A DNA stretch of 64,000 nucleotides from assembly GCA_000708835.1 (NCBI GenBank), contig DF237169.1:1-64000 (forward strand), read 5' to 3'. The position numbers and the translations under genes are program-made. A model generated the notes under the pieces. The model searched no databases, was not told where the DNA came from, and worked only from the letters and a program-made list of their open reading frames with translations. Source of the stretch: Klebsormidium nitens. Lineage: Eukaryota; Plantae; Klebsormidiophyceae. This document shows, piece after piece, positions 1 through 64,000 of this stretch (the stretch's first letter is position 1; every line of letters begins with the position of its first letter).

Positions 1-257
1 AGCTCTTGTTGATCAGCAGCTCTGGCAGTGGCACTGGCAGTTCGGTGTCAGTGAACAGCAGTGTGTTTGCTGCAGCATTTGAAGTCCTCTTTCAGTGGAG
101 TCGGGAGGGCCAGGTGGGGACCTGTTGCAAACAAGCGCCCAATCGATAAGTTTTTTCGAGGCATCTTCTGATATCTCAGCTTGCTTGCCAGGGTCCCTGA
201 TTGTATACTTTGCGCATTCTTAAAGATTAGGAGCGTTGTTACATCAGCTCCAAGCAG

Positions 258-2865
258 ATGGCCGGAAGCAGTGCAGCTTTGGGCACCAGTTCGACTTGCC
301 TTATGTCGTTTCAGCACAACACTTTATCGAGTCCAAGTAAAAGCACAAGTACCGCACCAGTCTTTGCATGCGGCCATTGCTGGCGTACATCAAGCAGCTT
401 TACAGGACAGAGAGGGGCATTACGGTGCTTACAAACACTTAGAAACACAGCAATTCAGCAGTGGCGAAGCAGCCACAGAGACTCGTTAAGTCGCCACCAT
501 CGACCCCCAATTCTTGAACATAAGCTGTCCTGCAGCTGCAGTCAAGCAGGTGAAGATAGGCCATCAGAATCAAAGCATGATGATGGCGAACACTTTGAAA
601 GCGCAGGCGCCAAATCGCTCATTGAGGAGACCTCCACAGCAGAGGTTATAGGAGTCGTGATTGTGGATCATGGCTCGAGGAGAGCCGAGTCCAACAATCT
701 GCTCGGTAAGTCCTGCCCCAGGCTAGTCCACCATTGCACCAGAGAGGGAGCTATAGTGAGGCACAAAATTCAAAGAGTACTCTCTAAAAATCTCTATTGG
801 TAGTGTTGTGAAAAGCAGACACCTCAAATCTGGCTGCCACTAATGTGACATCACCCTGTTCACCTGTAGAAGCAAGGCCGCTAGGTGGCAATACGTCTGC
901 AGGTTTCCTCCTTTATGCTTGAGAAAGGGGTTAGCTTATGGGGGGCCTGTCAAGCATGTCCTCTTTGCAGGACCCTGTGGGGCAGGGTACTTAAAAATTG
1001 TGGAGGTCAGGTTTATGAATGTGAGAAGGATCAAGGTCAACCTCTGCTGTTCTCCGCAGTCCTCATTCCGAGACAAGGAGGGGGGAGTCTTGCTCTCAAT
1101 CATATCTCGTAGAAAGGATCTGAAGGCTCTTAGACAGAAATTAGTCGGTGCCCTCAAACTTCTTAGACAAAAGCTTTCCACGGGCCTCAACGTTTTTACT
1201 CAAAGGTCTTGGAAGATATAATCTCCTTGAAAAGTACGCGCCTCAATCTGACGTGGGGATGCCCTCGGTCCTGGCTCTGCAGATGCCTTTGTCAGCCTCT
1301 ACAAGGCCCACACAGGTCGGTCTCTCGTTGAACCGGCACATATGGTAAGGGGCCATTGCCCTTGTTGACATTCTGATGTTTCAATATACTGTCCTCCTAT
1401 TTTGTTGAGAGCCTCATGGCCCCTGCCTGTCATATCGGAAGTCGCCCTCATCGTGACAGAGTTGGGTTGTTGCTTTCGAAGTGTCCGACTTGCTTTGGAA
1501 AGGGAATTGCAGACTATCGACCCTCATTTCTTGAATCTCGTTCAAGAGCATCAAGGGGAAAGATGTAGAAGATTCATCACAGCCGTGCTGCCACAGCACT
1601 TGAGACACCGTTCACAGCGGTCAGTTTCACCATCAAAAGGACAGTCAAAATTACACGCTTGGCGCAGGCTCACTTCTCCACTCGTAGCAGACAGTCTCTG
1701 CAACTGCTTCTGAAGCACCGCCCACTGACCGATTGCAGGAAATTGCACAGCCGTCAATAGCGGACGCGTTTGACAAAGTGGTGGAGCGAGGAGCGAATGT
1801 CGTTGTTGTCAGCCCGTACTTCCTCTCCCCCGGGCGACACTGGTTTCAGGTCAGGCTGGCTTGACGTTCCTGGCTTATTATCCATTGTGCTTTGGCAGGT
1901 GGCTTCGAACGACTCGGACCCTCTCAGGTGGCTTGAATGATTTGAATCTTTTTGCCGGCTCTAGTTTTGCACGAGAATCCTGAGATTGATTCAAGACGTG
2001 TCGCGAAGTGCGGGGGGACTCTTGCCTAAACAACGGTTGACTTTCATGAAGGCCTCTGAAGCTGCTGGGTTGGTGCGATGAAAACTGGCTGTTCTCGAAC
2101 CCGCGTATCTCTTCATACACCTAGAGTCGTTTTCAGTCATGTCTGCTGTTGACAGGTGGCCTTGGCAAAGCTCGCGCGGACTCCAGCTTTGAAACCAGAA
2201 TTCCGTCTGCTCATGTACCATACTTGCTTCAGTCTGTCACCGCTCCTATCTTGCCGCTTGAAACCCCAGATATCTGTCTCAGGCAGATCAAAACACCTGC
2301 CAGTTGCTAAAACAAACGCTGCTCACCTGATTTCACCGCAGGATATTCCAGAATTGGCAGCGGAAGCAAGTGAGAAGCATCCCGGAATCAAATACCTGGT
2401 TACCGCGCCAATCGGCTTGCATCCACTGATGGCGGTATGCTCCCTAACTCCCACTTTCCGTATGCTCCAAGCGCATCACAAGTGTGGGAAAACGAACAGT
2501 TGTGCATATGCTAAGTGTTGGTTCTGCAATGTCGTCCAAGACGGGAATGCTGATGAGTTAAATGTCAACTTTGCAGTCCATTTTCCTTGACAGAATGTCC
2601 TGTTGACTGGAATCTCAAATACATTGCCTCAGATCCTTGAGACTTCTTAAGTGCTGCCCTCATCGCCATGCTGTGCATCCTTCGTTAGAGCTGGTCGTAC
2701 AATCTGCAAGACCAGTCGCCGTTCTGAGCCCACCACTTCCAATCTGGTGTCCTGCAGGACATCATCGAGGACCGCATTCAGCACTGCCTGCAACGCTCAG
2801 CTGGGAAAGCAGACGAATGTGATGTCTGTATAGGAACTGGTCGCTGTAAAATAGTCACTTCATAA
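258..2865 (+). CDS. SIRB: Sirohydrochlorin ferrochelatase (CbiX/SirB family), plastid-targeted, 5 coding exons
   Basis: Spliced exons approx. 258-706, 1282-1344, 1739-1849, 2341-2434, 2758-2865, with GT/AG borders. They give a Ser/Thr-rich transit-like N-terminus, then GVVIVDHGSRRAESNNLL / DAFVSLYKAHTGRSLVEPAHM / EIAQPSIADAFDKVVERGANVVVVSPYFLSPGRHWFQ / DIPELAAEASEKHPGIKYLVTAPIGLHPLMA / DIIEDRIQHCLQRSAGKADECDVCIGTGRCK. These are the CbiX His motifs plus the plant SirB C-terminal Fe-S Cys motif. Confidence 0.93.
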
Positions 2866-4163
2866 TGTAAAGTTTGTATGTAAACAGCCACCCCCCCGAG
2901 CTCGATCTGGCTCGTTGCTCCTCCACCAATCACTTTTTCATTTGACGGCGGGTCCGGGTCGACGCACCACGTTGATTTGCAGTGTCCTTGCATCACAAAT
3001 ATCTGAAATTTTGGAAGACCAAAAAGTTCATATGGCAGACATGATCTCGGACAATCTGCTCTCGAATCGACGAGCCGGTCCGTTCAATTGCATGGGTTAG
3101 TACATGGCATTGGAACGATCCTATCCTGCATGTAAGAAGCGTAAACAACCATTCTCACTTAAACTTAATTGATCCGAGTCCGACGAGCTTCAAAAGTAGG
3201 TCCGGCCCAGAATCATCCGCTCACAGATTCTTGCATGTGCGCCTGCCTGTATACGTACTGGCGCGCTAAGCCGGGCTTCATACAGCATTTACAATTAAAG
3301 GGCCGGCAGGCTACATACTCTGGACTCTGGCATGCATGATTATCTTGCCGCGCTGCGCATGGCCGGTCGCATCATGCAATATGATATTGCACCATCCAAC
3401 ATTCAATTTCCAGAAACTCTGATGCAAACATATGTCTCGAAGCCAGCCTCGCCGTGCACGACAATCTGCTTTGCAAATCAGTCATCTTGGCGAGCCCTGC
3501 TACATGCGGTCAATTCAGTTCTGAGACGATCGACGCTGTGCTGTCATGTGGCGTCGAGCTTATCTTTCAAGTTTGAGAATAAAGCTGTAACACAAGCGCT
3601 TCGTGACATCATTTTGAAATACAGTGTCGCGCCATGGCTGCATGGCATTCCAATGATGCGAGCCTCCGGCATGTAGGTTCTGATGGACGATATCAGAAAC
3701 CTGCCAGAAGTCTTTATATCTGCCGTGATACAAGCAAAGTGTTGCAACAAGTACCGTAGTACAGTGAAACAGTCATTTGTTGATTTAAAGTCAGCCGCAG
3801 CCCGTTCGGTGCGTCCTGTGATGTTGTCGTCTCATAACTAAGCGCTTTGGGCAACGTTTCTGCAGCTCTGAAATCAAAATACTTTCGCAAAAATAATTTG
3901 ATCAAGATACGACGTAGGATACTTTCAATCGGCGCGTTTTACATGCTCAAGCACAGGAGTCCTCTGGGGATTTGCTATCCTTATGCAACGAGGCCGGGAT
4001 GAGAATCTGCCAAGGCGTCCAAGACAAAGCGTCAGAATATCCACTCAAATTGCTTGTACAAAAACATTCAGGGGCTTGAATCAACAAAATCTCCCAAGGT
4101 ATGCTGAATCTACGCAATCTTGTGTTGAGCGTCAAATCTTCTAGCAAACAAGCTAATTCGAGA

Positions 4164-4979
4164 CTACTCGTACTCGTACTCGTCCTCGTCTTCCTCTTCC
4201 TCTTCGTCCGAAAAGTCATGGTATGGGCGTTCCAACAGCCCAAAAAGGTGGCCAGAGCTGCAAATCCAGAAGTCCGCCGACACGTCCAGGGGCACATTTA
4301 CCCCTTCTTTTGGAAACCGTCGCAGTGGGGAAGGACAGAAAGGGCAGGTGCTGAAGCCTTCGTGAGTAGGTATCTGTTCTGCTGTCTCCGCAAATTCAAG
4401 ACCAGATAGCTCGGTCAACTCCTCCACTGATCCAACCAGCCCTCGAAATACAATCCTGTCGACTCCCCATCGCCTCGTGTAGCACTCGTCATGCTTGCAG
4501 TACAACATGAGGAACTTCTTGCTCTTCTTTGCGGCTGGGAGGATCTCTCGCCTGTATACGTTCGAGGCAGGTCTCAAAGGTCCCTCAGGGCTTAGATGCT
4601 GTTGGATGGGTTTCAGCTCGCATAGCTTCATGTTCTCCGTTTCCTGGCAGTACCCCGGACACCACGTCAGCAGCTTCGCAAAGCTAGCCCAGCCAGCACT
4701 CCCCAGGCTCTTCGCCCCTTCAGAAGCTGCCACCTTCTCAGAGAGCTTTGGAGCAAATGTCCTGCATGCGGACTCCCATGCAGCGCCCTCCTTCACAATC
4801 CGCGCATAGCGACGCGAAACGCATGCAAACTTCGCAAGCCTCTGGAAGCCATTGAAAGGACGATATCTCTTCGGAGCGGGTCCAATCAGCTTCTCCAATA
4901 TCAGAGAGGTCAGGTTGTCATCCAGATCTTCGAAGCAGCGCTTCTCCATTTTGGATTGACCTCCAGTGAAACTCTTCAT
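4164..4979 (-). CDS. EID1-like (EDL-type) F-box protein, intronless, 271 aa
   Basis: N-terminal F-box-like segment (LDDNLTSLILEKL...LAKFACVSRRY...WESAC), GWASFAKLLTWCPG, LMLYCKH, FRGLV, CPFC and a C-terminal WICSSGHLFG motif are characteristic of plant EID1-like F-box proteins. Acidic tail encoded by trinucleotide repeats. Confidence 0.8.
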   Translation of the reverse strand: MKSFTGGQSKMEKRCFEDLDDNLTSLILEKLIGPAPKRYRPFNGFQRLAKFACVSRRYARIVKEGAAWESACRTFAPKLSEKVAASEGAKSLGSAGWASFAKLLTWCPGYCQETENMKLCELKPIQQHLSPEGPLRPASNVYRREILPAAKKSKKFLMLYCKHDECYTRRWGVDRIVFRGLVGSVEELTELSGLEFAETAEQIPTHEGFSTCPFCPSPLRRFPKEGVNVPLDVSADFWICSSGHLFGLLERPYHDFSDEEEEEDEDEYEYE

Positions 4980-7655
4980 CAGATCAAAGGCCGGTAAGTG
5001 TTACCTAATCAGGATTCTGACTTCTGCTGCGCTGCTTATAATGATATCTTCCTTTGATGGTAAGGTCCTTTTAGCGCACATGCTCTATTTGAAATGCCTT
5101 TGAAAACGTCAATGTCCTCATTTCTACTAGACATATGTTGTTTTCGACGGAGTGTTCGATAGCTCCCAAAAAGGGGAGGAGTATGGTATATCGTCGATTC
5201 CGCAAGCTTTGCACCTAAAGATTCACAGACTGGCCGTGGAACATCTTGGGTGCGAGTTGAAGGTGCCCGAGACAGTAAGCGTAGGCCTCACTCTGAGTCA
5301 GCAGAGGCATCACCTAGCCTCCGCCGACCTGTTGATCAGATCGAAGCAAAACAAGGAACTGCTGGAATCTGGAGACGGTTCAACGTGACATTGGACCTGC
5401 CGCACTTCGATTTGGGGAGCTTCCTCAATCCGCTGACGTCATGTGGTCAAAGCGACGCAACCTCGGATCATTCGGTTGTAGTCATTGAGCTGATTTTGTG
5501 CATGGATCGAGGCAAAATTCTTGGCGCTCTAATGCTAAGCTGGGTGCGGTCTGACACTGCAGCGGCAAACCTACAAGTGCCAATCGATGCGGCGGGTTGA
5601 AGCAAGTGAGGCGGAATCATAATGGCCCTGCTAAAGCTGATGTCTGCATGCTCCAAGTCATTCAGGACAGGGAGCCCTTTGCGGACCTAAGAGCAGTGTA
5701 GCAGCGCGGCCGCTGCTGCTCGACCATATTGATTCGCATGTGAATGCGCGCTCTCGAGAAAGGAGCTAGGAGCTGTTCCCAGATCTGCATGCGGCAGAAT
5801 CCACTTTCGAGTTTTTCGAGATTGCCAACGTCTTTGGAACTATCCTGCTGAAACGGGGCTTTTTAGCAGTGTACACGCCGGGAAGTCACGTCAACGAGCT
5901 CCACTTGCTTTTCTCCGACTTCGCAAGGCGCTAGGAAAGCCTGCTGGTTTGCCGCCTTTGGACAAGAGACCGTGCAGGAGCGTATAGATCAGCAACTGCC
6001 TATCTTCTCATTCTACAAGTCCGGGATCAGATCAGGACCAAAACAGAGATTTCTGGCTTGGTGCCGCCGCTTACATGGAGGGGTACACACGTTTGTCTTC
6101 GCTGGCGGTAATCTGCTTGTGGAGCCAGCTGAAGGGCAGCTTGAAGCAGCCGTCCCCATTGCCATCACGAAGGTGGGCCAAGCTTCTCTGATTTTATGAT
6201 CCTTTCAACGGCACTCATCATTCAGGAAGCGCGCAACATTTGTTTGAAAGGACGAGCTGAGGACCTATACATGCATGTGCTGTCATAAATGAATCAGATG
6301 GAGACCTCTAAATAGTTTGCTCTGCTCGGAATTTTAATCTGCAGCCATTTTAACAACTTCACAAAGAAAGTCACGCGGGTCCGAACCGTCTGTGAAGGAA
6401 CACCTGATGAGAGAGGAGTCATACTGGAGCGTAAGAGGCCATGAGAAAGTCTAGAGCTGCAAAGTGACCGATGTGCATCACATGATTGATGCTCTCCTTG
6501 AGGAATGCAAGTTTGGGAATTTTTCGAAGATAATAGATTCCGTGGCCATGCCCATTCAGCAGCCTGTTTGTCTTTGGATCACTTGGCGGCCTTCGGCATT
6601 TCTCCTCTTGTTGAAGGATCAAGCAAAGCCTGACATATCGAAGTTGAGGTCCGAACCAAGCCGACATTCAATAAGACAGTCTATCTCGTTTGCTGCAAGC
6701 TCATCCGTACTCTTCAAATAAAAACCTCCGTAAAACGCTCAGTCGAATTGCACTAGGTGGATCAGCCGTATGATTTGCAGGTAATATCCGTGGATGACTG
6801 AATCGTGGACGTTTGACTTCTTGTAATTCGTGCTGAGGATGCTGACTCTCTCCTTGCTGTATGATCTTCTTGTTGTGTAATCTTTTCTTCTGGTTTAAGA
6901 AACCCAGGGTCTTCTCTATAAGACCAGAAGCTCAAGAACGGATTCGCTTGTTCCACTGTGACAGATTCCAACGCCGCGAAGTGTAAAATCAGAAGCTCTG
7001 CAAACGTCGTATTTCATTTTTGCAGTGGCCCAGCAGCAGCATAAAGTATCTGCTCGTAGCTTCTACAATCGAACAGGTAAACCCGTACGCTCGTTGGCTT
7101 TTGTCCCTTTTAACCAAGATGCTTTCACACTTTGGGCGCAATGGACCGAAACATGTTACATGAATTGATCCCCGCTTCAGCAGAACAGTCTTGTCGTAGT
7201 CTCTCACATAATTTCTATAAAGCGTGAGGGTGTTAAGCTTAGAGAACCAACGTCGATATTCACTGAATATCTAGCGGGGACGTTGAGGCCGTCTGTTCGT
7301 TCGCCGAAAACTTTGCGTGACTGAACAGCATTGGCTTCTACCTCGAAGGACTTCGACCTTGAATCAATCTTAGTAGAGTTGTGAGAGGACAAGTCAAAGA
7401 AAGCCATCAGGATTCAAGGACGCATTGCAATTGTGTTCCTTTCCCGTTTCCTCGCGTCGTTTTGATACATCTAGTCGCTTCGCTCACGTGTAGGGAGCGG
7501 TCAGCGAAAGGCCTTCGTCTTTTTATCGTTTCTTTGGACTCGATTTCACAGGGGACTTTCTGAAAGGTACTCATCCTTGGGTCCTGAGCTCTTTTCGTCG
7601 CCTCGATGCTTCTCTTACCGTCCGAGAATCTGGTATAAGACGACAGAGGAAATGG

Positions 7656-7703
7656 TCGGTCGAAGGACAATATGCGCAGTCGGTCGAAGGACAATATGCG
7701 CAG
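7656..7703. repeat. 24-bp direct tandem duplication (tcggtcgaaggacaatatgcgcag x2)
   Basis: Two exact adjacent copies visible in the sequence; on the minus strand it encodes CAYCPSTD twice. Confidence 0.9.
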
Positions 7704-7989
7704 GGAGGAAGCTCCTGAACATTGACTATATCTGAGATCAAAACGTCCAAAGCCGTCTCGCCTTTGAGGATGGGCAGGTCAACAGGAACGTCGAATTGTC
7801 TCCCCATTGCCTCTCTGAATGGATCGGTCAGAAGTTACCTTTCTTTCTTCGTTCGCGCAGAGTCGGGTCACCGTAAGTGCGGTGGTACGAGTGTGAGGCA
7901 TGGATCACCCGGTCGTGAGGGAGAACAAGGAAGCATTGAGAAGGGCGGAGGAACGTCTGGTAGAGCGCAGGACTACGAGAAGGAGATGA

Positions 7990-8595
7990 TTGCGGCGGCG
8001 GTCGTTCCTGCCTGGCTTGCGGCCGCTTACTTCGGCTCTTTTGGCTCATGACATTTACACCGCTTGGACCGGCAGCCAGCCATGCGACCGAATTGCAACA
8101 TACCCTGAGATGTGGATCATGAAGGGAGTGCTGATGTTCCTGGTCTTTGGAAGCGTGCAGATGCTTCAAGCGTGCCACCTCAATAGTCGAATCTACTGGC
8201 TTGAGCGGCGGGCCGAGGCTGAGGATGAGTTCAGGGCCCTGCAAAGTTACTGCACGTTTTACCTAGCGTACCTGACCGAGGCTGAGCTCGATAAGGTCGA
8301 GTACAGACTGTGTGTGTTCGATCCTCTGATTGTCGAGAAGAGGATTGAATTGCCGGCTTCAACGACAGGCATGGATCAGGCAAACCCGAGCATAAGCTGG
8401 GAGGCGATGCACCGGCTGGATATCGAAGATAATCTTGTACCGTTTCCAGTTTATGCCGGGGAACGTCTGCAGAAGGAGGCTGCAAAAAAGGAAAAGCTAG
8501 AGTTGCGGTTCAAGTATAGAGTCAGGTTTGTGATCTACCTTCTTGTGACAATAGCGCTAGCAATGAATCTACAAGTGGTTTTCTGCTATCTTTGA
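7990..8595 (+). CDS. Hypothetical membrane protein (~200 aa; 5' end uncertain)
   Basis: Stop-free 600-bp frame with protein-like composition and hydrophobic segments (MWIMKGVLMFLVFGSVQML; VRFVIYLLVTIALAMNLQVVFCYL). It lacks an ATG at the called start, and the nearest ATG (~7986) is in another frame. Confidence 0.5.
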   Translation: MRRRSFLPGLRPLTSALLAHDIYTAWTGSQPCDRIATYPEMWIMKGVLMFLVFGSVQMLQACHLNSRIYWLERRAEAEDEFRALQSYCTFYLAYLTEAELDKVEYRLCVFDPLIVEKRIELPASTTGMDQANPSISWEAMHRLDIEDNLVPFPVYAGERLQKEAAKKEKLELRFKYRVRFVIYLLVTIALAMNLQVVFCYL

Positions 8596-9435
8596 AGCAA
8601 TCGACAGCAGTTGCCCTTACTTCACCAACATACTCTAGCTCTTTGTAGTACAACCATAGCGCCAGGCTGTACGTGTACTTTCACAGCCCCAGGCCGCTTA
8701 CGAAGGAGGTCGCGCAGGTACGTTCATAGCCTACCAGCCGTGCAGTCAAAGTATGACAGGCTCTAAGCAGATTGCATCGAAGAATAACCGATGAATCAAA
8801 ATCTTCTCCGTGTTGCTTCATTGCGTAAGCTTTGGCAAGGATCACCGAAATTTCGCTGATTACTTGGTCATATCATAATCCAAGGCGAGTGAGTGAGAAG
8901 GGTTCTCCTTTATCAATCTTGATTGACGGGCATGTTAGTGAAACGGATTGTGTATCATCGACGATTCTTCAACCTTCTGCCATCTTGGCCGGAGATAGGC
9001 CACACAATGGCCGCTTTCATTCCCGTCCAGCAAGCTATGTCAATGGTTCATTTGATTTCCGAAAGTTTAAGTACATACGTTTTTGATGCTCGATCGAGCT
9101 ACTCAATGAAGCTCGTGAGAATGTTGATGTAGAGCTGAAGGATGGGCATCTGATATCATGTCGCCGGACCGGCGCCGATGCAGGCTTGCTGCAGTTGCGC
9201 GTCACGTGATACGCCTGATCCAATTTTCACGAACTCAATGTACAATATCATGTCATCATGAGACAGCAATTCATGAGACGTACTAGCAACAGAAGGACGT
9301 ATCTATCGTACTTTTGGGGCCGCCCAGGGGGCGCTGCCGGATCCTGCTGGACTACTTCGATACCTTGCGCCGGGCGCTCGTCGGGGCCCTGACGCGAGAA
9401 CAGGGGGTTTCCGAAACATCTGAGCTTGGTGAGCT

Positions 9436-10185
9436 NNNNNNNNNNNNNNNNNNNNNNNNNNNNNNNNNNNNNNNNNNNNNNNNNNNNNNNNNNNNNNNNN
9501 NNNNNNNNNNNNNNNNNNNNNNNNNNNNNNNNNNNNNNNNNNNNNNNNNNNNNNNNNNNNNNNNNNNNNNNNNNNNNNNNNNNNNNNNNNNNNNNNNNNN
9601 NNNNNNNNNNNNNNNNNNNNNNNNNNNNNNNNNNNNNNNNNNNNNNNNNNNNNNNNNNNNNNNNNNNNNNNNNNNNNNNNNNNNNNNNNNNNNNNNNNNN
9701 NNNNNNNNNNNNNNNNNNNNNNNNNNNNNNNNNNNNNNNNNNNNNNNNNNNNNNNNNNNNNNNNNNNNNNNNNNNNNNNNNNNNNNNNNNNNNNNNNNNN
9801 NNNNNNNNNNNNNNNNNNNNNNNNNNNNNNNNNNNNNNNNNNNNNNNNNNNNNNNNNNNNNNNNNNNNNNNNNNNNNNNNNNNNNNNNNNNNNNNNNNNN
9901 NNNNNNNNNNNNNNNNNNNNNNNNNNNNNNNNNNNNNNNNNNNNNNNNNNNNNNNNNNNNNNNNNNNNNNNNNNNNNNNNNNNNNNNNNNNNNNNNNNNN
10001 NNNNNNNNNNNNNNNNNNNNNNNNNNNNNNNNNNNNNNNNNNNNNNNNNNNNNNNNNNNNNNNNNNNNNNNNNNNNNNNNNNNNNNNNNNNNNNNNNNNN
10101 NNNNNNNNNNNNNNNNNNNNNNNNNNNNNNNNNNNNNNNNNNNNNNNNNNNNNNNNNNNNNNNNNNNNNNNNNNNNNNNNNNNNN
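9436..10185. other. Assembly gap (750 N)
   Basis: Run of N; ORFs called across it are artefacts. Confidence 0.99.
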
Positions 10186-11208
10186 GTAGTAGCCAGTGAC
10201 TCCGACTCCGAAAATTCCGGCGCGCCGAACTCCGAAGTTAGTTAAATATACTTGCGAAGTCTGCAAATCTGAAGGCTGAAATCCGCCGACGGCCGGCCAC
10301 GCAGCACATTCCACGGTTCCGATAATCCGACGTGGAACTTTGACGGCGTCGGAACTAGGCCCACTTTGGAAAATTAGTTCAAGTCTGGCACGGTTCGTGG
10401 AGCCGCCGGGCGGCCTCCGAAGTGTTTGCGCGACCGGGGAGGGCGGGTGTGGAGAAAAGCGTACAGAACTTGATCTCAGGTTCCGGATCTCAGGACATTC
10501 CGGATCTGAGGAAACAACCGCCGGGGGTTCTGTTCTTCCCTATTGTGTGACCCCTCTTACAATGTCTGCGAATTTCACGCGGCCACCCGGTGAAAGTCAG
10601 ATACGATCAGCGCCGTCCGTGCAATCTCGATGCAAACATAAGGGCCTAGATTCTTTGTCCGCGACCGGCGGACTCCGGAGTCGTAACCCGTTCCCGAGAT
10701 CGGGAAAGGTTCCTGAGATCAGGGATTTTGTACGCTATTCTCCATCCCGGGTGACCACGCGCGGATTCTGCCTTCTGGTACGCCACGCCTTCTGTCCAGG
10801 ACCGGAACTCCAGCGGAACGGGATGCTGCAGCTAGCAGCCTCATGCACCTTCTTCAACTTCAAGTTCTGGTGCCAGAACTTGAAGTTTTGGCATAAGTTC
10901 TGCACCCTGTTCCAGGATTCTGAGGAACAGTGCGCTTGTGTGACTCTGACAGAGTTGAGGATTCAGCCTTGAGGCGCTAGTGAAGTGGATTTGCTGCTAC
11001 ACTGATCTACGTACAGGCATTGGCGTTTATAACGAGCAGCAATACCGTAGGGAGCATGCGGGGCCACCTTACTGCTCCACACTCAACCAGCGCTCAGTCT
11101 TCCCCTTCCAGTCGTCCACCTTTGAACTTCCAATGAGATTTTGTATGCCCCTTAAATTGGTCTCTTCATGAACTTTTTGACGCCCCCCAGATTTGACAAG
11201 CAGACTGA

Positions 11209-14200
11209 ATGATGGATCTTAGCCGGGCCTTGAATCGTATCCTCCACCTCCAGCACCACTTGAGACCCGATGCGACTGCCACATCAGCACCGCTGGGGTT
11301 TGCTGCTGAACTTTTGGAACTTTCTCCCAGCCAGGCCCTAACGCAAAGTGGATGGCTTCCAAACAAGGGGGGCCAGCCAGTGGTGATTGGGGGCATGGTG
11401 ATGGACGTTCAGGGCATGACTGCAAAGGAGCACACGTTGCAGAGGGGAACGACCACCCCTGGAAAAGTGAGTCCCTGGTGCTTTGAACCCTCAAAATTGA
11501 GCTGATTTTTGTTCGGCGGCTCTTGATGTCAGCATTCGTGAGCCTACTGATAGGAGCGGACTACCATTCAAGGGAAAGCGCCTGATGGTTTGACCTTTAG
11601 AAGTTTAAGAGGGGCGTCTAACCAAATGGTTCCGCGGCGGGCCCCTTCGCAGTGTATTCTAATCTGCTTTCTTGCTGCCAAGAGATAAATCACGTGGTCA
11701 CGCAGTTAGTGAGTTAGAATACTGGCATACGGGTTATCTGTTATGGGTCACACGATTCCCCCTTACAGCCGCTTTCTGTCCGCTGTTGTTACTGTCAGCA
11801 TTAACGAGCTAGGTAGGAGCCCTGGAAAGTCAATCGCCTGAGTGAAGGTCTTGAGCACTTGTGAGCAGGTAAGAGACTCTGAGACTATGATATTTGTGAG
11901 CCACAAAAGTTCGAGCGCCTCCATGTGCTCGCCAGAAAGGGTTCAAGTCAGTGGTCCAGGAGTCCAGCGTGATCGTGGGACCTTCCACTTTCAGCCATGG
12001 CACACCACCCCCCCTGGGGCGTGCCAATCAGCCTCTCAATCCTCTCCCCTTGCGCATAGTCTTCAAAGCCAGTTGGCACCGCTGTCTCTAGGGCCGTCAG
12101 AGGGTTTCAATGTAAGGGCTTGTCACGCCCCGATGATTGAGCCACCTTGTAACAAAGTACTGAAGGCTGTAGGTCGAAGTTAAAGGGATCAGAGGGATTA
12201 CCATTATTGGGTGGCACAAGGTTTCCAGTATAGCATCCCTTAAAAACACTTCGTTTGTTGGCCGCACTCATGTGAAGGTGAGGATGAGCTTGAACTCAGC
12301 TGATGGTGATTTGGTTTCTTTCTGACGTTCCGGTAGAAGCTCATTAATATGCAGAGGGGTTGAAAGTCTCAACCACAATCTCTGGTAACTTGCACAGCAA
12401 CCATCTCCTAAAGGTCTCCTCCCTCCACTTCTTTCTTTGTACATTTAAGCTCTCTTTGAGCAATCCACCGGGACATCATTTAGAGAGGCCGTCAACTCCG
12501 CAGCATGCGTGTAGATAGACTTCCTTCCTCTACTCTCTGCAGGTGTTCTTTACCCATGGGGGTGTTGCAAGAAATGTTGCAGAGTGCATGGCGTGCCTCG
12601 GAGCCCCCCCTTTTCTGATCAGTGTGCTCGGACGGGATCCCCCCGGAGAGGCGATGTTCGCGCACTGGCAGGAGTTGGGGCTACCTCTGGAAGGTACGAA
12701 CAGCCCCACCTTGCTGGTTTTTCAATTCCTGCATTACTCTGTTCTTCAATGCCTTCAAGCATACCAATCAAAACGGTCCTCATAACAATGTGCAGGAGAT
12801 GGTCGAATTCTTGCTACTCTCTTCTTCTCCTTTCTGTTCTCCCTCTTAAAAATGGCACTCGGGTCATGATTCTTGCACCTCGCTGATAGCATATCATGAA
12901 GGTCTGTTGTCACCATATGGTTTCTCAAGCGTCAAATGCAAACCTATCCAGTGCTCAGGATATCAGAACAAGCGCTATCGCAACTCTTCTGCACATTCTC
13001 GAAAAGGTAAGTTGCGGTTTTTCGCTTGAGAAGCACCACCAAAATTGTCCACAGCTTAGGATCTCTGTTTCAAAACATCAAGTTGATGCGCACTGTTGGG
13101 TCAAGGTCCGTTTCAATGCTGAGGCACTTAAGCCGCCATGACCTGCTTTTAGCAGAGGCTATCTCTGTGCTGGCGCTGCTTTGACAGGGGCGTCTGAGTT
13201 TCCATGTCGACCAAGATGGGTGAGCGCCTCATCGGCGGTCCTCGGGACTAATGAGAAACGCTTCAATCAATCACGTGACGTATGCAAAGTAAAGACCGAT
13301 ACTTATCAGCTAGAGCCCCATAGTGTACTTTGGGGAGCCTAGCAGTTTTCGGTTAATGAGGAACCTAGATTGGGTCACGGTCGAAGGCGCTGCGCATCAG
13401 TGTGGAGCATGTTCTGACATCCAACCTTCCAGAAAGATCTAGGCAAGGTCGCTCGTCTTCAGGCCCCTTTGAAGTGAAATCCTGTCTCCTATCCCCACTC
13501 ACCCACGGACTGCCTTGTTGAGGTCGTTCTCCCCCTCGAGATTCGAGTGCAGTAGCTTGTTCTTTGCAGTGAACCCTTTGCGTCGTCCAAGCTGATTCGA
13601 CATCCCTATCAAGTTACAAAACCGCTGATTGATCTTGCAGGCATCCTGCGGAAGCCGGGAATCGCCACACCCATCGTATCCGCCATTCTCGACACCGGCG
13701 GCGAGATTGCTGCATCGATTGATGACATCACGGCGATCGAGGAGCATCTGACGCCGGACTGGATTCTCCGTTTTGAGGACGTCATCGCTGCAGCGCCGAT
13801 CGTAGTGTTGGACGCGAACCTGCTTCCGGATGCCATCTGGACGGCGTGCCAGAGTGAGCAACACTGCATGTTGGTTATTATTAACAGAGGAAGGATCTTG
13901 GACGTCTTAGGTTTTGCGAAGCGGCAGCAGTTCAAAGGGGTCGCGCTTCAGGGCGACCTGCTTTCAACGTTGCAAAGCTGTTCTTCGAGGGTGGCTCTTT
14001 ACTGATCGAGTTGGAGGATTCTACGTTCCCCTTTTTAACAGGCTTGAATTCTGGTTCGAACATTATTGGCGACTAACTCTCGTTCTGCTCCTCTGCACCA
14101 ATCAGAGTCTTGATCGTCGGACCTTTGGGGCGGACACATTCTGAACGAATAGTGGAGCCAGGACTCAAACCGTTCCTGTGAAGACAACAAAACTACTCAT

Positions 14201-16498
14201 TCAACTCCAACAATAGTCTCTCCAATCGGTCTGAGAGTTGGGAATTCTCCAACTTCCTCACCGCGCCCATCTGAGACATTCCATGCCCTTACCAATTCTC
14301 ACAACCTACCTTTTGCAGTCGCTGCGAAGCACGGTGTCCCGACCTGGTTCGAGCCCGTCTCTGTTAGCAAGTCGACGCGCGCCACTCGCGCGCTCAGCCT
14401 CGTCACCTTCGTCTCGCCCAGCGAAGAAGAAGTCGCGTCCATGGCGGCCGCGGCGTTTGAAGCAGCGTCCGGAAAGTTTGAATTGCCAGGACGTTCCAGG
14501 ACGTCGAAAGCGTCCCCAGCGTTCGAAGCGTCCGCAGCTCAGTCGAAGCCGGCGTCGGCCCCTTTCTTTAGAGCGTCCGAAACGTCCGGGGCGTCTGAAC
14601 CGTCCGCCGCTGCCTCGGAACTAGACCCGCGCTCTTTTCTTGGGGCGTCCGAGTCGTCTGGAAGCTCGCAAACGAGTCCACGCGTCTCAAACGGAGCGTC
14701 CGCATCCTTTTTCGGTGCTCAAGTGTCCGAAACGCCTCGACCGTCCGGATTGCGGGGCTTCCACTGCGGCTGTACTCCGTCACGTGATCCGGACGACTCG
14801 GCGTCGTTCGAAAAGAAGTTTGCGCTTGTGGGAGTAGAGGGGCTCCGACGGGAAGGTTTGGCACACTGCACTTGCGAAATATGCGGGCCAAAGTCTGCCA
14901 CGTGTAGGCCAGAGTCACAACGCGGTCGCGCGGAATCAAGCTCGGGTGATCACGGTAGTTTGAAAAGGGGATTCCGGATACAGGGCGACTTTTCGGACGG
15001 AGTCAACATTCGCGGACACTTTCGGACGGGCTCAACGGAGGCCCTCCCCTCTGTGGACGAGAGATCAAGCGGATTGCGGGAGATTCACCGGGAGACAGTG
15101 GCCGACGTCATTCGGCGGTACGAACCGGACGTCCGAAAGATCTTGGATGCGGGCGTCCGGCACGTGGTCCTGACGCTTGGGGCGAGGGGCGTGTGCGTGA
15201 GCCGGTTCGCGAACCAGGACGAATACCGGTTATCCCTACGGAACGGAACCCACTCGGAAGGGGAAGCTCAAAGCAGCAGCCCGCACCATAGTCAAGGTTA
15301 TCGGTCAGGGCCTAACGAAGATTGGAGTCATGCGGAGCGTTCAGGGAGACCAATTGCAGTTTCACGCAAAAGTGTCAGAGTTGGAACCTTAAGCTCGCCT
15401 CTCGCCACGGAACCCATACAACCCCCGCCGTTTTCTAGTCATCAAACCCCGGGTTCGTGTCAGCCACTTACCTCCGCATCTTACGCTGCCGTTCCATCTA
15501 GCGCGAGCGTCCGGCGCATCGTCCATCATCATGTTCCGGCACTGCCTGCCCGGGTGGTCGGGTTAACCGGGGCTGGGGACTCGGTTGTAGCGGGAACTGT
15601 GGCCGGGTTAGTGACGGGTCAAGCCGCTAACCCGGTCGAAGCTGCGGCGTTTGGGGTGGCGGCCGCGAAGCAGACGGTCCAGTCGGCGCAGAACGTGCCC
15701 GAAGGGTTGTCTTTGGAGTCAATAAGAGGTGAGTCCCGGTGTCCTGTATCTTTCCGTCCTTTGAAGACTTGCATTTTACCCGCCGAACGCGCCAATGTTC
15801 GCCTCTCGGCTTTTATGGGGCTTTCGAGAGGTTGGGTCATATGAGTGCTTAGTCGGCTGCTACGTGCAACGATTTTCTGTAGAAAAGCTGATATTGCCAT
15901 CATAAAACCTGGGCGGATTTTTAGAAGTGGGAAAGAGTTTCAGAAACAAAAAACATACTGAAAGTAAGCAATTTGAGAGAGATTTGAATCTAGAAAAGGC
16001 GGGCGGTTGATTTGTGAAAGTCATTTAGATAGTACTATTATCGTTTGGAATACCTTCTAAAAGGCGTGCACTTAATCAGAGAATTTTTTCGCTGGGCTTT
16101 CCAGTTAGCTCTTTTGGTGTTTAAGGCCGGTTAATAGGACGGTTCGTCTGCTCCGCGACTTGGACCTGCGCCAAGACGAATCAGGCAATCTCAAATGCTC
16201 GATACTGCCTATTACAGATGGCCTATCGACCGGCTTGGACTCTTATTCCAGTGTTTCGTATGGACGCACTGTGTTCACGACGTCAGACCTCTGTCTGTGT
16301 CCTTGGAACACCGTGCCTGTCGCATTTGCAGAGTAGAGGCGTTGTACACCTTTGAATTATCCAGACTGAGGTTGGTCAAGGGTGTGCCCATAGAGTCATT
16401 CAAGATCGAGACCCCTCTCAACTTCTTGAACCCATGCTTTGGTACGTCGTGCAGGTGATGCCGCTGTCGCTCTTAGTTTAATAGCACGCTTAAGCTAA
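11209..16498 (+). CDS. PUKI: PfkB-family carbohydrate kinase, pseudouridine kinase-like
   Basis: Exons approx. 11209-11467, 12544-12693, 13641-13852, 14319-15728, 16455-16498. They give PVVIGGMVMDVQG...GTTTPGK / VFFTHGGVARNVAECMACLG / DANLLPDAIWTAC / WFEPVSVSKS...VTFVSPSEEE / VVLTLGARGV / VVGLTGAGDSVVAG (PfkB anion hole). This matches the plant pseudouridine kinase pattern. The last exon is tentative. Confidence 0.85.
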
Positions 16499-18592
16499 GC
16501 TGCAAACGGTTTATCGGAGCATGCAAACAGCGCAACTGCCTTGAAAGCAGGTGACATGCTCGTTCGAAATAGTTCAGTAGGGCTTGTGTACTAGGCCGTG
16601 CAGCACCGGCCATGAAGCGGTGGATCGGCACACCACAGGTAGCATAAGAAACTCAATACTAAGTCGAAAGTGGGTTAATTATCAGGGTCGTTGCAGAAAT
16701 CGGTCGATTTCTAGCAACCTCATAAGAAAGTCTAGTAGCGGCGCAATCGAGCGCACGTGGTCAGATTGAGCGACTGTGTTAGATGGACTATACAACAGTG
16801 CCAGGGCTTAAGGCCGGGCACATCAATCTGCTTTGAAGACCATCGTAGTGCCTGACGTTCAGCAAGCCACATCATCGAGTCTGGCACGTGCCATGCATTA
16901 TAATGCCATAACTTATGCGCAGATCAATTGGATGACATCATGCTTCCTACAAGGCTTGTAATCACCAGCATCTTAACTGAGAGAGCTCCCGCTGGCCTCG
17001 TTTGCATATGTAATGAATGCATCACAGCCCCCATGAGAGCCTTTAGCGACTTGAACTCTGTCAGTGTCGACATTGACGAAGATTCACATGACGTCAGACG
17101 GCCCTCCTGATCCAGATTCCTTCAAGCAATGAAAGCACCCGGGAGACGGCCCCAGGCGGGCCAGGGCCCACAAGGCCTTGAAAACCGACAGTGCCTGAAG
17201 AGCCGTTCGGTTCCATACACAGGTTTCAATTGCTATAACTTTGAGAGGTACTACTGGAAAAAAGTGTCAAAGACTCCGATTGCCGTTTCTTCTGCGGTAT
17301 CGGAATTCAGGCGGGGTCTTCGTCCGAGTACTGTCGTGAAATCTGACCTACAGCTCTGGATTCCATGCAGCTGATCTTTCTGCTCCGGACTAGCTAGATA
17401 GCTTGAACTTGAAGGTAAAGCTGCGCTAAGCTGAGCAGATCGGGGCAAAGCAGCCTGAGCAGGACTCCATTGGCAGGCTTCTTGCCGCCTCTACGCCTTT
17501 GAGCTAGGGTCGTTGCATGCAGCATCGTGTCTTCTTCACTTCCGACGGGAGTTCAATAGCATCGGCGCCGCAATCAAAGTTGCCTCCTTGTCTTTCAGGT
17601 CACACAGATTGAGCTTCTTTTGGACCCATTGTGAGGCAGAGTTGCATTATCATATAGGTAGTAGCAGCCGTGTGATTCCAAATGGCTGGCACCACTGATG
17701 ATACCTCGAATGTGGCACGGTCAGGACGTTCTCTCACATCACCGGCACAGCGGGCGTCTCGAGTGCAGAGACCGGTGCAAGCTGAAGGTCAGTGGGCGTG
17801 TAGATCAGTCTATTGCTTTGATCAGAATCTGTGCGCGGAGTCCTAGCCACCAAGAAAAGCTGTCTTACCTGATCGCAGTCTGTCATGGAGATGAACCTAG
17901 CAGCGGAAGTGGTAGGAGACAAAGAATGACGACATCTTATGATTGACCATTTTCCAGGCTTTGGGTGTTCAAAATCATTGCGGGTGAAAGTGTTTCAGAT
18001 GCTAGTCCACCTCAATCTGTCCAGTGCTAGTTCAAAGTGGGCAACTTCTGCATCATGGCCCTGATACCACTTGTGTGCATCTAGCAATGTTGCTGAAATT
18101 GCAGCTCAAGATAGAACACTGTTCCTTATCGTCAACTGGTCATGTAAGACATCCTCTCTTGGCTTCTTACACACTCTTATTAGACCTCAGGAGGCAGACA
18201 AACTTTGTACCTCCCCGCGGTCATTGTCACAGAGCAACTTAACCCATGGACAAGTAACTTAGACCTCTAGTGACTGCATCTCTTCTCAAAAGCACCGCAC
18301 AAGGACTTTATTCAATACCTGTGTCATATTTGCCTTCAAGTTCCTGAAAGTCGTGAGTAGTCCATCCAATCAGCAATTGAAGTGATGCATCTTGTTTCTC
18401 TCTGGATTTACAAAGACCGTATGAACGCTGATGAGCTCAGAAAAGTCTCATCATATTATCACACATTTTCGTTCATAATTTCGAGGCAATCTTTGAATTG
18501 CTAGAGTAAACTCTAAGTGCAGCTGGGTATTTGGCTCAAGCGTCAAGCTGGCAACATTCTTGCCGCCCAACTACTTTCTTTCCCAATTGCAG

Positions 18593-21500
18593 CGGTTCCA
18601 CCCGCCAAGACTTCGACGGCAGAAGCTAAGAATGTCCCCAAGAAGTTCGACGATACCGAAGGTCTAAAGGTTATCGGAGTTCTGGTAGGGATTACGGGCC
18701 TCATTATCACAATTGCCGCTTGTATAAGCTATTCCTTGCATTGGGACAGCAATGAAGTTGAGGCGGCCTCGCTTGACAAGGCAACTGCGCTCCGCAAGGT
18801 GAGGATCGCAAAGGGAGGCTGTGACTGTCATCTTCCATGGGAATGTCTTAGTCTATCCTATTTACGTTAGACAAAAAAGGTTTTGTTTGCGAGAAACAGC
18901 AAGCCATGGTTGAAATTATATGAAGTAGAGCTTCGCCGAGGTTGGTTTTATTGAATCGATTCAACAGGAACATGCCAATTAGAATGTACGTAACACGAAC
19001 TCCTGGCGTAGCCATTATTGAAAGATGCTGAAACTTCCGAGACTGAAGTTACAGGCCTCCAAGCATCATTCCACACCAGTCACATCGTGCACCTCAGAAC
19101 GCCGAGGCTGAGTCCAGCTTTTAAGGTGACCCTACTATTATCCTCCAATCAAACACTTGATTGTGTGGATCTGAACAAAAGAACATTGAAGATTTGTTCT
19201 TCTGAAAAAACCAGATGCTGGAGTGGATGGACAAGGGCGGGGCATACGGAGCGCTGCCCCCGTCTGCAAAGGTGGAGGTTAGAGACGACCTGGGGGCATG
19301 CAAGTGCATCCGCGGTGTCGTAGCCATTGCCGACATCAAAGCTGAAGAGATCATTGCAGAGATTCCGGTGAGCAACAGCTTTCTTCTCTCGAACTTGTTG
19401 TGTTTGAAACTTGTAAACCGCTGCAGTCCCCACCAAGATTGCGGGTTTGGCAATCGAGATAGTAAAGCCACTCGAGACCCTGCTTACTCTTTTCGAGCCA
19501 ATTGATCGACCAGAAGTGTCCTAACCATGATTCTCAGACCGTCTCATTGTATTCAAGCCCTCAAACCTCACAAATTAGTCAGCCCCTATTCAACGGCAAA
19601 GGCCTGATTGATAGAGATTCACCAGTACCATCTCAACACAACCCTGCTAACCACAAGTCCTCCATCGTTGACCTTTTCGTCGATCACGTGGTCCGGCCAG
19701 ACCCTCGTTGCGTCGAGAGACCACTGACCTGTCAAAAAGCTTTCTGCTGTACCCTCTCCACCCTACCGCGCTGACCTCTAGTCACCTTTGATTGTCATCT
19801 CTTACAGCTTCTTCCGAGCAGCCTCCCGATCTTAGTGAAAATATTAGTATAACTTAGTCAATCTGTTGCTGAGTGAAATCAGTCAAGATTAGATGACACT
19901 AACAACTGGCAGGTTGATCGGGGTGAAGCTTCAAATGTGCAGTTCAATCAGACGCTCTTCACCGTTGAGGGCCAGCCCCAGCCCGCGTGTACGTCCGATG
20001 CGCAATGGCCGGTCCGGCTGGCGTCCGCACTCCTGCGGGAGAAGGCCAAGGGTCCCGCCTCGCCCTTCTACTACTACATCCAATCGCTGCCCGACGAGGT
20101 CCTCGCAGCGGTCTCGCTGGACGACGAAGACCTGAAAAGGGTGAGAAAAAGGTGTCTGGTCGACTCCCGAGATCCTTTGCGCCAGGCGGAGAATTAGGGA
20201 GAGCAGATGAAGTTTTGAGTAGCATGTTAGAGAGTTGCTACCCTCGCCTTCAACGGAAGCCGTGGCGAAGGGAACAGCCGCGACCGCCCAGTGGAACGGC
20301 ATCTCGCCACTGTGATTGCCTTTGACGATCACATACTCAAGGATTCCAAGAAAAGCACCGAACAACGGCCCGATGATCCTCAGAGCTAGAGCAAGAAGTT
20401 GCTCTTGCAGCAGGATGAGCAAGGATCCGAACGTGCGAACGCAAAACTACCGTCCACACGAAAGAATCTAGACTCTCGTAGCCGACGAAGTCCGAAGGTA
20501 GACCGGCTGAACGAGAGCAACACAGAAAAGCACCACGAACGATGCAGTTTGTTGTCGACGCAGGTCAAGTACGAGATTGGACGTACGAAGCTGGCGGCAC
20601 AGCGTCCGTGGATGCAGACTCTTCACCGCCGCTGCTCGAGAGAGGCTCCTGACCTTATTGCGCATGCCAGCTGGCACGAGTTCCGGTGGGCGGTGGCTGT
20701 GGTGCTCAGCCGGTCGTTCGCGCTCAAGGGAGTGCGCCTCGAGGTGGGGCTTTTTAATTGCGCATTCGGTCACGGCCAAACCCTGCCCGCCTGACCCAAG
20801 TTCGATAGGACCGATTGCAGAACTTGGTCGAACCCGCAGAACTTGAGCCGTTCGATTGTAACATCCCTGTGATCGAAGGCTGCAGAGTCTGCGCATCGGG
20901 CAAACTTCTGTGATCGGTTGAAATCGGACTCGGGTCAGGCGGCCAGGTTTGACCGAACGTGCAACAAACCGGTAGCGCAACGCAACATGGAGACGGAATG
21001 ATTCCGGACGGGCTCGAAGTTGACCCAATTTGCAGGCCTTATTAGGTGGCGTCTCCATTAGGCTTTCATTCGGCAAAAATTTAGTTGGTTTTTGATCGTG
21101 CCTCTCCCATGCGCAAGAGTTGGCAGAACGGAGCGCCCAAAAAAGCAGCAGGGTTGTAGCGCTTGTTCTTCTGGCCGCCCCAATTGCTGATATGGCTTAT
21201 ACTCCCCGTTGATGCAGTCTGCAGAAGGAGCGACGTCAGCAGATCGGCGGGGTGACGGCAGCGGGCTGGTGCCGCTGATGGACCTTCTCAACCACAACGC
21301 TTGGTTCAACGTAAGCACGCACGGAATACTGGTTTCCGTTTCCACTCGGGCGGAAAGGAACGTTGGCGAGCGGAACGAGCGTGGCTGTGCTTGCAAGCTT
21401 CGTTCCGTTGGGTTCCCTGCTGATCCTGGTTAGGAGCTTGTGGAGCACTTTTCCAGTTTGCCAGCCTGCGTCTAAGTGAAACGTCTTGAATGTTGAAGCC

Positions 21501-22496
21501 GTCAAAAGTGTTTGCCTGCTGCTTCACGCTATTAATTGCAGGTACTGTGCTTCCAAACCGGCAGACTAAAGGAGAATCCGAGAACCGTGTTCTTAAAGCT
21601 TCCTCTAATACGGCTTAAATAGGGCCAGAGTGTATCCTGACTGCTCTAGCGCCTTCTTACTGTTACAGGCGTTTTGGGAGACCGCCCCTGACGGCCGCTC
21701 AACCCAGCTAAAAGCAGCCCGGCACATCTCCAAGGGCGAGGAAGTCTGCGACTCGTATGGCAGGAGAGGCAACGACGACCTGCTCATAAGCTATGGCTTC
21801 GTGATCCGCGACAACCCCTCCGAATATATGGCGCTCTTTGACACCGTGGACGCTGCGATCGGCTGGCTCTTTGAGCAGTTTCCGTGTAGAAACATTCAAA
21901 AAGATGGTTCGATTGGAGATGTGGTGTCAAGACAAGCCGACTGCCGGGAGCAGGTCATGGAAGCGGTGTGGAAGGGTCTTGAGGACGTAAAATTGCACGA
22001 GATTATTGAGGGTATGAAGGCGGACCAGTCGGGATTTTACACTCTCGACATCGAAAGGATGGGGCTGTTTCAGGATGGGGATGCAGATACTCGGTTGATT
22101 GCCGCCTTCAATATTGCGTTCTCGCATCCATGCTTTTTGTGCGAAAGCCTACCAGCGGTTGCTTCGGCAAAGAGGCAGATCACGGCTAATTTTGTAGAAG
22201 CGCTTGAACATGCCAAGACGCGCGTTGGGATCCTTTCGGGGGTTGTTGAGGCAAAAGGAAGTCTAGAGAGTGACACGGTCGAAGGAAGAACCGACCTTGC
22301 GATCAAGCTCCGAGTCCTTGAGTTCTTGGAGCCGTTTGGAATCGACGTTGATGTTGACGGTGTCGCGTTTGGGCGGCAGCTAACTCACCAAAACTGGACT
22401 GGATTCAATGACAGGGAGCGGGTGCTCGAGGAGTACAACGAGAGCAAGTTGACAGTCTTGTTAGCATCATTTTACAAGACCTTTAGGTTGACTTGA
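18593..22496 (+). CDS. SET-domain protein-lysine methyltransferase, Rubisco-LSMT/SETD3-like; 5' end uncertain
   Basis: Exons approx. 18593-18798 (tentative), 19215-19367, 19913-20140, 20565-20741, 21218-21310, 21669-22496. Motifs: LEWMDKGG...RGVVAIADIKAEEIIAEIP, WPVRLASALLREKAKGPASPFYYYIQSLP, FRWAVAVVLSRSF, LVPLMDLLNHN (SET NH motif), KGEEVCDSYGRRGNDDLLISYGF. Confidence 0.85.
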
Positions 22497-23260
22497 TTAT
22501 ATGTCTGCTGAAGCACGCTGTATTGATTGCTGATAAATTATGGCCCGCTATGTCCAGGCTCGCAGCTTCCCATCGATTTTGAGTCCAGCCGTGCTTGAAT
22601 GCTAGAACCTTGAATCTACTCCAGGTGAAGTACTATGCGCTACACGCAACACACGTTCGATTTGCATCATATAAAAAGATATTTTGGTCACTTCAATGCA
22701 GAAACGTGCATGCGGCCTTCGTTTCTAGATACTCTAATCTGGTTGCAAATTGAACGGCAATCAAGCCGCATTCATTCTTGAAACTTGATTGCGGTAGGTC
22801 CAACACTCCTGGTCGCGTCCACGCATTGAGGAAATCACATGAGCACAATCCAGATTCCATGACAGCTTATGTCTAGATCGGTCGGGATTTGAGCTGTACA
22901 TACTTAAATGCCATAGTCTACCTGAAGCTATCGTTGCATCTTCTGAAGAGTTTTTACTCCTGCACAAGCTCAAAAGGCGGGCTTAAATTGGATTCATACA
23001 CAGTTACCATCGGTGTTCAAGCCCCCATGTCGGAGGAGCTTCAAGATGTTATCTGCAGCTTGTTCAGGAAAAGCTCTACACGAGCAGCAGTTCTTGCAGG
23101 AGCTGTGCAAGAGCTGTGCAAGACGCGTTACTAACTGCTTCGTTGACCTCCAGCCTAAAGCTGTCGCAAGAGCTCTGCCCAAAACAGAGCTTGGCCAACC
23201 AGATCACATGCAATTTTGACTGCCCACACAAGACCATCTCATCATCTACTGAATTCAAAG

Positions 23261-26200
23261 CTACCTCGCACCTTTGCGACTAAGGTCAATCACAACGTCG
23301 GCAACGGGCGCACTTTTCCCGTTCGCTCCTCCGGGCGGCCCCGGGGCACGCTTGATGGTCGCCCCTCCTCCAGGAACGGCTCTCGGGGAGCCAACCCGAG
23401 CGCTTTGGTCGCTACCAGCCGCGCTCATCATATCCCTAGTCCGCGGGCTGGGGGGCTCTTGTGCCTGCGACGGATCCCCCCTCTGAGGAGTCTTGCTCCG
23501 ACTAGCAGAGAGGACTGTGACGGGTATCTCAGTGCTCGCCTGTCGCTCCAACACCGGCTCCTTGCGCGACCCCGGCTGACGTCCTTTCGACGCCTGCTTG
23601 CTGACGTCAGGGGGCGCGCCCTTCTTCATCAACGCGAGAGAGATCGACGCGAACCCGCTTGAAGCGGGAGGGTTAGGGGCAGCCGGGTTTGCAGAACCGG
23701 GTCGAGCTGCCGTCTTCCCGCTTGGAGAGCGATTCAATTGGCTACCGGATCCTTCCTCCGGCGCATCGACTTCGAATGTGAACGCGCTGGTCGACGCCGT
23801 TGGGGGGGGCCGCGCGTGCGTGACCGGAACCCCCTTCTGCGGGGGTGACGGCTGCTTCGCCCCCGCGGTATTCCCTCCGCTTTTGGTACGCACCGGGCTT
23901 ACTTTCCGATCAGTTCCACTAGTCCCGGCTCCCCCGACCCCTTCTACCGGTCGGAACTCCCCGCCTTCGACCGTCTGGCTCTCCTCCCATGCCGGCTTTG
24001 AAGGGGCCCGGACAATTTGTTTTTTGGGCGACGGCTGCCGCGCGTTTGAGCTCAACGTGTCGCCGGGCGCCACTGCGCTTTGCGGCCTGGGCGCCGCGAC
24101 CCTCGGGGCGCCTTCGCCGGCCGGTCGGATGGGAGCGGAATCCGGCCTGGCTGGAGCGGAGTCAGGCCTGATCGGGGAGGACACCGGCTTCCTGATGGCA
24201 GCCCCGGTGGGCGCAGCGCCTGGCCCGGAGAGCGGCGGAACCTGCCCGGTAGGAACCGGGGCCGCCCTTTGTGGGACCGGCCTCTTCGCGGGCGACGCGG
24301 CTCGCGCGGGTCCCAAACCCTGAACCCCGGGCTCGTCTTGCTCACGTGGCGCACCGTCATTGGGCCGCCGCCCATCAGAAGCTGGCGCGGTTCTCGTGGC
24401 TTGCGGGGAAGCGGACACCGGTTTCTTCGCAGGAGCCGCTCTCGTTTGCGGTAGGCTGCCGCTAGAGGTTTCGGCGACCAAAAAGCTCTCTTGCACCGGT
24501 TGAGCGTTTCGCGGCTGCGTTGGTTTTTGGCGGACCGGAACGTTGTCAACCGGGGCGCGCTCTGGGTTCTGCCTAACCCGAGGTGGGTTGCCGCCAACCG
24601 GGGCACTGACCGTGCTAACCATGAGTTCATTTTCTGTAGGCGCAAAGCTCTCGTTGACGGGCATAGCCTTTTGTGAGGGAGGCGCCGGTTTGCTTGTCGG
24701 AACTTTTTTTCTTGAGGCGGGCGGAGGAGATTGGTTCACGTAGGGTGGCGACAACGACGTGCTAAAGAGCGATCCGTCTTCCGTCGTGGAAAAGCTCTCC
24801 TTGACCGAAGGCGAGGTTTGGTTAACCAGCTTTCCCTTACTGTCACCTGACAGCTCTGCGCCGGCTCGGGGCGAACTCACCATCCGTTTCGCCCATTCCA
24901 ACCGTTCCGATCCGTCCGTTGCGCTCTCGGAAGCGGACTCGTCCATTACCTCTGTCACCGAGAACCCATTGCCCCTCCCGTCGTCTTCTGACGGCACCGT
25001 GACGTAGGGCTCCTCGTCAGCATTGTGCGGCGCCGCCTCGAGCGCGAGCGTCGCGGTTGTGGTCGCCGCGATCTGCGGCACGTTGCGCTGCGGCCCGTAC
25101 CTCGGGGTTTGAGGGGTTTGCCCGCGCGCGTGCGGCCGCGCGTCGCCTTCGGCGCCGTTCCCTTGGTTGATGATGATGATCTGTTGTGGGGCGTAGATGT
25201 ACGAACCGCTGTTTTGCGACTCGAGTCCCGGTTCCTCTTGAGATCCTCTTAGACCCTGCGGTCTGCGGCCGTTCTTCGAAAGCTGGACAGCGGTGCTCTC
25301 GCCCCGGTTCAAAACCAGGGCCTTGTCCAGCTCCTCACTCTCGCTTTCCCCCGCCGAAGACCGACGACCGCTCGCCAAACGGGGCCTCCCCCGTGTCGAC
25401 TGCTTTTGACGGTGCCTCTGAGACCGGTTGCCGACGTCTTCCTCGTCCGACTGCCCATCGGACTCGCCAGAACCGTCGGAATACTCTCCGTCAATCCGTT
25501 GCTGACGTCCGGCGCCTCTGCCGTGACGTCGCCCATGGTCCTCAGGCTCTGTTTCGCTCTGAGTAACGCTCGCGTCCCCGTCGGAAACGACACTCTCGCT
25601 CACAGTTCCGTTCCGCTCCGATCCGGACCCGTTCAACTCCTCCTCGCCTTCCTTCCGGTCCCCGTTCTCCTCTCCCGTGTGAGCCCCAGAGTTTACTCCC
25701 TCTTCCGCTTCGCCCGTGACTTTTCTCGACCGACGTTTCGACCGCGATCGCTTCGAGCCCCGCGTAGTCCTGCCGACTGTATCCGCGTTCCAGCCGTCAG
25801 GATTCTTCTCCCTCTCTAGTTGCATCCGCCGCCACCTCCAGAAAATGAACCCGATCGTTCCGCCCAGTACCAAAAACAAACCCACCAATAAACCTCCGAT
25901 TAAGTACACTCCGTTTCCCGCCGTTTGCACCACCGTAACCGCCGGCGCAACGGCCGCGGGCGGGGGCGGCGCGACTGGCGCGCTCGCGGGCGCGTCCGCG
26001 CTTGGTGACGTCACCGCGGCGACCCGCATGGTGGATGCGATCAGCGCCAGCCGTTCCGGCGCGCTGTTCGCCGTGAAAGTCGCGACGGTGATGTTTCCGG
26101 CGCTCATCTCTTGGATCGAGTCGAGCACGGACCCGCGCGCCGTCGCCGCGGCCTGGCTTAGGGTTTGGAGGGTTTGGGTGCCGTTGCCCGCGCCGATCGC

Positions 26201-29200
26201 GGCCACCATCGCGTTCGACGCGGCCGCGAGGCGCACCACGGACGCCGCCACGTTGGCGCTGACGTCGGCGCCGGACGGAAGGGCTCCCGCGGAAACGGCG
26301 TCGCTGACGGATAGGTCCACGATGCCCTCGAGAGTGCTGACGTCAGTCAGGTTCAGGGATGACGAGGAGCTTGCGTCGTAAAGGCTCGCTTGCTCGGCCG
26401 CCCTTCGTGGAACGATCAATCCCATGCCCGGGTTAGTTTCCCGGTTTTCGCTAACCATGACCGGGGTTGGTCCAACCGAGCAGCTCCCCGGCCACCCCGC
26501 CAATTCCGAGCAGGTGCTGACGTCGAGGAGTGACGTCACAGCATAGGTTGGCGCCGAGTCAGCGAATGCGGAGGACGGAACGCGGCTGGCTTTTGCCGGC
26601 GACGGCAGAGCCTGGTTTTCGAGGAGGAAGGTCGCCATGGCGCGGTACACGGACCGGGAGAGGGCCAGATCGACGGATGGCGACCGAGTTGTGGTCGCTC
26701 CAGCAAGGAGGGAACCGAACTGCACGGCGCAAAGTGAGAGGTCTTGTTTGCATATTTGCACTTCCTGATTTTTGAGTGAGATGCGTTGACATGATTGCGC
26801 CTGTCATGGGTCCAATGTGGAACGGTATGCTGCTTGTGTGGGCTTGATTCCCATTTGCTGTTTTTCTCGGCTTTTGACTTGCAGCATCGCTAGCGTGGGC
26901 TGCAGATAGGACACAAACCTTAATCCATGCATGCTCTTGACAGAGTCAAGGAGGCAAGAGGAGACGCGTAATTTGATGAAGCTATGAACACTGGCATCAA
27001 GCAAAGTCTGAGACAAAAAGTAGACTGCAATCCTTATCTCTGCTCTGCTGCGTCATGTATACCTGCCTGGGCCCTTCCAAGCGACAGAGCTTGCGAATCC
27101 CAATTCCAATCAGACTTCAGAAGTGTCGTTAACCGTAAGCCACGACTCACAGCAGACTCTCGCCAGCGGGAAGAAACCCTGTCGTTCCACATATTTGCAA
27201 TACGCGGAAGGAGAGTAGCTCTTAAGCAGAAACGCAAGGAAAGGAGAAGCATGCCAGGTTTGACACCGTTTATCTATTGGACCGAACATGAAGCGGAGTG
27301 CAACTGGCGGAACCGGACTCTCTCACCTGCGCTGCCACGTTGTTTAGATACCCTACCGCCTTGAGTACCTCTAAGCTCCCCGCAGTTCCCGCCAGTACTC
27401 CCTGGATCGGATCTCCTGACGTGATCTGAGCCGTCGATGGCAGCCGCAGAGCGTTCCTGACCGCCGATTCTGCTTGGCTCTCAGTCACGAAACCGACGTC
27501 CATCAGCGCTTGGACGAAGGTGGTTAGCGGGCTAACCACGGCGGAACCCAGGGGGGCGACCATGATCGTGGTGGGGAAGAGGTTTGTAAGGCTGTCGACG
27601 CAAGACGGGTCGCCGAGACGGAGCATGACTGGCCCGTAGTTTTGGATTGTCACCTGAAAACGGAGCGAAGGACATGGTGAAACATTAGTAGCCGCCTTTC
27701 AGCAGATGCTTGCGCGTTGCTTCTGTGCTGATAATGGTTTGAATAGTAACCACTTGGCTCAGTAGACTTAACAATTCGAGCAGGGCCTTTCGTGAACTCC
27801 TGTCATCTTCCGCGCATTAATCTTTTCGTTTACAACGCCGAATTCCACACAAAGTGTGATTGTCCTCAAATCCCAATCGATTGAGTCAAAACATGGGCAC
27901 CTACGATCCGTGAGTACGACTGGTTTCTGCGTGAGGAACTTACCTGTCGAAACTCGAAGCCGCCAGTCGCGTTCGTAATGGTCGTCGCCTCCCCCAGATC
28001 GCACCGACGATTGCCGTTTGCGTCCATGCACAGCGTGCAGTTGGCCAGGTAGCCATAGTACACAATGCCGGATACTGCAAGCAAACGAGAACTGAGTTCA
28101 AAAGTGGTTCCTAAACATCCCCAGTTTACTTCATCAACCGAAAGATCAGAATTAGAAGACCCGAGTACGTGCTCGATCGGCGCGCGTTTAAACTACAGAT
28201 GAACTGCTGTGAGTTACTTTTCAGAGAGGCTCCCTTTCTGGACGCAACTCCTTTAGTCGGTGTACTTTACCTTGATGAGGCCCATACTCCCTAACATCGG
28301 ATTGAGGCCCTTTTCCACGAGTTGAAGAAAGGCGACTCACCTGTCACTGGCGCCATGAGCGGCCGCCCTAACGCCGATGGCTGATTAGATGGTCTGAATA
28401 TGCAGACGCCGAAAGAGCGATTCGGACGGTAACCAGAAAACATTCTAGAAACTAGAAACGCAGCAATTGCTTCAATTAGAGTTCGACAGATAGAGGCCGT
28501 CACGCCGCACCCTCACCAACTGATGGTGCCGTGAGCGGCCGCGCGGACGGCGACGGCTGTACGGACGGGCTGGGGGATGCGGACGGCGGGAGGGCCGATG
28601 CGGACGGCGATGCGGACGCCGAAGGCGATGGGGAACGGGAGGGGATCGGGGAGAAGGAAGGGGCGGGCTGGACGGGGCTTGCGGGCGACGCGGAAGGTGA
28701 GGGCGACGGGAACGCGGTCGCCGTGAGGCAGACGCCCGAGACCGGGTCGCAGGTGTAGCCGGTGGGGCAGACGCCGTCGTTGCATTGCAGCTGCAGACGC
28801 GGAGGATTCAGGAGTTTTAGTAACATTCTCGGAGCCCTGTACTGTCTCGTTGGCAAGGCATTGATAGAGTAAGGCGATCGAAATGCTGTCGGTTCGGAGT
28901 CTTGCCAGGGAAAGTGGAAATATCTGCTTGTAAGATTCCGCGCCTCTGGCAGAGTTTGCAAAGGAGCGAGCACAAAGATTGATGTGTCTGGAGGGAGTGC
29001 GAGGCTGCTTGTCTTGCGGAGGAAATGAGCAGCAAGTCAGCGCAGGGAGACACGCGAGCCTTACCTGAGAACAGTCCGTGCCTGCCCAGCCGATAAGGCA
29101 TTTGCAGGTGCCCCCCACGCAGACGCCTGCATCAAAATGCCTTTCTCTGAGACGGCGGGCTTTGGGGCGTCTTTCGAACATAAGATCGGTCAAAGCGCAA

Positions 29201-32200
29201 CCTTCGTTTTTCGGTCTTTCCTTCTGTTGGGAGATCTCAAAGAAACGCAAATTTCAGTGGGTGATCCAACGGGCTCTTCTACGTCCTTGCCGTCATCGAA
29301 CGATTACCTCCTTTGATCATGTCAGATCCATCGGAAAAGTTGTAAGCGCTAGGAATGCAGATGATTCTCTCAAGCCTCGTTGCAGTACATTGCCTTCAAT
29401 GAAGGTTTCTGCTTTGCTTTGCGACTGCTTTACGGTCAACATACTGCTCACAGCAAAACAAACATGCAGAAAGCGGTTAAGCAGAACACCGCCTCAACAG
29501 TCCCAAACGCTGGTCGTAATCACTTTTCAACAAACCCTATGACTCTCTTTCTGGCTTTCCAGCAGAAGCAAGTATCGGTTGCCAGCTCCTCGAAGCAACG
29601 CAGCGCCTTGTTTGAAATCAAAGTCTCAAGCGCATTCTTCAGTGCTGGGGGGGGAGCTTGCCTTGGTTGGCACAGTCGTTCACGCACCCCCCGCTCTCGC
29701 AGAAGGCGTTCGCGGCGGGGCACGGACCGATGCTGCCGGAATCGAAGCCGGCGGCTGACAGCGGCACTTCTCGACCGTCGATGCAGGTCACGGCTTGATC
29801 GCCCACCATAATCATAAGTGTGGCCTGTGGCAATCAGGTTACTTTTAGAAGAGGCATCTGGGAAACAAGTCCACCTCGGCGACCCAATGCCCGACTATGC
29901 CTTTTAGAGTCGCTCAGGACGTCATTTCGGTCAAACTGGCAGCGACTTCAACATTGAATGACTCTGAAATACGTACTGCTTCAAAGCACGTGAGGCAGAC
30001 GCGCTTTACATCCGTTCATCATGTCTAAAGCCATTTGGCAGCAAGCCATTCGAACTTTCAGAGGAGCTTTTTGGTTGTAGCTGCCGTTTGTATTCCTGGC
30101 GGCGGGGAACCGGAAATTATTCTCGGGGCATTGCAAGCTTCCGGAATAATCACAACCAAATTCCAGCTTCCAGACCAAAATCTGCGAAAACGAAAGTAAG
30201 TGTTCTGCAAGATAGTCGTCGTCTGCGAAGAAACAACTTCGCATCTAAGAGCCTATCTCGATCTGGATCCAGAAACAAAAAGCAGGAAAACATTTACCTG
30301 CGTTCCGGTGACATCCCAGCTGCATTGGTAGCGGAAGCACCCGCCCCCCACCGGCGGACGTTCGAATCCGTTTTTACTCCAGGCTTCGGACCCGTCCGCA
30401 ACGCACTTGGAACCGACGCCGAAAGCTTGGCCCCAGTACGCCAGGCTGCTCGAGTTGGAAGCGTCCGAATCGGACCCCAAAGACGCGTCCGTACACACAT
30501 AGTTGGACAGTCTGCAAAAATATGCAAAGATATTGTTTCATCCTCCATTCCTGACCGCAGCCAACTGCAGAATCATGTTACTACGATCGACACTTCATTT
30601 GAAACTTGCAGACTGATACAGAATACTTGTGCAGAAGTCTGTTCTGCGATGATTCAAAAAATTCTGCAGATATGTCAAGAATGTAACATCGAGAGCAGAC
30701 ATCAGCCTAACATCAGGCGGCAAGGTGAGGGTTGAGGCGACTGCTAAAGACCCAAGAAGTGCCGTGTATACAGCAAGTGGAGTCAGCAACTGAGAACGAC
30801 GAGTGGAAAGCGTTTGCTAGGTGCTGTGAGTGGAAGGGTGAGGGAAATCGGCAGCGCCCTATAATGGAAGCAATAGGGTCCGCCTTTGTACAGACTGCTC
30901 CACCAGAAAAACTTCAATAGTACGTCAATGCCCAGATGGCGAGTTTTGCCGAACAGTACACACAACCCGTTGAAAGTCTGTCTGCTCTTAAACCTGCAGG
31001 GTCCTCATGTGGCACGCACTCGTGAGCTTAATACAGAGCCGATTACCCACCTGCCTAATGAAAGTTGAAGTACGACCTGAACCAAGGGGTTTCTTTGGAA
31101 GCACCGTGTGATAGAGCGGCCGCACAAGTGTCAAAAGTATTGAGCAAGCTCCAAAAACGTAAGTGAGGCATTGGACGTACGGAACGATGGGCATGCAGCC
31201 GTCCGTGAAGCAGGTGCCGTCCGTTGCGCTGCACGCCTGGCAGTACCCGACCGCCGTCTCATCGTCCGTGCACGTGTGGTCCTGCGCGCGTCAGTTCATA
31301 CATTGTGATTGCAAGGCGTCGCTAGGGCTGTTGACCCAGAGAGCAAAGTGATGAAATGTACGGCTTTGTTTGACTGAAAAACAATGTTGCATGGGCATAT
31401 GTGTCCTTTTTTCCAGAAGCAGTACTTTCTGAACGGACCTTCGCAAAATTTTGTCGAAATTCGACCCCCCCGGGATCCGTCCCGTTCCACAAACATTAGA
31501 CGATTGTTGAACGAATTCAAGCGGTCTCTGCTGCAGATTAAGGTCCTTGCTATATAGCTGGTCCTAAAATTACGGAAGCATTTAGGTTGGAGAAAGGGTG
31601 CTCCCACAGCATTTGAAGTGTCGTGACAGCGAAGAATCTTTGCCCCCGTTGCGGTGCTGACTCCGTCCAGAGCCGCTTACCAGGGCTGACGTCACCCCGC
31701 CGTCATCCGTCCAGCTGCGGAACCCCGTGCCGCAGTAGAAGCCGGAGAACGCAGAATCGACGGGCACCGCGCCCCCTGCGAATCACAACAGCCCTCAATG
31801 AGGACCCCGTCTCGAGAGCACATCATGCCTTGAGATTACGAGAATATGACAGACTTTGCAATTTTTGGTTTGCTGGTGAAAGAAGCGGTAAGCGACAATC
31901 TGACAGAGCCAGGTTCGCACAAGAAGTCACTAGCAGAAAGCCTGAAGCTTGAAATCAATAAATTAATTCGATAAATCTGAGGCGACACGGGCCGCATAGC
32001 TATTGCAGGGAAACGGAGAAGAAGTTCTGAATGAGCTATTTCTAGCCGAATTTTAATCTTTGTTAAGATGTGCAACCTCGCGCGCCTTTGCATGGGACGC
32101 GGCGCTCGCGTTACCTGGGGCGCATGCCGCGAGCGGGAACGCGCAGCCTCGCCCCTGGCCCCACAACAGGGGCTGCGTGACGTCATATGTGGGCACGTAC

Positions 32201-35200
32201 CACCCGCTGTCCTCCAGCGTTGCTGCCGTAAGCTTGGAGTATACCGGCCGCGCTTGACTGACGGCGGTCTGTTCAAACAAGAAAGAGTCATTTGTTGTTG
32301 ATTCAATGCTCGGGTTGACGTTTGGAAGCGTATTGTGGAAGGGCGACTCGATGACTTGCAGCTGCGCATTCTCGAGATGCAGGAGGATGGAACTTTTGCG
32401 AACGTGACCTTGGGCTAGCTAAAACGAGTTTGGGCAGAACGTCGCAAGGAAATCTTCTAATAGCGCCGATCTAAAAAGCACTGCTCGATGAACGATCCCG
32501 CAATGCTTGGACGGTTTGGTCTAAAATTCCCGGCGACCTCTTTTTCCCAACTTACGGCAAGCGCAGAGACTTTACCCAGATTGCCCGTTGAAGGGTCCCC
32601 CCCCGCAGTGCCGTCTGCTTCTCAGAATTGGGCGACTTCATCAACGCATGTCCGTCCCCCAGACCGCCCAAAACGACAAACGGGGCCACAGGCAAATCAA
32701 AACAGGCAGCATGCACCCCTCGCAGCAACTTCCGCAAAAGGCGACCGTTTGACCAAAAACTGCCAGTACCCGGTTGATCAAAAACTGAGGCAACTCACCA
32801 TAAGCTCCCCGTGGAAGATCCGTTCCTCCCAGTGGCTGCCGGCGGTCCCAGTGCCTCCGTCGTTCTCGAGCTCGGCACCGTTCAGCGTCGCGCATCCAAA
32901 TTGGTCACAGGCTGCTTGCGTCACCTGAGAATGGATGACGTCACCGGGTCGACAGTCAAGCTTCACAATATGTTCAGTTCTGTTCGTTCTGTGAGGACCC
33001 TTGGGGAGGGTGGGGAGATACCCCGTGCAGTGCCGAACGGCTAGTTGGAGTCAGGTGAGAGCTATAATGAAGGACTAGAGAACTGCGATTGTAAAATTTT
33101 ACTCCCCTCTGTCCCATGTGGCGGGTTCTACTTCCTTTTACTGATAGGAGTGCTTACTGCTCCAACGACGGAATGTGCGACCATTGGGTTCGTTTTTCAA
33201 AGTATCTAGCAAAACGAAAGAATTTTGCAAATCCAACATCACCTGAGTGATGGGGAGCGCCTGAGATTTCGATCCTGTGGCTCACCTTTGGGGTAACCAG
33301 CTTAGTGGCCGTCGTGCCCCTTTCTTCGAACGTTCGGACGACTGCGGATAGGTCCGCCTGCTGCGGAATGGAACCGTCCGCATCCCGCGGCACGAGCGGA
33401 ACGTCTGCGAAGAGAAGAAGCTTCGGGTTTTACCGTTTATATTAGCACTTCTGGTTCGAAGTATTGTTGACTGCTTGCGCGTGACAATGGGTTGTCTTTA
33501 TGGCTTAAGCAAGGAAACGAAACGGTCGCCTGGGCGCAGAGAGGGCATCAGTTCATCATTTGGGTCCGAGCGTCCCAACTGGATACTCAACAGTCAATCT
33601 CGATTGGGATCAGACTTTTTCGAATCAGGAGAATCCGCATCTGCGTAACGACATCTGACCACGCCGTCAAGCCAGCTGAGTAGCCTTTGCAGCCTTCTTT
33701 GTGGGGTGGAATGGCTTCAGATTCATTATCCGACAATCTTTTGATCCAAAACTAGCAACTTAAAGTCAAAGCTTTGACGCGACTTGCAACCAAGGGGCAT
33801 TCCAGGAAGAAGACCTTTGAACACACTAACGGAAGGTCAAGAGATATTGCTCACTGTTCGCGTCCCGGTAGTACTTGAAGAGCGCGGCGCTGAAGCCGAG
33901 GGCGTGCGTCAGCTCGTGCACCGCTGTGTCAAGCTGCAGAGCACGAGTTCGCGGGTTACAAACTTGACACTACTTCTTGCTACCGAGCCGTCACCAGACC
34001 TTTTCTAAATGTATTTCGTAGTACACATATTTTTCCATACACTGGGCGGCTTACAGTCTGGTATTAAGAGAATCGAAGCAGATTTGTGCGAGCCGCCCAG
34101 GTAGCTGCCCCTAGCCAGGCCAACGCAATGTGCTCAAGGGAAACGTGGCAAGGATGCAATGCTACTGGCAGCCGAGCGTTTCTGAGGCGTTTTGGTGTCG
34201 CTTTCGTCCGTCCCTTCCGGCCTCTCGGTTCTTGAAAGAGAAGTGGTGGGTCAGATGGTCTTGCTTTACTACCTCACTGTTTATCAGATTGGTCTCGATT
34301 TATCAGAAAATAAAGCCCTAGGATTCAGAGGGTCACCAGCTTGAGTGTGAGGGGAGGGGGTTAAGGATGAGTTACAATGCCGCAGCCGGTAAGAGGTGAG
34401 GTAGGGTCTCTGAGATTCCTACCGTCGCTAGACCTCACTATTCAGGGACTCGACAGTCACCACGTCCGTACGGAAGAAAGCCTATGACAGTTTAATCAAG
34501 TCTGCGCTTCTACCCAGTCGTAAGACTGGCAAGTGCACAGTCTCACTTGGAACGCCCAGTTGAGGAGGGGGTGAATCTGGTCGGGGCAGAAGTTGGCACT
34601 GCCGGAGGTGGGCCGATCGGTGGCGTCGTCTTGCGTGCAGAAGCTGGCATACGCGATCGTGCCCGTCTGGCAAACGGACGTGTTCTGCAGAGGGCGAACT
34701 GGATAAGTTTGACTGCTTATGCAGCAAACGTTGGGTCACTAGAGGGTGTTTTCAACAGAAAAACAGCCTAGAGGCGGTTCGGATGCTGGTTTTTCCCAAC
34801 TTATCATTTCTGCGACTAAAAGCAAGCCGGTCTTTGTTTCCAAAAGCACCCTACTAGAGTGTGCCTCAGGAGTCAGAAGAGCTCTCGTCTTTCCAAGCAA
34901 AATAAGCCCTGTTTGGCGATACGAGTCGGTATTCGCAGAAACAAACCTCAAGGAACAAAGGGCTCAATGGCGCACGTGCAGATCAAGAGAAGGCAAAGGA
35001 AGTGTCTTGAGTTTGATTTCTTCCAGTGAACATAGCATTCATAGTGGACGCACCTTCGCAGTGACGTACAGAATGAAGTCCGTGCTGGCGAGCCCCGCGC
35101 CAGCTGGCGTGGCGGTACAGACCGAACGGGCGTCACATGTCGTGTAGGCAGCGAAGTGGTCCAAGTCCAGAGTACTCTCCTGCGAGTAGTCCAAAATGTC

Positions 35201-37859
35201 TTTCAACGCAGTCTCGTTTTCTGGAATTTCGAAGGAGCTATCGCCAAATCCACCGATAGCTCGAAGTGGGCGTCGGATTTCAAGCTCGGGGAAGGCGAAC
35301 TTCAGTGCTCTGAGTCCTTTTTGGACGGACCAGATCAAAATTTGGTCGTTTGGGCCCCCACAACCGCAGATGACCTGCAGTGGACACGCGAGTCCTATGC
35401 CTACTTTAACCAAAAGGAGGAGTGCCAGCAAACGAGTGCGGCGTGACCCGACCGTTTCATTTTGCTGTCCCCTTATGAAGCTGACGAACAAGTCTGTCTT
35501 CCAGCTCTCCCCTGTATCCTGCCCATACATCTGCTCGTCAGAGAACGGAGTCCACTCACACACGAAAAACATTTCTAAAAACGCCACGTAAAGATTTAAG
35601 AGCTTACCAGGCACGTGAGGGGCGCCCAGCGCGAGCACGCAGTAACGGTGCTCCCGTTGCTCCACTGGCCGGTCAGAACCTGCTCGCACGAACGCTTGAG
35701 CAGGAGCGAACCGGAGACCGGGTACTTGACCTTGTACATACGCTGCAAGTACCTGCACAGGCAACGAGAGCGGGGAGGAAAAAGTGAGGACCCTCTGGTT
35801 GGAAGTAGCGTGATGGGGAATCGGGCTTCAAAGAATGCACTCGTTTGGAGTGAACGGGCCAGGATGCCAGATTGTATGTGTCCTTTGAAGGGAAATTTCG
35901 TGTCTCTGCTAAATATTTCTGGTCAGCACTCCGGTCTGCCTTGACAGCGGTGCAAAGGGTTTTGAATTTAGCCGTCACTGATGTCAAACAACAGATCAGT
36001 CTTCAACATCTGAAGTGTAACGTCGGGCCGAGTTTCGAGACACTATTTTTAGTCAACGGCTCCAACGGCAACAGGACATGCGGGACGTCAGTCCGACATC
36101 AAGAAGATGTTCGCAACCGACGAACATCTTGTATGTGTTCTTTCAAGGTAAGGTCGACAGTGCAATCTGCTTCGGCGGAACCGCATGGAATATCCGGAAA
36201 TAGTTTGGAAACCTAAAAGGCTTACCTGGTGGCTGCGGGCACAAGGACGGTCGAAAGGAAAGAGCGGCGGGGGATGTCGAGATTGTCAATCTGAAAGACC
36301 TGCAAGAAACGAATAGAGAGTCTTAGGGAAATTGTGCTGCGCAGGAGTCCTCACTTTAGATCCAGTCCCAATATATAAGTGGTTTTGTTTGTCAAGAGAC
36401 ATGGGCAAAGAACCTGGGTTCGAACTTCAACTTCATGACGGGGAACGCACGATCGGCGAGTCTGAGTCGTTTTCGACAAATCGAAATGAAGTTTCGGCCC
36501 CGTAAGGCGCCTGGAATAGACACGCGTTTTCTCTACCCACTTCAATAGTATGAAAAGGAAGAAGGATTGAGGTAGCAAGTTGCACAGCTGAGCCTAGCTT
36601 GGGTGGAAGCTTACTGGAGTGATGCGGATTGGCGAGGGAGCCGGACTTGCCGCCAGAAGCTGCCTCCGGGAGTCATGGGAAGCTCCAGTGTCAAGCCTGT
36701 ACAAAGCGGAGAATTGAATTAGATGTCTAGTGGCAATCATGGACCAATGCTTCTTGAATATAGATTTCTCAATCCAAAGGATCCTCGCTACTTGCCCTTT
36801 ATCGACGACCACCAAAGCTGTAGGCTGACCTAGTTACTTGGTCCAGCCAAGAAAGGGGGATGGGCTGTTTGAAGGAGCTTCTACTTTGAACGTGGATATT
36901 AACAGAGGTACCGTGAAGCGACTCATCTTGTATTTGACGGATCTTGATTAACATTGGTACATGGATCTCAGTTGACGGCTCTAGTACTGACTTGCTACAA
37001 GAGAAGATTCGGATTTCTATCTAGCCCGATAAACTTAACCCTGACCTTGTAGATATACCGTACTACCACCACTAGGCCTATCGTCACTCCTTAATCTAAA
37101 CCAACTTGAAAAGTGCCCTTCCCTTCCGTGTCTGCTCAGCTACTAATCCAGGTGTGCTACCACCTATTGGAGTGCACTTACCTTCTTGGGAAGCTGAAGC
37201 TTTCACCCCTACTGCCATCACACTTGTTGTCACTCCTATAGTCCACGTCAGACTGACAACTACCCTTCCATTGAAATTTGGGCTTCTATTTGACCTCTGC
37301 CACCAGTATGGAAGCGCACTCACCTTCTCTGACCATTAGACACTCGCAATACATGCGGCACCACGTGCGTGTCATGGACACACTGATGCTGGTTTGGGGT
37401 GTTGTATCCAACCTCCCATGCCACATGCCCATCTGCCGTGAGACCTGCGCACAGATTTGCTTGCGGGGCTTGGGTGCAATCAAAGAAACAAGGAAACGCT
37501 GTTCTCTACCTGTCTCCAGATTGGCAGCTCATCTCATTCTAAGAATGTACCATGATCAGCCACTTCTTCTGTAAAGTATGGTCGATCTGAGAAGGTGCCA
37601 AACGTTGCAAGTGGCCTACTGAGGTAAGTCCTTTCACAACTGTCGAGTGTGGGTTTCAAATGCCCCCAGAAACTGTTGTTGGATAATGAGTGTTTACAAC
37701 TTTGTGCTCCAGCTCAACGGATCAAAGCCTCACACGAAAGTGCAGCTCGCAACGTCTAGAGAGTCCTGATGCGTGTGCCACAGACATCCCGGATTGGAGC
37801 TTACTTTGCAGCACAAGGAGTATCAACCAGAAGCAGAGCCGCCTGCCCATGCTGCACAT
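23261..37859 (-). CDS. Leishmanolysin/invadolysin-like (peptidase M8) zinc metalloprotease; type I membrane protein of roughly 2000 aa, about 17 exons
   Basis: Signal peptide MCSMGRRLCFWLILLVLQ-S (ATG at 37859), propeptide HQCVHD (37371-37388), DFILYVTAK, YASFCTQDDATDRPTSGSANFCP, catalytic TAVHELTHALGFS (HExxH at 33904-33918), LNGAELENDGGTGTAGSHWEERIFHGELM, LEDSGWY...LLWGQGRGCAF. Then EGF-like CVNDCANQG-CVGGTCKCLIGWAGTDCS, an SPSP-rich linker, a TM helix at ~25830-25915 and a final exon of ~3.46 kb. Splice phases were checked for several junctions. Confidence 0.9.
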
Positions 37860-39482
37860 GGCTGTCTCCAGAGCCCTTCCCTGATGCATCCCTGAAGAAG
37901 ACCTTCAGCATACTGAAACTGAGTTGAGTCTCCAAGCGGATAGTGTTTTCTTAAAAGCCTCCAGGTACTGTAGGATTTTTAGAGGGTGCGCTATCGTCTT
38001 CATCATTGACCTCCTAAAGAGCTGTGCTTGATCATTCTGTGGCCAAAATTCACTGATTTGATATCTAACCACACAATTCTTCAAATGCCTACCTACGTAC
38101 TTTTCCTTTTCAGTTGATTGCGTCAATTCATAAGTCCTCGATTGCCCACATTAATGATTGCATCACATTGTTCGAAGGTGTGAGAAGCAGCATGCTGCAG
38201 CTGCCAAACTCCCTAATCAACTCGCGCATGCGCCCAAAAATGCGATGCCGCCATCATGCAGCCTCCTCCCCAGCTCTTGAGCGCTGGTTGCATGGCTCAG
38301 CTGAGAGAAGGATTTTTAGGGTTTCAACAAATAACCGGACGTCCGAGTGCATTCAACGTGTCGGACCGTCACCGTGCGAAGCCTGCCTTGCCACTGGCCA
38401 GAACGCCTTTCAATAATGCGGACGTCTAAAACTCAGAATGGTGCCGCGGCCGGCCAGCCCGCGGGGCGCCAATTTGCGCCGGCGGCAAGTTCCGCGGCGG
38501 CAGGCCGCCACTAGCCTGGCCTACGCGGCTGGCGGCCCGCCCGTCCATCATTGCTCTGCATACGGAGCCCTAGCATTTCAGAGGCATGATGCATGGAGAG
38601 ATCAAGACGTAGGGGTCACCCATTACACCGACGGTCTCCGGACAGTGCCGCGCAGTTAGACTTGGAGAGCACTAAGAATTATGGACGGTCACCATCGTCC
38701 AAGTATTTAGTATATACCGTAGTCTTTGTTAATGATATGCAATCTTTGCATGGTCCAGTGCAAGAGCTGCAAAAAGAGACTCAAGAATAACATTGAGTTC
38801 ACATAATTGAAACTATGGCGACAAGCGCCAAGAATTATGATGGGGCGCGCGGCAGCGGCGCGGCATATTGGATTCATTTCCATGTGTGAATCCATGTCAA
38901 GGTGCAAGTACTTAGACTCAATCATTAACTTTGCTCACACATATTGAACCGTCAAGCATGACATCACGCAATGATCGGAAACGCCTGCATGTAAACTACG
39001 ATCTCGACTCGAACAACGCGGTTCGTCATTGACTGGACGGTTGCCGCGTCAAGGCCGCCGCGCCTGGGCTCACTGTGACAAGATCTTACACAGCACGGCC
39101 GCAACAACACCAAATGTCATATGGGCATGGTATTTAGTACGTCATATCGAACACGACGAAGCAAAACATTGGATTTTGCCAGAAAGTGAACCCTACACCT
39201 CATGCCATGATCGGCTGCGCGAAATGATCTCGGAGCTAAGTTGGTGTGCACCTTAGGACGGAACCGGTCTCTAGCTGGTCATGCATACAGATCAAACCCT
39301 CAAGTATATGCGATTGTATTGATATTCACAAGATCTCCTTTTCCTCATGCCAAAACCGTCATAGACAAGTGAGTCTTCTGATTAAAGCGGAACTGGAAGC
39401 CGCATGAAATTGAGTTTTGGAAAGTCAATCTCATTACTTTCATGGCATGAGCATTCCTCTTCACCTCGTAAGAAGCCAGCCA

Positions 39483-39549
39483 CCACAGCTTAATCGGGGT
39501 CTGATGCCTGCAGAGCAGTTTCGCAGCAGCACCGTCACAGAAGCTGCAG
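39483..39549 (-). promoter_or_regulatory. SECIS element (3' UTR selenocysteine insertion hairpin)
   Basis: Minus strand reads CUGCAGCUU-CU-GUGAC-GGUGCUGCUGCG-AAA-CUGCUCU-GCAGGCAUC-AGAC-CCCGAUU-AAGCUGUGG. Helix I is CAGCUU/AAGCUG, the non-Watson-Crick core is UGAC/AGAC, helix II is GGUGC-UGC/GCA-G-GCAUC, and AAA lies 12 nt after the core. It sits about 130 nt downstream of the TAG stop. Confidence 0.85.
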
Positions 39550-39680
39550 AGGGTGCCCCCATGAGTAAGCGAAGTAAACATGAATCACCAGCCTAAGCAC
39601 TTACACGTACACGCAGCGTATGCATCCGTCTTGCTGACTTGTCTCAAGTATCCTGTCACCAACATGGAAGTCTCGTCCGG

Positions 39681-42275
39681 CTAAAGCAGTTTGAGAAGCG
39701 CACTGCGCAGTGCAGACACGTCGTATGTACAGTTGCGCGGTTGAGCGATGAAAGCCACCCGGTCTTCGTGCAAAATATAGAACCGCAGGGGCCATGGGGA
39801 GAACTCGGTGTCGAACGGGTTGTCGGGCAGCGTGTCCACGACCATTTCGATGGCGAAAGAAAACTTGTCCACAAACTGCTGGGCCAACAGGCTGCGCTCC
39901 GCCTGCAAGAAAAAGATCGTCTATTGTTATCGAAATGTTCGAGTACTGTTGAGAAGGTGCTCATTTTCTGTACAGAAACGAGAGAAGGTAGGTTCGTTAA
40001 TCTCGGGCATCAAAAAGCACGATGAGTTTGCCGTAAGAGTAGGTTGAAATACTCAAATACTCGAGCAGCTTCGACGCTTTTCTTACTTCATGTTGACAGC
40101 GGCGTAGCTCCCTTTCGCATTGAAACCAGAAAAGATTGAAACGGCGCTCTTAAGGTTACGAGGGGCCAGATGAAACAAGAAGAAGCTCATGGGGGAAAAT
40201 AGACGCAGCTGTGTCCCTACCAAAATGCCCGTCGCATAGTTAGAAATGCATGTAGTCCATCAATAGGACTCTCTCCTGCCTGCTGTTCTCCTAGATCATT
40301 CCAAAACTCGTCCCGAGAAACTTCGTCATTCGTCTTGATTCTTACGCGCTCCACTTTGTTGCTATAGTAGCAGAGGTTTGATCGGCAGACAGAAGTTGAA
40401 ACCCGAAGCACCTTGGAGATGTTTGAATCCACCAAACGCGGATTGACAGAGTTCTATCAAAGCCAAAGGAAATGTGACCGAGCAGGAGCAGCGCTGTGCC
40501 GGACTCCTTCGCAATTGCTCACAGATCCGACTTGGCCGACAGAACTTAGATGTCAAAGAGAGATTAAACCGCTTTTAGAGTTTGGGCATCTCATGGTCAC
40601 TGCAGTTGCCCCGTCGTCCAAGGTCAAGGCTCTACCGAATCTTCGTTGTCTGTCAGCGCTGCACCAATGGCTGACGCTGTCAATCCTCGAATGAAGCAGG
40701 ATATTACCGTGGTTTGTGGTTGGACAATGCTATTTCCAGGACCGTTGAACCGCCCTGAGTTGATGGGCCACTCATCCGCTGCATGAGCCTCCGTTATGTA
40801 CACCCCCAGAAACTTGGCCCGTCCCTCGAACTCCCGAGAGAGGGAGTGGAAGGTCGGTACCAAGCCTCGGTACGGGGGTCACGTCATCGAACCTGGGTCA
40901 AGAGATGTACTTTTGAGTACTTCATAGCTGCTGCTACGAATGAAAAAGTTCTGAAAGGGTCATAATCTGTGATTTGGAAGATTGTAATCCATCCCTGGAC
41001 AGATTGGTCGAATCCTTCGCCATGTTGCACATCCACCCGACGTCTTCCTCTTTTGCTCCTGATTACTTCTGCCGAGCAGTATGGACTCTTCTCTCAGAGG
41101 ACTCCTGAATATTCCATCTGCTAGCAACATTGGATTAGTGAACTTCAAGTGTCGGCCTTTCTTTGGCTTACCTGCCAGGAGAACCAGTGGCCGTGCCCCT
41201 GCTGCCAAGTCCTTTAGTCTCTGCAAAGCTCCATCCAGCTTCATCAGCATGATGTCAGGCACCGAGTCTCCAGGCTTCAGGTGTCCGGCCCGAGAGCGCT
41301 GGTACTTGACGTAGAGAGGGAGCTCCCTGAAGTCAGGGTCATCGGGATATGTCCTGGCTGCGGTGCGGAGTTGCAGCAAGGCGGACTCCATGTTTCCTTC
41401 CAGTCCAAACTCTCGCACTACCTGCAGATAAAGTGAGAGCGAAATATTGTGGTCTTGTCCGGCTTGAGAAGTCTGCAGGGGCTGCGAACAGTGACTGCTG
41501 GAGTTGAGAAGATTTGAAACAAGCAGCTGCGAGATAGTTGACTGGCAGGGAGCTTGAGATTGACAAGTTTGTCGGGGCCATCCTTCCACTTGTCCATGTT
41601 TCTCAGATTACACTTTTGCAAAACTGGCTTAGCGGTCTCAACAAAATGCAGGGTGAAGATATATAGATACTGGTCAGGCCAAAATTACAAGCGCTTTCAT
41701 TCGCCTGGAAGTACCTCAACCAATATGTTATAGTCAAAGCCAGTCCAGGGCCTTGACGATGAGCCAATTCAGTCCAGCTAACAACCGAGTCTATCTGCGC
41801 ATTGAGCTGAAGAATAGAGGGATGCAATGCTTCTGCTTGAAGAACAAACTAGAAGATCAGCGACTGCTCAGACCTGTTTTTGGAGCTCAATTGTCACATC
41901 CATCCAGTCTGTCACCTCCATCTTTTCTGCCTCAGCATACTTCTTCTGCGTGGCTGGACTGTGCCGAAGCTCATGTTCTCTCCTCAGCATTGCTTTCAAA
42001 GTGTCTTTGTCAATGACTGCGTCCACTCCTCTCCCCACTTGCGTTAGATCAATTATATCCCGGCTGCCTTCATTTGCACTGCTTGTCAAATCCAGAATGG
42101 CCTCATCCCTCATATGGAAATCTGGCAGCGGACAACTACCTATGTTGCATTCATGTGGCTCGTCATTAGCAGCTTGCTCTTGTAAGCGATCGTACTCCGA
42201 CTGAAGGGCTGCTATCTGGGCCCTCAGAAGATTCAGCTGGGGGCTCGCCCCTTCTTCTATGACCACTGGGTCCAT
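39681..42275 (-). CDS. Iodothyronine deiodinase-like selenoprotein (thioredoxin fold), ~352 aa, selenocysteine encoded by TGA at 40879-40881
   Basis: Exons 41874-42275, 41172-41421, 40708-40892, 39681-39902 are phase-compatible (total 1059 nt). Spliced product: ...LKPGDSVPDIMLMKLDG...ARPLVLLAG-SMT-U-PPY...FLGVYITEAHAADEW...QPQTTAERSLLAQQF...VVDTLPDNPFDTEFSPWPLRFYIL. This matches the deiodinase family pattern RPLVxxFGSxTUPPF / FLxxYIxEAHxxDxW / D..N..Y..PERLY. Confidence 0.9.
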
Positions 42276-44483
42276 GGTGCCCCTCTGCTTTCCCTTTGAG
42301 GAGTCATGAACCGCTGTCCTGAGGGTCCAGAAACAGTGGCGCCTGCTTTCCTGCTTGGACGAAAGATCGGCTAGCTGAATGAGGGAACCCTGGGCCTCAG
42401 CCCTTACTGGGTAGTACTAGTACTAGTAGCTGCTTCAGTGCTTTCCTGGAGTTCTGCCGCGCGCGCGCAGCGTGCGGCGTCGCTAACTCGCGGGTGGCAA
42501 ACCCTGTGCTAAACCTCGCCAGGGGACTGAGGCCGCCCGCCCGCGGACGGTCGCGTGGGCCGCTATATACGTCGAGATCGATCGCGGCAACTAGGCTTGT
42601 ATGATTCTGTGGTAAAATCGTCAGATAGATATTACCCGACGCTGATGTCAAGAAATCAGACAAAGTTCCGCGCCAGCCCCGGTTGAGCAGCAGTGTTGCG
42701 ACATGGCAGTATCTGCTGGGCGTTCCTTTCCACCTCTTAGCGCGCTCTGCATGCATACTGAGCGCAGACAGGCTCTTTGAAGTTGATGTTCCTGCCTTCG
42801 AAAGATTGTGCACGCGTTCTCCTTCGCGCGGGCTGAATCGTCAGGTCAATCTGCGCAACAACTTGCCAAGCTGCCGCACACGGTCGCCAGTGGTCGTCAG
42901 GTTAATGCGCGCGCCGGTGCCCCTCTTCACGAAAGTTGCGAGGAAACACCTGTCAGTTCTTAAGTACCGGGATCCAGTCGTTTGGGCGCGGCAGGAAGTA
43001 TGCTTTTGACGAATAGGTGCGAAGCACGTGGCTCTGATACTGCAACGTCGTAAAGGGACGACTTTCCCAAAGATTCTGGCGAGCCGAGATAAGAGGAAGG
43101 CATCGAACTTGAGAGTCGAGAATCAGACTCCGCAGATGGCGGTTCTTGACGCCCTTCCCCCTTGTGACCCAAAAGAGGCCGTACGTCTCCTAATGCAAAG
43201 CAGCCAGAAAGTCTCCTCCCGTCAGTCCCGTGACCTTACTGCTGATCCAACGCGAAAAACTCGCAAAGCGAGGCGCTCCAAGGGAATAGAGTTAAAGTCG
43301 ATTCTTCAGAAAGACGAAAAAAAATGATGGCGGAATCAAGGCTTGCCAAAAATGTGCTACTTCAAGTTACAGGTTAAGGTTGTTCTTCAAACTAGAGCCG
43401 GACGTCTTGCTAGATGTGCTAGATATGCCCGAACAGCTTCTGATGTCAAATCGACCGTTCGCTTGTTCGGAGTACGAGGAAGTATCATTTAGATAGGAGT
43501 CCGTCCAACAATCTTCATTGTTCCCGACCTCGGCCATAAAGTCAACGTGGCACGCCGGCGCTCCCGAGGAGTAGAAAGGTCTCATCCCGATCCGGTACGA
43601 AGTGTAAGGACCAATCAGAAATGGCCGCTGACACAGTCACTGTCGCCCCCGTCGATCTGATGCGAGACATGCCCGCTCAAGACGAGCAAAAAGTACTAGA
43701 AACTCTAGCCCGAAAGTTGTGCGCTACGTACCCAAAGCCACCCTTACCTCCGGAATATCCCCACCAGTTCTTCCAGGCAGGCACACCGCGGTTAAGCCAC
43801 AGCAGAGTTACCAGGTTCACTTAGTGAGCCCTCCAACCATTTGTTGTTGAGAATAGAGCTCCATGTACCACCGGTTCAAGTGATCATTGGTGTTAAGGGC
43901 AGTTTTCGATACTATGATGTCACTCCACGCCCTACGAGGGCGACACCGGACTCTGAGATTGTTAGCCAGACGGAGAAGTCATTTAAGAGCCGAGCCGATA
44001 ATGGTTTCTACCGAAGGTCGACAATCCCAACCCGCGCAGCAAGACCGTCGAGGCGCTCGGATGGCTGCTGGCTGCCTAGATGGTAGCCACGTGTACACCT
44101 CGCTGTAAAGACGAAGCGACGAGGACGTCCCGGCTTCCCAGAGAAGTGAACTATGTATGAAGGGTCGACTAAGGGGCGCCCTCTGCCGCTTCCCAAACCT
44201 CGTAACGATTCCACAGGCACAATCGGGCAGGGACAGACTGTCTCGCGCGGTCTCTTCACTTTCAGTCTTCACTCTGTAGGTGAGATTGCAAGAGCTATAC
44301 GGACTGCTTCGGATGCATTAGCGCGTCTAGGAGCTTTTGTGCCCGCAGCAGGTGCCTACAAAAGCCCTCGCAATTCGGCAGTTTGACAATTCTCGCACTT
44401 CGAAGCATCTCCATTCCAGAGAACCGCACGAGCTCCCTGCTAGAACCTCAAACCCACCTGCTCGACGAAGGCGGACGCCAAAG

Positions 44484-47091
44484 ATGGCGGGACGCGGATC
44501 TGCTGTTCCCATTTTGGGCCTCGTGCTTCTCGCCTGCGCGGTTGGAACGGTGATTCGGACACCCCTTGAAAAAAACTGCATCAGCCTCCCGTTTCGATCG
44601 TGGTGCTCCTCTATATCCCGTCTGGTTTGTGGTTTGTTGCTGATGGGGCGTGCTAGCATCAGCGTGATGATTCAGATCGTGATTCTGGAAAGTTTGTGAG
44701 ATCCAGACTGCGGGTTACAGGAACCTCCAAGGTTGACTCATCAGTAGACTGTTTGTTGCAACGGAAGCACTGCCGGATGATTGACTTTAAGTTTTAAGCG
44801 CTTGCGTTGAATGGATTTTCAGCAGTCTGCGGCTAACACCATGAAACGCATCGCCAGTCAGCTTCTCAAATGTTCACCTCTCTCAAAGCTCTGGCTGACT
44901 TCTCGTTTTTCGCAGGTCATCGCTTCGGAGGATGCCTCCGTTCTCCAGGCCCGTGTGTTGGCCGGTCTGAAGGCTCCTCGGAAGCTTTTGCAAGGTCAGT
45001 TTTAGCATTCTTTGTCTCGCTTGGAACAACGGCCTCCCATCTGTTCGTTGCGCTAACTGTGGCTTCCTCTCTGTGTTGGACGCAAGATTGGACATGTCCG
45101 ATTTGAGTAGATGGCTCAGCTGGCAACGATCTCTGGTCACCAGCCAACGTTCAGGCTGCATATCAAATCATGCTTCCTGCAGACTTCAAGCCCCTCGTAG
45201 TGCCGGACTGCCTGCTGCCCAAAGTATCTGTGCACAAAGCTGATCTTGGCATTGCCACCCTTCTGTTACCAATCCACCATTCCTGCACAAAGCACGTCTC
45301 GTTGTTGCCTCCCTTCTTGACGTTACCTTGCTAACCATCTTGAAGGTCCTCACCTCAGTATCTCTGCCTTGTCAACTCAAGCTGACACCCGTACGCGATT
45401 GCAGCTCCAACCCCTTCCCCCTTTGGGTGCGCCCCCCCCTTCAACACGGCCTGCCCCCAAGTCGGCACGACAGACTTTCTCTGTTGCGCGGGGGGTTGCC
45501 CCGAGCTAGGAACATCTACCTATGCCAAATGTTCGGGGCCTACGGTGTTCAACCCCCGACCGACTACGCCCCCTCCGACCACCCCAGCGCCATTGTGTAA
45601 GCTGAAAACAGACGAGCCCAAAAGCGCCAGCTGACATCTACTAGGTTTGATGCTTTGAGGAATTGTTTTGTGTGGCGTAACTCTGGTTCAGTTGGTAAGA
45701 TGGTAGAGCAATGAAGAAAAATAGCAATGGATTGTTGCGGACTTTTTACCAAAAATTTCAAGAAACCTTAGAAGCTTCCCAGTAAAGAGCGATTAGGCTC
45801 TGCGGCACCTCTGCCCCCCGTTGTAGTCGCTTACCATTTACCCAGCCTTTAGGGTATCTTCGTTTCAGCGGAACTGGTTCCCAAACCTCTGGATCAAAGT
45901 TTGATAAAGTTTTGCTCAAGCTCCGCAGGCGCTCCTGCTCCAGACAGATTCCTAAAGCGTTCGCTTCGCATCAGAAATCGACACCTGGGTTCCAGTGCAA
46001 ACCACGCCTTTCTTTCTCCTGCAGCCGCCACGTGTCCCGACCAGGCCTTCGTGTGCCCCACGTTTGGCCTCCTGGCGGGGACCCGCTTCCTCTGCTGCCC
46101 CAACCAGTGCCCGGGGGAAAACGAATCAATCATTGACTGCACGGCCGCTGAACCGGCTACTCCCGCCCCGACCACTCCCGGCCAACCCGCGCCAGCCCCG
46201 ACCACTCCCGGTGTAACCACGCTCGCCCCGACCGCTCCTGCTCCAACCGTTCCCCTCCCGATCGCCTCCGCACCAGTCACTCCTCCTCTCCCGACCATCC
46301 CTCCGGTGCTGCTTGCTCCTGCCCCGGCCGCTTTTGCCCCGACCGGTCTTCCCCCGGTCACTCCTCTTCCGACCGTCCCCTTCGTAGTTCCTCCCGTGAC
46401 GATCGCCCCTCTACCGAGTGAAATTCCCACGCTTCCTCCTTTGCCCTTCTTACCGGCTCCGGGCCCAACAATCGCGCCGATCCCCCCTCTCCCGACCACT
46501 CCTACCGGCCCAATCGCCGCTCCGTCGACCTTCCCTCCGCTGCCTTTCCCTCCCATTCCCCTTCCCACCGAGACTCCCATCGCTCCGCTCCCGACAATTC
46601 CCCCGAACATCCCTATCGCCCCTCTCCCGACCTTTATTCCGATCCCTCTACCGACTACCCCTCTCATCCCCCTTCCCACTGGAGAAGGGTGAGTCAGATA
46701 GTGGCAACCTGAACATCATTATAAGCAGTAGTTCATCGGAATGTGGCCTCTGTCACTGCTCAGCCAGAACAAGTGTTGCTTCAACGACTCTTGTACTAGG
46801 GAGATGGAATTGTGATTGGTATTCGGATTGGAACAGAGAATGATTACGTCCTACTTTTGTTCCTGCAGCACGGCTCCCCCGGTCACTTTCCCGACCACTA
46901 TTCCCCTCCCTCTGCCGACCGCCACCGTGGTCGGCCTTCCTTTCCCGACCAACTCTCCCGCCAATTTCGGCCCGACCACGCCGCCCCCGATCGTGATCCA
47001 GCCGTCGATCGCCCCGGTTCCTACCCTGGTTCCCGGCGAGGAAACCAGGCTGCCCACCATCCTCAACCCTAACCCCATTCCTAACCCTTAG
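44484..47091 (+). CDS. Secreted Pro/Thr-rich (extensin/AGP-like) glycoprotein with two 6-Cys modules
   Basis: Signal peptide MAGRGSAVPILGLVLLACAVG, exon ~44926-44997 (VIASEDAS...RKLLQ), Cys-rich exons ~45400-45592 and from ~46024, then long PT/PP/AP repeats to 46688, and a last exon ~46868-47091 ending PNPIPNP*. Internal exon phases are not fully resolved. Confidence 0.75.
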
Positions 47092-48040
47092 GCAAGGTGG
47101 GTTGTCTCCATTTCCCTTGGTTTGCATTTTGTCAATTCGTGTTTTTGCGACGGTGGGAAACTGAGGTTTGATCAACAGAAAAATGATTCGGTGCAATGCT
47201 TCTCTTTTGTGGTAGCGAAAGGGCACCGGCCAAGGAGACCATCGGCACACATTAAAGGAGACACGTGTTATAGATCTTCGTGCGGGTTGCTCTTCCACCA
47301 GAAAAGCTACCCTCATCGATCAGTGGACTTGAGCAGCTCACCAGATGTTGTGGTTCTGTTGTTTCGAATTGACAGAGCATCACGCTTCATATAAGATCAC
47401 GGGTGTTAACCAGATTATTTGCCATGCAAGTCTGGCGCAAGAGTTTGCATTTTATCCTCACCAGTTGGAGGGTTTTCTTTAGCTGACAAATTTCAACTCC
47501 AGGGCAAAGTTTTGCCATCGCTTTTCTTGTCGATTTTCCCAGCTTTTCTGAAACTTTGTTCTTTAATGCATCGTGCAGAGCGCAGACCTATTCCGTTCGC
47601 TCCGCTGTCCGCCGTCCCTTAACGACCGCCTTGTACCATCGTCAGCAGCCAGCCTGAGGCCGGGGGGTTTTTGCTTGCGGCCGCAGTATCGTTTGCGCAT
47701 GTAGTCTATTCGCCAGAAGTTGTTAAGTTAGGCGTATTAACCCTTCGATAATAGATCATATGTATAGCTTTAGTAGGATTTGCTGTAGGGCTTGGATCAT
47801 CCTTTGAAGTGGCTAGCACGTGCTTGTTGTTCGAGAGATTCGGAGAACCTGTTCGCAGCACAAACACTCTGCCGTACCGGCCTTTGAAGAAGGAAGACGA
47901 TGGACGTCCTTAAGTCAGTGCTTATAAGTTAGATCGTGCGCCCTCACTGTAGAAACGCTACCGCTGCAAAGCGCGTCACCATGTACAATAATTGAGCCGT
48001 TTGATCACTGGGCAGACTCTTACATCTGTATTAACTTGCT

Positions 48041-48140
48041 TCATGTGCTCTGCCTGTAGGATTTTCATGTGCTCTGCCTGTAGGATTTTCATGTGCTCTG
48101 CCTGTAGGATTTTCATGTGCTCTGCCTGTAGGATTTTCAT
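48041..48140. repeat. 24-bp minisatellite (tcatgtgctctgcctgtaggattt) x4
   Basis: Four exact tandem copies plus a partial fifth, downstream of HSP70. Confidence 0.95.
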
Positions 48141-48698
48141 ACATAGTGGTCATTGCGTCGCCCTAGAATTGCACGAGCTTTATCATATCTATATTGCCAT
48201 TGAAGCACAACATGAGAAAGAATGAGGTTTTTGAGTGCCACCATAATATGTAATTACGAGAACTCCCCACACCGGACAGATACCGCGTGGAGGCCGGGGT
48301 TAGTAACCTGAAAAGCCTTGCTTTATGTAACCTCGAGCATGAGTCTGGAGAATATGGACGCAAAATGATAGGACAAGTGCCGTCTTTGCAGATTTCTCTC
48401 TTTATTTCGACCATCTTTTGATCATCCGCCATGCACTGTACAAGGAATGAAGGTAGCTTTTACAGGCCGCGAGAGCCGAGGAAGGAGCAAAGCTCCCCGG
48501 GGCTTACATCTGACAATATTGATGGCACGACCCCGCTTCCGCACATGCCTGCATTTAAGAATCAAACTTCCTCTTTCCTCCTCTACGCCTTGGATCCACC
48601 TACTGTCATTGTCCTCATCACAAAGGATCAAAGTTGCTCATCCCCGCTCCACTTTCCTACTACTTTCTATAATATGTTCTACATCAGTTTATAGACTT

Positions 48699-58397
<9,699 letters not shown>

Positions 58398-58652
58398 GAC
58401 TGCAGAGTGGAATCAAAGGTCGGACGCTGGGATAGATGAGTGGCAGGAAGCAATCTGCAAAGCACGAGGGGCGAAGTTCCTGCTTCGCACGCAAGGAGCT
58501 TACTAGAGGTCGTTGGGAAGGAAAACGGCAGCAGCAATCCAAGAAGGAAAGTTGCTCTTGACTAGACTGTAGAAATATTACCTACTGAAGTCGGCTAGCC
58601 GCGCTGTCCTTCGCAGAGTCAAGCAGGCCTGGTTGGAAATCAGGATGAGCAC

Positions 58653-58667
58653 TTTCTGGAAGCTTCC
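58653..58667. promoter_or_regulatory. Heat shock element (nTTCnnGAAnnTTCn)
   Basis: tTTCtgGAAgcTTCc is a perfect three-unit HSE about 255 bp upstream of the HSP70 ATG. It lies just upstream of a probable 5'-UTR intron donor (~58580). Confidence 0.5.
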
Positions 58668-59689
58668 ACGTCTGAAACACGTAAGATTAGATCTAAAAGC
58701 TGCATTGGCAGGGAATCATCTCGCTCTTAGCATTCGACGAGCTCCTCAATCAAGGGTTGATTCGCAAACTCAACCAGTTGGCCGCTGGTCGTTCCGGGTC
58801 GCGAAGCAAGCGAATTGATGATCAGCGGGCGAAGAGCATGCTGGCTCCTCTGAATATAGCATGCACGGGCGCCCTAAAGCGCCAAGTCGGTGATTTTTCG
58901 GCTTCAGCAGGCGTGCTTAGAGACAGAGACTCTTGGCCTCACGTGCTTATACAAGCTGACAAAAGAAGGTGCATGCCTTTGACGAGACGCGCATGTGTCA
59001 CGTGACACAATCTCGCAGAATCTGACCATAGAGAGTCTGCAGAATCGAATGGGGGTTGTGCACGAATCAGCCGTATTGATATCGCAGCAAAAATAAGAAA
59101 TAGCTGGACAATTGAGCGCTGGCCGGTTGGCACAGGAACACAAACAGCATGCATATAAACCTTCCGCCCTGCATGAGTTTCAGTGCATGGTTGGGTGGAG
59201 GTGCAAAGGAACTGCAATCAATTAATAGGCAAGTGAGCATTTGGGATTCAATGACAATTCACTGGCAGGTCTAAGAGCTGTGCCAGCTTGCTATATGGGA
59301 TCACCGTCGCTCCTCTGTCGTGCGATACAAACACCCGCGGCCCACTTCACCTTCTATATTCAAGGCTTAAGTGCGAGGCCGGAAGGAGGCGGCCGCGTGC
59401 TTCCGTCAACTTAGAATTTGCTTGAAAGGCAGGGCGCGATCTCAAAAGCACACTCGCGCGCTATTTGTGACGTCGGCCCAAGATGGCAAGAGCGATCCTT
59501 TTTGAGGAAGAGGTCAGACACCCGTTTCCTCTTCCAAGGTTCGCACTGCATGCATGTAAATAAACTCGATTTATACATTCAAACGTTGGCTCGATCGTAT
59601 GTATCTGGTGCATGCCAGTGTGTGAATGTTCATACCTCTAGCTTGAATGCTGCAGGCACTTTCATAGCAGCATAGTGTATATAGCCGGT

Positions 59690-59717
59690 ATATATAGCAT
59701 AGTATAGTATAGTATAG
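59690..59717. repeat. Short (ATAGT)n-like microsatellite
   Basis: atatatagcatagtatagtatagtatag visible in the sequence. Confidence 0.6.
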
Positions 59718-60453
59718 GTCCCAATCAACTTCATGTATCTAAATGCCAGTGAGTAGAAAGCGCAATAACTAGCTTCACTTCTCATGAATGAGGTTCCTAC
59801 AAAAAAAAAGGTGCATGGCCACGGAGTGGAACCAGGTCGAACTACACATACGCGTTTATCATTTTGAGTGGCTGTCGACCGAAGTGATCACTGCGCAGAA
59901 CTGATGAATTAGGCCGCCTCCACCTACTAGGCCACTTAATCTGGTAGGCTGACTTACGTTGGATCGTGTATCACTACCCAGTGTGCACAGCAACTGACGC
60001 ATGATCGTTCAGCTTGCAAAGCACTTACATGTGCAAGTTGACGGTTGTCGAGACAGGATTATAAGTACACATTGGCAAACAATTCATGCACGCCCAAAAC
60101 ACCAAGGGAATCAGCTCGGTTCCAACCTTCGTTTTACAGTGGAATGGCCCACGAACTGTTGTTCAGGTGCAAATACTAAGATCTGCTTCAAGGACCAGGT
60201 TGATTTGCTGAAATCACAGGTGCCGGTGCCGACAGTCAAAATATGCAGAGGATGACGTGAGGTGATTGGGCCGACCGTCACCTCAACTGTTTACAGTCGC
60301 ACCAGGACCAGATCAGCAAGGCTTGCGACTACATGCATGAAATCAGTATCTTCTGAGATTGGCCCGCAGCGGGAAGGACGTAGGCTTGAAGGTCAGAATG
60401 AACGGCGAGACAATTGGTCCACCAATGGTCTCTAAACTCCGTGTCACTATAGA

Positions 60454-61675
60454 TTATTCATCGTCACCTGTTTTCTGACCAAGATTTGGAATGTCCTCAA
60501 ACCGTTTCTGCACATAGGGTACGGATTGATTCAGGAGAAGACTTCGTAACTTGATTAAGACGTTTTTCTCCCCCTCAACTCAATGCTGTTGACCGGCATT
60601 TCTTCACCACCATCAAAATCGGATCCAAGCGATGCACCGAAAGGTTGACTGTTAGACATGCCACGATTGCCAGGAAGCGTAAAGCGGTGTCAAATCAGCA
60701 CATGCCTACATAATATACTGTTAAGACAATTGCACCACAGAAAGCACGTTTCTCTAGAGCAGCAGAAGGCCAGCTGAAGCTCACCCCTTTGTTGTTTGCT
60801 TCCCAAACCTTGTCTATTGAATAGTTGATAACCTGGGGACAGAGGAAAGAGGATCAATTTAGAAAAGCGGAAGCGACTTAAGTGCTGTGAACCACGATGG
60901 TGGTTTCTCTGGTGGAAACGGAGTGCTGAATTGAGCATTCGCAACGATGGGGAGTGTTCAATGCATGCGAAACACATGACCAGACCAAGTCCTGAAGGGA
61001 AGCATCCTGAACAACTGCATCCAGCTGAGCACCTGAACTTACACCCCATTGTGTGGAACTCTAAGATTTTTAAGGGCTGACATCTGATGGTATGAATGAG
61101 CAAACGGCCACCATAAGGGATCGATTGCTGCTGTGAATTCCATCCGTCCATGACGGAAGCTAGCTCAAAATCACAGAACGACGAGACTGATCAACGCAAC
61201 TGTCCCTAGTAACTTTTGCAGCACGAAGCGCCAGGCATTGATATCTTGAACCGAGCATGGCACAACCATAAAGACTAGAGAATACCTCTATCTTAAGTTG
61301 GTACCACGTGAAACGAACGTCTGACACCAAGTGATGTATCGACAAAATGTCCATCATTGCAATGCAAGCAGTAGCGTTGAAAGAGGGAAGCATAAAAGCC
61401 AAACAATTCCATGCGCTGCAGACCTCCCCTTGCATACGATAAGAGCATTCAGCACCTTGCGAGTTGAACGAGAAACTACAGCACCAGTGCAAAGCCATAC
61501 CAACAACCACCTTGATGATCTTCCCAAGCACTGCAGAATCCAGACCCTGCCAAGCACTCACTCTTTCCCCTGCCAGAGCTCCCACCAGAATGAATGCCAC
61601 ATAAACAGAATTTCGCTTCATCAAAACCCGGTAAGCCCCCTCCATCAACTGCGAAGCGGGAGCCCGGTCCCCCAT
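60454..61675 (-). CDS. QCR9: Cytochrome b-c1 complex subunit 9 (QCR9/UQCR10)
   Basis: Exons 61562-61675, 60785-60832, 60454-60507 give MGDRAPASQLMEGAYRVLMKRNSVYVAFILVGALAGER-VINYSIDKVWEANNKG-KRFEDIPNLGQKTGDDE*. This is the typical QCR9 pattern (RRNSVYV..G....ER....W...N.GK.Y.DI). Confidence 0.92.
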
Positions 61676-63714
61676 GGCTGCAGTCAGTCAGTCAAATCTC
61701 ACTTGATGGGTTTCCTCTCTTCAAATCCTGATGTAGATTCAATGTATATTTGACCGAGCACCAGTTGTGACGGCGTGCAGGTGGATTGTTTGTTAAACTT
61801 CCGCCGTGCTTCAGATCTTTGCGAGTCCTGGCCAAGAGACGGTGATGCTGCACACCAAAGAGCCCTTGCACAGTTGCAGTCCTTGACAGGATGGAAGCGC
61901 CTCCTGCCACTGAACGTGTGCGAGTGTCTTCACCTCCAGACAACAGCCTCAGGCTCAGGCCGTTGTTACCAAGATCTCCTCCTTGCCTCTGTGCCCTCGA
62001 AAACCTACCTAGGTACATCCGTCACGTCAAGCTCACAGTGGTGTAACGCCGTATGTATCGGTGTTCATAATATTGGTTTTCGAAAGCTCAGAACATTACA
62101 TCGGGTCACATCGGGTTACGCTAATGAGGTCTCTAACCCTGCTGGCCTGCTGACTTCCCAAGGAAAGGACCAAGCAGTGGCAAGCACAGGCTGCCCTGCA
62201 CTACCAGCTGTGCACAGGCCGGAAGAGACTTGCTGTCAAGGAGAGCAGGCGGCAAATCAGCTCAGAAGGTGCTTTGCAGGTGCACGGCATCGCCTTCAGG
62301 GGGACACGATGTGGCCTTTTGCTTTCGAAAGGATTTGCGTGAGAGCTCTTTTTGAAATGGAATGGTTTGTGGCGACCCCAGAGATGACGTTACCTCCTGC
62401 TATAACCTGGCAAGATGGTGCGAGGCCGTCAAGTAGCTGCACAAATATTGCACGATGTTGAGGGGGTGGGATGGCGCGGGAGGCTGTTTCTGCACGGTGA
62501 CGGGCTAGTGCTAGTCAGCTGAGTTGTCTGGATTCAGGGGTAATCCCTGTTGGCAGGAGAATAGCGGGAACGGGCTCTGGAGATCACTGAGTGGCTGGAT
62601 ACGCAAGCCTTGGACGTAGGTTTTTAGCACTAGTGCAACGCAGCTGGGGAGATCATCTTGATGATCGGCCGGAGCTTCGGTCCTATGTGAGGAATCCATG
62701 GGCCCTTCGTCGCAGAAGCCATGGAGGAAGAAAGGGGCGGACGTTGATTCCGACGATGTTCAAGAGGTGAGACGTCTTTGGAGTTAGTTGTGTTCTTGTT
62801 GTGCTGCTTGATCAAATCAGGGTTGTCTCAGTGCAGGGAGGGCCCAACTACTAAAGGTTAAAAGCGTCACCCTTGCTGTGGAGGTTTTCTTTATGATTAC
62901 AGGAATCTCTGGTGCCCCCTCTGGTGCCCCAAAATGCGGCCGCATTGAAGCCTTAGAGGGTTTGCGTCAACAAGTGTACGGAGTGATTTAGGGTTGTGAG
63001 CATGTTGTCATGAACATCTTTTGTCAATTTGATAGATATAGTGGTTTCGGTTAGGGTTTGTGGCCCCGCTCCTTGAACTGCGATTCTTACACAAAGCTCC
63101 CAGTTCTGTTGGGTGTGTAACTCCCATGGGTTTGGTCCCCCAAGCTTTTGTTCGTTCTTTGCTGATCCGTTGGTCGTTTCCAGCATCTCAGCCATTGCCA
63201 GTGGGTGATCAGTTAACAGCACTTGCTTCCCTTTCTTGCGCGAGCTGGCCCTTCCAAAAGCTCCGACAACTTTACCCAGCACGTCAGAATGACGTTGGTG
63301 AAGGAATGATCGGCTCAGTCATTGCTGAAGCCCCAGGGCAGCAAAGTTGTGCTCAACTGTTGCTGATGTTACCATGTTGTGCTGGTCGGCTGGGGGAACC
63401 ATGTCACTAGCGGAAGCAAGATATTCCATTCCTGGCCGTCGGCCTGCGGCTCCTTCATCGGGCCCTTTGAATATGTATGTCCATCAACTTCGCAAAGAGT
63501 CAAGCGCCAGGAAGGGTAACTGGGATGGATGGAGTTAGCTTGGGGGTTAGGGTGGGTACGGGTGCGGAGCGTGTGGACTTCCGGCTAAGGTTTTCGATCA
63601 AGTGTTGCTGTCACTTCTCATGGCGCTCACCCTCCATGGATAACTCATCCTTTCATGTAATCAAGAAGCGTCAGATGTTTCTATTTCCTCATGGAGCCCC
63701 ACTCATCTCCCCAG

Positions 63715-64000
63715 TTCTGGAAGGGCCTGTCCCTGGCGCAGCGGCGCGCGCTGCTGCGGGTGGACAAGGCCACGCTGTTCGAGACGGTGCGCAAGAACCT
63801 CTACTGCTGCAAGTGCCACGGCCTCCTCGTCGAGGGCTTCACGCAGCTCCTCCTCTACAACCGCACGCTGCAGAACGGGCAGTTTCTCAACGGGCCAGAC
63901 GGAGAGTACCTTATGAACTCCCCCACGGGGGCGGGGGGGTTTGTGTTTGGCGCAGGGGGCGCGGCGCGAATGACAGAGGGAGGCGGGGTTGAGTTGGTGA
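63715..64000 (+). CDS. Stress-response NST1-like conserved plant protein, partial (internal exon; first exon probably ~63400-63515; runs off the window)
   Basis: After the acceptor ccccag: FWKGLSLAQRRALLRVDKATLFETVRKNLYCCKCHGLLVEGFTQLLLY. This resembles the plant FWSEL...LLRIDKQTLFEQARKNMYCSRCNGLLLEGF motif. Confidence 0.75.

Follow-up and report, generated by a model that had tools for sequence, protein, structure and literature searches.

A deiodinase-family gene of the streptophyte alga Klebsormidium nitens with a probable selenocysteine UGA codon and a GUGA-type SECIS element

We found that a gene on the minus strand of Klebsormidium nitens scaffold DF237169.1, within a 64,000-nt stretch of DNA (hereafter, the window), very probably encodes a 352-residue soluble protein of the deiodinase family, in which UGA codon 222 specifies selenocysteine (Sec) under the direction of a GUGA-type type II SECIS element. 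We read this UGA as Sec because homology to the family lies on both sides of the codon, the frame downstream of it is under selection, the UGA is retained in the mRNA, and a conserved, covarying SECIS element is present. The gene is real and expressed in K. nitens, and the public annotation truncates it at the Sec codon.

Gene structure, expression, and public annotation

The gene is nuclear, consists of four exons (Table 1), and corresponds to public locus KFL_002200060. The exon 2/exon 3 junction reads as the original prediction described it, with exon 2 ending in ...CTC CTG GCA G/gtaagc at 41172 and exon 3 starting with cag/GT TCG ATG ACG TGA CCC CCG TAC at 40892, which places the in-frame TGA at 40881-40879 on the minus strand. 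Past this TGA, the open frame runs for 130 codons (~130 had been proposed), of which exon 3 (to 40708) contributes 57 and exon 4 (39902-39684) contributes 73, and the true stop is a TAG at 39683-39681. The joined coding sequence therefore comprises 1059 nt, or 352 codons, with residue 222 being the predicted Sec. Exon 1 encodes an N-terminal region that is acidic and helical and matches the N terminus of KFL_002200060 with 100% identity. The N-terminal extension conserved in this subfamily is encoded by exon 2, in which the thioredoxin-fold domain also begins.

RNA contigs from four runs, each belonging to a different study, contained exactly three joints (39902/40708, 40892/41172, and 41421/41874), in agreement with the four-exon splicing pattern proposed from the sequence. 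All three introns are of the GT..AG type on the minus strand, and no joint that skips the TGA was found in the contigs of these four runs. Specifically, the TGA was present in RNA contigs of all four independent studies, with no differing letters, and the mRNA was well represented among them. The 5′ UTR extends to ~42395 (the contigs reach 42371-42395), and RNA depth was zero at 39300-39403.

The public model of KFL_002200060 is a "hypothetical protein" of 221 aa that ends at the TGA, and the neighboring public gene model begins inside exon 3, out of frame, such that the rest of the gene falls under this neighbor. Two further expectations of the original prediction were thus borne out, namely, that automated annotation would truncate or split the gene and that the organism was probably a streptophyte alga, as K. 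nitens is. This structure corrects two gene models in the public annotation of a reference streptophyte genome, i.e., the truncated KFL_002200060 and the neighbor falsely started inside the gene.

Table 1. Coordinates of the gene, its transcript, and the parts of the SECIS element (positions within the window)
Feature	Position	Strand	Details
Exon 1, coding part	41874..42275	minus	ATG at 42275, 134 codons; ORF and splice 41874/41421
Intron 1	41422..41873	minus	GT..AG; joint in 4 runs
Exon 2	41172..41421	minus	250 nt; joints in 4 runs; aligns with homologues
Intron 2	40893..41171	minus	GT..AG, phase 1; joint in 4 runs
Exon 3	40708..40892	minus	185 nt; active-site motif G-S-M-T-U-P-P-Y and EAHAADEWP
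Predicted Sec codon TGA (residue 222)	40879..40881	minus	precedes the last exon junction by 171 nt
Intron 3	39903..40707	minus	GT..AG; joint in 4 runs
Exon 4, coding part	39681..39902	minus	73 codons and TAG; motifs WPLRFY and NCTYD
3′ UTR	39414..39680	minus	~205-265 nt; contig ends spread over 39414-39477
Type II SECIS element	39483..39549	minus	3′ UTR; descriptor match, conserved in L001 and L005
SECIS helix I	39549-39541 with 39491-39483	minus	
SECIS core GUGA	39538-39535	minus	
SECIS helix II	39533-39523 with 39507-39497	minus	
SECIS unpaired AAA	39521-39519	minus	
SECIS mini-stem	39518-39515 with 39511-39508	minus	
SECIS 3′ GA	39495-39494	minus	

Deiodinase-family domain and candidate chemistry

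Judging by its sequence, the C-terminal portion of the protein (~220 residues) appears to be an iodothyronine-deiodinase-family domain with a peroxiredoxin-like thioredoxin fold. Three colinear matches to the Pfam profile T4_deiodinase (PF00837) were obtained, at profile positions 71-107 (exon 2), 115-158 (the post-TGA piece of exon 3; E 3e-6), and 169-235 (exon 4), with scores of 11.4, 27.1, and 16.3 bits, respectively; the K. nitens sequence was searched as separate pieces, while the cut-off of 27 applies to a whole protein. Full-length homologues scored 46-97 bits against the same profile. The post-TGA piece aligns to PPF... directly after the Sec position of DIO2 (9h48, E 7e-5) and DIO3 (4tr3), where the crystallized proteins carry Cys (mutants). 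Both the family assignment of the original prediction and its placement of the TGA at the catalytic site are supported by these results, as the codon kept in the spliced mRNA aligns with the Sec position of the vertebrate enzymes.

Vertebrate iodothyronine deiodinases carry Sec in the motif S-x-T-U-P-x-F and decode it via a 3′-UTR SECIS. The K. nitens protein resembles vertebrate DIO1-3 (PF00837; 4TR3, 9H48) in its predicted thioredoxin/peroxiredoxin-like fold, in having S-x-T-U-P-P-[FY] followed by E-A-H-x-x-D-x-W (GSMT-U-PPY and EAHAADEW in K. nitens; both motifs are conserved across the subfamily), and in having a SECIS in the 3′ UTR. It differs from them in three respects. First, no membrane anchor or hydrophobic segment was found in the K. 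nitens protein (Kyte-Doolittle maximum of 1.02 in a 19-residue window), whereas an N-terminal transmembrane anchor is a trait of the vertebrate enzymes, though not of the Pfam domain. Second, it has a soluble N-terminal extension of ~175 residues with the motif RExELR...DWMxV...LQxQVxxEFG, which is absent from the vertebrate enzymes. Third, its SECIS core is GUGA rather than AUGA.

The fold was assessed on a homologue, P0029, that is ~33-39% identical to the K. nitens pieces. Full-length P0029 matches DIO3 at E 1e-17 and DIO2 at E 5e-16, and its AlphaFold model (pLDDT 79.8) is best matched by DIO2 (TM 0.80), followed by DIO3 (TM 0.76), suggesting by proxy that the K. nitens protein has a deiodinase-type thioredoxin fold. 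Within such a fold, the catalytic nucleophile would be the selenol in S-x-T-U-P-P-Y, as in vertebrate deiodinases, and the conserved Glu/His of EAHxxDEW would back it.

The reaction that this selenol may catalyze can be proposed only tentatively. Reductive dehalogenation of an iodinated or otherwise halogenated phenolic compound is one serious candidate, and another thiol-dependent redox reaction is equally possible; on the latter reading, the protein would be a selenoprotein acting as a general thiol/peroxide oxidoreductase (peroxiredoxin or TlpA/ResA-like) and not as a dehalogenase. To our knowledge, there is no thyroid hormone system in algae, which favors an oxidoreductase, as do the additional matches of P0029 to AhpC-TSA and Redoxin and the ResA/TlpA-type thiol-disulfide oxidoreductases that are the next structural neighbors of its model after DIO2 and DIO3. 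However, it is deiodinases specifically that give the best matches in both sequence and fold, and the deiodinase-specific S-x-T-U-P-P-[FY] and EAHxxDxW motifs are kept. "Deiodinase" is used here as the name of a family, not as the label of a demonstrated activity.

Decoding of the UGA codon

Next, we consider the evidence on how the UGA is read. Two orthologous loci in the genomes of related algae (L001 and L005), which were assembled independently, keep the TGA, and a third transcript also ends at ...GSMT. Over the 130 post-TGA codons, dN/dS was 0.080 in comparison with L001, where 36 of 49 differences fall at codon position 3, and 0.11 in comparison with L005, where this applies to 45 of 68 (range 0.08-0.12). 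Purifying selection thus acts strongly on the frame downstream of the TGA, and it was found on both sides of the codon. Among more distant homologues, TGA occupies the same column in L003, L004, and L008 (in L003 and L004, every other Trp codon that was checked is TGG), Cys is found there in P0008, and the rotifer homologue L006 has a genuine TGG (Trp) codon. The idea that every W at the Sec column of database homologues is a mistranslated TGA holds for L003, L004, and L008 and fails for Rotaria (TGG). Of 215 family proteins fetched, 129 begin just after the Sec position and 28 end just before it.

A SECIS element, characterized by a UGA/GA quartet, an unpaired AA 10-14 nt beyond it, and helices I and II, was sought with a self-written descriptor combined with constrained folding. 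The descriptor produced nine matches in 128 kb (both strands of the window), corresponding to ~0.02 expected by chance per 260-nt UTR, and the element at 39483-39549 had the best energy among the nine. It starts 131 nt past the stop codon (about 130-140 nt), within the transcribed 3′ UTR, in line with the SECIS claimed ~130 nt after the stop; its core proved to be GUGA, not AUGA. Helix II of the K. nitens element contains two adjacent mismatches. The same SECIS occurs in L001 and L005, the distant homologue L003 has a similar one, and the SECIS region is 84% identical to that of L001 versus 53% and 36% in the flanking UTR. In an alignment of only three sequences, we counted five compensatory pairs, with 96.5% of cells paired, and none in slid controls; RNAalifold returned the same helices. 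Taken as observed, this is a conserved, covarying SECIS in the 3′ UTR. GUGA_AA is the usual SECIS core in green algae (PMC3473315).

The full length of the Rfam model SECIS_1 aligned to the element, with the landmarks in their proper places, at 11.9 bits versus a cut-off of 35 (E 9.6 in a 96-nt scan). Rfam reported no SECIS in the 3′ UTR at E up to 10 and, at the gathering threshold, none in the whole window or in the orthologues. The three-species alignment thus offers a small, clean example of a GUGA-type green-lineage SECIS missed by Rfam's model. The minimum free energy of the whole 3′ UTR was no more stable than that of shuffles (z = +1.5), so whole-UTR stability is no argument for a SECIS. 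Other UGA sites in the UTR and an AUGA hairpin at 39404-39449 were rejected as SECIS candidates, being without a 3′ GA or located at or beyond the transcript end. In Rfam, this hairpin gave only a weak plus-strand chance match to MIR1886.

A UGA followed by C is a leaky stop context. The UGA might accordingly be read by a near-cognate tRNA (Trp, Cys, or Arg), yielding a full-length protein without selenium, and the Trp codon of L006 at this position would fit such a reading. We consider it improbable, as the structure bearing the SECIS signature has been conserved, with covariation, in a 3′ UTR that has otherwise diverged, and vertebrate deiodinases carry Sec at this position, where other homologues have TGA or Cys. 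The genome also has predicted Sec machinery: eEFSec, SBP2, SecS, PSTK, and SPS have been predicted in K. flaccidum/nitens (PMC6627142 File S5), and streptophyte algae retain tRNA-Sec (PMC13578239). In the preferred Sec reading, SBP2 and eEFSec would insert Sec at the UGA with Sec-tRNA. No tRNA genes were found in the 64-kb window.

Even less probable is that the UGA is an ordinary stop, with the 221-residue KFL_002200060 as the product and the remainder of exon 3 and exon 4 as 3′ UTR. The deposited gene model says so, Rfam calls no SECIS, and TGA is otherwise the commonest stop codon in K. nitens (128 of 276 genes; PMC6627142 Table S1B). Against this, the frame stays open for 130 codons past the UGA, and this stretch is colinear with the deiodinase profile and evolves with a dN/dS of 0.08-0.12, mostly through third-position changes, while a 221-residue product would lack the catalytic residue together with two thirds of the fold. 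By the established rule of nonsense-mediated decay (NMD), a stop lying 171 nt before the final exon junction would be expected to send the mRNA to decay, yet this mRNA is well represented. Finally, a decaying pseudogene or an assembly error in the K. nitens reference, for which the in-frame stop and nothing more would speak, is scarcely credible given the identical TGA in RNA contigs of four independent studies and in two independently assembled relatives and the purifying selection on both sides of it.

Relatives of the K. nitens protein and implications

By description, the K. nitens protein is like the deiodinase-like selenoprotein of Dictyostelium discoideum (Lobanov et al. 2007, PMC2375036), a non-animal deiodinase homologue with Sec, and it is similarly like the algal "DIO" selenoprotein family (Jiang et al. 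2020, PMC7539508), in which Sec forms account for ~80% of members (PMC7539508). A type II SECIS with an unpaired AAA is common to these and K. nitens. The lack of a known thyroid hormone system has been noted for Dictyostelium (PMC2375036). Since deiodinase-like selenoproteins in algae and protists, including Dictyostelium, and the Sec machinery of streptophyte algae have already been published (PMC2375036, PMC7539508, PMC6627142), the K. nitens gene represents a further member, new or uncatalogued, of an enzyme family that, like the recoding mechanism, is already well known.

What it adds is a selenoenzyme for an alga in which two published surveys count two selenoproteins, a figure given there as a number only. 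Undercounting of selenoproteins in the closest algal relatives of land plants, if true, would be relevant to the timing of and the reasons for the loss of selenocysteine in plants.

The K. nitens protein also resembles uncharacterized protist, rotifer, and chlorophyte homologues (P0029, P0010, P0026, P0101, P0114 [Reticulomyxa "deiodinase"], P0088 [Rotaria], and P0005 [Chlamydomonas sp. UWO241]), which have this domain and TGA at the corresponding column; K. nitens differs at this column from Rotaria, with Trp (TGG), and from one Logan sequence, with Cys. The N-terminal helical extension is common to K. nitens and these homologues.

A further, rather unlikely proposal places the K. nitens protein in a distinct soluble, mostly Sec-containing deiodinase branch in protists, green algae, and rotifers, marked by the N-terminal helical extension and repeatedly linked to ubiquitin or SUMO. 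Its members might be selenium-dependent redox or dehalogenating enzymes recruited via ubiquitin-like modifiers, with a function unrelated to thyroid hormones, and the K. nitens selenoproteome might be at least twice the published two. A selenoproteome of that size would make less convincing the published association of subaerial life with the near-loss of selenoproteins just before land plants. Ubiquitin-like domains are fused to the protein in the Chlamydomonas homologue and lie immediately upstream in Rotaria. Unlike some of these homologues, in which ubiquitin/Rad60-SLD domains are fused or adjacent, K. nitens has a coiled, acidic exon 1 product, and Klebsormidium exon 1 carries two conserved SUMO-interaction-like [IL][IL]DLT motifs.

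Structure, transcription, and annotation of the gene

The deiodinase-like gene is a real selenoprotein gene. Re-reading of the sequence confirmed the observation made in the original prediction, with all of its coordinates and motifs correct, and the analyses below support the interpretation drawn from it. Joined, the four exons give a 1059-nt reading frame whose sole internal stop is a TGA at codon 222, around which the protein reads LLAGSMT-[TGA]-PPYRGLVPTF...VYITEAHAADEWPINSG...WPLRFYILHEDRVAFIAQPRNCTYDVSALRSALLKLL.

Coordinates of the deiodinase-like gene, its elements, and the Rotaria magnacalcarata regions
Feature	Position	Strand	Basis or remark
Exon 1, coding	42275-41874	minus	ATG at 42275; 134 codons; ends ...AAA CAG|gt
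[IL][IL]DLT motifs	42098-42084, 42056-42042	minus	also in orthologs L001 and P0003
Exon 2	41421-41172	minus	sequence reading
Exon 3	40892-40708	minus	sequence reading
In-frame TGA	40881-40879	minus	codon 222
Exon 4	39902-39681	minus	sequence reading; TAG stop at 39683-39681
SECIS element	39549-39483	minus	inspection and constrained folding
R. magnacalcarata ubiquitin-like and deiodinase-like regions	L006:732-1353, 1501-2328	same strand	

Among the public runs listed, 20 of 24 contain the gene's stretch, and we placed the assembled contigs of four runs (four different studies, two organism labels) on 39300-42400. In each of the four, a single spliced contig (986-1417 nt, the deepest in its run) carried the joints 41874|41421, 41172|40892, and 40708|39902 exactly, which confirms the predicted four-exon splice; no joint bypassing the TGA was found in the RNA contigs of these runs over this stretch. 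The three skipped stretches read CT..AC on the plus strand, i.e., GT..AG on the gene's strand, and since DNA contigs would not skip them, the contigs derive from spliced RNA. The introns appeared only in separate low-depth contigs. A low-depth intron-containing contig from one run labeled as a different organism (X9) has G for A at 40132 (intron 3), probably a strain difference. The transcript spans ~42395 to 39414-39477, with zero depth across 39300-39403; the 3′ UTR is therefore ~205-265 nt long and includes the proposed hairpin. Another hairpin, at the extreme 3′ end of the transcript (39404-39449, plus strand), gave a weak, chance-level match (16.5 bits vs 62; E 2.7) to MIR1886, a family of plant miRNA precursors.

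The expectation that automated annotation would truncate the gene was borne out. The translation of exon 1 matches, at 100% identity, "hypothetical protein KFL_002200060 [Klebsormidium nitens]", a 221-aa protein ending ...LLAGSMT, precisely at the TGA, and sequence databases carry the gene as this unnamed, truncated hypothetical protein. It lies on scaffold DF237169.1 of GCA_000708835.1, where window and scaffold coordinates coincide (ATG 42275 in both). The next gene model (Peptidase_M8, leishmanolysin-like; L002:4492-7397) starts at an out-of-frame ATG inside exon 3 (40784-40782, minus strand), and the post-TGA exons are therefore absorbed into the neighbor's model. Since the RNA contigs end where they do, with zero depth beyond and despite that annotated model, its 5′ end is probably wrong.

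Conservation of the UGA and the downstream frame

We recovered two orthologous genomic loci of related algae, L001 (Logan SRR23617307) and L005 (JGI 3300060285), which share an identical four-exon layout and the TGA with P0003, a transcript-derived protein of a third relative that likewise ends ...GSMT. Between K. nitens and L001, the 130 post-TGA codons showed a dS of 0.55 and a dN of 0.043 (dN/dS 0.080), and 36 of the 49 differences fell at third codon positions; dN/dS was 0.154 for the 87 pre-TGA codons. The comparison with L005 gave a post-TGA dS of 0.75 and dN/dS of 0.11, and 45 of the 68 differences lay at third positions. The predicted frame of ~130 codons after the TGA is thus conserved, and the low dN/dS, together with differences lying mostly at codon position 3, indicates that it is translated.

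A phmmer search with the 57-residue post-TGA piece against 1.84 billion representatives returned 81 proteins. In most of them the match opens at residue 1-3 of the protein, immediately past the Sec position, the hallmark of genes that gene callers have split at a UGA; a profile search added 155 further family members. Among 215 family proteins fetched, 129 begin just after the Sec position, 28 stop immediately ahead of it, and 13 extend across it. The original prediction had raised the question of whether homologs have Cys or UGA here. The Sec column of the spanning proteins holds one Cys and 12 "W", and the "W" codon proved to be TGA in all three metagenomic or Logan cases checked (homolog loci L003, L004, and L008), with the remaining Trp codons all TGG in L003 and L004, the two listed. 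The bdelloid rotifer Rotaria magnacalcarata has a genuine TGG (Trp) at this position (L006:1874-1876). The same cluster holds further Rotaria entries, each a C-terminal half of 117 residues, which suggests that TGA-bearing copies also exist. In L006 and L007, a ubiquitin-like gene lies on the same strand, 148 nt upstream of the homolog, and may be part of one gene with it; P0005, from Chlamydomonas sp. UWO241, is a homolog fused to ubiquitin/Rad60-SLD domains, with two ubiquitin domains.

The SECIS element in the 3′ UTR

Helix I of the element is formed by CUGCAGCUU pairing with AAGCUGUGG and is followed by an internal loop, a quartet of 5′-GUGA paired with GA-3′, and a helix II of 11 positions, of which two adjacent ones are mismatched. 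The AAA located 13 nt past the UGA is unpaired, and a 4-bp mini-stem makes the element type II. Our own descriptor (R-UGA, AA 10-14 nt further, and 3′ GA, with a minimum of 7 pairs in helix II and 4 in helix I) used energy limits of -3.7 and -12.6 kcal/mol, reportedly those of the SECISearch literature. It gave nine matches on both strands of the 64-kb window (~0.02 expected per 260-nt UTR), with the lowest energy, -26.1 kcal/mol, at this element. The eight weaker matches lie at 14260-14230, 8048-8006, and 2239-2182 on the minus strand and at 28698-28726 and four more places on the plus strand.

The descriptor also matched L001 and L005 at the equivalent place and, in the distant homolog L003, a type II element of the form GUGA...AA...GA, 65 nt past the stop. 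In the UTR alignment of K. nitens and L001, the element is 84% identical, as against 53% before it and 36% after it. Across the three orthologs, GUGA, AAA, and 3′ CGA are invariant, 96.5% of SECIS cells pair, and compensatory double changes occur at five pairs, one by the quartet (G-C to A-U), one within helix II (U-A vs C-G), and three within the mini-stem, with zero in slid controls; RNAalifold independently gave the same helices. On the other side, Rfam SECIS_1 aligned over its full length with correct landmarks but reached only 11.9 bits, below the gathering score of 35, and Rfam scans of larger stretches returned no SECIS match. A SECIS after the real stop, as predicted, is supported by an element that lies inside the transcribed UTR and is kept and covarying in L001 and L005. 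GUGA_AA is reported to predominate among SECIS cores in Chlamydomonas and Ostreococcus (PMC3473315), and for the Dictyostelium deiodinase-like gene, SECIS elements of type II whose AAA is unpaired have been described (PMC2375036).

Family membership, proposed mechanism, and prior knowledge

The Pfam T4_deiodinase profile (PF00837) matched the exon 2 product at 71-107, the 57 post-TGA residues at 115-158 (E 3e-6), and the exon 4 product at 169-235, in correct order and spacing, with the gap falling where G-S-x-T-U belongs. From its first residue, the piece immediately after the TGA aligns with the PPF... following Sec in mouse DIO2 (9h48, E 7e-5) and DIO3 (4tr3), and these results uphold the deiodinase-like identity. 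The full-length homolog P0029 matched DIO3 (E 1e-17) and DIO2 (E 5e-16) across the whole catalytic domain, its TGA-encoded residue aligning with their crystallized Sec-to-Cys position. Its AlphaFold model (pLDDT 79.8) had DIO2 (TM 0.80) and DIO3 (TM 0.76) as top structural matches, ahead of ResA/TlpA-type thiol-disulfide oxidoreductases.

TGA is the commonest ordinary stop codon of K. nitens (PMC6627142), so the in-frame TGA is not explained by a reassigned genetic code. In this genome, eEFSec, SBP2, SecS, PSTK, and SPS have been predicted (Liang et al. 2019, PMC6627142 File S5); the same study reports complete Sec machinery in all streptophyte algal classes, and a 2026 review states that streptophyte algae keep tRNA-Sec (PMC13578239). 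By the established eukaryotic mechanism, the ribosome would translate the mRNA up to codon 222, where the SECIS would bring Sec-tRNA via SBP2 and eEFSec, and translation would run on for 130 codons. The fold would be thioredoxin/peroxiredoxin-like, with the selenol at the N-terminal end of its first helix, Ser and Thr as flanking residues, and the Glu/His of EAHAADEW behind. DIO3 shares this arrangement, and the chemistry would accordingly be a thiol-regenerated, Sec-based nucleophilic or redox reaction. The substrate may be a phenolic carrying iodine or another halogen, or some other compound.

A deiodinase-like selenoprotein outside animals was reported from Dictyostelium in 2007 (PMC2375036) and an algal "DIO" family with ~80% Sec forms in 2020 (PMC7539508); the Sec machinery of streptophyte algae and a few of their selenoproteins are likewise published (PMC6627142). 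Both surveys count two selenoproteins in K. nitens/flaccidum, and the accessible parts of neither name the two (PMC6627142, PMC7539508). The present gene may be one of them, and a deiodinase profile tool could well find it. The gene is new or uncatalogued, and deiodinase-like selenoproteins as such are already known.

The protein lacks a membrane anchor. The proximal part of its N-terminal extension (LRRExELR...AEK...DWMDV...LQKQVxxEFG) is kept in protist, rotifer, and chlorophyte homologs, and exon 1 encodes two [IL][IL]DLT motifs, AILDLTSS and DIIDLTQV (residues 60-64 and 74-78), which we take to resemble SUMO-interaction motifs.
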